The notes: generated by a model not told the origin, from the sequence alone. Counted from the first letter of the whole stretch, positions 1 to 63,092 are shown. The stretch is DNA of 63,092 bases, filler included, from 5 parts of 5 records of this genome joined end to end with filler, not necessarily neighbours in it; one strand, 5' to 3'. Numbers and translations are program-made.

Positions 1-1
1 A

Positions 2-145
2 ATACGCGGTTTAAAAATAAAAACTTCCGGTTTAGCGCTCGAAGATGGTACATTAGGTGAGCAGGTAAGAGTTAAAAATGCGAAATCAGGGAAAGTTTTA
101 AATGCCCGTGTCGACGGTGTTGAGTCTGTGCAGGTTAATATTTAA
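2..145 (+). CDS. flgA: Flagellar P-ring chaperone FlgA, C-terminal fragment (contig edge)
   Basis: Frame 2 reads IRGLKIKTSGLALEDGTLGEQVRVKNAKSGKVLNARVDGVESVQVNI*, matching the FlgA C-terminal motif; lies upstream of flgM. Confidence 0.9.
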   Translation: MRGLKIKTSGLALEDGTLGEQVRVKNAKSGKVLNARVDGVESVQVNI

Positions 146-161
146 ATTTTCAAATTTATGC

Positions 162-188
162 TAAAGTATTAAACATAGATGCCGATAA
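162..188 (+). promoter_or_regulatory. Sigma-28 (FliA) promoter of flgM
   Basis: TAAA-N15-GCCGATAA, exact consensus. Confidence 0.9.
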
Positions 189-223
189 ATAGGCATGTGT
201 TGGATTCTGTATAGGTTATAATC

Positions 224-538
224 ATGGTAAGCCAAGTAAATAAAGGTCAGCAACAGGCTAATGTGCTGGCTAACACCAAACAGCAAAAGGTTGATTTGCA
301 AAACAATAATGCAAATACAGCTCAAACAACTGCGCCTAAGGCAACCGCAGACTCGGTTAGCTTAACGCCACAAGCTCAACAATTGAAATCACTACAAGAC
401 AAAGCACAGCAATCTTCTGGTTTTGATAGCAACAAAGTTGCAGAGCTTAAAAAAGCGATCAGTGAAGGTAAATACCAAATTGATGCTGAAAAGCTAGCTA
501 AGAATATTGCAGCGTTCGAGTTTGATGTATATGGCTGA
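224..538 (+). CDS. flgM: Anti-sigma-28 factor FlgM
   Basis: DSVSLT...KVAELKKAISEGKYQIDAEKLA motif; flgA-flgM-flgN order. Confidence 0.95.
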   Translation: MVSQVNKGQQQANVLANTKQQKVDLQNNNANTAQTTAPKATADSVSLTPQAQQLKSLQDKAQQSSGFDSNKVAELKKAISEGKYQIDAEKLAKNIAAFEFDVYG

Positions 539-962
539 TCATAACGGTCTAATTGCATCAAAACTCACCATGCAGTTAAATTGCTTGGCATCACTGGTTG
601 AAGTGCTTGACGATGAACTTACGGCAATTGCATCACGTCGTGGTGATGGCCTTAAAGACATTGCAAAGCAAAAGTTATCCTTTTTAAGTACAATCCAGAC
701 ACTCGATAAAGAGCTCAGTACGCTACTTAATTCAAATGATGCAAAGTCAGATGAGGTAGAAGAGTTAATCAGTTCTGTTCGCTCGCAACTAGAAACCTGT
801 AAAAAGAAGAATGACATTAATGCGCATGCTGCTCATCAAGCGCAACTAAGCGTTAAGCAACTTAAGGATATATTGATTGGTGCTCCGACATCGATGACTT
901 ATGACCAAGGTGGTAGTGTTGTTCATGGTAGTAGTACGTTAGTTCACAACCTAAAAGCTTAA
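531..962 (+). CDS. flgN: Flagellar export chaperone FlgN
   Basis: Helical ~143 aa protein after flgM with C-terminal TYDxxG motif; ATG at 531 overlaps the end of flgM. Confidence 0.88.
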   Translation: MADHNGLIASKLTMQLNCLASLVEVLDDELTAIASRRGDGLKDIAKQKLSFLSTIQTLDKELSTLLNSNDAKSDEVEELISSVRSQLETCKKKNDINAHAAHQAQLSVKQLKDILIGAPTSMTYDQGGSVVHGSSTLVHNLKA

Positions 963-1034
963 ACCTCAGCGCTCACATTGAGCACGTTAACCCCCCTGTT
1001 AGCACTTTAGTTATTTACTGGATTTTTAATTAGC

Positions 1035-1496
1035 TTAATAGTAAGTCACTTTTTTTACTTCTCGTGGTTTGATCTCACCAATATATAAATCGTGTACACG
1101 TTTCATATCCAGTCTCAGCTCAGTAGCATAACTGTCGCCAACTGGGTAACTTTTAATAACTTGCGCACCTTTGATAATGCCTTGGACTTGGCTTTGTAAT
1201 TGATCGTTTTGCGCGATGCTACCCTTTACAGTCGTTCCTGCGGTAATCTTTTGCCCATACACTTGCTCAGCAAGCTCACGGTATGCTTCGAGTTTAGATG
1301 CTTTTAATGCCATTAATGAGCGCTGTGTATCATTGTTTCCAGGTTGAGCACTTATAGGCGCATAACCAATAGCCTTTAATACAGGGTAGCTATCAGGCTC
1401 AACGTATTTATACTGAACATGTTTATCAAAAACGCTACTACAACCAGCTAAGCTCACTGTTGCTATAAAAAAAAGTGTTGTACGCATAAGACCCAC
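1035..1496 (-). CDS. flgP: Flagellar lipoprotein FlgP (LPP20 family)
   Basis: Lipobox LAGC; ASKLEAYRELAEQVYG motif; divergent from flgT. Confidence 0.88.
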   Translation of the reverse strand: MGLMRTTLFFIATVSLAGCSSVFDKHVQYKYVEPDSYPVLKAIGYAPISAQPGNNDTQRSLMALKASKLEAYRELAEQVYGQKITAGTTVKGSIAQNDQLQSQVQGIIKGAQVIKSYPVGDSYATELRLDMKRVHDLYIGEIKPREVKKVTYY

Positions 1497-1529
1497 ATTA
1501 AACTACAAAAAAATAATGACTTCTTTCAA

Positions 1530-1545
1530 TGCATGATTAGTGCCA
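1530..1545 (-). promoter_or_regulatory. Sigma-54 promoter of flgP
   Basis: TGGCACTAATCATGCA (GG-N10-GC) on minus strand. Confidence 0.7.
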
Positions 1546-1570
1546 TGATATATTCACACCTTGTAACTAT

Positions 1571-1586
1571 TGGTATATTCCTTGCG
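1571..1586 (+). promoter_or_regulatory. Sigma-54 promoter of flgT
   Basis: TGGTATATTCCTTGCG (GG-N10-GC). Confidence 0.65.
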
Positions 1587-1628
1587 TATGTAAGTTAATT
1601 AAAAAATACATTAGCGTGGAATCTAGCG

Positions 1629-2819
1629 ATGAACAAACTTTTAAACTGTGCCCTTAGTGCGGCTACATGGCTTACCTTATGTGTAAGCTCAGCGTCCTAT
1701 GCACAATGGTTTGAGTCTACAGGTCATGCAAACATTCAAAATGATGACATTTCACGAGCTAAGTCAGTTGCAATAAAAGATGCGATAACTCAAGCGCTGG
1801 TTTTTTCGGGAGCCCGTGTAACCTCTATGCAAACCTTGGTCGATGGCGTTCTCACCCAAGACCAACTAAAAATAAACAGCCATGGTGAAATTCAAAAAAT
1901 TGAAATGATCAGTGAAGACCGCCGTGGTGATCAATTTGCAGTGACCCTACGGTTAGACATATTTCCGCAACAGGAACAGTGTCCAGCAAGCAGTTTTAAT
2001 AAGTTTGTAGCTATCACCCAAACGCAACTCAAGCACCGTGAACAAGCCAAACTGGGTCAAATTTTTGACATTAGCAAAGCAAGCAGCGAAAACTTATATA
2101 AAACACTGAGTAATTCGCCTATCAGTACACGCCCTACTGCGTATTTTAACTTTCCAATTCGCGTTGGTGAGTTTTTTACACAACAATACGATTACAGCAA
2201 CGCTTTACTTGAAGAGATTGCCACACGCAGCAACTCGCAATACGTATTATTAAGCCAGCTTGTGGATATATCGAATAGTGAAAAACTCAATAACGATTAT
2301 GCTTTTTGGCAAGATGAAAGTTACCAACGCGCTTACAACATCGACTTTGTATTATTTGATGGCACCACATACGAACGCCTATGGCAAAAAAGCTATCGCG
2401 GAAAAGGTATTTGGCCATTTGAAAAAACAGACCGTATCGATGTATACAGCGAAAACTTTTGGGGATCTGACTACGGACAAACCATAACAGATATAAACCA
2501 AACACTCAGCTACGATTTACAAGCTGCCATGGCCTGCCTTGAGACCCAAGGCAAAATTTTACATATTGAAAACGATAAATTGGTTATTAATTTAGGTAAA
2601 GCACACGGCATAGAAAAGGGCCAAATACTAAACGTAGCCCACCACAATTACTTAACGGATGCCGCGGGTAATAAAATGCCAAACATGATCACCACTCTCA
2701 ATCAGGTTCAAATTCAACAGGTTTACCAACAAAGCGCTATTGCACAAAGTATTGATAAACAGCCACTGCCTAATATTCAAATAAATGATGTCGTTGAACT
2801 GGCTAATCTAGCGCTTTAG
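1629..2819 (+). CDS. flgT: Flagellar H-ring assembly protein FlgT
   Basis: Signal peptide then WFESTGHA; INLGKAHGIEKGQ C-terminal motif; divergent from flgP. Confidence 0.88.
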   Translation: MNKLLNCALSAATWLTLCVSSASYAQWFESTGHANIQNDDISRAKSVAIKDAITQALVFSGARVTSMQTLVDGVLTQDQLKINSHGEIQKIEMISEDRRGDQFAVTLRLDIFPQQEQCPASSFNKFVAITQTQLKHREQAKLGQIFDISKASSENLYKTLSNSPISTRPTAYFNFPIRVGEFFTQQYDYSNALLEEIATRSNSQYVLLSQLVDISNSEKLNNDYAFWQDESYQRAYNIDFVLFDGTTYERLWQKSYRGKGIWPFEKTDRIDVYSENFWGSDYGQTITDINQTLSYDLQAAMACLETQGKILHIENDKLVINLGKAHGIEKGQILNVAHHNYLTDAAGNKMPNMITTLNQVQIQQVYQQSAIAQSIDKQPLPNIQINDVVELANLAL

Positions 2820-3705
2820 TTAGTTGCTGGCACAAAACAGGGTGCTCGCTTAGCCATTTAGCTAATAATTCAACACCAGCCAAGTGCGGGTAGTGCTTAC
2901 GAGATGCCATCACAACCGAACGTTGTTGAGTCGGAAAGATGGGTAAGTAAGCAATGCCTGTGCGATCAACACACGCAAGCTTTGGCACAAACGTTACACC
3001 GTCATCCATTGCCACTAATGCCAGCAATGTTTCTAAACTATTGCCTTGATACTCACTAGAAACATCAACCCCAGCTGCAAAGCAAAATTGTTGTGCCTGA
3101 TCTTTAAAGCAGTGCCCATCACTAAGCATTAATAAGTTACATGCTTTTAACTCATTTAGCGCTATTTTACCGCGCTTAGCCAACTTGTTTTGCAATGAGA
3201 AAGCCACTAAAAAATCTTCTTTGTATAAATTAACCGTATGATAAAGCTTAAGTTCAGGCACATCTGCTAATATCGCAATATCAACTTCACCACTATCAAG
3301 CGCGGCTAAGATAGTGTGAGTTTGCATTTCAACAAAAGTGAACTGGCTCTCGGCAAATGCTTCTTTCATTGAGGTAAGTAACGTGGGTAACAAATAAGGG
3401 GCAATAGTTGGGATTATCCCTATTTTTACCCTACCTTGTAATGGTGTATTAGATGTTGCCGCCTGCTCTTTTAAAATTTTAGCCTGCTCTAGCACTAACT
3501 CAACTTGCGGCAACAAACGTTCACCGTGTGTAGTTAGGGTAACTTGCTTGGTAGAACGGTCAAATAAGGTTACGCCAAGCTCTTGTTCTAGTTTTTTGAT
3601 TTGCCCGCTTAACGTAGGCTGGCTAACAAAACATGCATCAGCCGCTTTACGAAAATGTTTGAAGTGAGCAACCGCTTTAACATATTCAAGATCTTTTAAA
3701 TTCAT
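2803..3705 (-). CDS. oxyR: H2O2-sensing LysR regulator OxyR
   Basis: LysR HTH (HFRKAADACFVSQPTLSGQIKKLE); GHCFKDQAQQFC redox Cys pair. Confidence 0.95.
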   Translation of the reverse strand: MNLKDLEYVKAVAHFKHFRKAADACFVSQPTLSGQIKKLEQELGVTLFDRSTKQVTLTTHGERLLPQVELVLEQAKILKEQAATSNTPLQGRVKIGIIPTIAPYLLPTLLTSMKEAFAESQFTFVEMQTHTILAALDSGEVDIAILADVPELKLYHTVNLYKEDFLVAFSLQNKLAKRGKIALNELKACNLLMLSDGHCFKDQAQQFCFAAGVDVSSEYQGNSLETLLALVAMDDGVTFVPKLACVDRTGIAYLPIFPTQQRSVVMASRKHYPHLAGVELLAKWLSEHPVLCQQLTKALD

Positions 3706-3719
3706 AACACGCCTTAATG

Positions 3720-3756
3720 ATAGTTAATACCTATCATATTAATACAAACAAACGAT
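3720..3756. promoter_or_regulatory. OxyR binding site
   Basis: ATAG-N7-CTAT-N7-ATAC-N7-CGAT between the divergent oxyR and peroxiredoxin genes. Confidence 0.85.
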
Positions 3757-3816
3757 TGGAGCTATTATAACTTTCACGACATAATGGCTATCAACAAATC
3801 AAGAGGAACTAAAAAC

Positions 3817-4545
3817 ATGTTAAACAATATTGAAGGTCAAACAATTCCACAAGTTACATTCGCAACTCGCGTAAACGATGAATGGAAATCAGTGACATCG
3901 GATGACATTTTTAAAGGTAAAACTGTCGTTGTGTTTTCACTACCAGGTGCATTTACACCAACGTGTTCATCAACTCACTTACCACGCTATAACGAGCTTG
4001 CGGGTGTACTAAAGCAAAACGGCGTTGATGACATAGTATGTGTATCAGTAAACGACACCTTTGTAATGAACGCATGGGCCCAAAACCAAGAAGCACAAAA
4101 CATCACTTTATTACCCGATGGTAACGGTGAATTTACTGACGGCATGGGCATGTTAGTAGACAAAAATGATCTAGGCTTTGGCAAACGCAGCTGGCGCTAT
4201 TCAATGCTGGTTAAAGACGGCGTGATTGACAAAATGTTCATCGAACCAGACTTACCAGGCGACCCGTTTGAAGTGTCTGACGCTGATACCATGCTAGATT
4301 ACATCAACCCTGAGCAAGTAAAGCCTGAAGCTGTAAGCATCTTTACTAAACCAGGTTGCCCGTTCTGTTCAAAAGCAAAGGCATTACTTGAAGAAAAAGG
4401 CCTCGTGTTTGAAGAAATCACTATGGGTGCAAGTGCATCACTAACAAGCCTTAAAGCTATTTCAGGCCGCGAGACCGTACCACAAGTATTTATTGGCGGA
4501 AAACACATTGGTGGCTCTGACGATTTAGAAAAATACTTTGCTTAA
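3817..4545 (+). CDS. Hybrid peroxiredoxin (Prx5)-glutaredoxin
   Basis: PGAFTPTCS Prx5 motif plus C-terminal CPFC glutaredoxin domain; RBS GAGG before ATG 3817. Confidence 0.95.
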   Translation: MLNNIEGQTIPQVTFATRVNDEWKSVTSDDIFKGKTVVVFSLPGAFTPTCSSTHLPRYNELAGVLKQNGVDDIVCVSVNDTFVMNAWAQNQEAQNITLLPDGNGEFTDGMGMLVDKNDLGFGKRSWRYSMLVKDGVIDKMFIEPDLPGDPFEVSDADTMLDYINPEQVKPEAVSIFTKPGCPFCSKAKALLEEKGLVFEEITMGASASLTSLKAISGRETVPQVFIGGKHIGGSDDLEKYFA

Positions 4546-4674
4546 TTAAGTAATATTTAAGCACATAATTAGGGGCATTCATGCCCCTACTTTCACCCTT
4601 TACCGTACCCATTTTATTAACTTATTTTGAAAGCCAGTTTTTTAATAAAATTGGTATCACACAAGGACACCACG

Positions 4675-6123
4675 ATGAAAGAATTAACCACAGATGTTGT
4701 TGTAATTGGTGCCGGTACAGCAGGCTTAAGCGCATACCGTAACGCAAAGCAACACACGCCTAACGTACTAATGATTGAAGCAGGCCAATACGGCACAACG
4801 TGTGCCCGTGTAGGTTGTATGCCTAGTAAACTATTAATTGCTGCAGCTGAGGCTGCTCACTCAATCGAAACCGCACCCGCTTTTGGTGTACACAGCTCAA
4901 AACCTACAATCAATGGCGTTGAAGTCATGGCGCGCGTACGCAATGAACGTGACCGTTTTGTTGGCTTTGTTGTTGAGGCCGTCGATGACATCCCCAGCGA
5001 AGATAAAATTCGTGGCTATGCAACGTTTTTGGATACCAACCGAGTTCAAATTGACGACCACACAATAATCACTGCCACGCGTTTTGTTATTGCTACAGGT
5101 TCGCGACCAGCATACCCTGGCGCCTTTAATAACTTTGGCGATAGGCTCATCATCAACGACGACGTATTTGATTGGCTAGACCTACCAGAATCCGTTGCCG
5201 TTTTTGGCCCCGGCGTTATTGGCCTCGAAATAGGCCAAGCATTACACCGCTTAGGCGTTAAGGTAAAGCTATTTGGTGTAGGCGGCGCAATAGGCCCCAT
5301 TACCGACCCTGTTATTAAAGATTATGCTAATACTGTATTCGCTGAAGAGTTTTTTGTTGATACCGACTCAAACGTTTCTGACATGAAAAAAGTGGGCGAT
5401 AAAGCACAACTTACCTTTGAAGATAAAAACGGTCAAAAGCACACAGAACAATTTGATTATGTACTAGCTGCCACTGGTCGCATACCAAACACTGACAAGC
5501 TCGGCCTCGAAAACACAGGCATTAAACTTGATGAACGCGGCGTGCCTGTTGCTCACAAGTACACCATGCAATGTGGCGATTCAAATATATTTATTGCCGG
5601 GGATGCCAGTAATATGATCCCACTTTTACACGAGGCAAGCGACCAAGGTACTATCGCAGGGCAAAATGCGGGGCGTTTTCCTCATGTTCAAACTGGCCTG
5701 CGCCGTGCGCCTATCTCCGCTGTATTTAGCGACCCACAAATTGCCATGGTAGGTGAAAGCTATAAACAAATAACACAGCGATTGGGTGATTGTGGTTGCT
5801 TTGAAGTCGGTGAAGTAAGCTTTGAAAACCAAGGCCGAAGCCGTGTAATGTTAAAAAACAAAGGTCATATGCGTGTATATGCAGAGCAAGGCACTGGTTT
5901 ATTTATCGGCGCAGAGTTCATAGGCCCACAAGCAGAGCACATCGCCCACCTATTAGCATGGGCAGTACAAAACAAAATGACCGTACCGCAAATGCTTGAT
6001 ATGCCATTTTATCACCCAGTGATTGAAGAAGGCCTGCGCACTGCCCTTCGTGATTTAAACGCCAAACTTAAATTCGGCCCAGAAATCATTAACCACTGTA
6101 TGGAGTGTGGCCCAGGGGCTTAG
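4675..6123 (+). CDS. Pyridine nucleotide-disulfide oxidoreductase (dihydrolipoamide dehydrogenase-like)
   Basis: GAGTAG FAD motif, CARVGCMPSK redox disulfide, HPVIEE C-terminal motif. Confidence 0.92.
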   Translation: MKELTTDVVVIGAGTAGLSAYRNAKQHTPNVLMIEAGQYGTTCARVGCMPSKLLIAAAEAAHSIETAPAFGVHSSKPTINGVEVMARVRNERDRFVGFVVEAVDDIPSEDKIRGYATFLDTNRVQIDDHTIITATRFVIATGSRPAYPGAFNNFGDRLIINDDVFDWLDLPESVAVFGPGVIGLEIGQALHRLGVKVKLFGVGGAIGPITDPVIKDYANTVFAEEFFVDTDSNVSDMKKVGDKAQLTFEDKNGQKHTEQFDYVLAATGRIPNTDKLGLENTGIKLDERGVPVAHKYTMQCGDSNIFIAGDASNMIPLLHEASDQGTIAGQNAGRFPHVQTGLRRAPISAVFSDPQIAMVGESYKQITQRLGDCGCFEVGEVSFENQGRSRVMLKNKGHMRVYAEQGTGLFIGAEFIGPQAEHIAHLLAWAVQNKMTVPQMLDMPFYHPVIEEGLRTALRDLNAKLKFGPEIINHCMECGPGA

Positions 6124-6155
6124 GGTTTAAATCGTTAAAATAGAATACGCACACC

Positions 6156-6182
6156 AAAAAGGAAGCCTCAGCTTCCTTTTTT
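6156..6182. terminator. Bidirectional rho-independent terminator
   Basis: AAAAAGGAAGC-ctca-GCTTCCTTTTTT between convergent genes. Confidence 0.85.
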
Positions 6183-6212
6183 ATTTAACAATACCGTACT
6201 TGCCATAGTATG

Positions 6213-6557
6213 TTAAACAAGCACCTTATCACCATGGCTTGGCGGGGTTGAGGTAACAATAAACTCAAGAGCAACATCGCCATAATTACATAGCTGATGA
6301 ACAACCCCTGCGCGCACATGCAACCCCTGCTGAGCGTTTAATACATGAGTCACTGAGTCGACTATTAAAGTAGCCTGCCCACTGAGCACAAAAAAGAATT
6401 GCTCTGCTATATTGTGCTTATGTACTTGTTCACACGCCCCACTCGGCACCCGCTCCTGAATAACACTCAACCGCTCACTTTTAACCAAATGCCAGCAATC
6501 GCAATTATCGCCCCAGTTATAATGTTCAGCGTTATCTACTGAAATAGGCATTGCCAT
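6213..6557 (-). CDS. Cupin domain protein
   Basis: HKHNIAEQFFFVLSG and GVVHQL cupin motifs. Confidence 0.88.
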   Translation of the reverse strand: MAMPISVDNAEHYNWGDNCDCWHLVKSERLSVIQERVPSGACEQVHKHNIAEQFFFVLSGQATLIVDSVTHVLNAQQGLHVRAGVVHQLCNYGDVALEFIVTSTPPSHGDKVLV

Positions 6558-6817
6558 ATCTTAGTCATCCCTTAAAAAATATTGTGCAACACGATAAAAC
6601 ATCGCAGTTGAAAATAGTAGTAAATTTAGTTCATACAACACAACCGCAGCTATTGCGCATAGAAATGTAAAACAGAGGATATGAAGATAAAGAACACAGT
6701 TAAAATTAAACGAATTAGTTTCGTTTAATCAATGATTGTAGGTCAACTAAAGTTATGATGTCTGAAGTCAAGATTTGACTCATTTGGTTTGTAAATAACT
6801 GTACTATCTAAGTTTAA

Positions 6818-7333
6818 CTATTTTATATATTTAGAAAATTCTTTTTGCAAAAACTCAGGCCACAACTGACTGTTCTTTCCGTATCGTTTCACTATGTTTT
6901 TAAATTCTTTAAGCTCCTCTACCTTAGTACCTTGCTCTAAAAGATCTTCATAAACGCCATAATAATGCTGGCTAAAACTAATATATCTTTTTTCATCCTT
7001 AGCTTGATTTTCTCTTTCTGCACATAAAGCTAACTTTGCGTATAGCTTGTGCAACTTTAAGGATAGAAAAGACTTTTGAATTTCTTCACATTTATGAGAA
7101 AGCGTCGAATAGTTTAATTGTTCTAATTGTGGAATGAAGTCTTCTTGACAAACTTTCTCTAGCTCGTTGTATCTGCCAGCTTTCTGATAATATGGCAATA
7201 CTTTTAAAATGTCAGCTTCTGATGATATTCCACTTTGATAAGCCAACAATAAAATTTCTATAGCTTCACCAAATAACCCTTCTTTAGCTTTAGTCGTTGC
7301 GAATTTTAGTTGATTCATATTAGTGTTCATCAT
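6818..7333 (-). CDS. Hypothetical alpha-helical (TPR-like) protein
   Basis: 171-aa AT-rich ORF; start overlaps the upstream stop (ATGA at 7330-7333); TPR-like call is inferred from the helical pattern. Confidence 0.7.
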   Translation of the reverse strand: MMNTNMNQLKFATTKAKEGLFGEAIEILLLAYQSGISSEADILKVLPYYQKAGRYNELEKVCQEDFIPQLEQLNYSTLSHKCEEIQKSFLSLKLHKLYAKLALCAERENQAKDEKRYISFSQHYYGVYEDLLEQGTKVEELKEFKNIVKRYGKNSQLWPEFLQKEFSKYIK

Positions 7334-8220
7334 TGATTATTGTTACCTTCCCTGTTTTTCAATATATTATTTAACTGCTCTATCGTAAGCTCTTCTCTCG
7401 AAGTTATATCAGGTTCACTAAGAGGAAGGTTGATTTTATATGAATGGCTTGTTATTCCATCACTACAGTCAACTCTTTCATAATTTATGTTCTCAGCTAT
7501 TGCTTTTGGTGCTAATTGCTCAGCTTTAAAAAATAATTTGCTAGTTGGAGAAAAAGGGAAGTAAATAAAAAAGTTATTAAATTGGCAATATAAAATATAG
7601 ATAATGTGATTATCAGAAGTTTCTCTAGTTAATTCGATTTCCATTTTTATTGGAAAGTTAACATCAGGCATTCTATATCCACACCAAAAAATAGGAAAAT
7701 GATTAAGGCTTTCAAAATTCTGATTTGATCTCAACCATCCAATAGCAGTATTAAATTCTTTTAATTTTTCATCTGGAAGAATAGATATTAAACTCTTTAA
7801 AATTGCTTTGTAAACTTTGACCATATCAAAAGTTTGTGAAGAAAAGTTTAATGAGCTTTTCTCTGAAGATTTTTCTTGTATTAATGTTATGAATTGATCA
7901 TCCCCATAAATTTTACTGCCACCTTTTATATAATTCGGCCGATAGCCTTTCTTGCCTCTTAGTCGAGTAATAATCGTTGGGGGTATAAAATTGCTTAAAT
8001 CTTTCTCTATTTTTGAAAATTTAGCATTGCACTCATCACATTCATTAACTGTAAAGATGCTTTTATTGCCAAGAAACTCAGGAAAGGAATGAGCTCTTTT
8101 TTTATTAAACTTCACATCATTTAACTTGCAGAACCTACATAAAGAATCTCTTTCACCAACCTCAACTGTTGGAGATAAATTATAATTATGCTGTATATGA
8201 CTAAAAACCTGCTCAAACAA
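7330..8220 (-). CDS. HNH endonuclease-domain protein
   Basis: CRFC...AHSFPEFLGN...ECDECN zinc/HNH motif; TTG start preceded by AAGGA RBS. Confidence 0.8.
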   Translation of the reverse strand: MFEQVFSHIQHNYNLSPTVEVGERDSLCRFCKLNDVKFNKKRAHSFPEFLGNKSIFTVNECDECNAKFSKIEKDLSNFIPPTIITRLRGKKGYRPNYIKGGSKIYGDDQFITLIQEKSSEKSSLNFSSQTFDMVKVYKAILKSLISILPDEKLKEFNTAIGWLRSNQNFESLNHFPIFWCGYRMPDVNFPIKMEIELTRETSDNHIIYILYCQFNNFFIYFPFSPTSKLFFKAEQLAPKAIAENINYERVDCSDGITSHSYKINLPLSEPDITSREELTIEQLNNILKNREGNNNQ

Positions 8221-8331
8221 AAGCTAATCCTTTAACTTGCTAAAGTTTATATTCTCACTCAAAAAATATGCTAAATATGTACTACACAGAAAATATAAAT
8301 CAGAGAATAAAACGTAAACCATTGATTTTAT

Positions 8332-8406
8332 TGGTAGCCCCTGCAGGAATCGAACCTGCAACTGCCCCTTAGGAGGGGGCCGTTATATCCATTTAACTAA
8401 GAGGCC
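8332..8406 (-). tRNA. tRNA-Arg(CCT)
   Basis: GGCCTCTTAGTTAAATGGATATAACGGCCCCCTCCTAAGGGGCAGTTGCAGGTTCGATTCCTGCAGGGGCTACCA: cloverleaf, anticodon CCT, encoded CCA; argW-like. Confidence 0.97.
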
Positions 8407-8410
8407 ATGC

Positions 8411-8439
8411 GCTAGGTGCTAGGTGCTAGGTGCTAGGTG
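8411..8439. repeat. Heptamer tandem repeat (GCTAGGT)n running into the contig end
   Basis: Four perfect copies plus one base. Confidence 0.95.
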
Positions 8440-8539
8440 NNNNNNNNNNNNNNNNNNNNNNNNNNNNNNNNNNNNNNNNNNNNTTAATTAATTAANNNNN
8501 NNNNNNNNNNNNNNNNNNNNNNNNNNNNNNNNNNNNNNN
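8440..8539. other. Artificial contig spacer
   Basis: N44-TTAATTAATTAA-N44. Confidence 0.99.
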
Positions 8540-11500
8540 ATTCCACTCGTACACGGGGAGTCTGCAGTTCTGAACTACTTGCACGGTAGGAACACGGCGG
8601 CGTTCTGCAGTAACACCTACGGGCAACAACCCGCTCCCGAGAATCGAGGACCTTTTCTGAAGGATAATCGACTTCATGCACGGTGTTGAGACTGTCTCTA
8701 AACTACAAGGCTACAAAAGGGGAAAAAACTTAAATAGTAATCTCTCAGGCCTCCCGGAAGAAGAGCGCGACGAGCACCGATTTGCCCGACAACGAGACGT
8801 ACTTTTCGTCGTTGATAATCTCATTTCGCTTATCGGGATTTTGAAGATGATGCTTGCGAATATACTCCCACATACTCTTAACGATCTGAATGCAAAAAAT
8901 AATCCACCACAGGTATTCGAACGGAAGTGATGACGTCCCGTCGTACGAGTTAAACCTAGTACATCCTGACGAGGACCGGGCACATACAGATACACATACT
9001 CGATGCTAACACGCTATCCCAGTATTGCTGTACACTGTAATACTTTTTCGCTACAAGTACGCTGCCGTGCAGATACGCTGCGAGGACAGCCATGCACGTC
9101 GTACATTTGGCCGTGTATCTTCCTGGATCCCCAGAGCGTCCGCTAGTCCTTCGTCCAGCACCCACACGTTCTTCTCTGTCTTCTTCTGCGGTTTGCGCTT
9201 CGGCTGCGCCTCGTGTGCCGAGCTGCAGCACATCACAGCGAAACAGCGAGAGCGTCAGTACCGCAAAGCAGCGGATACAAGGGCCAAGACCCACAATAAA
9301 AAGAAAAATAGGAAGGAAGTTGCCGCCTGGGAAGCGCCACAATTCGCCCCCCAGACAGTATTTCAGTTCGAAGAGCACTCGGAAGACGCGCCGGGAGCGA
9401 CAGAAATAGAAAGCAGTGGTCTTCAGCTGCGCGAAGAGCCTCTTGCGAGGGCACAGCGATCTCTCTCGCGCGCGCACGCGCGGCAAATTTCGACTGTGAC
9501 GAGGAGAGGTAGCGCGCTGTCGAGCACATGTAAAGCCATACCCACTCCAGACGCATACTGCGCCATGCGTCTCAGATTTTCGCAGATCAACAGAGCAAAT
9601 AGGCACGTTTAACCGCAGGCAACTTATATTCTCTAGGGCGAGCTTGTGCGTACCCGTGCTGGGAAAGGAGCACGCCGAGGATACCAAAAGCAAACGACCA
9701 AATGCGCCCACTCTATAAGCACAAAAACTCAACGTACGAAGCGTCGGTCTCGACCATTGAGCGCGCCAGCGCTTCTTGCAGCTGACGATCTTCAGCAAGC
9801 GCGAGTCCACCACGACGATTCGCCTGGCGCGCTGGACCGCTATATACCGAGCTCAGGTCGACTTCCGCCTTCTTCCGTTTCTATAGACATTGCAACACCG
9901 AGCCGTAGTCATAGCCATAGCAGAGGAAAAGAAAAAACAATGGCGAGCACACCCGTCACGTTCTTGGCAAAATTAGGGAACCACAGGGCGGGGACGGTAG
10001 GGCAGGATTCCAAGGCGCTAACCGCACGCGTGAAGGACGACCGCGGGCAGAGTAGCAGAGCGCGCTAACCCAAAGGCTGCAGCGAACCTTGGCTGCGGAG
10101 ACTTTCGGCTTGGCATCAGGAGTGGATCGTTTTGCACCATTGGAAGATGTAGGAGGCGAGGACGAGTTCTTCACCTTCTTCTTTGGCGCGTTCTTCGCCT
10201 GCGAGGCACCTGCTGGCTTTGCAGTGGCGCTCGCCTCTTTGCGCTTCGCACCGCTAGAAGCCGGAAAGTGCTGAGCGAGCATTTTGTTCATATTGAACAT
10301 ATTCACCTCTTGGTCACCCGGCCTAATGGAGCATTGTAGAGCACCAGAACGTAACGCTATCGATGAGATCATTTGAGCAAGTAGGCGAAGAGTGCATTAT
10401 CGCAGTCCTTTGTCCTCCTTCGGTGCTGTTGCCAGGTCATGGCGTGCGAAAGATCGGCGCCGCTGCTCTGCGGAGCGGCATAGCCGAGAGCACCGTACGA
10501 CGTACTGCAACAGTTCCTTCAGAGTATCATCACAGAGAATAATGCGTCGGTTTGCGGGATCTTGTAGATTATGCTCGCGTATATATTCCCACATCCGCTT
10601 TACGACCTGCACCAACCGAAATAGCGGCGTATAGTGCAGTTCGTACACAGTGAGGACAACGCAAAGGCTCCTCGCTCGGACAGCTTCCTCGGCGCGAAGC
10701 CACGGGGCTTCCCAGCATCCTTTGCATATCGCCTATGACGCAAACGCTCAGATGATCCAAGGCGTCGGAACGAAAGGATGGGAGAGCCTTTGGGGGGGGG
10801 CACGAAATCGGATACGGATGTACAAGGTGCAACGAACCGAGCTGCCTGCATTGGACGCCGAGCGCTCTCCCGCGCGCTATGCACCTCCGTACCTGCGGTC
10901 TGGTCATGTGCGTCGCTCCGCCCACGAATTTGCTCAGCGTTGGCGACAAGAGCTCGCCAGATTTTTTCTCTACGGCACACGAACGAAGTTGAGGAGCACC
11001 ACGCGTCAATAGGCGGTGCGGCAAGAGGCAGGTGGCGATGAGCAAGCGGAGAACGCACAATTCCAAGTCCTTCGCGATGTTGCTGAGCAAACCCCACACG
11101 ACATCCGGAGAATGCGGTGAAATCCTCTCTTCACTGAACTACAGCAATCAATGGTTTGTGAAAACGTATCCGTGCAGTCAGGAGCTGGATACTGCGCCGA
11201 GTGATGAGGTGGTAGCAAGTCGGCACGTGCAGCGCCGCAAGCAGCACAAGGACTGTGAAAGCACCACGACATACGCGGTGTCTCGACTACAATAGCACCG
11301 CCGTCCTGCAATGGATGACCACGTCAACTGCAACTGGGTTTGCATGTGCGAAAATACGTGCCATCTGTAGACTCTGAGCGCGATGGCTTGGACGTGGATC
11401 CCCGCTTTGGCTTCGTTGTTGTCTCGGCTGGAGCGCTTGGCGCACTGTTCGTCCCGTCTGAGCGCTGCTGCGCGTCTGACCGCAAAAGTCGCACGATTTC

Positions 11501-12154
11501 GCCCGAAATGAACTGTTTCCTTGACGAAAGATCTTCACCAAAATGCTTCGACGTATAAAAATATTGCACACAAAAGAAACATGGGCGCAGCGTTATCCCC
11601 GTTGTCACGATTGGCGAGCGTGCGGAACGCGCAAAGCGCCAGCGAGAGCAAGCGGACGTGTCGGTGGCCAGCTGGATTGTCTTGGCGCGCAGCAGTAGAA
11701 TCGCATTCTTCCTACTCACGCTCTCCCTTCACCCAGACATAAAGGCAGGTATTCAGGAAACTTCTTACTTGTGTACTGAAAAGCATATTAGATACAGTCT
11801 GCGAGGGAGTGACACGGGAATTTCTGCATAGAAAAGCGGGTGCGGGACCTGCGCCGGCACTCCGCAACGCTCCGCTCACGCGCGTGCACCCGCAGCGCTT
11901 GAGCGAACGACAGGGCGCAGAGGACGCGGCTGCGGCCGCATTTTTGCGCATCCCGCATGCGCAAAGACGCGGAAACGCACAAAAGAATACACCAGCGTGT
12001 TCTTTCTCCAAAAAGCTGGAATGTTTCTTCCCTGCCGTGCGCAACTCACCTGCGAGAGCATCTTGCGCACTTTCTTTGCGCTCGTTGTCTGCAGGTCCAC
12101 TTCTCGCAGGACAACCTTGAGCTGCGCGACGATGTCGTCGTCCGTCACCACCAT
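8540..12154 (-). CDS. Eukaryotic multi-exon DEK-C + SWIB + UIM + SWIB protein (UAF30/Spp27/TRI1-like), 3' end unresolved at contig edge
   Basis: Exons 12154-12050 (MVVTDDDIVAQLKVVLREVDLQTTSAKKVRKMLSQ), 11545-11362, 10969-10893 (LSPTLSKFVGGATHMTRPQ), ~10607-10507 (VVKRMWEYIREHNLQDPANRRIILCDDTL), ~10322-10088 (VNMFNMNKML), ~9880-9737, ~9224-9106, ~8885-8803 (IVKSMWEYIRKHHLQNPDKRNEIIND); splice sites fit. Confidence 0.88.
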
Positions 12155-12860
12155 TGCGAATACTCCAGACGAGCCCTCGGCCTCGTTGCGACCACCTTTC
12201 GGACAATGATTCAACTAAGTATGCCACAACCGGCAAGTCCCAACGCTTCTCGCGCGCAGATAATCTGCTCGGAAGGAGTGCTGCGCACCGGCCGCCGGAC
12301 ACGCATCGAGAGCAGCGCGCGGAGCGGTCGCCGGCTCGCTGCAGTGCGCTGGCGACCGCTCCGCAATATTCCGCTGATCAACAATAATCAATACAAAAGA
12401 AAATTACACACCATATTGACTCATGAGTTGATCACTTATCTTTTTCGGCCCGTAGATAGCTCGCTCCTCTGCAAGCGCACGCGCCGATCGCCCTATGCAC
12501 TGCTATACTAGTGCGTGCTGGGTTCAAGGCCTCTATGGCTTGGAGAGGATTCATCTCTTATTCTTTGCGGTGCTTTTGCCATTTGGTTGCGGTAGTCTAT
12601 AGACCGGCTGTTCAAGGAAGTGGCGGCGCGGCGCACAGGCAGTGGAGCCTGCTGGCGACACGTGGAGGCGACGCTCACCGCTGCAATGAACCCAGCGTGC
12701 ACTATCGTGTGCAATCATGCAGCTCCCAAAAAAAATAAGACGTATCATTTGCAAAGAAATCAAGCTTTGCATGATTCCGAGAGAGAGACTATTACTTGTA
12801 TTTCACAGGGCAGACCTCGGCAATTACCAAGGGTCGGCGCCACCGCTCAACGCGTTCCGG

Positions 12861-14556
12861 TCATACGACTTGATCTGTCAGCAGCAATTCACCATTTCGA
12901 ATGCGACCGCTGAGGCGTAGGACGTGCAGCGGCGCCAATCTGTTATATCTCCAACGCATATGAATCTGTCGCCAACAGAGTTCACAAGCAGGAAGGAAAC
13001 GTTTGAACCCAATGAGAACTGCCGGCGCAGGCTGGACACCGCGATAGGAAAAGCAGCTCTCCGCTGGAGACGGAACTGATGTAGCGCACTCGTCCATCGA
13101 GGATCCCGCGTGAACGCTTGCAACATTGTCGTCTGGAAGCATGCAGGTGCAAAGAGACAAAAAGCCAAGCAGCACCTTTGCGGCAAGACGCACCTGGCAG
13201 TCAACGTCCCGAGCAGTTCCGGTCTCCAGCGGCCGAACGGAGCACATAGCTGCATGCGTGCGGGGCAATAAACATGTACAGGGCTCACAAAATCAAACCG
13301 CGAAATGGCAAAAAAATTTTATGTGCACCTCCAGTGCTCTGTGCTGTCTTAATAACAGCATTCAGTAGCAGAAGAAAGGATCGTTATGGTACAGGCCCAG
13401 GAGCGTACCGTTACTCGTGTGAGCGACTCTAGCTCGCAGCGCGGCTACATCCTCTTCGTCAGCATCTGAGTGGAAGACCAAAAGATATCCCGACGAATGA
13501 TTCACAATCTGGGCCACCCATGTGTGAATAGCGCGGAGAACTCGATCTTGCTGCGTAGCAAAGCATTCGACAAGGAAAGAAACTGAATCTACGCAGATGT
13601 ACGCAGTTGGATTCTGTTCCAGCAGCAATGAGACTTGCGAGGAAACTGAGGCCCAGGAAGTCTCGTTCGATGAGCCGACGTCGGGCTGGACCGATACGAC
13701 GGCAATCGCTCCTTTTCCTCGAAGGTCAGCAAGAGAAATCCCCTGTAGCGAAGAGCACGTCACGGCGTCGATGAACTGATGAATAACGAGGGCCACACTT
13801 CGCCACCCGTGACGAAGAATTGTTCACGGTCGCACGAGCGCAATTGTCCTTCAGGAATTTGTAGTTGAGCACGAAACGTGCGCCCGCACAAGGGAAAACA
13901 GAAGCCAACGATGCGGCTCGCAACCGCACCCTTGTACAATCGACTACGAAACCAAGAATACAATCCGTGTGAGCCACATGCGGTGAAAAAAGTCGGGAGC
14001 GAGATGTGCACGGCACGCGGCGACGAAAACCACAACGATATGCCGGCGGCTGGTGAAGAGATCTCCGCGCACTCTACGTTGGCGCCGAGCAACTCTCACG
14101 CGCTCGCCACAGCAGACGCAGAGAACAATCACCACGGTCGGCGATACGCGGAATAGGACGATCCTATGCGGAAGTGATTTAGGCTCTTTCGCACGCCATG
14201 GGCCATACAGCAAAGAAGCAGCGTAGTCCGGCCGGTAAGTGCGCACACCTCCGAAAGAAATGCCGCAGCGTTGCTCTGTGTACAGGGGATGGCGCAAGAA
14301 CGCGCGGCTCGAGGAGGCTCAGCGCACGGACCTGCTTCCGAAGTGTTCGGTCAAATCGCTGCACCTCTGGGACGGCTGTCACCCAGACAAGCCGTGCAGA
14401 GTCTTGATTACTCTGTGCTGCGGAAAGAACTTGAAACAGCCACCGTGCAATGATTGCGTCTGCGTCCACACCAACCCACGTGTCAGCAACGACACGGGCG
14501 GCCTGCGCGCCGAATACAGCAGGTACGCGACCTGCAAGCGTCGAGGCCTCCGGCAT
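12861..14556 (-). CDS. ELP6: Elongator subunit ELP6-like protein, multi-exon (3' exons uncertain)
   Basis: Exon peptides VVADTWVGVDADAIIARWL..LRKQ / GISLADL..YICVDSVSFL..LLVFHSD / CSVRPLETGTARDVDCQ fit the RecA-like ELP6 pattern (PLxTGxAxDV). Confidence 0.7.
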
Positions 14557-15611
14557 TTCGGCGCTCTGCAACGAAAACAGACCGAAGAATTTCATGGATA
14601 CTGTACAAGCGTTAAACATTCACACAATCTCGCCTTCCTTGCTTGTCATGCTCTACGGAGCGCACCGTCGCAATGTGTTTATGCGAGCACCATGATGCAG
14701 ACGACGCTCCAGTGACGCACGCATTGCGGAAGACAAACGCAGAGCACTCTCCAACGTGCTCGCGGTCGTGCGCCGCGGAGCTGCCTCGATCTACGACACA
14801 GGCTTTGAACTTGTTTCATTTTGTTCTATTACTTTCCAGCGGGTGTGCGACAGGCACTTGCACGGCTGATGCTAGCCAGCGAGTGGGCGCTGTGAGCGCC
14901 GGTGTAACTCAAAGCGCTCTACTTCCGCTCGCTTCCTGCGCAAAGGCTGCCCCGAATCGACAGAGAAACAGCCAAGGCGCGACGGGAAGAATACTCCTCT
15001 CTCCTACCCTAAAGCTTTCACTTTTCCACGCGCTACTCACTGCTCTGGCAAAAGTGAAATGGAAAACAAACGCACCGTCGTTCGCTCTTGCGGGTGGGGG
15101 AGGTCCTACCAAGCACAGACGCCGCAAACAAAAAGCGCAAAGGTCGGGTCTGCTAGGCGTTCGCCCTTGGTGCATTGGCGTTCCGCGCAAGCGCAGTATG
15201 GTAACCCTACCATGTCAAGCACTGGTTTGATACGCTAACGACGAACCTACATACCCAGCCGATCATCTCGCTGGCCTCTGTGATGCGTGCTCCGCATTTG
15301 ACGCGAGCGTGCAGGTGCGCAGCGACCACGCGATAGTTGGTGTTGCAGTGCTTGTTGCAGTATTCCAGCGAAGAATTCGTTCCTCTGTAAGTTTCCCCGA
15401 ATAGATCAACTTTTTGTAGTTGTCTCGAGCTGTACAATTTGGTAGCTGCTCGCGTTCGCTGCAGTAGGATCTTCTGCTCGTTGCGTGCCTCGCTGCGCGC
15501 AGTGCTTGGCTCCGCCAGCTCACGAAACGTGCACGACTGCGTGTACTCCGTTTGTGTTTTTTCCGGCCGTGCTGCCACGTCCGTTGTAACGCGGTGCGGC
15601 TAAAGTTTCTG

Positions 15612-15731
15612 ATGGTCAGGGTTCCGGATATTGTCTTCAAAGGGTTTGTGGGCTTTCTGATTGGCAGCTCCGTTCTCCTCGGCGCGAATGTGATCAGCGG
15701 TTCGGTCGAGCTTGCGCGCAGGAAGCGCGAG
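15612..15731 (+). CDS. First exon of a small single-TM protein, COX14-like; downstream exon(s) not resolved
   Basis: MVRVPDIVFKGFVGFLIGSSVLLGANVISGSVELARRKRE followed by donor GTATGT at phase 0. Confidence 0.5.
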
Positions 15732-16804
15732 GTATGTTTTCGCGAGGGTGCAGCGTGCTGGTGCACGTGCTGCGCACGACAAGTTCGTCGCGGAGCAGTG
15801 GAGAAAAAGTGTAAGCGTTGCGTACGAGCGTGCGCTTAGCGCCTGTTTTGTCGCGGCCCTAAGAGCTAATCGCAACGCTGTCCGTCTGATACGAGGCGCG
15901 GGTTTTATCTTTGAAACTCGCGGCATCCCAAGTTGTCATCTCCCGCAAAGTGCGCCGAATGCGAGTGAGAACGGACCACGTGTCGCGTTGGCCCTTGCGA
16001 GTGAGCGAACATTCGCAGCACTTTTTGACGGCCGGCGTGGGCGATGGGGGTTCTATAGCTTCTTGGCCCCAAGCGCCGCAGCCGAAAGCGGCCTCTGTTG
16101 GAAAGTATGTACATCCAATCTAGTGTGTGGATGGTATTTTTGTTGTAGTATGCTTTGGGGCGTACATAGATGCCGCCTTGGTGTGGCGCACGGGAGCCTG
16201 CGCACGTCGAGTGCGGCTGCGCCACTACTCCCGCACGCGTCGCCAAGCACGTGCACGGTGCTTGCTTTGCAGAATTTCGCCCAACGCGTGTCTACTTGTT
16301 GGCCGCGGCAGCGAGCGTTTCCTTGCGATCGTTTGCACTTCCGCGCCCTGTCTGACACATTTTTCTTTGATTGTGCATCTGCACTGGGTGCATCATGAAT
16401 GCAGCAAAACGCTGCCCAGGATAGCCCGCAGGACACGGAATCGTCCTCTTCCACGTCCGCGTAGGCGCACCCCTCGACGGCGAAGCCTCGGAAACGCGAC
16501 AGCGCGTCCCGGTGTTCGATCGCACACGATTTGCGCCACGCGCGCCTTCCATGATCTGCTCTCTACTGCGTTTGTCGCGATAATGTGTAAATTCTTTTTT
16601 GTGCACTTGTCTCGCCCCAAACTGAAGATCGAAGAGGCTGGGTGGCGGGATAGGAGGGAGAATCTGGCGCAGATTCGTACACCATACATGGATGTTTATT
16701 CACAGGCCGCCCCGCGCACACCAGAAGAGTGTCACGAGACGCAGCAGCGCTTTGGCGCCGCATTTCCCCACGCATGCACCAGATCTTTCGCACGCGATAT
16801 AATA

Positions 16805-18366
16805 TCAGTGCGGTTTAGGAACATGGCCATCAACATAAAAGTTGCGAGATGCGGCGGGAAGCGTGCAAGTAATACCGTCCAGTTCGCGCGTAAGGACAAC
16901 CTGGCAGCCAAGTCGAGACCTGCACGAGAAACCACACGCACGGCGGCCATCATCCATTACGGGAGAGAAAGAAGGAAACGCGCCCATACACCTTGCATAC
17001 TACGACACAGTTCGAAGCAGATCTGCTGCGGTAATTTTCAACCAAAAACGTACGTGTCGGTTAGACCAAACGCAAGGTCAAGCATATCGTTCTCCTCGTC
17101 GCCCGGTTCGTCGAGGGAGTCGTACGAGGCCTCGTCAAGAACCACGTGGCACGTCGAGCACGCGAGGCTGCCTTCACACGCTCCTGGAAATTCCAGCAAA
17201 ATGTTGAAGTACATACACTTTGTCAGATGCAGAGATCAAGCGTGGGCGCACATGTGCAAACTATCATCGTCAGAGGCTCGGGAGAGAGGTGTACGCAACA
17301 CTGTGCGTACCTTCCAAGTCAATTTCGTTTCGATGAGCACACTCGAGAACATTTTCTCCCTCGAATGCCTCGACTTCAATCCGTTCGCCTTCTTTAGAAA
17401 CAAACGTGACTCGGATCCTGTGGAATCAGTGGAGAATTGCGTGTACTGGTCAGCACGAGTGATGCATGAGAAGATATTAAGCGACGGGCGAACAAAAGGA
17501 ACCAAGTGGAAACATGCACAGGATGCCAGCAACGCAAGTGGTGGTTGCTTCGCGTGCGCAGAGCGTACGTTGGCGCGTCGGTGTCCCCTGGCGCACTTCC
17601 GCTGTCGGACTGATGCAAAATCCCTGCGCATAGAACGAAAGAAGCAAAGCGATACGAGTGCGACGCACGGTCACACGATGAGAGCCATGGAGATAAGCTA
17701 TTGATACTGACGTATACGTGAAGGCAATTTCATTCCCTGCCCACGCCGGCCGCCTATACCGCTGGCAGCACAGGCTCGCGCGCGCGCACTGCTCGCGCGC
17801 GGTCGACAGCGGGCTGGATGGCGCCGAATCTGCTAGGCGGCAGAGCGGGAAACGACATGCAGAAAGAGGAAATCCAGCCCCTTCTGACTGTGTGTGCATA
17901 CCAGTATCAACCGATTGACATGATAGACTAATGCTTATGACGACGCAAGTGTACTATGCTGGCCATAACAGCGTGTAGAAGCGCGCGGCAGAGAAACGAC
18001 GGTGCAGTCAAGCACGCGAGCGCACCGCAAGGGGCTTCCCTCCCGTGCACTCGCGTCTGCGTTGCGCAGCCGCCCTGTGTGCGCGCGGCGGCGGCCCCAC
18101 GCAGGTGAGCAATTCGTGCTCTGTAGTAATTCACGTGACAAACATGGAATGTAACTGTACAGGAAGAGTAGTATGGAGACGGAATATATACGGGGTAGCA
18201 ACAAGCGTGCATATCTGCGCAACAGGCAGCGCGAGCTGTGCGAGCGACGCATGTGGTAGCGCGAGCATACACGCAGCAGCGAATACGCACCGCGAGAACC
18301 GTGCAGGAACCGCGCGTTTCCAACGCCAGACGTCGCTGCGCGGCAAAAGCGGCGAAGCGCCAACAT
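16805..18366 (-). CDS. Mitochondrial 2Fe-2S ferredoxin (adrenodoxin/FDX2-like), multi-exon
   Basis: Transit peptide [11 protein letters not shown]; exons [34 protein letters not shown] / [28 protein letters not shown] / [18 protein letters not shown]. Confidence 0.95.
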
Positions 18367-19021
18367 TGAACAAGAGAACTATCAAAATAAACTGAAACGC
18401 AAAAAACTATTCTGCGAGCGTCGCCGCCGTTGCTCCGCCCAGACGCGGCAATCGCTTCCGCGCACGCGTGTCAAGCCGCCGAGGGAATCGCCGGCGTGCT
18501 GTGCGGTGCCACGGCGCGCCACTGCGGGTGCGACAGGGGAGTGAGAGCGCGCAAAGGGAACCACCAACAAGGAGAATACGAACCTCCAACCCTACCTTGT
18601 CCAATTCCTTGCACACGCCATCTCGCACAGAGATACAGCATTGTCGCCTGTGCTTTGGCGGTGGTGCGACTTGTACGCTTCCAAGTTTTTCCGCACAATA
18701 GGAATCTCTGCTGCCTTACGTATCCGTTCATGGGAGACAGCCAAAGCACAACGTAGATGTTAGTGAATAAGAGTGTCGATGTTCGGTTGAACCGCCAAGC
18801 AAGGGCTTGGAAGCGTTGCGTCATCTCCGCCGTGACAGAGCGGGCAGTCGAGTATGTAGGCAGGATTGTATCCAAGTAGCGGGTCAATGGCTCGAGCGTC
18901 GAATCCCCGGAGCGCCCTCACGTGCCGGCTCGCAACGACGCGCGCGACGTGCGCGCCGGACTATTCGCGAGGACGACCGCAACAGGGCCTAGCGCCGCTG
19001 CCAGGGGTGCTGCCGACGAAC

Positions 19022-20164
19022 ATGCTCTTCCGTGCTCTCTCTCGCGCGTGGGTCTCCGCCTCGCGCGGTATCACTTCTGTTCAGGCATCTGTTCTTCCGC
19101 TTGCACAGCAGATTCCGGCCTCGATGGTTTCCCTCGGAGGTAGCGCGCGCGCAGTTGCAGGTTCGTGCGCCAGCGCGGCGGCCGTGCCGGCACCGCTGCG
19201 CGCCCCTGCGCGCTCGCAGCGTGCCCGCAGGGCGTGCCGCTGATAGGCGTCCAGCCGCGCGCCGCAGTATAGTGCGCAAGCAAGAACGCGTGAGAGTGTG
19301 ATTCCATACTTGAACCGCCGTTTCGGGCGGTAAAGAGCGTGATTGCGGTTCGCGCGGGCGCGCTCGTCGCTTACGTGCTCGCGGTGAGCGCGAACCGGAC
19401 AGCCGCCGCGCCCGCAGCTGCTCCCCGCGCGCCGAGCTCGCCTCGTCCTTGCGAGCTGGAACTCGCGCGCACTCCCCTCAACATGCCGGCGTGGCTTGCG
19501 GTACCTTCTGGCACCGTGTATTAGGCGATTTGTGCTGATATCCAACAGAAATGTGTTTCTAAAGGGCTGGATCGTGCATTACTTTTTTTTTGTTTGTTTC
19601 CTTGGCCGCTTCCTTGTGTCTGTAGCAACTGCTACGGAGTCGACACCGCGCATACTGGAAATGCCCGGCGGGCTCTTCCAGCCGCTGGCCGAGGGAGGTA
19701 AGGGCCTTCGTTGTACTCTACTGTATGGCGACATTGCGGCGCTACTTTGTCCAATACATACCGTATATGATTGCGAAGAATATCTGTGGCCATTTTGCTG
19801 TGCGGCTTGCGGCTGTTTCGCAGGCAGAGGCCACGAAGGCGCCGCGTGTACGACAACTCGCACAGCTGCTTGCCGCTCCAACGCTCGCTCTAACACGCTG
19901 CTGCGCGGAGCTTTCGAGCGCCCGGCCGGCGCGCAAGCAGAGCGCCGCGATGCCCTGTGTTTTCCCTGTAACGTACCCATTTGTTACTTTCTGCATATAT
20001 ATTGTGTGCTTGCAGAGTCGTTGCTGGCGCTGAAGCGAACGTATCAGCCGAATGTTCGCCGCCGCAAGAAGGTCCACGGCTTTCTCTCTCGGCTGCGCAC
20101 GCCGGGCGGCCGGCGCGTGCTCAAGCGCCGCCAGCAAAAAGGGCGCACCTCGCTTTCTGCATAA
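19022..20164 (+). CDS. Mitochondrial ribosomal protein bL34m, three exons (19022-19139, 19626-19697, 20016-20164)
   Basis: Exons join in frame (339 nt); transit peptide [49 protein letters not shown]34 signature. Confidence 0.93.
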
Positions 20165-20450
20165 CCCAGCGAGATTAGTGCATGCGGTGATTTGCAGGAG
20201 CGATACAGTGCATATTTGAGCGCTAGGCGGAAATGGCGAACATGTATGGCGGCGAGCGTGTACTTTGGCGACTGATGTATGAGGACTGGCAGGGCGAGAG
20301 GGAGGTGCCTCGCGTTGGCGGCGCAAGTGAAGCACGCCGCCAGCGCACAGTGCTGCATTGTGCACTGTATTCCTCTTCCTTCGAATACACACGCCGGGGC
20401 AACGATCCTCAGAAACCCCTTTCATGGACCGCATCCTGCTGCACTCGCGG

Positions 20451-23327
20451 TCATGGCTTTCCATGGTACACCTTGATCGACCCATCGTCCGAGCAAGTGA
20501 AGAGCGACGGCTTCGACGGATGGCAAAGCACTCGGCGCTGCAGTCGCGCACAGAGCGCCATCGAACGCAGAAAAACGGGAGGGCAGAGCACGTTCCAGCA
20601 GTAAGCACCTTGCCTAGCGCCGTGCAGATCATCCAGCGTGAAAGACTGTGCTCGTATACGGCCAAGGGATGGTGAAGGAGAGAACATAGCAGTGGTAGCA
20701 ACGCACGATTGGGACGGGGTCGTGATCGCGAAGTATCCCAGTGAGCGCCCCAGTCTGAATATTCCAGATAAAGACCTGCCCGTCGATTGTCGGCGCGAAT
20801 ACGTATCTGCACTCGAGAGAAATCACCGCACGCCGAAGGATTCGCAGCTGAGAACGTTGCAGGCAGCGCGGAAGGGCATGGCGGTGTGGAGCGCCATCTA
20901 CTCGTATCTTGGTGAACGCGACGCGCGAGCGTACCTTCCATTCGAGTCGAGTCCGCAGAGCCACACATTAGCATTGTAATTCTCCGCAGTGAAAGATCTG
21001 CGCACGGGGAGCCACAGTCGCACCGCAAGGCATTAACGGTACAAAACTGATTACACAATCCATGTGTTACACGCAGAAGAAGGAAACACACGGCAGGCAT
21101 CGCGCGCCAGCCACGTACCGCACATGCTTGAGCTCAACTTTACCTCCCGGTTTCTGCGGGAGCTCCAATGCATGCAAATCGCAATTGTTTGGTTTGCACT
21201 GTCGATCCTGTAGTATCAGCAGTAGAAGGAGGTGGCGAGAAACCATTCTCTGCGTGAGGGTTGCCCAGTCTCCCATTCATTGGGCCGAAACGTGTCGACG
21301 GTGCGCCAACATTTGCACAATGATCAGCACGAGAGAAACCGGGCAACGTACATCTTGGTAGATCTCTTCTACACCGCGCGTCAACACGTAGAGACACGAC
21401 CTATCATCGGTCTCTGACATATTCACAAAGAGAACATCGTCGCAGTACGAAGTGTACAGTCCCTCAAAGGAGGTGACGATGGTGCAGTTGGCTGCGTCGT
21501 AAATCTTCAAACCTGGGGACATTCCAAACAAAGCAGCGAAAGTCAGGTTTCACCTCTTTGCATTAGCAATTACATGCTGCAGCGTATTCTTCGCCTCATG
21601 GGAAAGCTGTAGCGCTGAAAACATACGCCGCTCCGTGATTCAGTAATGAACAGCGCTAAGGAAAGGGACTCTGCACCTGAGACAACCCGTTACCACTCGA
21701 GAGATCAGGCGGCGAGTCCGATATCGCATCCCACCGCTCAGTCGCAGGATCGTTCTCTATCCGCGCGCACCTTCTGCACAGGCAGCGGCGAAATATCGGT
21801 TCCCCGTCCCGGGAATGAGGCGGATTCGTATCGCCATGTCCGTCGTTTCATCCGCCATCCATCTGCCGGTGCGACGAAATTCCGCACGGTCCCACATACG
21901 AAAACGCACGCCGGAACCGATTCTCAGAGCGTTGCGGAGGCATTGATTGGAAGCGTATCGGATAGGAGTACAGTAGGCAAAGGTGCGAAGAGCAACGTAC
22001 CGCCATCCTGCGCTGCCAAAGTCCGCAAACGAGCGGTTCGCCATGTGCCAGCGGATGATCCGGCCATCTTGGCCGCCGGAGAACAAATACCACTCGCCTC
22101 CGACCTCTCCGGCAGTCATGGTCAAAATCTCCTCCGTATGTCCAAAGAAGCGCTGACTGACGCTTCGAGTGGCAAGGTCGAAGCTCTGCCGTTCCACGGA
22201 AACCGGGGACAACATGAACAAACGGTTCTTCGTTCACACGCGCTGCGGATACGCGTTGCGCAATACGCGCTTGCACAGCGCAAAAGCACCTCGTGCAATA
22301 GACAAGCGCGATCACTCTCTGAACGAAGGACGTGCCTCTGGCACACACAAACACACACATACAGACACACGATTCGCCCGGAATCTCATTGAATAACGTT
22401 ACTCTGACTAGCTCCTCTCGCGCTTTCCTGTACTTCATTCTCGTTTCCTTTGATCGAACGCAACGCATCGCACCTTGATGGGACTGGGCAAGATCTGATT
22501 GTCATCTTCGTCGGTGTTCCAATCGTATCTGCGAATGCCATTTCCAACACCGTTCCCGATACTTGGAGCAGTCAGACGAGCAATAGGCGCAACGCGAAAT
22601 TTTTGCAGCAAACGCATTTCCACCAACGCGTAGAGATGTAGCAGAGTGCTCAAGTCGAAGACAATCTTTTCGTCAAAAACCACGGGTTGGAAACCCAAGG
22701 AGAACCACAGCTCACCTGTCTTTCAGCTTTCCAGCTGCCAGAACGTGCGTGTCGTCCGGGGAGAACAAGACACAATAAAATTCTTCGATATGCTCCTCCT
22801 GCACCAAAGCGCCACAACCGCACAGTCATAAGCAAACACTTTCAATCCGCAATATCGGGTGTTGTGCAGAAGCACGTCCAAGCTTCGAATGCAGTCCAGT
22901 CCCTTTGGCCCGCGCTGCGCATTCCCCGCGCACACGCACCACAGCATCGCGCAGCTCCACGAGCAGCGAGTAGTCCTCCATATCCCAGACGCGCACACTG
23001 CCGTGCACGGACACTGTGGCAAGCATCGTATGGTCGTGCGAGAAGGCCATTGAAAACACTTGCCCCTGCATGCGAACAGGAAGACAGGCTTGCGTAAGGA
23101 ACGCCGCTGTGTCGAAGGTTTGTGATATGGACAATGCTCACATACATCACTGCGCTCCGAACGCGGCAGAGCGCCTCCGGAAGAGTATCGCGTGCGCGCC
23201 CAGCAACTACCACGAACACGTGAAGATTAACCCTAAACCTGCCGACCTTCTCGTTTGCGTTTGGTATTTGTTCGCATAGTGAGCGTCGCCGCTCGGCTTT
23301 CGGGAGGAAACGTACAGGATGCACCAT
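20451..23327 (-). CDS. WD40-repeat protein, about 11 exons
   Basis: Exon peptides GQVFSMAFSHDHTMLATVSVHGSVRVWD, FFGHTEEIL..FSGGQDGRIIRW, YVFAPTIDGQVFIWN, HPSKPSLFTCSDDGSIKVY; GT..AG boundaries. Confidence 0.88.
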
Positions 23328-23450
23328 GGCACTTCCCTGCAGCTGGAGCGGGCTCGTGCTGTTGATGCGCCCGAGGCAGCCAGCAGCGCGCCGCCACGCC
23401 GCGCCTTGGTCCCTGCGGCACGCCGTAGAAGCACACGCGCGCGTTCCCGA

Positions 23451-23550
23451 NNNNNNNNNNNNNNNNNNNNNNNNNNNNNNNNNNNNNNNNNNNNTTAATT
23501 AATTAANNNNNNNNNNNNNNNNNNNNNNNNNNNNNNNNNNNNNNNNNNNN
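23451..23550. other. Artificial contig spacer
   Basis: N44-TTAATTAATTAA-N44. Confidence 0.99.
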
Positions 23551-23640
23551 GGAAGTTACACCAACTGTCGGGACACTGCCTCACATGATTTAGTGTTGGC
23601 TGACAGAGCAAGTAAAAAATACGGGATTGTTCGAGAAGGA

Positions 23641-24582
23641 CTAAACTAGGCCTACGCTGGCGAACCAGTCAACGTTGCATTTGTCCGCATCATTGGAGCA
23701 CAGCCCCAGCAAGTGCCACCTCGCATAGCGTGCGTATTCAGCCGCGACAGCACATTTGACTTGGCTTGGTTTATCAGCGCTGTAATACGGCCGCTCCGCC
23801 GTGCTGGCCCGATGCATATCAAGAAGCGCGGCTTTATAGCCTTCCTTTCCCTTTAGGAGTGTTCTCAACCCGAGATCGCAAAAGGATCTCGAGACATCAA
23901 TCGGGAGGGCCTCCGGAATCTGACCTTTGAGACCGGACAGCGCTCCACCGAGCGTCAGGCAGGTGCGGTGTAGGTTCGTCAGGTCCAGATCCTGCAACCA
24001 ATCATCCTGTGGACCGTCCCAGATGCGTTCCCGAACATACTGTTCAAAAATCGAGCCCGGGAGCAGTTCTTCGACCTCGCTCGTCAGTTGAATCTGCCCC
24101 CTGTGTTGGAGAATGCGGCCTACAAAGTCATAGGTCGCATGAGAGTGGTTGGCCGAGGGCAGTGTTATCAATGAACATTTGTGCTTGGGGCAGCAGTAGA
24201 TGCCGAGGATAGACCACTCAAGTTGTTGCACCACTCCATGTGGCCCAGTTTCCGTCAGCGCCGCTGCTACGCATTTGGGGCAAAGCCGAACTGCGGTGCG
24301 CCGTAGGATCCCAGTGCTCGCGACAGTTTTCCCGATTTGATAATGCCCAATCCCAATTTTCTTTGTGCACCAAGTGCGCAGCATGTCCGTGCGCGTTTCT
24401 GTCAGCCATGCAAGACGTTCTATCTGGCCATCATGGCCACTGCACAGAAACGGCCAGCGCATGCCGAGGTCGGAACAGAAATTGCGTGGGGTCGTTTCGT
24501 GTAGCGCCGCATGGCGGCTCACATATCCATGCAGCGTCTCCCCTTCAATGAAGGGGAGAGCCAATACCAAGGGTGCTGTCAT
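23641..24582 (-). CDS. tniQ: TniQ-family transposon target-selector protein, probably C-terminally truncated
   Basis: PFIEGETLHGYVSRHA N-terminal motif; RLCPKC and CPKHKCSL zinc knuckle; coupled to the upstream ATPase (ATGA overlap). Confidence 0.85.
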   Translation of the reverse strand: MTAPLVLALPFIEGETLHGYVSRHAALHETTPRNFCSDLGMRWPFLCSGHDGQIERLAWLTETRTDMLRTWCTKKIGIGHYQIGKTVASTGILRRTAVRLCPKCVAAALTETGPHGVVQQLEWSILGIYCCPKHKCSLITLPSANHSHATYDFVGRILQHRGQIQLTSEVEELLPGSIFEQYVRERIWDGPQDDWLQDLDLTNLHRTCLTLGGALSGLKGQIPEALPIDVSRSFCDLGLRTLLKGKEGYKAALLDMHRASTAERPYYSADKPSQVKCAVAAEYARYARWHLLGLCSNDADKCNVDWFASVGLV

Positions 24583-25220
24583 GTGCCTTCACCGTCGTAT
24601 CCGAAGATCTGCCGCGGATTGATCCGAGCGAAGTCTTCGGCGATGAACGGATTGAGGGCGTCGATAGCGGCGCTTCGCTCGAAGTAAACATCTGCATAGT
24701 GTTGCAGTCGTAGTGGCGCTTCACTGCCTTCGCTAATCAAAGCCTTCGAGAGCGCCTGGACCGTGAGTTCGACCATCAAGCCAAACTCGTAATCCGCAGC
24801 GTGCATCAGGCGCTGCGCAAACAGGGGCTCGCGGACAGAGGAATGAGTATCAACTTGCGCGCGGTCTGCGTATTTCTGGACGATATCAAGCACAGGCTCG
24901 ACTTCCCTGATCGCATGCAACCTCCCTATTTCGACAGGGTATAGGCGGCGAGCAAGTTGCGGATCCTGGTTCACGATTTTCTTGAGATCCGGCATACCCG
25001 AGAGTATGAGACCTGTCGGCCAATAGGAGTTTTCCATCAGAGATTTCAACGTATTGACGACGGATTGGCGTTCCTTATCGGTTTGATATCGTGCCAAATC
25101 TTGTGCCTCATCCAGGTGCAGGAAACAGGTTTGCCTGAGTTTGAGCTGAACCTTGACCTGATCCCAGATCGCAGGACCTTGTTTGTCGCCGGAATAAGGA
25201 TAACCCAGAGCCCGGAGTGT
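24579..25220 (-). pseudogene. tniB: TniB/TnsC-like AAA+ ATPase, N-terminus (Walker A) deleted
   Basis: Frame extends upstream of the called ORF: TLRALGYP..IWDQV..FLHLDEAQDL (Walker B)..LILSGMP..DPQLARR; abuts IS5 sequence at ~25220. Confidence 0.8.
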
Positions 25221-25652
25221 TGGCGGTCAGGGTCTCTTGCAGCGATGCGCTCGCCGAATGCTTTCAAGCAGCGCATCTTTGCCTCGACCCGGCTCCGGGC
25301 GTGATATCCCGTCCAGCGTTTCCAGAAGGCCCGGCCGTAGTGCCGGGTGGCGCGCAAGGTTTCGTTTCTGACCTGTGCCGCCGGGCAGTCTTCTTTCCAC
25401 GGCCGACCATTCTTGCGGATAGGGATAATCGGGGCGGCACCACGCTCGATGATGGCGGAGTGGCAACGGCGCGTGTCATAGGCTCCGTCTGCGGTCACGC
25501 TGCTGATCTCTTCGGCCTTCGGAATCTGATCGAGCAGTTCCGGCAGGACCGGGCTGTCGCCGTCGCGGCTGGGGGTGAATTCGACAGCACGGATGTCAGA
25601 CGTGGCAGCATCCATCGCAAGATGCACCTTGCGCCATTGGCGCCGCCCCTGC
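25221..25652 (-). mobile_element. Internal fragment of an IS5-family transposase
   Basis: RRQWRKVHLAMD..VTADGAYDTRRCH..WKRWTGYHARSRVEAKMRCLK..RDPDRQ; both ends missing. Confidence 0.9.
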
Positions 25653-26192
25653 AGCATGCGATAGCCATACCTCCTGTGCTTACCCGATAGCGTGATCAAA
25701 CGTTCCCGGAGCCGCGCATGGCGATCCGGGCGTGCCTGATAGGTCAGACTCGATCTGGATATCCCAACCAGCCTGCACGCCCGCCTTTGCGTGAACTGAT
25801 GATCGCGCATCAGCGTGACCACCGCATCCCGACGGGCGGCAGGCGTTATGAGTTTTTTGCCAGCAGCCCCTTCAGGCCAGCATTGTCGAGCATCGCGTCG
25901 GCCAGCAGGCGCTTCAGTTCCGAGTTCTCTGCTTCCAGGTCCTTCAACCGGCGCAGCTCCGAAACCGTCATGCCGCCATACTTGGCTTTCCACTTGTACA
26001 GCGTCGCATCGGACATACCGTACTTACGGCAAAGCTCCGAAACCTTCGCCCCAGCCGCATACTCCTGCAAAATCCCAACAATCTGTTCTTCGGTGAAACG
26101 TGACTTCCGCATTCTTCGTTCTCCTCGTTGCTTTGAACGTTACGAGAACAAACTCTCCTTTTGAATGGTCCGATATTTGGGGGGGCAGGTCA
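25653..26192 (-). mobile_element. IS3-family (IS407 group) element, left portion only: IRL, orfA, start of orfB
   Basis: IRL TGACCTGCCCCCCC at 26192; orfA; A6C slippery site at 25858-25852; orfB QRRACRLVGISRS..RRYGYRML. Confidence 0.9.
25846..26112 (-). CDS. IS3-family transposase OrfA
   Basis: MRKSRFTEEQIVGILQE..ELCRKYGMSDATLYKWKAKYGG..LEAENSELKRLLAD. Confidence 0.93.
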   Translation of the reverse strand: MRKSRFTEEQIVGILQEYAAGAKVSELCRKYGMSDATLYKWKAKYGGMTVSELRRLKDLEAENSELKRLLADAMLDNAGLKGLLAKNS

Positions 26193-26270
26193 CACCTTAT
26201 TCAGCTGCCCAAAAGTACAGAACTTTAGCTAAATCCTGCTCTGCTTTAAATTCAATCAAAGAATATGTCG

Positions 26271-27002
26271 TTAGCCGCTAAGACAGGTATCTAAAACCTC
26301 TAGTATCAACGCTTTTTGAGATTCAGTTGCACCATCCCACATATCGTTGTGTTGAATCGCCTCTGCATGCCAAACAATCATTCCTAATATTTTTTGATCC
26401 TCAATTTCTGGGAAAACTCCTTGATCGGCTTCGTAATCACTTGAGCGAACGGAACATACCCGCGGGGAACTCGTCCGTGGAACGGGCATACGTCTATGAT
26501 CGAGGGTAAATGCAATCTGGACTGCCTCCGGGAACTCGGTTGCATACAGCATCGTTGTATCGCCCCCGTTTGAATGTCCAACCAAAACAGTCATTACCTC
26601 AGGCCGGACAATTCCTCTTGACTGAAACGACGCCACAACCGCGCGAATATCGTCGACACCTGATTGCCAGTTGGGTCGACGGGTCACTTTGGGATCGCCT
26701 TCGATGACCAACGGTGGATCACCAGCCAAAGCATGTTGAATGCTTGCAACGATATATCCCTGATTAGCAAGGTGTTCAGCAACGAATGAATATCCAGTGT
26801 TCTGCCCCCCGTATCCGTGGGAAATGATTGCAAATTTGGCGGTGTCTTGTCGCTGCGGGTTTCGATATAGCATAACGGGAATAGTTCGATTTCGACCTGC
26901 ATCAACAACCTCCGTTGGGTGCAGATTGACTTCTGCACTTGCTGTTGTCGCTGCTACGGCGAACCAAGTAGCCGCCAGACGCCAAGAGAATTTCTTAAAC
27001 AT
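26271..27002 (-). CDS. Secreted alpha/beta hydrolase
   Basis: Signal peptide, SHGYGG oxyanion motif, GHSNGG nucleophile elbow. Confidence 0.85.
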   Translation of the reverse strand: MFKKFSWRLAATWFAVAATTASAEVNLHPTEVVDAGRNRTIPVMLYRNPQRQDTAKFAIISHGYGGQNTGYSFVAEHLANQGYIVASIQHALAGDPPLVIEGDPKVTRRPNWQSGVDDIRAVVASFQSRGIVRPEVMTVLVGHSNGGDTTMLYATEFPEAVQIAFTLDHRRMPVPRTSSPRVCSVRSSDYEADQGVFPEIEDQKILGMIVWHAEAIQHNDMWDGATESQKALILEVLDTCLSG

Positions 27003-27267
27003 TTGAGCCTCGATTTTTAATGTGAAACCGATTCTTCTGATCGGCAAGTTTCATGTATCTTGGCAAGATCGGCTGAACAACAAAGTATGCAATTTTTTCG
27101 CTAGATCTGGCCTAATGCTGCAAGTGTATCAATCGGTTTGCATAAATTTCGCCGTCACGTAATGGTCATAGTGTTCAACATAAATGCCAGATTTCCTTTG
27201 TTTTACGCACGGGCGAGGAGTCACTTTGTCTGAATTTGTGGAGTTCGTTTCATGATAGACGTGTTTT

Positions 27268-27356
27268 GGGAAACGGCCATTGATGTGTTATGCAGCATCG
27301 GCGACTCTGGGCTCAGACCCCGGTTTCGCTATGCCTTGTCGCAGTGACCGTTTCGT
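27268..27356 (+). repeat. Degenerate palindromic intergenic repeat, copy 1
   Basis: CGGCCATT..GCAGCATCGG..TGGGCTC..TTCGCT..GACCGTTT; aligns with 29291-29388 (-) and 31348-31403 (+). Confidence 0.55.
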
Positions 27357-27419
27357 ACGAACGAATGACTTCACGGTTGCGCCGCCAACCCGCTATATCA
27401 GTCTAGTACACAAAAACGT

Positions 27420-28175
27420 TTGCCAGAAATCAGCAGGGTAGCCGTGGACATTCGAACACTTGATGACTCCGATCCACTTCTTGGCAGTTCCAAACTGCTT
27501 GATGCGGTACAGAAAGCGATTGGTTTCGCTCAAGAAAATGATGGGATCGGCCTAACGAAAAGCAGGGCATTCAACCGAAAGTTCGCGACATGGGCGGCCG
27601 AGAATTTCAACTGGCCTGAATACTCAGCTGACCAACTCTTGCGCATCCAAAAAGTGTTGAACGAGGAAGACGTCTTACCCGTCCTAGTTTTGCATGAGCT
27701 GATGATCTCAATGAACCTGGGGCGCCACACCAAAGGCAAGTGGCGCTTCAGCAAGAAGGCGAAGGTTCTGTCTCAAACGCCTGGTGTCCTGCAAGCGGCG
27801 TTGACGCGGGGGTTCTTGTTCGAGTTTGATCATAGCCGATTGCAACGCTTCCCCTTTGTTGCACCTGGCAACTGGGACATTTGGCTCAACGTTATCAACG
27901 TCGATGCGCATGGAGGGGTGAGCGAGGCAGCGCTACTAAAGACCTTTTACGGTGTAGAATATTCTGGCGCAGGGGACCGAGAGTTTTGGGATCATGCCTC
28001 GTTTTTGAGGTGGCATGTCCTGAAGCCGCTGAGTTGGTTGGGATACTTGGATGCAACAGAGCTCGACGGGCGCCATTCGCCCTCTGACCAGACGATCTAT
28101 AAAAAAACACCACTTTGGCAGAGGACGTTCCGTCTCGATACGGATGATGAACTGCGTCCATTCATCGTCCATTGA
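27420..28175 (+). CDS. Hypothetical protein
   Basis: 251-aa ORF with protein-like composition; no motif recognised; start could be GTG 27444. Confidence 0.75.
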   Translation: MPEISRVAVDIRTLDDSDPLLGSSKLLDAVQKAIGFAQENDGIGLTKSRAFNRKFATWAAENFNWPEYSADQLLRIQKVLNEEDVLPVLVLHELMISMNLGRHTKGKWRFSKKAKVLSQTPGVLQAALTRGFLFEFDHSRLQRFPFVAPGNWDIWLNVINVDAHGGVSEAALLKTFYGVEYSGAGDREFWDHASFLRWHVLKPLSWLGYLDATELDGRHSPSDQTIYKKTPLWQRTFRLDTDDELRPFIVH

Positions 28176-28300
28176 GCCCGGTGACCGCTATCAGATACGC
28201 CTCTTTCACGAGACTTCTGCAAGCGCATCGGGCTGCAGTGAGCCCTTTCAAGTCATTGGAAAGTCCGCCGCCCAAGCGATTAGACTGGGCGGCGGTAGGA

Positions 28301-29032
28301 TCAGATCTTGCGTGCCGAAACCAGCAGCATCATAGGCCGCTCCAGTTCTTCGGCCAGATCCGGTACATCCGCAATTTGTTCGGGTGTGGGCGCAAACTCT
28401 TCCACCCGGCAAAGTTCGAACCCCGTGTCAATCAGGGTGTTGATGGTTGTTGCCAAGGTCCGGTGGTGCTTCAGCACCCCCTTGGCGAACCAGTCCGTGC
28501 GGCGCTCGCCCTCAATAGAATAGCCGTTCACCGGCCAGGTTTTGCGCCCGTCTTCGTCTTGCGTCCATTGCGGATGGGCGGCTGCCATGAAGATCGGGTG
28601 TTCGATGGTGAAGACCAGATCCCCGCCAGGCGCCAAAGCCGCATGGATCATGTGGATCAGCCGTTCAAAATCCTGTACATAGTGGAAGGTCAAAGCGCTG
28701 TAGACCAGATCAAACGCCGCCTCGGGCAATTCAAGCATTTCCAGGTCAGCAATCCGGTATTCGATTGCGGGATCCTCGGTGTCGGCCCTCCCACGTTCGA
28801 TCATGTTCTGAGACAGGTCAACCCCCAGAACTGAAGCAGCCCCCTGACCGCGGAACCAGCGTGCTGCCCAGCCGAAGCCGCAGCCTAGGTCCGCCACGCG
28901 CTTGCCTGACAGTCCGGGCAACAGTGCCTGAATTGCCGGCCATTCCGGCGCACCGTCCAACCCGTCGACCTGACGGGGAAGCTGGCTGTAGCCAGCAAAA
29001 AAATCGGGATTGTCGTAGATATTCTGTGCCAT
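28301..29032 (-). CDS. Class I SAM-dependent methyltransferase
   Basis: MAQNIYD start; VADLGCGFG motif I; FTIEHPIF. Confidence 0.92.
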   Translation of the reverse strand: MAQNIYDNPDFFAGYSQLPRQVDGLDGAPEWPAIQALLPGLSGKRVADLGCGFGWAARWFRGQGAASVLGVDLSQNMIERGRADTEDPAIEYRIADLEMLELPEAAFDLVYSALTFHYVQDFERLIHMIHAALAPGGDLVFTIEHPIFMAAAHPQWTQDEDGRKTWPVNGYSIEGERRTDWFAKGVLKHHRTLATTINTLIDTGFELCRVEEFAPTPEQIADVPDLAEELERPMMLLVSARKI

Positions 29033-29290
29033 GTTTGTCTCCAGATAAAGGGGAGGACGAGGCACGTTTTCCACGCCTAACAACCTCGTCCAAAAGGGCG
29101 AGGCCGAGGCTGGCAATCAGCGAGGTCAGTTCGCGTGATTGGCATCCCGGCATCCCGCCAAGGGGATACCGGCCAACCGGGCGACAATGTGGATGTCCTT
29201 CTCAACCATGCAGGCTATATCGGTCTGAATGCAGAAAATGTCAATTTCCTCGCCCATCAGGCGGCGCACTGACAGCGCAGCGATAGACGA

Positions 29291-29388
29291 GGCAGCCTGG
29301 ACCGGCCATTTGCCATGACAGCAGCGAACTCACTCTCAAAGCCCAATTCAACCGAAGCTGGGACATAAAGGAATGGCTGCTCTTCCCA
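29291..29388 (-). repeat. Degenerate palindromic intergenic repeat, copy 2
   Basis: Minus strand TGGGCTTTGAGAGTGAGTTCGCTGC..AATGGCCG; internal arms CGGCCATT/AATGGCTG. Confidence 0.6.
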
Positions 29389-29400
29389 TCGCGCTGCGCC

Positions 29401-29838
29401 TCATGGACTGGTCAACATGAAGAACTCAATCAACTGGCCGTTTGGGTCGCTGATCTTGAGGAGGTGAATGCCCGGCTCTTCGATGATCTCCGGGACTGCA
29501 CCTCCTGCTTGGGAGATACGGGCTTGCAGCGCCACGAGGTTCCCCGATTGAAGGTAGGGGACCGCACCGGTTCCGGGAACGGCATCGGGAGCGTAGCGCT
29601 CTCGTGACACTATAGCGAACCATCCCTCCGCAATATCGAAAGCGATGAAGCCATCGAGCTGAATAGTTGGTTTGCGATCGAATAGCGTCCGGTAGAACTG
29701 TTCCGATGACGGCATGTCGTCGGTTGGCACATAGGCGCCCATGGCCAGGATGGCGTCTTGGGATGTGGCGTTTTGTGCCTGAACGCCGATGGATCCAGCC
29801 AGACATGCGGAAAGGGCTAGGGCGCAAACCGTCTTCAT
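29401..29838 (-). CDS. VOC/glyoxalase-family protein with signal peptide
   Basis: SEQFYRTLF and SDPNGQLIEF VOC motifs. Confidence 0.8.
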   Translation of the reverse strand: MKTVCALALSACLAGSIGVQAQNATSQDAILAMGAYVPTDDMPSSEQFYRTLFDRKPTIQLDGFIAFDIAEGWFAIVSRERYAPDAVPGTGAVPYLQSGNLVALQARISQAGGAVPEIIEEPGIHLLKISDPNGQLIEFFMLTSP

Positions 29839-30230
29839 CGGATAGTCTCCGGTATTGCCCCGGACGCTTCGGGCTGCGTGTCCCAGGGGGGGCGGTTTTC
29901 GGTGAATTCATGGAAGGAATGGGGAACCCCCGGGTCGTCATCCAAACAATGGGCATTGATCGGAAATGACGCATCAGGTGACAGAGGCTCGCCTAGGGCC
30001 GTGCCGCAGCACCGGCAGAAAGAACGCGTGTAGGTGTAGGGAGCACGGGGGGCAATTGTCTTGATTTGCTCCGCCCCGCTGAGCAAGCTGAATTGCTCCC
30101 TCGCAACGAAGACAATCGTTGATGAGCCGAGTTTCCGGCAGCGCGAACAATGGCATGTGCCCATGGCAGACGGCGCGCCCTCAATCGCGAAGCGGACGGC
30201 GCCGCAGGCGCAGCTTCCTTGAATGGGCAT
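29835..30230 (-). CDS. GFA-family zinc protein
   Basis: GSCACGAVRF, CHCSRCRK, RSFCRCCGT. Confidence 0.9.
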   Translation of the reverse strand: MPIQGSCACGAVRFAIEGAPSAMGTCHCSRCRKLGSSTIVFVAREQFSLLSGAEQIKTIAPRAPYTYTRSFCRCCGTALGEPLSPDASFPINAHCLDDDPGVPHSFHEFTENRPPWDTQPEASGAIPETIR

Positions 30231-30278
30231 CAGAATTTCCTTTCGATTCAGTTTGACGGCCCACCAATACCCCGCCCA

Positions 30279-30311
30279 TGCTGACAGCATGTTGTCACCA
30301 TGGTGTCAGCA
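30279..30311. promoter_or_regulatory. Probable operator of the YafY-type regulator
   Basis: TGCTGACA..TGTCAGCA palindrome with internal 11-bp direct repeat, between the divergent genes. Confidence 0.65.
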
Positions 30312-30337
30312 CGGGTGCAGTGGACCTAAGGAGAGCG

Positions 30338-31069
30338 ATGATGCGGCGCGGAGACAGGCTATTTGAGATCATTGAGATCTTGCGGCGGGCGAAAGGCCCG
30401 ATCTCCGGGCAGTCCATCGGTCATGAGCTCGGCGTCACCAAGCGCACGGTGTACCGTGATGTTGCCGCCCTGATGGCGCAAGGCGTCCCGATCCACGGCG
30501 AAGCGGGCGTCGGATACATTTTGGAGGCGGGGTTTCATATGCCGCCATTGATGCTCACCTCCGATGAGATTGAGGCTGCGATCCTTGGTGCGCAATGGGT
30601 TCAGACCCGCGGGGAGCCGGAACTGGCCCTCGCGGCCGGGAAATTGCTGTCCAAGATCGAAACCGTGGCACCCTCTGGTTTTGAGACTTTATTCGTTGAG
30701 CCTGCAATCAGTGTCGCGCCGATGGATCAGCCGCCGGAAGTGCTTGGTGCGGCGGAGATACGCCGCGCCATTCAACGCCGGGTCAAGATCGCCTTGACCT
30801 ATCGCGGCTCCAATGGTGCGCTGACTGAGCGTGTGATCTGGCCGATTTTCCTGGGCTACCGCGACCACGGCCGGATCGTGGCGGCGTGGTGCGAGCTGCG
30901 GCGCAGCTTTCGGTACTTTCGGACTGAGCGGATCACCGATGGCGGCATCCTGACCGACAAAATTCCTCGCCGGATGGACTTGTTAAAGGCCGAATGGCGC
31001 ACCGCGATGGATGAAGAGCGGCGGCGTTTCAACACCGCAAGCCAAAACGGCCAGGCCTTTACAAGATGA
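30338..31069 (+). CDS. YafY-family HTH-WYL transcriptional regulator
   Basis: MRRGDRLFEII..VTKRTVYRDV..GEAGVGY; AWCELRRSFRYFRTERI WYL motif. Confidence 0.93.
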   Translation: MMRRGDRLFEIIEILRRAKGPISGQSIGHELGVTKRTVYRDVAALMAQGVPIHGEAGVGYILEAGFHMPPLMLTSDEIEAAILGAQWVQTRGEPELALAAGKLLSKIETVAPSGFETLFVEPAISVAPMDQPPEVLGAAEIRRAIQRRVKIALTYRGSNGALTERVIWPIFLGYRDHGRIVAAWCELRRSFRYFRTERITDGGILTDKIPRRMDLLKAEWRTAMDEERRRFNTASQNGQAFTR

Positions 31070-31347
31070 GTAAACTAAGGCGCGGCTGTTGCAGACGTCC
31101 AGTGTCGACAAACGACGGGCTTCCATTAATGTCATAGCGCAGCCATGAAATTGGATGGCAAAGCTGCTGTTCAAGAATACACCTTCAATGGCGGCTCTGT
31201 CCGGCGACTTGTGAATTGGCTGTCCGAAAATTGCTGCACAGTCGATGAATGGCCGATCTCCGCGCTGCACGGCAGCGCCATTTTTTCAGCCGCTGCAGCA
31301 TATCTGGTGCTGCGAGCGCGCGCAGCACGAAATCGCTATGACCGAGT

Positions 31348-31403
31348 TGGGACTCGGAGCGAGAGTTCGCTGCGCGCTGGACGAACGTCCGTTTTGGTGC
31401 TGC
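31348..31403 (+). repeat. Degenerate intergenic repeat, copy 3 (half)
   Basis: TGGGACTCGGAGCGAGAGTTCGCTGC..AACGTCCGTT..GCTGC; shares GAGTTCGCTGC with copy 2. Confidence 0.6.
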
Positions 31404-31493
31404 GAGGGGCACTGAACTACTTGTGACAAACTGCTGAACTTATTTGTGAAAACCGACAACAGAAGCGGGATTTGGACAAGCCAAACGCCCCTG

Positions 31494-31593
31494 NNNNNNN
31501 NNNNNNNNNNNNNNNNNNNNNNNNNNNNNNNNNNNNNTTAATTAATTAANNNNNNNNNNNNNNNNNNNNNNNNNNNNNNNNNNNNNNNNNNNN
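31494..31593. other. Artificial contig spacer
   Basis: N44-TTAATTAATTAA-N44. Confidence 0.99.
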
Positions 31594-34500
31594 CGCCCGC
31601 TTCACGGAACAGCTCGTCGATCCGGCAGTTAACTTCGTCAGCAGCAAACAAGCGGTCAAGCAAATCGTTAACGAAAATGCGCAGCTCAAAATTCAGGCTG
31701 TGCGGCCCGTAGTTCAGGCAGAAAACCTGAGGTTCTGGGTCTTCTAACACTCGTTCATTTTCGTCGGCAGCCTGGCGCAGCAATGTATGCACTAAAGGCA
31801 GATCAGACCCATGAGCAACACCGTAAGTCAGCACCACGCGGGTCACGTTATCCGAAAGTGACCAGTTAATGAGCTGGTCCGTCACAAACGTTTTGTTCGG
31901 AATGATAATTTCTTTTCGGTCAAAGTCGGTCACGGTAGTCGCCCGGATGCGAATCCGACTGACCGTGCCATGAAGATTACCCAGCGTGATGGTGTCACCA
32001 ATGCGAATTGGGCGCTCAAACAGAATGATCAAACCAGAAATAAAGTTGGCAAATATTTCCTGAAGACCAAAGCCTAAGCCCACGCTCAGCGCCGCCACCA
32101 GCCACTGCAATTTATTCCAAGAAACGCCCAGCGTGGCCAATGCCATCACTACGCCAGTACCAACAATGGTATAAGAAAGCAGCGAGCTAATGGCATAAGC
32201 ACTACCCTGCTTTAAGGACAAGCGTGAAAGCACCATTACTTCCAACAAGCCAGGCAAGTTACGCGCCATAATGAACGTGATGGCAATCACAAGTAGCGAG
32301 GTAAACACATCGGAAATCGATAGTGCGTCTCCGACCAAATCCCCCTCTTCCGCATCCCATATTGAAACTTGGTCTAAATAACTCAGTACCGCCAGCAGGT
32401 CTGACCACACCAGATACAGCAGGGCACTGAAGCCAATCAACAAAATCAACTTTGATAGGCGTAACGACTGAGAGTTAATTTTCTCCATATCCAAAGGTGG
32501 CTCTTCAACGACCTCCAGCCCACCTTCTGCGCCCTCTTGTACTTGAGCACGACGTCTAGCGAGCGCACGCCGGTAAGCTAGCCGCCGTGCTGCAACGGCT
32601 AAACTACGTACGACCGTGGCCTCAACGACGACCCACAAGCCCAACAGGTAAAGGGTGATTGCAAAGCGAGCAACTAGCCGCAACGCCGTATACTCATATC
32701 CCCACACCACAAGTCCAAGGAGTACTAGCGGCACTGAAGCCATCGCTAGACCTAACACCAACCGGAAGAGTCGCACTCCGAAAAATGGCACATGGGCCAG
32801 GATTAATAGTGCCAACCACCAGCTCATTGCCACCAGGCCTGCGGCAAACAGCCCTATCGCCACTGGGCGCAACGCCAGCGGTGTTTCCATTTGTCCAGAG
32901 AGCGCGGCAATAACGACCACGGGCGCTAACGCCAGTCCGAAACCACCCAGCAGTTTACGCAACCGCGCTGTATAAGCAGGCGCCCAGGTGAAATGGCGCT
33001 CAGCAACCCCATCATGAACGAGTAGCCGGCGGCCCCAAGCCACGACAGCCCAGCTAAGCGCCAGTTGTAGTAGCGCTGGCGAAACACTGCTTGCCAGTGC
33101 ACCTTCAGCCTCACTTAGGCCTATGCCAATACCTGCCAACCCCAACGGCCCTGGCAACGCAAGCAGAGCGTTTAGCAGCACCGCCTTGGTGGTATGCAGC
33201 TGAGTATCACTTTTCAGTCGACCAATTTGTGAGTGAATGAGCGCAAGCCGTGCTTTAATTCGCCGACGCAGCCCAACCAGAACCACGCCAAGCAAAATAA
33301 ACGGCGCGCCAATCAGCATTTTCCAAGAAAAACCTTTCCACTGAGAGGGCAAAACCGCCCGCCACTCACCTTCTCGCCACTCCAGTTGAAGGTTGTGGGG
33401 AATTTGTCGTAACCAATTGAAATCTAGAGGACGGCTATTAGCTACCCAGAATAGCTGTTCATCAATGGTCGCCCGTAAATCGCGCGTCGTCTCTAATAGC
33501 TGTTGTTGATTAAGTTGAAGTTCAATAGCGGCACTCAGCAGGCTTCCGTAAGATTGCTCAAGCTGCTCTACCAATTCACGGCGCGACTGATAAAGGCGTG
33601 TTAGGGAGTCCACCAAGCCAGGCGTGACGTCAACCCCTGCTTCCTGCAAGCGCTGGGTCGCTAAGCGATCGCTTTGGCGCAACTGATCACGCTGCCGAAT
33701 CAAATCAAACTGTTTGAGACGCAAATCAGCAATTTCATCTTGTAAATCACGCCTTGGCGCGACTAAAGGTAACGACTGGCGCTGCTCTCGAAGAATACGC
33801 GACAACAATTGGCTACCACGAATAGCATCAATTTGTTCGTTCAGGCTACGCTGAAGTTGCCGCACATGATCTAACTGACGCTGGGCTTCAATATTCTCAC
33901 GTATAATGCCATTCGCTCTATCCGTTGTTCGCAACAGTTCAAGGCTCAGTGCTTGGTTCGCTTGCTGAGCATTGAGCACCACAGGGTGCCCTTCAGCGAT
34001 CAGTGGATCATTCTTTGCGGCGTCAGCAATTGCCTGCTCAGATTGTAGCCGCCGCTGACGATCAATGACGCCTTGCAATAAATTAAGCTGCTGCTCCTGC
34101 TGGTCTATTTGCAGCTCAATGAGTTCCCGGCGCTCCTGGGCCAACTCTCGCAGCCGACTGTTGGCACTTAGTTCACGCTGGTTAAGGTTTACTTCCTGCT
34201 CTGCAAGGGCTCGCTCAATGCGCCACTGAATTAACTGTGCATCGTGGCGTGCCGATAGTTGCCGATCACCCAGCAAGGCTTCTCGCTCATCAGACTGACG
34301 GCGTAAACTTTCAGTGCGCTGTAACGCATCTGAAATTGCTTGCTGAGCGCGCTCAGGCAGTGTTTGCGCGGCCAACAGCTGGGAGTTAACTTCGGCTAAT
34401 TGGCTTTGAAGCCGCTGAAGCTCCACGACGGCCTCTGCTTGCTGCGCTTCCAGCTGATTCAGTGGCATATCACTAAGGTTATCCACCGACAACTGTCGGC

Positions 34501-34831
34501 TTTGTTCTTCCGCTTCGTTCAGCTCACGCTCTAGGCGAAGCAATATTTCGGGCGCTTGGACAACCCGTTGCTCTAATGCCTCAATGCGCTCTTCAACCGC
34601 GTGCAGGCGCTCATAGCCTTGTAGCGCAGCCGTCAACGCTTCTTTGACCTGAGTTTGCTCGGTGGTTAGCTCGCTTTCTTGCGACTCAAGCTCGGCTAAT
34701 CGCTCAGATAGCTGCTCCTCAGAGGGGACCTGATCAAGCAACGCAGCCTGCGCGTATACGGCACCAGCAGTCGTAAACAATAGATAAATAAAGCAGAGCT
34801 TGAGGAGTGCCTTCAGTACATTTTTGACCAC
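31594..34831 (-). CDS. mscK: Mechanosensitive channel MscK/KefA, 3' truncated by contig edge
   Basis: Long periplasmic coiled coil, TM region, GLGFGLQEIFANFISGLIILFERPIRIGD MscS core. Confidence 0.93.
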
Positions 34832-35008
34832 GTTAGATATGCCTCATCGACATGGATACTACTCCAATCAGGAAGATCGCCATTGTCAGGCGTTCTGGCT
34901 TCTTACGCAATCTAACGCGTTTGACGAACGGGAGGAGTTGACTTACGCGATGGGCGTGTATAGAAGAGTCTCTGATAACTGCCTTTTATTTATTTGCGAG
35001 CCATTTTG

Positions 35009-36028
35009 ATGGTCATTCGAAAACTGCTGTTAACTAGTTTAATTGTTTTGCTAGGCACTGAAAGTGCCATTGCAGAGACCCGCGAGGAAATTGAGGCTCG
35101 TATACGCGCACTCAACAGCGAACTTTATCAGTTGCGTCAGCAGCTGCAACAGGTTGAAGATCCGGCAGGAAGCGAATCCACGCCCGCTCCGCAGTTGCTT
35201 CCAGAAGAGATGGCGCTTGAGGATCTCAGTGAACGCCGCCAGTTTGAGCAGGAGTCGTCACGTAATCCGTTTGCGATTACGACTCACCGAACTAATTATC
35301 TTTTCCCAATTAGCTATAGCACCAACCAGAACAGCGAAAACTTTCGTAGCATTTCCGCAGACTCTCCACCTAACGACGTCGAAGTGAAATTTCAGTTTAG
35401 CGCTAAATTCAACCTCGCAGAGGATGTGTTTGGCGACATTGGCGATGTCTATTTTGCCTACACCCAGCGTAGCTGGTGGCAGGCCTATAATACCGATGCT
35501 TCTTCCCCCTTCCGGGAAACCAACTACGAACCTGAAGTTTTTATTGATTTTGATAACGCCTGGAGCGCATTAGGCTGGGTAAATACGCGCAATCGTCTCT
35601 CCTTCATTCATCAGTCTAACGGCCGTTCAGACCCGCTTTCACGCAGTTGGAACAGGGTTTATCTGGAAAGCACGTTCCAACGTGGTGACTGGGCACTATC
35701 ACTCGCTCCTCATTGGCGCGTACCTGAGTCCAGCGGCGACGATGACAACCCAGACATAGAACGCTATGTCGGTTATGGCGATATCCGCCTGGCAAAACGA
35801 CTCAATGGTAACCACGAGGTCGCGGGGCAACTGCGTGGCAACCCAAGCGCGGGTAACTATGGCACTCAAATAGACTACAGCTGGCCTGCATTTAACAATG
35901 TGCGTGCCCATCTACAGTACTACTACGGCTACGGAGAGAGCATGATTGACTACAACAATCGCGTGCATCGTCTCAGCATCGGCTTTAGCTTAAACCCCCT
36001 GTTCAGTACGTCAGGGCTGAACCGATAG
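35009..36028 (+). CDS. pldA: Outer-membrane phospholipase A
   Basis: SSPFRETNYEPE, HQSNG, SRSWNR, GYGESMIDYN. Confidence 0.95.
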   Translation: MVIRKLLLTSLIVLLGTESAIAETREEIEARIRALNSELYQLRQQLQQVEDPAGSESTPAPQLLPEEMALEDLSERRQFEQESSRNPFAITTHRTNYLFPISYSTNQNSENFRSISADSPPNDVEVKFQFSAKFNLAEDVFGDIGDVYFAYTQRSWWQAYNTDASSPFRETNYEPEVFIDFDNAWSALGWVNTRNRLSFIHQSNGRSDPLSRSWNRVYLESTFQRGDWALSLAPHWRVPESSGDDDNPDIERYVGYGDIRLAKRLNGNHEVAGQLRGNPSAGNYGTQIDYSWPAFNNVRAHLQYYYGYGESMIDYNNRVHRLSIGFSLNPLFSTSGLNR

Positions 36029-36108
36029 CACCTAAGGTTGTCTTATGATTAACGGCTGCTATGCTGGAGTTGACACTTATTCATATTCACTCGTCAAAGG
36101 ATGACATC

Positions 36109-36441
36109 ATGGCTAAACGTAATACTGATACCTCTGCTCGTGCTGACCAGTTGAAGGAAGATCTCCGCCACCTGAGTGAAACCGTAGAAGAGTTGATGAA
36201 TGCCACGTCAAAAGATGCAAGTGGCGAGATGCGTGACCTTCGTGAGCGCGCAGAAAAACGACTGAAAGACACCCGAGCGCGCTTAGAAGCTCGCGGTGAA
36301 CGACTTTACGAAGACACGCGTGAAACGCTGTCTCAGCAAGTTGATTGTTGCGATCGTTACGTGCACGAAAACCCTTGGGCTAGTATTGGTATTGGTGCCG
36401 CGGCTGGTCTAGTGGTGGGTATGCTTCTCGGTCGTCGCTAA
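36109..36441 (+). CDS. ElaB/YqjD (DUF883) membrane-anchored protein
   Basis: YVHENPWASIGIGAAAGLVVGMLLGRR. Confidence 0.92.
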   Translation: MAKRNTDTSARADQLKEDLRHLSETVEELMNATSKDASGEMRDLRERAEKRLKDTRARLEARGERLYEDTRETLSQQVDCCDRYVHENPWASIGIGAAAGLVVGMLLGRR

Positions 36442-36845
36442 TGGCTTTAGGGCCAACACAACGCGTATTCTCTGCCGCCAAACGTCTGCTGAGATCATTA
36501 GTCGCTAATGGTGAGACTCGGCTCCGTTTGGCGGTTTTAGAGTTAGAAGAGGAGCGCGCTCGTTTATTGACCCTGCTTTTGTTGGCAGGAGCCAGCCTTT
36601 TGTTGCTGTTGTTAGGCGTCGCGACACTTACCGCGCTGGTAGTCGTACTGTTTTGGGACACTTATCGGCTGACTGCGATTGGCGTGAGTGCAGGCGTTCT
36701 TATTGCCTTAAGTTTTTTACTAGCGGTTATTGCTATTCGGCAAGCCAAGCAACATACGCTGTTAAAAGAAACGCTTAAGCAACTCTCCGCTGACCGAGCC
36801 TTGTTGGAGGTGAATGAGGATGACTCAACCCAACACCGTCAATAA
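36441..36845 (+). CDS. YqjE-family membrane protein
   Basis: TRLRLAVLELEEER plus two TM segments; yqjD-E-K order. Confidence 0.88.
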   Translation: MALGPTQRVFSAAKRLLRSLVANGETRLRLAVLELEEERARLLTLLLLAGASLLLLLLGVATLTALVVVLFWDTYRLTAIGVSAGVLIALSFLLAVIAIRQAKQHTLLKETLKQLSADRALLEVNEDDSTQHRQ

Positions 36846-37119
36846 GCCTCCCAGCCGAGCAGAACGCAAAGCCGCCTTGTTAGCGGAACTAGAGCAACAG
36901 CGTATCGATATATTAGTTGATAGCGATACGCTTACCAAGGCAGCCTCACCGCTAGACAAGAACTGGCGCAGCCTTAAAATACCTTTGTATGTGATTGGTG
37001 GCGTCGCCGCCTTGCGTATTTTGCGCCATCCAGGTGGCGCAATGGCAGTTGGCAGAAAAGCACTGGCTAGCTACATGCTGATACGAAAACTGAAGCTGCT
37101 AGCAAAAGTGGCTAGTTAG
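36820..37119 (+). CDS. YqjK-like protein
   Basis: RKAALLAELEQQRID motif; operon position. Confidence 0.8.
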   Translation: MTQPNTVNKPPSRAERKAALLAELEQQRIDILVDSDTLTKAASPLDKNWRSLKIPLYVIGGVAALRILRHPGGAMAVGRKALASYMLIRKLKLLAKVAS

Positions 37120-37218
37120 TAAGTCACTAGCGATATTTTCTGAGAACGTCGCTGGGCCGTTTTTATAAACGCTAATTTTGAATGCTCTACGTGTTTACGG
37201 CCCAGTTCTTTAGACTCA

Positions 37219-38403
37219 TCAGCATGCCTGCCCGCAAGCAACACCACTTGCCCAAGCCCACTGAAAGTTGTACCCCCCCAATTCCCCCGTCACATCTAGC
37301 ACTTCACCGATAAGCCTAAGCTGCGGTAGGTCTTTCACTGCAAATGTTTTTGATGAAATCGCTTCCGTACTTACCCCGCCCATCGTTACCTCAGCTGTTC
37401 GCCACCCTTCTGTACCTGACGGTTTTAACTGCCACTGGTTTAGCCGCTGAGCCCATTGATCAAGCGCATCATTACTGTACTCAGCCAGAGGGCTGGTAAG
37501 ATTGGCGTCTGGGTACCACTCTAGCAACGCTTGGGCAAAGCGCTTTGGAAAACGCTCTCCCAGCCAAGTGGACAACTGACGCTTAGGGGTCGCATGACGT
37601 GCATGACGTAACACGTCAGCAGCCTGTTCACTTGGTAGTAAATTAATGGTGATCGTGTCGCCAGGTTGCCAAACGCTGGAAATTTGCAGCATCGATGGGC
37701 CTGACAGGCCACGATGAGTAAATAGCATTGGCTCTTTAAAACGCCTCCCATTGCAGCCAACCTCGCATGGCACACTGACCCCAGAAAGTGCTGCTGCGCG
37801 CTCTTTCCAACTATCGCTCAAGGTAAACGGCACCAAGCCTGGGCGGGTAGGCAGAACATCTAAGCCAAACTGACGGGCAATATCATAACCAAACCCTGTC
37901 GCCCCCATCGTGGGTATCGAAAGTCCCCCCGTCGCAATCACTACCGTACCCGCGTCGATGCTTCCCAACGACGTGGCTAAGCGCATGCTATCCCCCATTC
38001 GCTCCAGCCTAGAAATTGACGTGCTGAGCGACACCTCGACGCCGGCCCATTCACACTCGGTGAGTAAGACGCTAACAATGTCTTTAGCGGAGCTCGCACA
38101 AAAAAGCTGGCCTGGGGCTTTCTCCACATACTCAACACCATGCCGCTCTATCAACGACACAAAATGCTCAGGACGGTAACGCTTTAACGCAGAAATACAA
38201 AAATACGGATTTTCCGAGTAAAAATTCTGAGGCGTAGTCGCAAGATTGGTAAAATTGCAGCGCCCTCCTCCCGACATCAATATTTTCTTGCCCGCTTTTT
38301 TGGCATGGTCCACTAACAGTACACGACGCCCCGCGTAACCCGCTTGAGCCGCACACATCAAACCAGCGGCTCCTGCACCAATGACGACGACGTCGTAGAC
38401 CAT
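37219..38403 (-). CDS. HI0933/YhiN-family flavoprotein
   Basis: GKKILMSGGGRCNFTN; AEVTMGGV; GELGGYNFQWAWASG. Confidence 0.93.
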   Translation of the reverse strand: MVYDVVVIGAGAAGLMCAAQAGYAGRRVLLVDHAKKAGKKILMSGGGRCNFTNLATTPQNFYSENPYFCISALKRYRPEHFVSLIERHGVEYVEKAPGQLFCASSAKDIVSVLLTECEWAGVEVSLSTSISRLERMGDSMRLATSLGSIDAGTVVIATGGLSIPTMGATGFGYDIARQFGLDVLPTRPGLVPFTLSDSWKERAAALSGVSVPCEVGCNGRRFKEPMLFTHRGLSGPSMLQISSVWQPGDTITINLLPSEQAADVLRHARHATPKRQLSTWLGERFPKRFAQALLEWYPDANLTSPLAEYSNDALDQWAQRLNQWQLKPSGTEGWRTAEVTMGGVSTEAISSKTFAVKDLPQLRLIGEVLDVTGELGGYNFQWAWASGVACGQAC

Positions 38404-38596
38404 AAAATTAGGCTCCCAGGGTGAAAAAATGAGAGGCATTTTAACAGGTAAATAGCTCAAAATTACTGTACATTAAAAATTACATGTACAAAAAACGTAC
38501 ATCTATTTAACAAAATATCACTGTAGACACTTCACCCTCTAACACGGTGATCCCCTAAGTGGTATTACTAGGCATTTTGATAACACTGAGACGCTC

Positions 38597-39664
38597 ATGC
38601 TTGTTTGTAAACGTATCTTTCTCTTCTGGTTGTTTACCCTGATATGGGCTAGTCCGCTGTTGGCACAGTCTCCCCCTCCGGTTATTGGGCACTACGCCGC
38701 CATAACGACTTGGTCTGATCCGCTTGAAGCATTAGGGACACTGAGTGCAGATGAAAGCGTGACACTTTCTGCCACGGTGACCGATACGATTGCCGAGATC
38801 AATTTTGAAGATGGCGAACAAGTAGAGCGCGGAAGGCTGTTAATTCGTTTAGAAGATGCTGAAGAACAGGCTCAGCTAAGGGCTGCGCAGGCCCTCAATG
38901 ATGAACGTCGCAATGCGCTAGGCCGAGCTACCCAGTTGCAACAACGCAACCTCGCCCCGCGGGCTGATGTAGAAGATACCCAGGCTCGTTTACGCCAATC
39001 ACAGGCTGACGCACAAGCGTTAGAAGCTAGGCTGTCAAATTATCGCTTACATGCCCCTTTTAGCGGGCGAGTTGGCTTTCGCAACGTCAGTATCGGTGCA
39101 TTAGTAACGCCCGGCATGGAGCTTGTCACTCTTGATAAGCTAGATGTCATGAAGCTCGACTTTACCGTACCTGAAGTATTTTTAGGGCGTTTATCCAACG
39201 GCCTAAAGCTGAGTGCTACTACAGCGGCATTCCCTGACGAGCTCTTCAGCGGTGAAATCTCTAGCATTGGCACCCGCATAGACCCTATCACCCGCAGTGT
39301 TAACGTTCGCGCTGAAATGGTAAACCCTGGGCTGCGTCTGCGGCCTGGGATGTTAATGGAGGTCGTGGTTCAGCAACGAGTCCGCAACACCCTGGTACTT
39401 CCTGAAGCAGCGATCGAACCCAGTGGCAACCGCCACTTTGTGATGCTGATCAACCAGCAGGACGACACCTCTCGATTAGAGCGGCGAGAAGTCATCATTG
39501 GCGAACGACGAAGCGGTGAAGTAGAGGTGCTGGAGGGTATCAGTGCGGGCGACCTAATCGTGATTCACGGATTACAACTCGCGCGAGATGGCCAGCAAGT
39601 CAGGCTGCTAGGTATCGCTGATGAAGAGACGGATATTCGCACGCTACTGGAGGCTGATCGCTAA
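38597..39664 (+). CDS. RND efflux periplasmic adaptor subunit
   Basis: APFSGRVG, RIDPITRSVNVRA, LRPGM motifs; upstream of the permease. Confidence 0.93.
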   Translation: MLVCKRIFLFWLFTLIWASPLLAQSPPPVIGHYAAITTWSDPLEALGTLSADESVTLSATVTDTIAEINFEDGEQVERGRLLIRLEDAEEQAQLRAAQALNDERRNALGRATQLQQRNLAPRADVEDTQARLRQSQADAQALEARLSNYRLHAPFSGRVGFRNVSIGALVTPGMELVTLDKLDVMKLDFTVPEVFLGRLSNGLKLSATTAAFPDELFSGEISSIGTRIDPITRSVNVRAEMVNPGLRLRPGMLMEVVVQQRVRNTLVLPEAAIEPSGNRHFVMLINQQDDTSRLERREVIIGERRSGEVEVLEGISAGDLIVIHGLQLARDGQQVRLLGIADEETDIRTLLEADR

Positions 39665-42600
39665 TGCGTTTATCCGACATTTCAGTTCAGCGGCCCGTGC
39701 TGGCGATGGTGATTGCCACACTGATTATCGCGTTTGGTTTACTGGCACTCAACCGGCTGCCCCTGCAAGAATACCCAACGGTTGATCCTCCTATTGTTAG
39801 TATTGATACCCGCTACCCTGGCGCATCTGCAAGCGTTGTAGAGACACGCATTACCCAAGTGCTCGAAGACCGTATCGCCGGCGTGGAAGGCATTGAGTTA
39901 ATTACCTCGCAAAGTGAGGATGGTCGTTCGCGAGTGGAAATCGAGTTCGCCATCACCATGGATATCAATGCTGCCGCCAACGATATCCGCGATCGTATTT
40001 CAGGAGCACTGCGCAACCTTCCAGATGATGCCGATAATCCTGAGGTCACTAAAGCCGACAGTAGTGAGACGATTGTCGTGTGGCTAAGTCTCTCTGGTGC
40101 GGATTACTCGATCACCGAACTGACCGATTATGCCAATCGCTTTCTGGTAGACAGCCTTTCGGTACAACCCGGCGTGGCAAGGGTGCGCGTAGGTGGTGGA
40201 CGTGATTACGCGATGCGAGTTTGGCTGGACCGCAATGCACTCGCCGCACGGGGGCTAACTGTTGGTGATATTGAGGATGCGCTACGTGCTGAAAATGTTG
40301 AGTTGCCAGCGGGCTCAATTGAGTCCGAAGATCGCCAATTTATTGTTCGTTTGCCGCGCAGCTTCGCGACCGCTGATGATTTTAAGCAGATTGCTTTAAT
40401 TGAAGGCAGTAACGGTTATCTAGTACGTCTGGGCGATGTAGCGCGTGTCGAGATAGGCTCAGTAGAGGACCGATCTGTGTTTCGTGCCAATGGCGTCCCG
40501 ATGGTGGGACTAGGCATGATCATGCAATCAACGGCTAACGTAGTGGAGCTATCGGAAGCCGTTCGACAAGAACTTGACCGGCTTCAAGGCACCTTGCCGG
40601 AGGGGATGTCACTCAGCCTTAACTATGATGCGTCAGTATTCGTTTCAGGCGCTATCGAACAAGTAGTGATGACGCTGTTTATCGCCATGGGGCTAGTCGT
40701 CGTGGTGATGTTTATGTTTTTAGGCAATCTGCGCACCACACTAGTGCCTGCAGTGACGGTACCGATTGCTGTCATTGGAGCATTTACCGCCCTAGCCGCC
40801 ATGAACTTTTCGATTAATCTACTCACGCTATTGGCGCTGGTACTGGCGATTGGGTTGATTGTTGATGACGCGATTGTAGTGCTTGAAAATATCAATCGGC
40901 GTATGCACGACTACGCAGAAACACCTCTGGTCGCAGCATTTCGAGGCACACGGCAAATCGCTTTTGCGGTGATTGCTACCACGCTGGTGCTGGTGGCAGT
41001 CTTCGTTCCCCTCAGCATGCTGCAGGGGGATATTGGTCGGCTATTTTCAGAGTTCGCACTTACCATGGCGGCAGCGGTTGTTGTCTCAACCCTACTAGCC
41101 CTTACCCTCACCCCAATGATGGCTTCTAAGATTCTCAAGCCGGGCATGCATGATAGCCGGCTTAGCCAAGCCGTTCAGTGGCTGCTAACGGGCACCCAGC
41201 GTCGTTACCAGCGCGCATTAGAAATCGTACTCACATTAAAGTGGCTGGTCGTTGCCCTGTTTTTCTTGTTGATAGCCGCTACCGCCTGGCTGGCAACCGA
41301 GCTGCCCAATGAATACACCCCGCAAGAAGATCGTGGCAATTTCATTATCCTTGTCAACGGCCCAGAAGGCGCAACGTTTGACTATATGATGGACTATATG
41401 GATGAGATAGAGGCTAGATTGACGCCTTTTGTGGACAATGGTGAGCTTGAACGAATTGTGGTTCGTGCACCACGTGGCTTTGGTAATATCGAAAATTTCA
41501 ACAGCGGTTTTATTATCGTCAACATGGCTGACTGGGGAAGCCGTCGTAGCGCTTGGGAAATCATGGCCGAGATTCGCCAGCAGCTACGAACACTGCCGGG
41601 TGTTCAGGCCTTTCCAGTGATGAGACAAGGTTTTGGACAGCGCACTCAAAAGCCTGTGCAATTCGTACTCGGGGGCGGCACTTACGAGGATTTAGCGCGT
41701 TGGCGGGATAGGTTGATTACTCATGTTCGTGAAAACAACCCACGTATTACCGCTATCGAAAGTAATTATGATGAGACCCAGCCCCAGTTACGCGTAGATA
41801 TCAATTATGAGCGCGCTGCCGCACTGGGCGTCACGGTGTCAGAGATAGGTCGGACGCTGGAAGTGCTACTCGGTGGGCGCAACGTCACGCGCTATGTGGA
41901 TGATGGTGAAGAGTACGATGTCATCCTTGAAGGTGACCGCAGCGGTCAAAACAGTCCTGCTGCGCTAAACAATATTCAAGTCCGCTCAGTACGTTCAGGC
42001 GAGCTGATTCCGCTAGCCAGCCTGGTAACGCTCTCTGACTTCGCGGGTGCTAGCACGTTGAACCGCTTTGATCGCGTTCGCGCCATTACGATTGAAGCCA
42101 ATCTAGCCGATGGTTATCCCCTTGGTGAAGCATTGGAATACTTACAACAAGCCGCCGACAATGTATTGCCTGAAGAGGTACAAACGAACCTTGCCGGGCC
42201 TTCTCGCGATTTTCAACAGGCCAGTGGCGCTACCATGTTCTTATTAGTGCTCGGTGCCGTGGTGGTTTACTTAGTACTTGCGGCCCAATTTGAAAGCTTA
42301 ATTCACCCGTTTGTTATCATGCTGACCGTCCCGCTAGCCATGATTGGCGCCCTGCTTGCTCTGCTGCTTAGCGGACAATCACTCAATATCTATAGCCAAG
42401 TAGGCTTAGTACTGTTGATTGGCCTTGCCGCTAAAAATGGCATTCTGATTGTTGAGTTTGCCAACCAGCTACGCGATGAGGGCCAAGCGTTTCGCTCTGC
42501 CTTGATTGAAGCGTCGGTAACACGCCTGCGACCGATTCTAATGACTGCGGTCACTACGATGGCGGGTGCGATACCGCTGATACTATCAAGCGGCCCGGGT

Positions 42601-42804
42601 GCGGAATCACGGCTGGTTATTGGCACTGTCATTATGGCGGGTGTTGGCTCTGCGACCGTATTTACGCTGTTTGTCGTCCCGGTAGCCTACGATCTGCTTG
42701 CACGATACTCAGGCTCGCCTGGGGCCGTTAAACGCCAATTAGAAGAAGAGATAGCCAGCGCTCCTATCGCTCATCATACGCCGCTTAATACCCCCGAGCG
42801 CTAA
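39664..42804 (+). CDS. RND efflux permease (AcrB family)
   Basis: 1046 aa; GLIVDDAIVVLEN, AKNGILIVEFAN, RLRPILMT. Confidence 0.96.
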   Translation: MRLSDISVQRPVLAMVIATLIIAFGLLALNRLPLQEYPTVDPPIVSIDTRYPGASASVVETRITQVLEDRIAGVEGIELITSQSEDGRSRVEIEFAITMDINAAANDIRDRISGALRNLPDDADNPEVTKADSSETIVVWLSLSGADYSITELTDYANRFLVDSLSVQPGVARVRVGGGRDYAMRVWLDRNALAARGLTVGDIEDALRAENVELPAGSIESEDRQFIVRLPRSFATADDFKQIALIEGSNGYLVRLGDVARVEIGSVEDRSVFRANGVPMVGLGMIMQSTANVVELSEAVRQELDRLQGTLPEGMSLSLNYDASVFVSGAIEQVVMTLFIAMGLVVVVMFMFLGNLRTTLVPAVTVPIAVIGAFTALAAMNFSINLLTLLALVLAIGLIVDDAIVVLENINRRMHDYAETPLVAAFRGTRQIAFAVIATTLVLVAVFVPLSMLQGDIGRLFSEFALTMAAAVVVSTLLALTLTPMMASKILKPGMHDSRLSQAVQWLLTGTQRRYQRALEIVLTLKWLVVALFFLLIAATAWLATELPNEYTPQEDRGNFIILVNGPEGATFDYMMDYMDEIEARLTPFVDNGELERIVVRAPRGFGNIENFNSGFIIVNMADWGSRRSAWEIMAEIRQQLRTLPGVQAFPVMRQGFGQRTQKPVQFVLGGGTYEDLARWRDRLITHVRENNPRITAIESNYDETQPQLRVDINYERAAALGVTVSEIGRTLEVLLGGRNVTRYVDDGEEYDVILEGDRSGQNSPAALNNIQVRSVRSGELIPLASLVTLSDFAGASTLNRFDRVRAITIEANLADGYPLGEALEYLQQAADNVLPEEVQTNLAGPSRDFQQASGATMFLLVLGAVVVYLVLAAQFESLIHPFVIMLTVPLAMIGALLALLLSGQSLNIYSQVGLVLLIGLAAKNGILIVEFANQLRDEGQAFRSALIEASVTRLRPILMTAVTTMAGAIPLILSSGPGAESRLVIGTVIMAGVGSATVFTLFVVPVAYDLLARYSGSPGAVKRQLEEEIASAPIAHHTPLNTPER

Positions 42805-42847
42805 CATGAGCCATTGCGGAAGGTCATATAGCGGCCTTCGCACTAAG

Positions 42848-42874
42848 CAAAAGGCGCCACACAGGCGCCTTTTG
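42848..42874. terminator. Bidirectional terminator
   Basis: CAAAAGGCGCC-acaca-GGCGCCTTTTG. Confidence 0.8.
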
Positions 42875-42904
42875 TTTTAGGTCATGAAGATGCTAACTGC
42901 CGTC

Positions 42905-43342
42905 TTATTCGCAGTTACCAATACGCTCGCCTTCAATCACTGTATTCATGGTCAGCTCACCCATCGGCGATTGAGTGAATATATCCACGTTGCCTTCGAT
43001 CTGCTCACCCATAAAACGCATTTCGCCATCGATAGTAGCTTCACCGCCATCGGCACGGCAAATCATGCTGTAGGAAAGGCCATCGGCATTCATATCCTGG
43101 CTGAGCAGCTCGCAACCCTCTTCTTCTTCAATGAAGCCAAACTCAGCGCTATCCAGCTCTTCTTGAGTGATGCACTGACGTTCGGTTTCCGTTTGATCGG
43201 GGATTTGCATGTCACCACTCATGCTGGTCACGCTGACAAACTCCCACTCGCCAGGCGTGACGTTAGGGGTTTCTGCCTGGGCGACCATCGGGAAGGCCAA
43301 AAAGGCCGCTACTGCCATGTGTCGTATCATCATCGCACTCAT
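42905..43342 (-). CDS. DUF3617-like secreted protein
   Basis: Signal peptide, PGEWE, QCIT, C-terminal GERIGNC. Confidence 0.8.
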   Translation of the reverse strand: MSAMMIRHMAVAAFLAFPMVAQAETPNVTPGEWEFVSVTSMSGDMQIPDQTETERQCITQEELDSAEFGFIEEEEGCELLSQDMNADGLSYSMICRADGGEATIDGEMRFMGEQIEGNVDIFTQSPMGELTMNTVIEGERIGNCE

Positions 43343-43500
43343 CTCTAGGTGGCTTTAAGGAATACGTTATTATCCTACCTGATTCATTACTTACATGTCC
43401 TACCGGACAAGGTCACTGCTACACTATTATCTTCAGAGTTACTCATTTTCAGGGCTTTTCGATAAAAGGGCGCTAGCGATCACATTAAGGGGAAATAGCC

Positions 43501-43710
43501 ATGCAGGATGACGCGCTAGTAAATTATGATTTTTACTGCCCCTACTGCGATACACCACTCACGTTTCTTATCGACACCTCTCAAGGTAGCCACGATACCT
43601 GGGAGGATTGCCACCAGTGCTGTGCGCCGATTCAATTACACATCATTGTCTCGCTAATAACCGGTGAGCTAGAAGCAGTGCTCACCGGGCGAGACGACGA
43701 TGTGCTTTAG
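43501..43710 (+). CDS. CPXCG-type cysteine-rich small protein
   Basis: CPYC..IDTSQG..EDCHQCCAPI. Confidence 0.85.
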   Translation: MQDDALVNYDFYCPYCDTPLTFLIDTSQGSHDTWEDCHQCCAPIQLHIIVSLITGELEAVLTGRDDDVL

Positions 43711-43719
43711 CGCCCGTCG

Positions 43720-44562
43720 CTAAGCACTCTCGGCTTGTCGCAGTAGTGCTTTTCGTTTTGCTTCACCCCGACGCATGAAGAACCACGCCAATAGCGTCGT
43801 GAGCGATACCGCCAGAATAATCAGCGTAGCCAGCGCATTGATCTTAGGCGACACCCCCATCCGCACCGACGAAAACACCACCATTGGCAGCGTGTTGGCA
43901 CCAGGGCCAGAGACAAAGCTGGCAATAACCAAATCATCTAGTGACAGCGTGAATGCCAGCAACCACCCCGCTGCTAAGGCAGGCGAAATAACAGGCAGCG
44001 TAATAAAGAAGAAGGTCTTCACCGGTGGCGAGCCTAAATCCATGGCAGCCTCTTCAATAGAGCGATCAATTTCGCGTAAGCGGGCTGCTACAACCACCGC
44101 AACATACGCACTGCAAAACGTTGTGTGAGCAATCCAGATAGTCGCCATGCCACGATCAGCCGGCCAGCCAATCAGTTGAGCCATCTGCACGAATAGCAGT
44201 AATAGCGACAGCCCCGTAATAACTTCCGGCATTACCAGCGGCGCGGTAACCATACTCGACAGTGCCGTCTTGCCGCGAAAATGGCCATAGCGCGTCATAA
44301 CGAAAGCAGCCACTGTACCCAAGCATACCGCCATGCTGGCGGCAAAAAAGGCAATTTTCAGACTTGTCCAAACCGCAGACAGGATCTGTTGATCACGAAA
44401 TAGTTCGCCATACCATTGTGTCGAGAACCCTGCCCACACTGTCACCAGCCGTGAGGCATTGAAGGAGTAAACCACCAACACCACCATCGGCAAATAAAGA
44501 AACAACAGACCCAACACCAACATCACGGAGGTAAAACGTGGGCGTCTACGCAGTCTCATCAT
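43720..44562 (-). CDS. potI: Putrescine ABC transporter permease PotI
   Basis: EEAAMDLG EAA loop; AFTLSLDDLVIASF. Confidence 0.9.
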   Translation of the reverse strand: MMRLRRRPRFTSVMLVLGLLFLYLPMVVLVVYSFNASRLVTVWAGFSTQWYGELFRDQQILSAVWTSLKIAFFAASMAVCLGTVAAFVMTRYGHFRGKTALSSMVTAPLVMPEVITGLSLLLLFVQMAQLIGWPADRGMATIWIAHTTFCSAYVAVVVAARLREIDRSIEEAAMDLGSPPVKTFFFITLPVISPALAAGWLLAFTLSLDDLVIASFVSGPGANTLPMVVFSSVRMGVSPKINALATLIILAVSLTTLLAWFFMRRGEAKRKALLRQAESA

Positions 44563-45470
44563 TATTCAAGCTCCCGTGACTGGTAGCGATGGAACCACAC
44601 AATGGGAATTAACAGCAGCAATAGCATTACCATGGCTAACGCCGAAGCCACAGGCCAGTCGCGGTTTAAGAAGAACTCTTCCCACAACACTTTACCAATC
44701 ATCAGCGTATCCGGCCCCCCGAGTAGCTCAGGGATCACGAACTCACCGACGGCGGGAATAAATACCAGCATAGAGCCCGCGATGATTCCACCCATAGAGA
44801 GCGGCAGCGTGACTTTGATAAAGGTATTAAGCTTGCGTGAACCCAGATCAGACGCCGCTTCTAGCAGCGAGTTATCCAACCGCGTTAGATGGGCATAAAG
44901 TGGTAGTACCATAAACGGCAGATAGGCATAAACAATGCCGATAATGACAGCAAACTGGGTGTTCATCATGCGTAGTGGTGAGTCGATCAGCCCCATTCCC
45001 AACAATATGTTATTGATTAACCCGCTATTACTTAAAATACCCATCCATGCATAGACGCGAATCAAAAACGACGTCCACGACGGCAGCATTACCAACAGCA
45101 GCAAAATAAGCTGCCAGCGCCCCGGAGCACGGGCCATCGCATACGCCATCGGATAGCCAATCAACAGACATACTACTGTCGCTACAAACGCGGTTTTTAT
45201 CGAGCCCCAGTAGGCCGCCACATAGAGAGAATCTGACAACAAAAACAAATAGTTGCCAAGATTCAAAAAGATATTGAGCGTTTGATCAGCATACTCAAAC
45301 AGCGGCCCATAGGGTGGGATAGCAATGGCTGCTTCCGAAAGGCTAATCTTTAGGACCAGCGCAAACGGCAACAAAAAGAATAGCGTAAGCCACAAAAGCG
45401 GAAGCGCGATAACTGCGCGACGACCTAATTGCAACCGCTTTACGAAGCCTGCAATGCGAGATGGCATCAT
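44562..45470 (-). CDS. potH: Putrescine ABC transporter permease PotH
   Basis: PSWTSFLIRVYAW; EAASDLG; NRDWPVASA. Confidence 0.9.
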   Translation of the reverse strand: MMPSRIAGFVKRLQLGRRAVIALPLLWLTLFFLLPFALVLKISLSEAAIAIPPYGPLFEYADQTLNIFLNLGNYLFLLSDSLYVAAYWGSIKTAFVATVVCLLIGYPMAYAMARAPGRWQLILLLLVMLPSWTSFLIRVYAWMGILSNSGLINNILLGMGLIDSPLRMMNTQFAVIIGIVYAYLPFMVLPLYAHLTRLDNSLLEAASDLGSRKLNTFIKVTLPLSMGGIIAGSMLVFIPAVGEFVIPELLGGPDTLMIGKVLWEEFFLNRDWPVASALAMVMLLLLLIPIVWFHRYQSRELE

Positions 45471-45501
45471 GATAGGCGATCTCCTGTCAGCCACTGAGGC
45501 A

Positions 45502-46686
45502 TTAGCGGTTCAGCACGATAGCGCTATGGTCTTCCCAATAGACATAAACACTATCCTCCCAGGTTGGGCGATCACCACGCCGCTCAGTATTGGCCATACT
45601 CACTTTGATCATTTGCCCAGAGGCAGTACGCACGTAGTAAAGCGAGTAGCCCCCCAAGTAAGCGATATCATCAACCTTACCTGCTTCCCAGTTGTACTCT
45701 GCGGATGGCTGCTCACGGGTCAGCCAGATTTTCTCAGGGCGCAGCGCAGCCCACACACGGCGATCTACCGCCTGAGTCGTAATGCCATGATCAATATAGA
45801 TCGGCCGAGATAAGACGGGTGATGCAATGCGACAGTGGTCCGCAGCGTCTTCGACGATTTCACCTTCGAACAGATTCACCGTACCGACAAATTCCGCCAC
45901 CATTCGGCTGGCCGGACTTTCATAAATATCGACCGGCGAACCCACCTGCTCTATCCAGCCATCGGCCATAATCGCAACGCGGTCGGCCATGGTCATGGCC
46001 TCTTCTTGGTCGTGGGTAACCATGATGCAGGTAACCCCCACCTGCTCAATGATTTCAACAACCTCGAGCTGCATTTCAGTGCGCAGTTTTTTATCCAACG
46101 CCCCCATCGGCTCATCCAGCAACAGCAGCTTGGGACGCTTGGCCAGCGAACGTGCAAGCGCTACCCGCTGGCGCTGTCCGCCGGAAAGCTGATGCGGTTT
46201 ACGCTTAGCAAAACGTTCCATATGCACTAGTTTGAGCATTTGTGCGACACGCGCATCGACATCTGCCTTAGCTAGCTTGTCCTGCTTGAGCCCAAAAGCG
46301 ATGTTTTGCGCTACCGTCATGTGGGGAAATAACGCGTAGGATTGAAACATCATATTGATTTGACGCTTATGTGGCGGCATAGAGGTAATATCTTCGCCGC
46401 CTAGCAGAATCCGCCCTTCGCTGGGCGTTTCAAACCCCGCCAACATACGCAACAACGTCGACTTGCCTGATCCTGACCCACCTAGCAAGGCGAAAATTTC
46501 GCCGCGCTTTACCTGTAAATTAACATCATCGACCGCAAGCGCATCGTCGAAGCGCTTACTTAAGCGCTTTACCTCAAGCACACTATCTTCTGCAAACCTT
46601 GGCGTTTTTCCCTGAGCGCGCTGAGCGGCGGGAGGAGTTACCGCAGGAGAGGATGACGGCTCGTTCGACAGGGGCGTAGTGACCAT
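45502..46686 (-). CDS. potG: Putrescine ABC transporter ATPase PotG
   Basis: GGSGSGKST, LSGGQRQR, LLLDEPMGALDKKLR. Confidence 0.92.
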   Translation of the reverse strand: MVTTPLSNEPSSSPAVTPPAAQRAQGKTPRFAEDSVLEVKRLSKRFDDALAVDDVNLQVKRGEIFALLGGSGSGKSTLLRMLAGFETPSEGRILLGGEDITSMPPHKRQINMMFQSYALFPHMTVAQNIAFGLKQDKLAKADVDARVAQMLKLVHMERFAKRKPHQLSGGQRQRVALARSLAKRPKLLLLDEPMGALDKKLRTEMQLEVVEIIEQVGVTCIMVTHDQEEAMTMADRVAIMADGWIEQVGSPVDIYESPASRMVAEFVGTVNLFEGEIVEDAADHCRIASPVLSRPIYIDHGITTQAVDRRVWAALRPEKIWLTREQPSAEYNWEAGKVDDIAYLGGYSLYYVRTASGQMIKVSMANTERRGDRPTWEDSVYVYWEDHSAIVLNR

Positions 46687-46723
46687 TCGCCACTCCCATC
46701 AAAAGGCCCGGAAACCGGGCGTT

Positions 46724-46766
46724 AAAAAAGTAACAGCGAGCCCAGCATTGGCTTGGCTCGCTGTTA
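46724..46766 (-). terminator. Terminator/attenuating hairpin after potF
   Basis: TAACAGCGAGCC..GGCTCGCTGTTA followed by a T-run on the minus strand. Confidence 0.7.
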
Positions 46767-46779
46767 GGCGATGACTAAA

Positions 46780-47883
46780 TTAACGACCTGATTTGACGCG
46801 ATTCCAGATACGCGTACGTGCGCGCAGAACGTCTTGAGGTTTTTCAGCCTGCAAATAGAGGTTTTCCATCACCTCGGCTTCAGGGTAAATAGCCGGGTCA
46901 TTGATAATTTCATCGGAGAGATATTCATTAGCCGCCGCATTAGGGTTGGCATAACGCACGTACTCGGTAATTTCAGCGGCGATTTCCGGATCGAGAATAA
47001 AGTTAATGAAGGCGTGGGCATTTTCAGAATTCGGCGCATCCGCGGGCACTGCCATCATATCAAACCACAGTGCAGCCCCCTCTTTGGGAATGCTGTAGCC
47101 AATAGTGAAGTCACGGCCGGCTTCTTCGGCACGATCAGCCGCCTGGAAAACATCGCCGGAATAGCCTGCGGCCACACAAACATCACCATTCGCCAAGTCG
47201 GAAACGTAACGAGAAGAGTGGAAATAGGTCATATCGTCACGAACACTGGCAATGAGTTCACCAGCGGCTTCCAGGTCTTCGATATTTTCACTGCGCGGAT
47301 CAAACCCTAGATATGCCATGGCGGGAGACAGCATTTCATCAGCAGAATCCAGCATCGACAGCCCACAACCGGCCTCGCTCAACGCGCCGGTAATTTCAGG
47401 ATCAAAGAGCAGCGCCCAGCTATTCAGTGGCGCGTCATCGCCTAAAATGTCTGTCACACGGTCAACATTATAACCAATGCCGTTGGTACCCCACATATAG
47501 GGCACCGAGTATTCGCTACCCGAATCGATCTCTTCCAGGCTGGCCATCAATTCAGGATTGAGGTTATCTAAATTAGGCAATAGCTCATGATTGAGCGGCT
47601 GGAAAACACCGGCCTTTACCTGGCGGGTAAAATAATAAGTAGAAGGAACCACAACATCGTAGCCAGAACGGCCAGACAAAAGCGCAGCGTCTAATATTTC
47701 ATTGCTGTCATAAACATCATAGGTCACTTCAATACCGGTGCGCTCGGTAAACTTTTCTAGCGTTTCAGGGGCGATATAGTCGGACCAGTTGTAAACTCGC
47801 ACTTCATTCGCTTGTGCATTAGCAGCCGCTACGGCAAAAGATAGGGCCGTAACGGCCACTGAAAGTTTGTGAATATTGCCCAT
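46780..47883 (-). CDS. potF: Putrescine-binding periplasmic protein PotF
   Basis: YNWSDYI, YDVYDSNE, PYMWGT, IPKEGA. Confidence 0.92.
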   Translation of the reverse strand: MGNIHKLSVAVTALSFAVAAANAQANEVRVYNWSDYIAPETLEKFTERTGIEVTYDVYDSNEILDAALLSGRSGYDVVVPSTYYFTRQVKAGVFQPLNHELLPNLDNLNPELMASLEEIDSGSEYSVPYMWGTNGIGYNVDRVTDILGDDAPLNSWALLFDPEITGALSEAGCGLSMLDSADEMLSPAMAYLGFDPRSENIEDLEAAGELIASVRDDMTYFHSSRYVSDLANGDVCVAAGYSGDVFQAADRAEEAGRDFTIGYSIPKEGAALWFDMMAVPADAPNSENAHAFINFILDPEIAAEITEYVRYANPNAAANEYLSDEIINDPAIYPEAEVMENLYLQAEKPQDVLRARTRIWNRVKSGR

Positions 47884-48100
47884 CTCACTACTCCTTATAT
47901 CGCTAAGAATATTTCGTTAACTGCCAAGTCATTCAAACGTCAAGCTTACGCTAAAACATTAAAAACAGCTGTGGCTACTATGCCAGATAAGCGAATTTTG
48001 CGGTGCAGCGACATCTATCGCAAGCCCATGGGGAAAATTCTTGTATTCTGCTCCATGCGACCCCACTTGTAGGGTAGCCAACTCAGAAAAACACACATTG

Positions 48101-48137
48101 ATAGCCTAATACTATTGCTTGGATGCATTTTTACAAT
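48101..48137 (+). promoter_or_regulatory. OxyR binding site upstream of ahpC
   Basis: ATAG-N7-CTAT-N7-ATGC-N7-CAAT. Confidence 0.75.
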
Positions 48138-48215
48138 TTTAGCTATTGGTCGTAGTTGGTTACCATGAGCAATAACTTTTTCCACTGCCACTCACTTATT
48201 TTGGAGACGTTCTGA

Positions 48216-48779
48216 ATGTCCCTGATCAACACTGAAGTAAAACCGTTTAAAGCGACTGCCTACCTGAACGGCGAATTTATCGACGTTACTGAAGCAGACT
48301 TGCAAGGTAAGTGGTCTATTTTCTTCTTTTACCCTGCTGATTTCACCTTTGTCTGCCCGACTGAGCTGGGTGACTTGGCTGACAACTACGCTGAATTTAA
48401 AAAGCTAGGTGTTGAAATCTACAGCGTGTCTACTGACACCCACTTTACTCACAAAGCTTGGCACGACAGCTCTGAAACCATCGGCAAGCTGCAGTACCCG
48501 ATGATTGCTGATCCGACCTTACAGATCTCTCGCAACTTCGAGGTATTGATTGAAGAAGCTGGTCTTGCAGAGCGTGGTACCTTCGTTGTTGACCCCGACG
48601 GCAAAATTCAGATCGTCGAAATCAACGCTGGCAACATCGGCCGTAACGCTGAAGAGCTACTGCGCAAAGTGAAGGCTGCCCAGTACGTTCGCGAGAACCC
48701 AAACGAAGTATGCCCGGCTAAATGGAAAGAAGGCGAAGAGACGCTTGCTCCGTCTCTGGACCTCGTAGGCAAAATCTAA
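48216..48779 (+). CDS. ahpC: Alkyl hydroperoxide reductase C
   Basis: [20 protein letters not shown]; 187 aa. Confidence 0.98.
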
Positions 48780-48822
48780 ACGGCCTACCGCTGCCGTTCA
48801 GGATTGCCCCTTAAGGCAGCAC

Positions 48823-48855
48823 GACACCCGGGCATACCCCGGGTGTCCTGTTTTT
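48823..48855 (+). terminator. Intergenic hairpin/terminator between ahpC and ahpF
   Basis: GACACCCGGG..CCCGGGTGTC followed by CTGTTTTT. Confidence 0.7.
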
Positions 48856-48992
48856 AAGTACCCGTTTTTGAGTACCCGTGTTAACGCAACCATCGTTTTC
48901 CCTATCGCTCTTACTCATGCTGCGGTCTTTCAACAGCAGCGAGCGTTTTAGGTTGAGAACTCATTACTGCTGACTGCGAGGAAGCCACTGTC

Positions 48993-50549
48993 ATGCTGGA
49001 CGCCAATTTAAAAAATCAGTTGAAAGCTTATTTAGAAAAAGTGACTCAACCGTTCGAGATCGTTGCGTCCCTCGATGACGGTGCCAAGTCACGCGAATTG
49101 CTAGGTTTGCTCGAAGACATCAGCGGCCTATGCGACAAGATTACACTGCAAACTGACGGTCAAGATAATCGCACGCCGTCATTTGCCATTAACCGCCCCG
49201 GCGAAGAAACCGGCGTGGTATTTGCGGGCATTCCGATGGGGCACGAGTTCACCTCGCTGGTGCTGGCACTACTACAAGTGGGTGGGCATCCCCCAAAGAC
49301 GTCCGAAGAACTGCTAAATCAAATCAAGGCGCTCGACGGCGAACTGCTGTTCGAGACGTACTACTCGCTCTCCTGCCAGAACTGCCCAGATGTTGTTCAA
49401 GCGCTCAACTTGATGGCGATTTTCAACCCCAATATTCGCCACGTGGCCATCGATGGCGCCCTGTTCCAGGATGAAGTCGAAGCTAGGGAAATCATGTCGG
49501 TTCCCAGCATCTATTTAAATGGCAAACCGTTTGACCAGGGACGTATGACCTTAGAGCAGATTCTAGCCAAGGTTGATACGGGTGCTGCTGAACGAGAAGC
49601 GAAAAAACTTAGCGAAAAAGCCGCCTTTGACACGCTGGTAATTGGTGGTGGCCCTGCGGGTGCCTCAGCAGCAATCTACTCTGCCCGTAAAGGGATCAAC
49701 ACAGGCGTTGCTGCTGAGCGTTTCGGTGGACAGGTGGCAGACACCATGGGCATTGAAAACTTCATCTCCGTCAGCCATACCGAAGGCCCTAAACTGGTTA
49801 GCGCTCTGGAAGAGCATGTTAAAGAGTATGACGTTGACGTTATGAACCTTCAGCGCGCCACGTCGTTTAAAGCCGCTGAAAACGAAGGTGATTTACACGA
49901 AATAACCTTCGAGTCGGGCGCCAAACTGAAGAGTAAAACCCTCGTCCTGGCAACCGGTGCGCGTTGGCGCGAGATGAATGTGCCTGGCGAACAACAGTAC
50001 CGCAACAAAGGTGTTGCTTACTGCCCCCACTGCGATGGCCCGCTATTTAAAGGCAAACGCGTAGCAGTGATTGGCGGCGGCAACTCTGGCGTTGAGGCCG
50101 CTATCGATCTGGCCGGTATTGTAGGCCACGTCACCCTAGTCGAGTTTATGGGTGAGATGCGTGCAGACGCCGTGCTACAGAAAAAGCTTAAGAGCCTGCC
50201 TAACGTCGACATTGTTTTAAACGCTGAAACCACGGAAGTGACAGGCGACGGCAGCCGGGTTAACGGCTTAGCCTACAAAGACCGCAATACCGATGAGCTG
50301 AAAACCATCGCACTAGAAGGTATCTTTGTTCAAATTGGCTTAGTGCCTAATACCGAGTGGCTGAAAGGCTCACCGATTGAAATGACGCCACGCGGCGAAA
50401 TCATTGTCGATGCCCATGGCATGACGTCAGTTCCAGGCGTATTTGCTGCAGGCGACGTGACTACCGTGCCATACAAGCAAATTATTATCGCCATGGGTGA
50501 GGGTGCAAAAGCATCACTGGGTGCGTTTGACTATTTGATTCGCCACTAA
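48993..50549 (+). CDS. ahpF: Alkyl hydroperoxide reductase F
   Basis: CQNC N-terminal and CPHC reductase centres; GGGNSG. Confidence 0.98.
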
Positions 50550-50632
50550 TCTGATTCGACATTAGCTAGCCTGCTGGGCGGATCCCCTGCCACCCTTTAG
50601 GCTGTTTCCTTTGACGTAAAGACCGTGACGTC

Positions 50633-50661
50633 ACGCCCGTTGCCCTGCGGGCGTTTTTTTT
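50633..50661 (+). terminator. Rho-independent terminator after ahpF
   Basis: ACGCCCG..CGGGCGT plus T-run. Confidence 0.85.
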
Positions 50662-50761
50662 NNNNNNNNNNNNNNNNNNNNNNNNNNNNNNNNNNNNNNN
50701 NNNNNTTAATTAATTAANNNNNNNNNNNNNNNNNNNNNNNNNNNNNNNNNNNNNNNNNNNN
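50662..50761. other. Artificial contig spacer
   Basis: N44-TTAATTAATTAA-N44. Confidence 0.99.
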
Positions 50762-50791
50762 AAACTCGCATCTTGAGGTGGTTTGGGTATA
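50762..50791. repeat. End of an ERIC/IRU-like miniature inverted-repeat element (cut by contig edge)
   Basis: Reverse complement TATACCCAAACCACCTCAAGATGC resembles ERIC termini (TATACCCAAA...). Confidence 0.6.
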
Positions 50792-50803
50792 CGCACTGCA
50801 TAC

Positions 50804-51328
50804 TTACAACGTTGCAGATATAGATGTCGCAAAGGGCTTAAGTAATGTTTCTGCTTTTTCAGTTCTTTCACCCGAATCAGTATGAACGATTAGCACCCAT
50901 TTTCCTGTGCTAGTTGCTTTTCTAACGTTATTGATCAACGGGTCATGATCTGGACGAATTGACATAAGACCAGCCACTAATAGAGCAATAAAAATAGTCA
51001 CAGTACTTATACCTGCGTAAGTTTCGAAAACAAAGTTTTGAATAAACCCCACCCCAATAAATAAAAAGGCCGTGCTTATAACTAAGCCTACAACTAAACC
51101 AATAACACCAAACACAATGTGGGTTTTGAGTAAGGTTTTACCTATATTTTTATCCTCTGGCTCTACCTTTTCGCCAAAATTGTTATCATGAGGAGCAATA
51201 AAATTTATGTTGCTTTGCTCAAATTGCGCATCTTGACTTAAAGTTTCGAATCCCCTGTTAGCCTGTTCTTCACTTTCAAAAACAGCGGCCACTTTAGTCG
51301 CATGATCTTCATTACTACTGGTTACCAT
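50804..51328 (-). CDS. Hypothetical membrane protein (2 TM)
   Basis: 174-aa ORF, GGAGG RBS, KVAAVFES N-terminus, two hydrophobic segments. Confidence 0.8.
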   Translation of the reverse strand: MVTSSNEDHATKVAAVFESEEQANRGFETLSQDAQFEQSNINFIAPHDNNFGEKVEPEDKNIGKTLLKTHIVFGVIGLVVGLVISTAFLFIGVGFIQNFVFETYAGISTVTIFIALLVAGLMSIRPDHDPLINNVRKATSTGKWVLIVHTDSGERTEKAETLLKPFATSISATL

Positions 51329-51673
51329 GTTTCACCTCCAAGTGAATTAGAGCAATTTTAATGAATAAATTACGCTATTAATAAAACGTACTTACACACT
51401 AGCAAAAAAAATACCGAACAAAGCAACTTTAAATAAAATGACACCGCGACCTAAATAAAATCTCGAAGATTAATTGTAAGCCATTGTTTATGAATAACAT
51501 TAAAAAAACATTTAAATATCAATAACAGCTAAGTCTTCTTTTAAATTGTCGCTTTACAACAATCTCCAGTCATAACATCAAGTAAATCATACACAATAAG
51601 GTAAATGTTGCGTTATGTATCAACCCCGTTGAAATAGTTAAAAGATACTTATCAAACACCTTTAAATACCAGT

Positions 51674-51692
51674 AATAAAAACAATTATCATT
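51674..51692 (+). promoter_or_regulatory. Fur box upstream of the TonB receptor
   Basis: AATAAAAACAATTATCATT with a perfect ATTATCA half-site. Confidence 0.65.
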
Positions 51693-51781
51693 AACCTTGC
51701 CTTTACATTTCTTTGCATTTATTATACCGCCCATCAAGTTCAGCCTATTAAATACAGTAATAAGAAAATATAAGGATCTTC

Positions 51782-53920
51782 ATGTTTAAAACCTCTCTAA
51801 CCTTACTGGCACTTGCTGTTAGCACCACAACCTTTGCTGATGACACTATTAAAAAAGAGCAACTAACGGATGAACAAATGGAGCGTATTGTTGTTTCCGG
51901 TAGCCGTGTTTTTGAGAGCATTGATGAGGTCCCTGCATCAATTACCGTTATTAATCAAAAGCAGATTGAAGAGCATTTAAAAGTTAACCCTGAACTACAA
52001 AGCCTGCTTGCGCAAATGGTGCCGGGCCTCGCGCCTGATACTGGGAGTTCAAGTAACACAGGTCAAACACTGCGCGGCCGCGCTCCACTGGTGATGATTG
52101 ACGGTGTGCCGCAATCAACACCATTGCGCAATGGTTCTTTAGGCATTAAAACGCTCGACCCAAGTGCCATAAGCAGAATAGAGGTTATCAAAGGCGCAAC
52201 CTCTATCTACGGCAATGGCGCTTCCGGCGGTATTATCAACTACATAACCAAACACGCTAAAAGTAATGATAAAACACAGGGCGAAATCAGCCTATCAAGT
52301 CGTTTTAGCGCAGTAAAACTAGAAGAAAGCGCTGGCGCAAGATTGTCAGCTGCCATAAACGGTCGCGCTGACAAATTTAGCTATTTAGTAACGGCAAGCT
52401 ATGAAGAAAACGGCGTTCAGCGTGATTCGCAAGGCGATATTCTAGGTCTGCAATACGGCTTGTCCGATGCGGTTACAGAAAACTATTTTACAAAACTTGG
52501 CTATGATTTTGACGACGAAAAACAGCTACAATTTAGCTATAACTACTTTAGTTCACAGCAAAAAACAGACCTTGGTGATGTAAATGGTGATATGAGTTTA
52601 GGTGAAAAAACCTACGCAATTCATGTACCACCAGAATTACAAAAAAAAGGTAAACCACAAGGCCCTGAAGGCAACGAAAATATTACCCTAAAATACACAG
52701 ATTATGCATTATTTGAAAACACCCAAATGACGCTAGATCTCTATATGCAAGATATAGAAAACGTATTTTTCTTCTCACCAAACCTCGCAAACCCTGAGGA
52801 AAACTTCGATGGTGGCCAATCAGTCATCAGCTCAGACAAAAAAGGCGCGCGTGCTACATTTAATACACAAGTAGACTTCGACACAATTGAAGCTTCTTTT
52901 ATTTATGGCATTGATGCATTAAATGATGTCACTTCACAACCACTGGTAGATGGTCGTGTTTGGGTTCCTGAGATGGATATGAAAAGCGTTGCGGGATTTC
53001 TACAAACTAAATGGGTAATTGCGAATGACCTTATTGTCAAAGCAGGTGTTCGCCAAGAAAGCATTGATTTAAGCGTAGACGATTACCGCACACTCAAACT
53101 ATGTAAAACGCCAACTCAATGCTCAATACCGATCAATGTAAAAGGTGACACCATTGATTACGATGCTACAACTTATAACGTTGGTATTAAATACAACCTT
53201 AGTGAAAAATTCAGCCCATTTATAAGTTACTCGCAAGGCTCTGATATATCAGATGTTGGGCGCCTACTTCGCGCAGCAACAGTAAACGATATTGGGCTTA
53301 TTCAAACCCAGGCTTCAATTATCGATAATTACGAAATTGGCTTTAACTCACAGTTTGAAAACCTACGTATTGAAATCGCAGCCTATCGCAGCACCTCTGA
53401 ACTTGGCACAACTAACAAATTTAACGAAGTGACTGGTGTATATGAGCCAGTACGTGCACCACAAGAAATTTGGGGCTACGAAACGCTAGTAGATTACACA
53501 ATTGCCTCAAACCTTAAATTACTGGCAACCTATAGTTATGTTGAAGGTAAAAATACCGAAGCAGATGTGTACTTAGGCTCAAAACAAATAAGCCCACCAA
53601 AAGCGACAGCAAACTTAAACTGGCAACCTGATGATAAAACATCACTGACACTGAGTTACCTACATGTTAGCGATAGAAAGCGCTTTGCACCAAATGACGA
53701 TGGCAAGTATGTTGGCGATCAAGGTCCCGTCAACAGCTACAATATTTTTAACTTAAGCGGTCAATACAAATTTGACGATAACTGGCAGGGTTTTATAGGC
53801 ATTGAAAACTTACTCAATGAAGACTACTTCCCTGCCCGCGCTCAGTCATATACATACGGCGGCTATAATATAAAAGGCCTCGGTACAACCGCTACTGTCG
53901 GTGTTAAATACCAGTTTTAA
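51782..53920 (+). CDS. TonB-dependent siderophore receptor
   Basis: TonB box ERIVVSG, plug LRGR..IDGVP..RIEVIKG..YG..GGIIN, C-terminal YQF. Confidence 0.95.
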   Translation: MFKTSLTLLALAVSTTTFADDTIKKEQLTDEQMERIVVSGSRVFESIDEVPASITVINQKQIEEHLKVNPELQSLLAQMVPGLAPDTGSSSNTGQTLRGRAPLVMIDGVPQSTPLRNGSLGIKTLDPSAISRIEVIKGATSIYGNGASGGIINYITKHAKSNDKTQGEISLSSRFSAVKLEESAGARLSAAINGRADKFSYLVTASYEENGVQRDSQGDILGLQYGLSDAVTENYFTKLGYDFDDEKQLQFSYNYFSSQQKTDLGDVNGDMSLGEKTYAIHVPPELQKKGKPQGPEGNENITLKYTDYALFENTQMTLDLYMQDIENVFFFSPNLANPEENFDGGQSVISSDKKGARATFNTQVDFDTIEASFIYGIDALNDVTSQPLVDGRVWVPEMDMKSVAGFLQTKWVIANDLIVKAGVRQESIDLSVDDYRTLKLCKTPTQCSIPINVKGDTIDYDATTYNVGIKYNLSEKFSPFISYSQGSDISDVGRLLRAATVNDIGLIQTQASIIDNYEIGFNSQFENLRIEIAAYRSTSELGTTNKFNEVTGVYEPVRAPQEIWGYETLVDYTIASNLKLLATYSYVEGKNTEADVYLGSKQISPPKATANLNWQPDDKTSLTLSYLHVSDRKRFAPNDDGKYVGDQGPVNSYNIFNLSGQYKFDDNWQGFIGIENLLNEDYFPARAQSYTYGGYNIKGLGTTATVGVKYQF

Positions 53921-54149
53921 TACTCTGCTTCTCTAACTCGTTCATTACACAGAGTAAAGAACGAGTTAGATTAGACCTTAAGCAATGCAGCAGAAATATA
54001 AATCGTAATCTGTTCATAATTAAACCAACAATGCAAACTTAAACGAGAATCACACTCAATAGTAACCAACTGATTTAAAAGGAAAATACTTGCAAAAAGT
54101 AATTTTTGTACTACACTAGCTACAATCAATCTTTTAGAAGGTCACAATT

Positions 54150-54623
54150 ATGAAAGGTAATCAAAAAGTTATCGACAGCTTCAATAAGTTATTAGCCAAT
54201 GAGCTTGCAGCCATTGACCAATATTTTATCCACTCTCGCATGTATGACGATTGGGGTTTAGATAAACTTTATGTTCGCCTAAATCATGAGATGGAAGAAG
54301 AAAAAGATCACGCCGATTGGCTTATCAAGCGCATCTTATTTTTAGAAGGTGTTCCAAATATGACAAAACGCCGTGACTTGATTATTGGTCATGACGTTAA
54401 AAGCATGATGCAAAACGACTTAACTCTTGAACTTGAAGTTGTTGAATGTGTTAAAGAGGTTATTGCTGTTTGTGAACAAGAAAAAGACTATCAGTCTCGT
54501 GAAATCTTAGAAAAGCTGTTATTCGATACAGAAGAAGATCACGTTTACTGGTTAGAGCAACAACTTGGCTTAATTGATAAAATTGGTAGCCAAAACTATC
54601 ACCAATCACAAATGGGCGAATAG
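54150..54623 (+). CDS. bfr: Bacterioferritin subunit 1 (ferroxidase centre present, haem Met52 absent)
   Basis: E18, E51, H54 and EEDH present; K at position 52. Confidence 0.93.
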   Translation: MKGNQKVIDSFNKLLANELAAIDQYFIHSRMYDDWGLDKLYVRLNHEMEEEKDHADWLIKRILFLEGVPNMTKRRDLIIGHDVKSMMQNDLTLELEVVECVKEVIAVCEQEKDYQSREILEKLLFDTEEDHVYWLEQQLGLIDKIGSQNYHQSQMGE

Positions 54624-54633
54624 GAGCAAACAC

Positions 54634-55098
54634 ATGAAAGGCGATAAAGACGTAATTGTTGCACTAAACAAAGTCCTAGCAAATGAACTGGTAGGAATTA
54701 ATCAATACTTTTTACATGCACGCATGTTTAAAGATTTTGGTTTTAGTGTACTTGATAAAGCTGATTACAAAGTGTCTATTCAAAAAATGAAAAATGCCGA
54801 TCGTTTAATCGAACGTATTTTATTTTTAGAAGGCTTGCCTAATTTACAAGATCTTGGCCGTTTACGCATTGGTGAAAACAGCGAAGAAATGATCAACGCT
54901 AATATGAGCTTTGAACTCGATTCACTCGATGATCTTAAAGATGCAATTAAACTTGCTGAAAGCAAACAAGATTATATCAGCCGCGAAGCACTTGATAACA
55001 TTTTAAACGAGCAAGAAGAGCAAATCGATTGGCTTGAAACCCAGCAACAGCTTATTAAAAGCACGGGTATTGAAAACTACTTACAATCGCAAATGTGA
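54634..55098 (+). CDS. bfr: Bacterioferritin subunit 2 (haem Met52 present, ferroxidase centre degenerate)
   Basis: M52 kept; K51, N54, Q127, Q130 replace the catalytic ligands. Confidence 0.93.
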   Translation: MKGDKDVIVALNKVLANELVGINQYFLHARMFKDFGFSVLDKADYKVSIQKMKNADRLIERILFLEGLPNLQDLGRLRIGENSEEMINANMSFELDSLDDLKDAIKLAESKQDYISREALDNILNEQEEQIDWLETQQQLIKSTGIENYLQSQM

Positions 55099-55111
55099 GC
55101 AGATTAAAAAC

Positions 55112-55140
55112 AAAAAAAGCAGCTTAGGCTGCTTTTTTTT
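55112..55140. terminator. Bidirectional terminator between bfr and bfd
   Basis: AAAAAAAGCAGC-ttag-GCTGCTTTTTTTT. Confidence 0.88.
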
Positions 55141-55161
55141 GCTTTGTAACTAATACTGTAG

Positions 55162-55356
55162 CTACGCAACTTGATCTGTAATATCAGCTATTTCAATAAG
55201 CTTACGATTAAGGATTTTTTTAGTACAGCAACAACATTTACCGCATTGACTCCCGACCTTAAGCTCTTTACTGAGCTCACGCATCGTCATCGCACCTTCG
55301 TCGATTGTTTGTTCAATTTTTTTATCTGTCACACCGTGACATAAACAGATATACAT
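55162..55356 (-). CDS. bfd: Bacterioferritin-associated ferredoxin
   Basis: MYICLCHGVTD..GSQCGKC, 64 aa. Confidence 0.95.
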   Translation of the reverse strand: MYICLCHGVTDKKIEQTIDEGAMTMRELSKELKVGSQCGKCCCCTKKILNRKLIEIADITDQVA

Positions 55357-55438
55357 GAATACAAACCACTCTCAATTACATTTGAGCCTGTATATTAATC
55401 TAAACGCTAACTGTTCGCAATTAGTTTTTAAAATAAAT

Positions 55439-55453
55439 TGAGAATTATTTTTA
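55439..55453. promoter_or_regulatory. Fur box upstream of bfd
   Basis: TGAGAAT-T-ATTTTTA versus the TGATAAT-N-ATTATCA consensus. Confidence 0.6.
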
Positions 55454-55524
55454 TTTGTGGCCAGCGCCACTTAAATCGAGAATTCACGGCAGCTTGAGAA
55501 TTGTTTGAATTTCATTAAAAGCAC

Positions 55525-55662
55525 GGCACTTAAATTGAGGTTTATTGATCCTATTATGGCCTTAAGTTGTGCCATATAAATCGAGATTCAATTAGCTTAT
55601 TAATCCTTTAAACTGTGCCTTTCAAGTCGAGATTTATTAATCTCACCTGTTCTTAAATTTAA
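55525..55662. repeat. Degenerate 46-bp tandem repeat x3 (extra partial copy at 55466)
   Basis: Units start at 55525, 55571 and 55617 with core GCCACTTAAATCGAGATTTATT. Confidence 0.75.
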
Positions 55663-55792
55663 GTAAGATTAGCTTTAGGTAAATAAGTAGTGAGTTCATG
55701 AATTGATCTCATAAAGGCTTTATAAGCCTTTATGAATAAATATGGAATTTACTGAAGCGTTTCTATTTCCGGTTTGTGCCAAGAGCAGACAT

Positions 55793-55882
55793 TGGTAACG
55801 CCAGCTACAACGGACGTGTTTTAAGTGATTGAGTGAAACGAAAGCGGCTTAAAACCGTTCCGATTGCTTGCTTTTGTTTGTT
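55793..55882 (-). mobile_element. attC site E (R'' degenerate)
   Basis: AACAAAC..CGGAACG-GTTTTAAG/CTTAAAAC-ACGTCCG..GGC GTTACCA directly after a stop codon. Confidence 0.7.
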
Positions 55883-56217
55883 TATTGTGAACAGATACAA
55901 TAATCAATATTTCTATCAAAAGCATTGCACTTCTCTATGGCACCTATTTTTCCCATCTTAGCTTCACCTGAATGATAACCAAAGCTTCCACCTGATAACC
56001 GTGAAGATACCTTTTTATAATTGTACCAAGCAACTTCGATTATATTTGATGTTTTTTGGAATCCTTTACAGACATCAAGGAAGCGCACTTGTTCTTTAGT
56101 AATCGGTTTTATTTCACCATTCTCAAGTGCTGACATCCATACGCCGTACTTTTTTATTGCAGCTAGGTTGTCATCACTTAAACTACTTATCTCCTGCGGG
56201 GTTAACTTAAACTCTAT
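55882..56217 (-). CDS. DUF413/MaoP(YifE)-like cassette protein; open frame extends to an ATA at 56217
   Basis: KYGVWMSALENGEIKPITKEQVRFLDVCKG..IEVAWYNYK resembles DUF413; first ATG is internal (56136). Confidence 0.6.
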   Translation of the reverse strand: MEFKLTPQEISSLSDDNLAAIKKYGVWMSALENGEIKPITKEQVRFLDVCKGFQKTSNIIEVAWYNYKKVSSRLSGGSFGYHSGEAKMGKIGAIEKCNAFDRNIDYCICSQ

Positions 56218-56226
56218 ATTAATTAA

Positions 56227-56394
56227 CTACTTATGAGCATCCGCATCGGCCTGACTCGCATCAACACCAGCCGAATGCGTGTCGCTATCTACAGAATGTT
56301 TTTCAAAACGATTCGCCTTGTGTTTTTTTGAGGAAGGTACAAAAAACATCCAACCTACAATAGCGACAAATAGACAGATAAATAATATTTCCAC
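56227..56394 (-). CDS. Small single-TM cassette protein
   Basis: GTG start with GAGG RBS just inside attC D R'; hydrophobic N-terminus and acidic tail. Confidence 0.6.
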   Translation of the reverse strand: MEILFICLFVAIVGWMFFVPSSKKHKANRFEKHSVDSDTHSAGVDASQADADAHK

Positions 56395-56421
56395 AACTAC
56401 CTCAGAAGAAGGCCAGAGCAA

Positions 56422-56477
56422 ACATAACGCCCCAAGCGCCACAATGTTACGAATCCGACTGACTTGGCTTGTTAGCA
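56422..56477 (-). mobile_element. attC site D (short)
   Basis: TGCTAAC AAGCCAAG..CTTGG GGC GTTATGT. Confidence 0.75.
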
Positions 56478-57034
56478 GCTTGTTGAACTAACACATGGAC
56501 TGCCCAACCAAACCACCCCATAGTTGGAATTGCCCAAATACGCTGAATTAACCCATTATACTGGCTGGGAATAAACCCTGCGTATATTAACCAAAACATA
56601 AATACATGAATAAAACTCAACAGCAGGCAGAATTCTCGGAAAGCTTTAGACTCTATCATTGACTCAAATTCGAAAGCATAAGCCACTGGTATTAAAACCA
56701 TGAATATAGATAAACCATATAAAAGATGAAGCCTGCTTTCCAACGTCCAAATACCTGCGCTAATCATACTTACACCAAGTAAAAATATTGATAGCGTAGC
56801 CAACGTAATTCGGCTCCGATGAAGTCGCTGAGCAACGAATGCAAAGAGGCACATAGAAAAACCAATAACTATATCTGCTGTTCTATGTGTATAAGCAAAG
56901 AACGGAGCCTCTAGAGCTAGATGACTGATACTTTTAGCTATAGGATTAAAGCCAGTTATAAAGAATCCAATTCCAATGTTATAAATTGAAAATATCCAAA
57001 CTAAGTGAGTTTGTTTTAATAAAATACTATTCAT
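56447..57034 (-). CDS. DUF998-like membrane protein (gene cassette)
   Basis: ISHLA..LHLLYG..GLIQRI motifs; about 5 TM; bounded by GTTAGCAGC and GCTGCTAAC. Confidence 0.78.
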   Translation of the reverse strand: MNSILLKQTHLVWIFSIYNIGIGFFITGFNPIAKSISHLALEAPFFAYTHRTADIVIGFSMCLFAFVAQRLHRSRITLATLSIFLLGVSMISAGIWTLESRLHLLYGLSIFMVLIPVAYAFEFESMIESKAFREFCLLLSFIHVFMFWLIYAGFIPSQYNGLIQRIWAIPTMGWFGWAVHVLVQQAANKPSQSDS

Positions 57035-57063
57035 TTACTCGATACTAAAATATATGCTTTGGC

Positions 57064-57164
57064 TGCTAACGCCTCATTCAGAGGCAATATAATAGCTGGT
57101 TAAAATTAGCGAGGTACGAGCAAAAACCAGCTGTTTTTTATCCTGCTGAAATGACTTGTTAGCT
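57064..57164 (-). mobile_element. attC site C
   Basis: AGCTAAC AAGTCATTTCAG..AACAGCTGGTT/AACCAGCTATT..CTGAATGA GGC GTTAGCA; the gene's stop codon lies in R''. Confidence 0.9.
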
Positions 57165-57647
57165 CTCGCTTAATACCTTGTTGCAACTATAAACTGTGCC
57201 ATCTGTTTCTGATTTAACTTTTAGCAAAGAGTTATTTAGAACTAATATTTCGGATGACTCACTAATATTTTGTGGAAACATACTTTCTAAGTCTAATAGT
57301 TCATCAAACTCAGGATGACTTATATTTACAAGCTTAATTTCTGTTGTTGTTTCGATAAGATATCCATTATCTAGCTCCCAACTTGAACTGTCTGCCATAG
57401 AATATTCCATCTCGGGAATATCTGGTGCTTTGAATTTTAATATGCCAAAGCCATTAGACTTACCATTACGAATATAAGTAACGTCATAATCAATTGATAA
57501 TTTGACATCTTCTTCTTGGAAGTTCAATTTACAATTCCAAGTTCCGTATAGTTTTGTTTCAGGCAGCTCATATTTAATTGGATTTGTGCTGCATGCAGAC
57601 ATCAAAAGTGTACTCGTTATTAATGGTAAAGCTTTAAGGTAATTCAT
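57159..57647 (-). CDS. Hypothetical lipoprotein (gene cassette)
   Basis: Lipobox LMSAC; LYGTWNC lipocalin-like motif; AAGGA RBS. Confidence 0.8.
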   Translation of the reverse strand: MNYLKALPLITSTLLMSACSTNPIKYELPETKLYGTWNCKLNFQEEDVKLSIDYDVTYIRNGKSNGFGILKFKAPDIPEMEYSMADSSSWELDNGYLIETTTEIKLVNISHPEFDELLDLESMFPQNISESSEILVLNNSLLKVKSETDGTVYSCNKVLSES

Positions 57648-57670
57648 ATATATCCTTATATTGACTAGAG

Positions 57671-57729
57671 AGCTAGCATTTTAGTATTTATGCGACACGC
57701 AGTTTGTGTTGCATAATCGCTTGTTGGGC
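57671..57729 (-). mobile_element. attC site B (R' mutated GTT>GCT)
   Basis: GCCCAAC AAGCG ATTATGCAACAC/GTGTCGCATAAAT .. GCTAGCTCTC. Confidence 0.65.
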
Positions 57730-58103
57730 TGAGGCGCTACCTGCTCGGTGTATAGAGTTGGTGTTGTTTATGCTATGGGAATTTGCTTTTTAGAGGCTCT
57801 AGCTAAATCAGCTAATTTAATAAGCTTACTTATTATAATTTAAGCTTTCCCTGCATTGCTCAGCGTTTATTATCTATTCATTAAACCGAATGTTTAACCG
57901 TTAAGCAAGGATATTTTTCTTACGCACAGTCGTGACTAGCCTGAGCAGTTAAGCAGGTTAACTTATTGACTTGATGCAGCAAGCAAGATGATAATTAACA
58001 GTGAGGGCTATCAATAAATCAAAGGTGATGTCATGCGCCACCGTTTTTGACTGGCCGGTTATCGCTCACAGCCGAACTTTGTAAAAGTGCCATGAGCGGA
58101 AGT

Positions 58104-58199
58104 TCGTAACGCCGCCTCAAGCTGTGAGTGAACACGTGCCATGTTTGAGCGGAGAGTTCGGCACGCGTTTACGAATCAGGCTTAAAGGCTTTGTTAACC
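58104..58199 (-). mobile_element. attC site A
   Basis: GGTTAAC AAAGCCTTTAAGC..ACGCGTGCC/GGCACGTGT..GCTTGAGG CGGC GTTACGA; the gene's stop codon lies in R''. Confidence 0.9.
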
Positions 58200-58637
58200 G
58201 TCAAAATCGATGATTATAAGAACACTGTTTGCTGTGTCGTAAAGAACCATAAGTGAATATACAAAAACACCAATAATGGCAACATTTAGAAGTAGTTCAG
58301 CATTATCCATAGCAATAATATGTTCTGAACCTTTAATACTAAGTATGCTGATCGATATGACGACCAGTGCTATTTGTTCTTTTATTGATAGTAACATTTG
58401 GTCACGTGTACGTTTGAAACAACCAGCACTACCTTTAGAATCAACCATTTCACGAACTTTAGTCAAAACAATACCCATCGTAGTAGCGTTAATAGCTAGC
58501 AAAGCAATGAGTATCGTAACTAGATTTTGTGCTAAAAACGTATGTAAAAACTCAGACCCAAGCCATGAGTTTGTCAGTTCAGCAATGAAGCCAACCCCTA
58601 AGGCAATGAATGTGGTTTTTACAACGTGTCCTATCAT
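58194..58637 (-). CDS. Four-TM membrane protein, second gene of a two-gene cassette
   Basis: 147 aa with four hydrophobic segments; ATGA overlap with the upstream gene. Confidence 0.82.
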   Translation of the reverse strand: MIGHVVKTTFIALGVGFIAELTNSWLGSEFLHTFLAQNLVTILIALLAINATTMGIVLTKVREMVDSKGSAGCFKRTRDQMLLSIKEQIALVVISISILSIKGSEHIIAMDNAELLLNVAIIGVFVYSLMVLYDTANSVLIIIDFDG

Positions 58638-59485
58638 TTGAGCAACTCTTTTAATACTTGGGCAATTTGTTCCGCATTACCCGTTAATTCCATTTCACCC
58701 AACGATATTTCTTTGACTGTGCGGGAAGTCTGATGATGTTTCTTAATGCCATCAATTTTAAGTGAAATATTACCTCCCCCCTCACTACTATAGTCAACCA
58801 AACCTTTCAACGCAGAGTTATCTTCTTCAAGATGCAGTGCTGAATCATGCTCAGATTCAATTTTCAAATTGTTTCTTGTCGAGTTTGTACACTTTGCAAA
58901 CAATTTAAGATCATCAGGTAATGTCCCTGAGATATTTGCCATATTTGGAGTTATTATTTCAAAATCAACTGATTTTACTTTGCCACGATATTTTCGTAAT
59001 AAAGTCCAAAATTGTTGTTTTTCAAATAATGGTTCGTATATAGCTCGAAGTTGAAAATGAGTTAACTGCGGCTCTATTTTTTCTAGTATGAGTTTTGCTA
59101 CGGTTTCACACTTTGCAAATGCAGTTGTTCTTTTTTGAACAGCTATGTACTGCTTATCAGGATGGTTCCAGATCGCAACGAGAATGGACGGCCAACTATC
59201 GATTGTTTCATCTTTGAAGTCACGCGTTTCTCTATGAAGAGTTTTATTGTGGGCAATTCGATACAAGTAAAAATCACCGTGATTAAGTAATTGCTTGACC
59301 ACAGTCTTATGCCGTTTATTTGAAAAGTCTGATTGAACCAGCAAAGCTTGAGCAAAAAACTTGTTTTTCTGCTTGATCAATTCTTCAACATTATGAACTC
59401 CGTTAAAGAAGTCACCTTGAAAGTATCGGTCTACAGGAAGAATCTGATACCTAAACAACTTAAATGTGTTCGTTTTACTACTCAT
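58634..59485 (-). CDS. Hypothetical soluble protein (DUF4747/KwaB-like by motif impression), first gene of the cassette
   Basis: 283 aa; FW..L.....VKSVDFEIITPN motif; GGAG RBS; starts 31 nt after an R' box. Confidence 0.78.
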   Translation of the reverse strand: MSSKTNTFKLFRYQILPVDRYFQGDFFNGVHNVEELIKQKNKFFAQALLVQSDFSNKRHKTVVKQLLNHGDFYLYRIAHNKTLHRETRDFKDETIDSWPSILVAIWNHPDKQYIAVQKRTTAFAKCETVAKLILEKIEPQLTHFQLRAIYEPLFEKQQFWTLLRKYRGKVKSVDFEIITPNMANISGTLPDDLKLFAKCTNSTRNNLKIESEHDSALHLEEDNSALKGLVDYSSEGGGNISLKIDGIKKHHQTSRTVKEISLGEMELTGNAEQIAQVLKELLK

Positions 59486-59509
59486 AATACTCCGAGATTA
59501 GCCCATGAT

Positions 59510-59684
59510 GGTTAACAGCTTTATCAGAGGACACTTTCCCTATTTTAGCGTGAAAACATCCATATTTTATTAGCTTCTATTAATAACAAAAAGCATAAGT
59601 TATTGCTAGCTATATATATTATGCTTAGGATGGCTTATTTCGTTATGTAGAAGGGGGGAAAGTACCCTTTAGCCTTACTTAGCA
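59510..59684 (-). mobile_element. Upstream recombination site F (degenerate long attC or attI-like)
   Basis: R' GTTAACC at 59516-59510; imperfect inverted repeat 59527-59540/59656-59669; R'' not canonical. Confidence 0.5.
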
Positions 59685-59846
59685 GGGGGCAAATTTCCTG
59701 AATGACCGCTGATCGATCAAAATCCTTTTAGACAAAATGTGATTTAACGTAATTATTCTATAGGTCTCAGAGTTACCCTAAATTCGAGGCTTGCTCATCT
59801 GATGCGGAAAGACCACTGTTAAATATTGACTTGGAACAGGTAAAAA

Positions 59847-60218
59847 CTACTTTGAATTTAACTCTATCCCATTCGCCTCTGACCATTTTCTTAAATCATC
59901 TAAAATAGAAAGTGCTGATTTGCCAAAATCAGTAAGTTCATATGTAACAGCTATGGGTCTGTCGCTTATAACCCTTCTAATTACCATACCTTCTTCTTCA
60001 AGTTCCTTGAGACGTTGATCAACCATTTTTTTTGTTGCGCCGCCTAGCATTCGAGCTAAATCATTAAATCGGACTGGCTCATCTTTTAAATGATAAATGA
60101 TTGATCCTTTCCATTTTCCACCGATCAAACGCATACCTTTTTCAATCGCGCAAGGCTCCATGCACGCGTTATAAACTTTTTTTCTTCCCTTAGTATCTGT
60201 TTTTATATAACTTTCCAC
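59847..60218 (-). CDS. HxlR-family transcriptional regulator
   Basis: CAIEKGMRLIGGKWKG..RFNDL..QRLKELE..VTYELT. Confidence 0.92.
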   Translation of the reverse strand: MESYIKTDTKGRKKVYNACMEPCAIEKGMRLIGGKWKGSIIYHLKDEPVRFNDLARMLGGATKKMVDQRLKELEEEGMVIRRVISDRPIAVTYELTDFGKSALSILDDLRKWSEANGIELNSK

Positions 60219-60337
60219 AGTTGCTCACTCATTTTACTTAGGTTACTAAAAGTATACTAATTGATAGTTGTATGTAGGTGTATAAAATATACCACGGTTA
60301 AGCATTCAAAATAAATTTTATTTTTGGAGAAACTCAA

Positions 60338-60919
60338 ATGAGCAATATTTTAATTATTAATGGTCACCAATATTACCCTTTTTCAGAAGGTAAGCTAAAC
60401 GCTACGCTAGTAGAAAAAGCAGTTTCTATATTAGAGGCAAAAGGCCACAAAACTCGCGTAGTTACGACCTTAGAAGAGATTAATGTTGAGAAAGAACTTG
60501 AAAATCATCAATGGGCTGACATCGTTATTCTTCAAACCCCGGTAAACTGGATGGGTGTTACTTGGTCATTCAAAAAATACATGGATGAAGTTTATACAGC
60601 GGGTATGGGTGGTGCATTATGTGTTGGTGATGGTCGTGACGCATCTGCACCTAAAAAGAACTATGGCATGGGTGGCACACTAACTAATACAAAATACATG
60701 ATGTCTCTAACGTTAAATGCGCCAGAAGAAGCGTTTAATGATGAAAACGAATTCTTCGATGGAAAATCAATTGATGACCTATTATTCCCTATGCATATGA
60801 ACTTCAAGTTTTTTGGTATGAAGCCTATGGAAACATTTGCATGCTTTGACGTGATGAAAAATGCCGATGTTGAAAGCGACTTCAAACGTTTTGAAGCTCA
60901 CATTACCAAGCATTTTTAA
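60338..60919 (+). CDS. MdaB-like NAD(P)H:quinone oxidoreductase (flavodoxin-2)
   Basis: ILIINGH, QTPVNWMG..FKKYMDEV, YMMSLTLNAP, CFDVMKN. Confidence 0.9.
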   Translation: MSNILIINGHQYYPFSEGKLNATLVEKAVSILEAKGHKTRVVTTLEEINVEKELENHQWADIVILQTPVNWMGVTWSFKKYMDEVYTAGMGGALCVGDGRDASAPKKNYGMGGTLTNTKYMMSLTLNAPEEAFNDENEFFDGKSIDDLLFPMHMNFKFFGMKPMETFACFDVMKNADVESDFKRFEAHITKHF

Positions 60920-60928
60920 GGGACAGTT

Positions 60929-61471
60929 ATGAGCGTTGAATATACTACTAAATTACACGCGGGTACTGACTTCCCTGTAATTGAAGCAAAGCTATTAAAT
61001 GGTGATATTAAAAAACTTTCTACTCCTGAAAATGGTTTGGATTGGAAGATGGTTGTTGTTTACAGAGGCCAACATTGCCCTCTTTGTACACGATACCTGA
61101 ACCAATTAGGAAACGCGAAAGACTTACTTGCTCAAACAGGCGTAGATTTGATCGCCGTTTCTGGTGACAGTAAAGAGCAACTCGAAAGTCATATGGAAAG
61201 ACTTAATGTGACTTTCCCTATTGCATACGGCCTTACCCTTGAACAAATGGAAGAGCTTGGGTTGTATATATCAGATCCAAGGTCCCTAGAAGAAACCGAT
61301 CATCCATTTGCTGAACCGGGGCTATTTGTAGTCAATAGTGAAGGAAAAGTTCACGTAGCAGACATTTCTAACAATCCGTTTGTAAGACCTGAACTTCAGT
61401 CTCTAATTAGTGGCTTAGCTTGGATACGAAACCCTGATAACAACTACCCCATTCGTGGTATGCATAAATAG
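60929..61471 (+). CDS. Peroxiredoxin-like AhpC/TSA protein
   Basis: VVYRGQHCPLC; FAEPGLF; YPIRG. Confidence 0.88.
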   Translation: MSVEYTTKLHAGTDFPVIEAKLLNGDIKKLSTPENGLDWKMVVVYRGQHCPLCTRYLNQLGNAKDLLAQTGVDLIAVSGDSKEQLESHMERLNVTFPIAYGLTLEQMEELGLYISDPRSLEETDHPFAEPGLFVVNSEGKVHVADISNNPFVRPELQSLISGLAWIRNPDNNYPIRGMHK

Positions 61472-61479
61472 GAGCTACT

Positions 61480-61842
61480 ATGAAAAAGGTTGTATTGACT
61501 GCTGTTATTTCAGCCCTATTACTTGGAAACGCATTTGCAGATGACACAATAGTCGAACCTGCGCACATCGCATCTCCAAAACAATATGAACTTCTTCTTG
61601 TGAACGAACAAGTTACGGTGCTTAAGATGACACTTAAACCAGGAGAACAAGATAATTGGCATAAGCACAATGCTGAGACTGTTTACTTCGAAAAAGGTGG
61701 CAAGGCAACGATAATAACGAGTGAAAAAGACATGATTTTGGAGCTCCCGGATGGCTACGTGATGTGGCATGACCAATGGGAACACCAAGTTAAAAATGTT
61801 GGTAACAAAACAATCACTGCAATTATCGTAGAGAAGAAATAA
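61480..61842 (+). CDS. Secreted cupin-domain protein
   Basis: Signal peptide; LKPGEQDNWHKH..EHQVKNVG. Confidence 0.82.
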   Translation: MKKVVLTAVISALLLGNAFADDTIVEPAHIASPKQYELLLVNEQVTVLKMTLKPGEQDNWHKHNAETVYFEKGGKATIITSEKDMILELPDGYVMWHDQWEHQVKNVGNKTITAIIVEKK

Positions 61843-61962
61843 TGATGTCAAAGACCCAAACTAACGATTGAAATCGTTTCTGGTGTGGTATGTCCTTGGA
61901 GTGTAATTGGCTATAGTCGCTTAAAAGCAGCATTAGCCAATTGCCTTGCCCTGAATCTTTAG
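61842..61962 (+). pseudogene. FrnE/DsbA-family remnant
   Basis: After a frameshift at the start: KLTIEIVSGVVCPWSVIGYSRLKAAL (family pattern IDIVSDVVCPWC.IG..RL), then an early stop. Confidence 0.75.
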
Positions 61963-62161
61963 TCACTCTATAGCATTGAATTAGATCGATTGGGACAGTT
62001 TGGTTTCAATTCTAATGGGCAGAAACAATTTAATCATGAATAACTGCTTATGGCACACAGCCCCCCTCTAACGCGTTTTTGTCCAAAAACAAGTTTACCC
62101 GACCATCTGCATGCTTTAAGCCTAAATACTGTGAATTGCAGTGGAGTTTGTTAGGTTGTAT

Positions 62162-62758
62162 TTATCCTATTAAAAACAGTGAATAAACGAACAACCAAAG
62201 TATTTGAGAGCCATAACTAAGTCTTTGATATAAGCCTGGAACGGTTTTTAATTTGAATGCTTGGGTTAATTTATAAGAAAAATAAAAGCAGCACAGCAGA
62301 CAAACCGCTGAAATAAAACGCAGTAGCAACGGGTAAGAGCTTGAAAAAATAACGATTTTAGGCGCTATGATGAATGAAACTAGTAGTATTAGCCCTGACC
62401 AAGAATGGATTTTACAACTTTGCGAAGGTGAATTTGTATATGCATCAGCATCCATAGGAAACCAGCCACAGACCCACGTGCATATAGCATGTATGACAAC
62501 CATTACACCTATTGCTACTGTAGGCAGGTGTGATTGGTATTCGATGATTAAGTAACAACCAAAAACAGCGAACAACGCCCCTAAAGGGTAATTATTTATT
62601 AATGGCGACAGTTTTTGAGTGGGGCTGCCAAAAGCACCTAGCTCACTACAAAACTGCTTTGCGTGACTGTAGTTAGGATAAAACCTCGAGGCAATATATA
62701 TACCTAAGATAATCCATACAGATGCGATGATCCCTGTATAAGCTAAAGTAGAGTCCAA
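62162..62758 (-). CDS. DUF998-family membrane protein
   Basis: YPNYSHAKQFCSELGAFGSP, FPMD, IHSWSG, GLYQRL. Confidence 0.85.
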   Translation of the reverse strand: MDSTLAYTGIIASVWIILGIYIASRFYPNYSHAKQFCSELGAFGSPTQKLSPLINNYPLGALFAVFGCYLIIEYQSHLPTVAIGVMVVIHAICTWVCGWFPMDADAYTNSPSQSCKIHSWSGLILLVSFIIAPKIVIFSSSYPLLLRFISAVCLLCCFYFSYKLTQAFKLKTVPGLYQRLSYGSQILWLFVYSLFLIG

Positions 62759-62881
62759 ATTTAATTCCTTTTAAAAGATTGGCGTCGTGGTCTTAAGTGA
62801 AATACCGTTAGTTCAAGTCACTGATAGAATAACAAATATCTTTAACTTTGCCTTTGATTAAAGCGTATTAATAGTAGCTGT

Positions 62882-63061
62882 TTAAAATATGTCTAATCCC
62901 GGTATAGCCGCTTTGCTAGGATGCATGCAATGATACAAATATATTGCAAGCCCAACATCTCCTGTCCATAAAGTATATCGCCCTTGCCAATAATGCAAAC
63001 GAGCTGTACGGCATTGCTCAATAGCATGCATTGCGAATTTTTTTGCTCTTTCAAGCCATAC
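62882..63061 (-). pseudogene. LanC-like protein C-terminal remnant
   Basis: WLERAKKFAMHAIEQ..RYTLWTGDVGLAIYL..PGLDIF*; in-frame TAG at 63073-63071 immediately upstream. Confidence 0.7.
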
Positions 63062-63092
63062 AAAAATAAACTAGACAGCCACTTTAATTGAG

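Follow-up and report, generated by a model that had tools for sequence, protein, structure and literature searches.

We analysed a stretch of 63,092 nucleotides (the window) in which an 18-nt motif lies directly beside attC sites. Judged from genome comparison, this motif is an arm of a recombination-type site that marks swaps of gene blocks between marine Pseudoalteromonas genomes, and a tiny recombinase, at work beside the classical integron, is probably what drives the swaps. A first-pass annotation had proposed that the motif belongs to a separate recombination element, part of a second cassette-like system, and that it acts as a structured, preferred landing pad for cassettes. That interpretation is partly supported: genome comparison argues for a repeated recombination-type element distinct from attC and for a second cassette-like system, and a structured site is not supported, there being no covariation.

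The 18 nt make up the outer A arm of a composite site of 60-65 bp, which reads, in order, (G|TTACC) AATGTCCGCTCA, TGGCAC, a spacer of about 18 nt with AAnTTCGGC, GAGCGA and, as its last block, TAACCGGTCATTGA. This last block is the B arm, an inverted copy of the A arm that is 6-7 nt longer. The copy W2 carries all of these elements at full length (Table 1) and aligns with 39 other distinct copies; on the minus strand its A arm spans 58104-58087 (TGGCAC at 58092-58087) and, beyond the spacer, GAGCGA lies at 58067-58062 and the B arm at 58061-58048. W1 is a lone A arm that lacks both spacer and B arm; it marks the fixed edge of a variable island on the bfd side, and matches the site profile at 55800-55767 (model positions 2-35, 17.7 bits, nhmmer). 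The arm at this locus is present in 7 other genomes, each time behind different upstream DNA, and two more (L028 and L021) retain only TGGCACAAACCGG there.

All four sequences reported in the first-pass annotation are in place: the minus strand reads GTTACC-AATGTCTGCTCTTGGCAC at 55799-55776 and GTTACG-AACTTCCGCTCATGGCAC at 58110-58087, and the plus strand carries AATAACTGCTTATGGCAC at 62039-62056 and AATGACCGCT at 59701-59710. The last of these had been described as a partial copy; the sequence is there, but it is not a truncated motif. It is a B-arm-type half site read from the opposite strand, an inverted B arm, and the leader that follows the half site is the one found at the right flank of such a unit, with a recombinase gene, in locus L133. 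Taken alone, W3 is at chance level (model positions 4-26, 9.2 bits, E 0.2, nhmmer); we count it as a real copy because in G077 and G128 the position orthologous to it, where the hxlR module ends, has AATGACTGCTCATGACAC, which scores 9.7 bits. As had been noted, non-coding DNA follows both attC-adjacent copies: past 58087, the next minus-strand ORF of at least 70 aa is 57647-57159, and past 55776 lies the promoter region of a 64-aa Fer2_BFD gene (55356-55165).

Table 1. Site copies, modules, attC sites and mini hairpin in the window.
Feature	Position	Strand	Remarks
W1, A-arm copy (AATGTCTGCTCTTGGCAC)	55776..55793	-	bfd-side edge of variable island
W2, full composite site	58042..58111	-	nhmmer 68.3 bits, E 6.6e-20
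B-arm-type half site (GATCGA, then TCAGCGGTCATTCAGG)	59691..59719	-	nhmmer model positions 45-73, 9.1 bits
W3, A-arm copy (AATAACTGCTTATGGCAC)	62034..62056	+	right end of hxlR module
Module 1	59713..62064	+	hxlR (minus strand), mdaB-like flavodoxin, peroxiredoxin, cupin, DsbA-like remnant (Pfam)
Module 2	58062..59712	-	200-nt repeated leader, 283-aa and 147-aa ORFs, attC A, W2 A arm and spacer
Module 3	55794..58061	-	B arm, 315-nt ORF-less repeated block, then integron-type cassettes
attC E	55794..55890	-	long imperfect hairpin, then GGC-GTTACC; R' box GTTACC abuts W1
attC A (ends GAGGCGGCGTTACG)	58105..58196	-	R' box abuts W2
Variant AAC-stem-loop-GTT mini hairpin	62070..62096	+	G001 synteny resumes in loop, 62081

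These four copies and half-copies cut a 6.3-kb island (55801-62081), which sits between bfd and a DUF998 gene, into three modules. Module 1 is 96% identical over exactly 59713-62064 in G077:C1 and G128:C15, both of which are other contexts, and its portion 59713-60977 is 99% identical in G041; the suggestion that copies delimit mobile modules, with one pair bracketing the hxlR-mdaB-prx-cupin block, is thereby supported. The two ORFs of Module 2 are of unknown family; their coding part is 75% identical in G123, and a 1473-nt contig of public run X2 covers 58069-59541. The 315-nt block of Module 3 ends in an attC-like hairpin, and the cassettes that follow are, in order, a 162-aa ORF with attC B, a DUF998 gene with attC C, a 71-aa ORF and a DUF413 gene with attC E.

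The window loses or regains homology to other genomes at 55801, 59713 and 62064/62081, in each case at a copy or next to one. Relative to Pseudoalteromonas sp. 3D05 (L001, G001), homology stops at 55801 and resumes at 62081, that to G041, G077 and G128 begins at 59713, with the breakpoint between 59712 and 59713, and homology to Module 1 ends at 62064. In the other public runs, contigs in 4 of 4 start matching at 59713, with unlike DNA before each, and in one contig of run X17 position 58097 is fused directly to 59713, the two sides having no bases in common at the junction. Between-genome breakpoints thus fall at the site, though not at one position within it: across loci they lie after GAGCGA, at 59712|59713, at 62064 (8 nt after TGGCAC) and at 55801 (at G|TT).

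The site is spread through the genus, within integron arrays as well as outside them. Of 140 Pseudoalteromonas genomes, 78 have a match at E<=1 to an 83-nt query around W2, and 28 have one at E<=1e-4; the matches often cluster 0.6-7 kb apart. In an alignment of 40 distinct full copies, TGGCAC and GAGCGA hardly vary. A family of AAC-stem-loop-GTT mini hairpins accompanies sites at many loci. The motif pattern of the first-pass annotation has 83 matches in 57 of the 140 genomes, against 18 for a reversed control. GTTAY stands one base upstream in 10 of the 83, compared with about 0.16 expected (a roughly 60-fold excess) and 0 among control matches, a strong enrichment right behind GTTAY; the binomial P of 1.7e-15 holds if copies are independent, related genomes being treated as independent. 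The two arms are complementary in consensus only, with 70% of cells paired. There is no arm-to-arm covariation, since the observed pairing is matched by 153 and the covariation score by 117 of 500 shuffles; by these shuffles the site also lacks the hairpin held by compensatory change that marks REP/REPIN elements.

We recognised as attC sites imperfect hairpins of 55-140 nt whose ends are formed by an R'' (..AAC) paired with an R' (GTT....). By this architecture the calls of attC A and attC B look right: in their DNA folds the terminal TAAC pairs with GTTA and the L boxes form inner stems. attC C and attC E are plausible by eye only, and the R'' of the latter is weak (CAAAC). About 10 other genomes carry attC B (57067-57162) at 95-97% identity. 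An Rfam scan for known RNA returned only 3 sub-threshold sRNA matches; Rfam has no attC model. A tblastn search of the 63-kb window with the IntI of G001 gave nothing better than E 4.4, and therefore the array is an attC cluster without an integrase, with no intI and attI beside it. G001 has an intact intI on another contig.

A recombinase co-occurring with the motif had been anticipated, and relatives hold a candidate. In G133, a 207-aa ORF of the Phage_integrase family (PF00589, E 8e-15, residues 41-191, Pfam) sits between the two halves of a site. By eye, the protein has the catalytic-type motifs LRGCDL, KKTG, HSMRRT, LGH and RYLG, which we take to be the R..K..HxxR..H..Y residues of tyrosine recombinases, so that it combines the domain with the residues of that class. 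It scores below every curated NCBIfam cut-off (the best is XerA-type, 58.6 bits against a cut-off of 220), TIGR02249 (IntI) is absent from its matches, and PDB sequences gave no match at E<=0.001. We found no description of this recombinase family in the literature.

At 98-100% amino acid identity the recombinase occurs at 12 places in 11 genomes, and 27 of the 140 Pseudoalteromonas genomes have a homologue at E<=1e-20. When the 12 loci are aligned, similarity is confined to about 740 bp; this unit holds the recombinase gene only and lies between TGGCAC and GAGCGA, with a clear A arm at its left flank at some loci only. Among loci with shared left flanks (groups of 4 and 3), similarity stops at the identical base after ...TTCGGGTATGAGCGA, and different DNA follows. 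The exact motif is present in 22 of the 27 recombinase-positive genomes versus 35 of 113 others (Fisher p = 2e-6, phylogeny not corrected). Diverged recombinase genes of the family occur in 71 of 401 genomes, and at many of 29 loci examined sequences of the ATGACCGCT type and the GAGCGA type can be seen on their flanks; beside these genes, the Pseudoalteromonas site model matches at E<=1 on the A side at 5 and on the B side at 8 of the 29 loci, and a looser regex, run with no control, at 14 and 11. The window contains no recombinase gene (tblastn, nothing better than E 3.4), and neither its near relative G001 nor G041, G077 and G128 has one at E<=1e-20, though the same sites and modules are present.

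One pair of alleles provides an empty site of the kind that the first-pass annotation had suggested looking for. Up to GAGCGA, loci L132 (G137) and L136 (G019) are 100% identical over 2172 nt; past it, their identity is 98.9% over 375 nt. L136 is empty, and L132 holds about 1.06 kb of extra DNA that encodes a TIR protein and ends in A arm, spacer and GAGCGA. Because polymorphisms flank GAGCGA on both sides, the exchange is confined to these 6 bp. None of the junctions read showed a target-site duplication on inspection. Defence-type genes (TIR, HNH, ABC-3C CTD10) are among the cargo of modules.

Could a passive REP- or MITE-like repeat, selfish or regulatory in nature, produce such mosaicism, through homologous recombination between copies and with no dedicated recombinase? 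It would fit that the site is a multi-copy imperfect palindrome found between genes, that breakpoints do not share one nucleotide but are scattered in and around it, and that modules recur in genomes without the recombinase. Such a repeat does not readily explain why recombinase loci with shared left flanks lose similarity at the same base after GAGCGA, why the L132/L136 insertion is precise, or why a recombinase gene is located within the site, and it sits poorly with the lack of target-site duplication at the junctions inspected; we consider it unlikely. Chance resemblance of short sequences draws on the E value of W3 alone and on a shuffle test of the motif pattern in the window, which finds 3 matches where 0.67 are expected, a number attained in 3 of 100 shuffles. 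This test is circular, because the pattern came from these three copies; a fairer figure is the agreement of the two attC-adjacent copies at 14 of 18 positions in fixed register after the R' box (P ~4e-5, computed with p=0.3 per position). The score of W2, the genus-wide family and three independent homology breakpoints within 6.3 kb, each at most 25 nt from a copy, rule chance out for W1, W2 and the 59701 copy, and as a general account we give it next to no credence.

The remaining alternatives turn on the integron. In one, the motif would be the conserved 5' end (TTACC-AATG...) of a common family of integron cassettes or of leader cassettes without an ORF, IntI would move everything at G|TT, and the recombinase would be unrelated cargo. 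This agrees with an array in G133 that shares its contig with an intact intI, lies 67-85 kb downstream of that gene and has successive cassettes that read site, leader, ORF, attC; with the leaders after sites, which are repeated families, one of them closing with an attC-like hairpin of its own and G|TTATG; and with the 12 of 40 distinct full copies in which GTTRY falls within the 8 nt that precede the A arm. The other 28 have no GTTRY there, although several of them follow a mini hairpin with its GTTAC about 4 nt further upstream and only some are without any attC or hairpin. The first-pass annotation had itself raised a cassette-family 5' end, and the motif does also form the 5' end of leaders, but GAGCGA breakpoints and attC-free copies are left unexplained: the L132 cassette has no classical attC and is inserted at GAGCGA, not G|TT, and neither the 59713 breakpoint nor the recombinase-unit boundaries lie at a GTT core. 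Moreover, the cassettes beside the true intI/attI of G001 do not begin with the motif, and an integron acting alone strikes us as improbable. The earlier proposal of a structured secondary site, preferred by IntI as a landing pad for attC cassettes, appeals to the overrepresentation of GTTAY precisely one base upstream of the motif and to the many unrelated attCs that meet the motif at one nucleotide. Ordinary exchange between attC sites, upstream of a junction of G|TTAC and motif that stays fixed, would produce the pattern just as well; the arms do not covary, mini-hairpin copies are spaced GTTA-N6-AATG, where a single crossover would not yield GTTACC-AATG, and the window encodes no IntI. We regard this proposal as very doubtful.

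Sites recombined by the small recombinase would have parallels in several known systems. As in integrons, the recombinase gene has a variable insertion point near its 5' end, promoter-poor single-gene modules each carry a recombination site and can form arrays, and the cargo includes defence-type genes. Unlike in integrons, the recombinase is a 207-aa protein and not IntI, the sites share sequence blocks (TGGCAC, GAGCGA) rather than only a fold, no covariation points to a folded single strand, and exchange maps to GAGCGA instead of G|TT. IS1111-attC insertion sequences and group IIC-attC introns have their insertion points within attC, and their enzyme is a DEDD transposase or a reverse transcriptase. 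Like them, the element described here is foreign DNA at a fixed position to the attC core of many independent attCs, yet it begins after the R' box, is associated with a tyrosine recombinase and also occurs without attC. MITE/autonomous pairs come to mind since the 60-bp form resembles the 740-bp unit minus its interior, with TGGCAC and ...TTCGGnnnnGAGCGA kept; in contrast to such pairs, no target-site duplication is seen, no transposase is encoded, and the short form marks module junctions, not random intergenic insertions. Gene modules between short recombinase-type sites are also described for the pdif (XerC/XerD) modules of Acinetobacter plasmids (for example PMC6449649, PMC11705084). Sites in both orientations, one module in different contexts and movement inferred mainly by comparison are shared features, whereas pdif uses host XerCD and the site here has a dedicated small recombinase gene nested in it. 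By inspection, the sites in Pseudoalteromonas do not look dif-like (11-6-11), and their setting is chromosomal, marine and interleaved with attC cassettes.

It is therefore the comparative record on which our preferred reading is based: composite sites flank, and rather probably serve as substrates of, the 207-aa tyrosine recombinases, and the DNA between sites probably moves as modules. What comparison establishes is the anatomy of the site, the limits of the recombinase unit, a single insertion polymorphism, the window's breakpoints and the enrichment beside GTTAY. Under this model, a stretch between two sites would behave as a module; a circle with one site would integrate at, or be excised from, a resident site, with strand exchange inside GAGCGA, and oppositely oriented sites would permit inversion. 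Many modules hold ordinary integron cassettes, the last attC ending in G|TTAC directly before the A arm. Exchange between attC sites by IntI would swap all DNA upstream of G|TT and leave TTAC and the A arm in place, and many attCs would consequently abut the motif at one nucleotide. We infer that IntI accounts for the attC junction and that the recombinase catalyses the exchanges at the sites and can act in trans; in the window, the sites may be relics of such exchanges, or they may still be served by a recombinase acting in trans.

The 18-nt motif repeated in the island is probably one arm (the A arm) of a recombination site, belonging to a small-recombinase module system that is interleaved with the integron cassettes. 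All four motif sequences are present where the first-pass annotation had placed them, as inspection of the window confirmed. The two copies that adjoin attC sites agree at 14 of 18 positions, in a fixed register after the R' box (P ~4e-5). The window holds three motif matches against 0.67 expected, a number reached in 3 of 100 shuffles by a test that is circular because its pattern was derived from these same copies. Among the putative attC sites, A and B show, upon DNA folding, the terminal AAC/GTT pairing typical of attC sites, and C and E look plausible on visual inspection only. The centre of attC A (58130-58160) holds GTGCCGAACTCTCCGCTCAAACATGGCAC, a near-duplicate of the motif region 3' of the same attC, and attC A and the adjoining site may share a history. 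A sigma-54 promoter (TGGCAC-N5-TTGC) was rejected, TTGC being absent at the right spacing in all three copies by inspection, and Rfam (E<=1, 55000-63092) returned three sub-threshold sRNA matches only, none at the motif.

Features of the island and of its counterparts; positions are those of the window unless a contig is named
Feature	Position	Strand	Sequence or description
Small attC cluster		minus	between the Fer2_BFD gene (with two Ferritin-domain genes) and the HxlR regulator gene
W1	55799-55776	minus	GTTACC, then AATGTCTGCTCTTGGCAC
W2, A arm	58110-58087	minus	GTTACG, then AACTTCCGCTCATGGCAC
W3	62039-62056	plus	AATAACTGCTTATGGCAC
Copy first read as partial	59701-59710	plus	AATGACCGCT
Full site (profile)	58111-58042	minus	68 bits
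Lone A arm (profile)	55800-55767		17.7 bits
Lone B arm (profile)	59719-59691		9.1 bits
Weak A arm (profile)	62034-62056		9.2 bits, E 0.2
hxlR module	59713-62064		hxlR, flavodoxin-like, peroxiredoxin and cupin genes
ORF-less block, 315 nt	57674-57987	minus	3' of W2
Non-coding leader, 200 nt	59511-59719	minus	directly 3' of the 59719 half site
Four repeats, ~56 nt apart	55480-55660	minus	AATCTCGAnTTnAAnGGCAC; conserved at L001 13700-13860
Short open frame	61860-61960		like a DsbA-family isomerase N-terminus (by eye)
Mini hairpins	62070-62096; L001 15255-15285; many other loci		
Island counterpart in G001	L001 14019-22136 and L174 1-6067; G001:C19:73167-87067		13.9 kb of different genes

A second copy in the genome of Pseudoalteromonas sp. 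3D05 (G001), 1.2 kb from the first, shares similarity with W2 over ~70 nt, not 18. An 83-nt query around W2 has matches in 78 of 140 sampled Pseudoalteromonas genomes at E<=1 (28 at E<=1e-4), frequently clustered 0.6-7 kb apart, and the aligned copies give the consensus (GCGTTACC)AATGTCCGCTCA-TGGCAC-TTTnnCGAAnTTCGGCnnn-GAGCGA-TAACCGGTCATTGA, whose TGGCAC and GAGCGA blocks vary little or not at all across 40 distinct full copies. The B arm is the A arm inverted, with 6-7 extra bases; a profile of the site therefore also matches its own reverse strand, and the same inversion explains the plus-strand 'partial' motif of the first-pass annotation. The sequence of that copy stands, and the profile match identifies it as the B arm belonging to a site on the minus strand. 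The annotation had also proposed a structured secondary site; the alignment speaks against one structured as a single strand. With the A and B arms set against each other, 70% of cells are complementary, versus 29-38% for slid controls; column shuffles reach the same value in 153 of 500 cases and the same covariation score in 117 of 500. The symmetry of the arms is thus a property of the consensus and not of copy-by-copy pairing, and would resemble that of two inverted protein-binding arms. A folded hairpin was rejected as well, given single-sequence DNA folds of z = -1.6 (W2) and z = +0.6 (W1) and no covariation.

The copies coincide with the edges of exchanged DNA. A query with the TonB-receptor protein of the window returned 71 loci, led by strain 3D05 (contig piece L001) and followed by other Pseudoalteromonas. 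The window aligns with L001 over 50762-55801 only, at 98.8% identity, the two being different genomes, and homology is lost two bases past the GTTACC of attC E. W1 thus lies in DNA common to both strains, and all beyond it differs. Synteny with G001 resumes at 62081, which delimits a variable island of 6.3 kb (55801-62081). The same slot in 3D05 carries two sulfatase-family genes (one with an EptA/EptB N-terminal domain), dgkA and a response-regulator/histidine-kinase pair, and on the bfd side this block is edged by a full site plus the shared A arm. At this edge, seven other genomes keep the A arm followed by AAACCGGAAAT, with an attC, a mini hairpin or a 23-nt AAC..GTT element upstream; in two further genomes only TGGCACAAACCGG is left, behind a REP-like hairpin. 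The repeats upstream of bfd adjoin an AT-rich, Fur-box-like stretch and may be a regulator binding array. Parts of the window are masked by eight runs of 44 N, in four pairs (8440-8539, 23451-23550, 31494-31593 and 50662-50761), one of which directly precedes the L001-aligned stretch.

The hxlR module, which was proposed to be bracketed by the 59701 and 62039 copies, indeed recurs as a block. It is 96% identical in two other Pseudoalteromonas genomes (G077 and G128), in other contexts and with AATGACTGCTCATGACAC at the position equivalent to W3; its first 1265 nt are 99% identical in a third (G041), and its ends are the 59701 copy and the 62039 copy plus 8 nt. Contigs from four other public runs (X2, X3, X13 and X17) were aligned to the island, contig-free stretches not counting as absence. 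The match begins at 59713 in all four, with unlike DNA before it, and continues through 62300 in X13 and X2. In X17, the left end of the module adjoins a fragment of another site copy (58064-58097); a further X17 joint, 57164|58119, has a side of 32 nt. The short open frame inside the module is an apparent gene remnant. Within 6.3 kb, three independent breakpoints lie <=25 nt from motif copies (chance 1e-5 or less), a coincidence that, by this rough estimate, would be very unlikely to arise by chance.

A candidate enzyme was found in relatives. In the array of one Pseudoalteromonas genome (G133), 740 bp interrupt one site and encode, on the opposite strand, a 207-aa Phage_integrase-family protein with tyrosine-recombinase motifs (by eye). 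The protein recurs at 98-100% identity in 12 places in 11 genomes, with homologues at E<=1e-20 in 27 of 140; across the 12 aligned loci, similarity is confined to ~740 bp, from just after TGGC/AC to ...TTCGGGTATGAGCGA. The protein scores under all curated NCBIfam cut-offs, a PDB sequence search gave no matches, and the database names of its very large family (207-208 aa) are generic only (integrase or XerC), with at least 8000 proteins at E<=0.001 among the matches listed. The exact motif is present in 22 of the 27 recombinase-positive genomes versus 35 of the 113 others (Fisher p = 2e-6, uncorrected for phylogeny). Beside many of 29 loci with diverged recombinase genes, ATGACCGCT-type and GAGCGA-type sequences are visible.

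Downstream of the sites lie recurrent non-coding leaders. Following W2 are the B arm, ~70 nt and then the ORF-less block, which starts after a GTTAGCAGC-type box, terminates in its own attC-like hairpin and a G|TTATG box (GCTAGC in the window), and has no Rfam match. Copies of 75-99% identity, often several per genome, occur in most of the 106 query-matching genomes of 140. Many genomes contain copies of the shorter leader, at 74-88% identity and in front of unrelated ORFs; it may serve as a portable promoter or 5' region. One leader class carries repeated TTTTGT..AATAAC blocks, for which a Tn7-like end was considered. The G133 array (L119 34-1293 and 1639-14000; G133:C1) repeatedly shows the order site, leader, ORF, attC; it starts immediately behind an impB/umuC-family gene, and the contig also has an intact intI, 67-85 kb upstream of the array. 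The array carries HNH, ABC-3C CTD10 and DUF1883-TIR genes and probably represents the distal end of a large chromosomal integron. PADLOC assigned no family to six cargo proteins of the window and G001, which gives no ground for ascribing a defence role to the cassettes of the window itself.

How the motif came to lie beside attC sites bears on the alternatives. Of the 140 genomes, 57 contain the exact degenerate motif, with 83 occurrences in all versus 18 for the reversed control, and GTTAY stands exactly one base upstream in 10 of the 83 versus ~0.16 expected and no control matches (binomial P = 1.7e-15, assuming independent copies, the sampled genomes being related). This bears out the proposed enrichment next to attC cores, and a chance resemblance is scarcely credible. 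The adjacency is real and strong, yet not universal: GTTRY occurs in the 8 nt before the A arm in 12 of 40 distinct full copies, several others follow a mini hairpin of 27-31 nt at a different spacing, and some follow neither. The mini hairpins form a perfect family (AAC-TCGTTTT-GGGGCAG-AAACGA-GTT), framed by AAC and GTT and found in both orientations, and resemble a minimal attC; the loop of the one in the window is the point where G001 synteny resumes. The first-pass annotation had read the motif as a landing pad for IntI within a second cassette-like system. Sequence comparison supports the separate module system; a landing pad is very improbable. An attC would first come to abut the A arm, and IntI-mediated attC x attC exchange would then replace the DNA upstream of G|TT, leaving TTAC and the A arm in place. 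Such exchange upstream of a fixed junction would give the attC junction, so that no special landing pad would be needed. The motif could also head a cassette-leader family moved by the integron only. The order of the G133 array would fit such a family; none of the G001 cassettes adjoining intI/attI begins with the motif, and we consider this explanation unlikely.

Also unlikely is a passive repeat, with homologous recombination between copies. Within each of two groups of recombinase loci (four and three genomes), >1.4 kb of left flank plus the recombinase are shared, and similarity breaks off after GAGCGA at one common base, beyond which the DNA is unrelated. Loci L132 and L136, from two genomes, have 100% identity across 2172 nt as far as GAGCGA and 98.9% across 375 nt on its far side; L132 contains an additional 1.06 kb, which includes a TIR-domain gene and terminates in an A arm, spacer and GAGCGA. 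Since differences abut the hexamer on the left (GTAT vs CAAA) and right (TTACC vs AAAGC), exchange is confined to GAGCGA. The insertion is not at a G|TT core and brings a cassette without a classical attC; judged from the alignment, it has the signature of conservative site-specific integration of a one-site circle. Neither an integron integrase nor the small recombinase was found in the window (63 kb). The absence of the latter there and from four genomes sharing the window's modules weighs against recombination by that enzyme. Breakpoint positions are not uniform, and no single crossover position could be derived for all boundaries; the A-arm-side and 62064 breaks do not simply fit exchange at GAGCGA. 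Site detection beside the diverged recombinases is weak, the Pseudoalteromonas profile (E<=1) matching the A side in 5 and the B side in 8 of 29 loci.

A self-contained second cassette system is a possible reading, if a doubtful one with all its parts taken jointly. The 207-aa recombinase, with an attI-like GAGCGA ~60 nt upstream of its start codon, would capture circular modules bearing one composite site each; it would have colonised integron arrays, IntI acting at G|TT and the small recombinase at GAGCGA, so that one gene cassette could be moved by two unrelated recombinases. The likeness to integrons lies in a recombinase gene with an adjacent variable insertion point, and that to pdif modules in portable modules bounded by sites in both orientations. 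The system is a member of neither, as its enzyme is not IntI, its sites share sequence blocks and exchange is at GAGCGA. The listings and abstract openings returned by full-text literature searches contain no description of this recombinase-and-site system.

Cassette capture in Gram-negative bacteria is ascribed to integrons. If the favoured reading is true, the same arrays are divided into exchangeable blocks by another, far smaller tyrosine recombinase that has conserved sites of its own, and attC clusters without an integrase would have to be read differently. ORF-less 'leader' cassettes would be explained, as would the movement of whole multi-gene modules between genomes, such as the hxlR redox module, and a compact new pair of site-specific recombinase and site would be added. 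Given the size of the recombinase family, with homologues in 71 of the 401 genomes sampled from the taxonomic family, this undescribed mechanism would be widespread. Should the fuller, more tentative reading also hold, marine Alteromonadaceae would have two superimposed systems for shuffling defence and stress genes.
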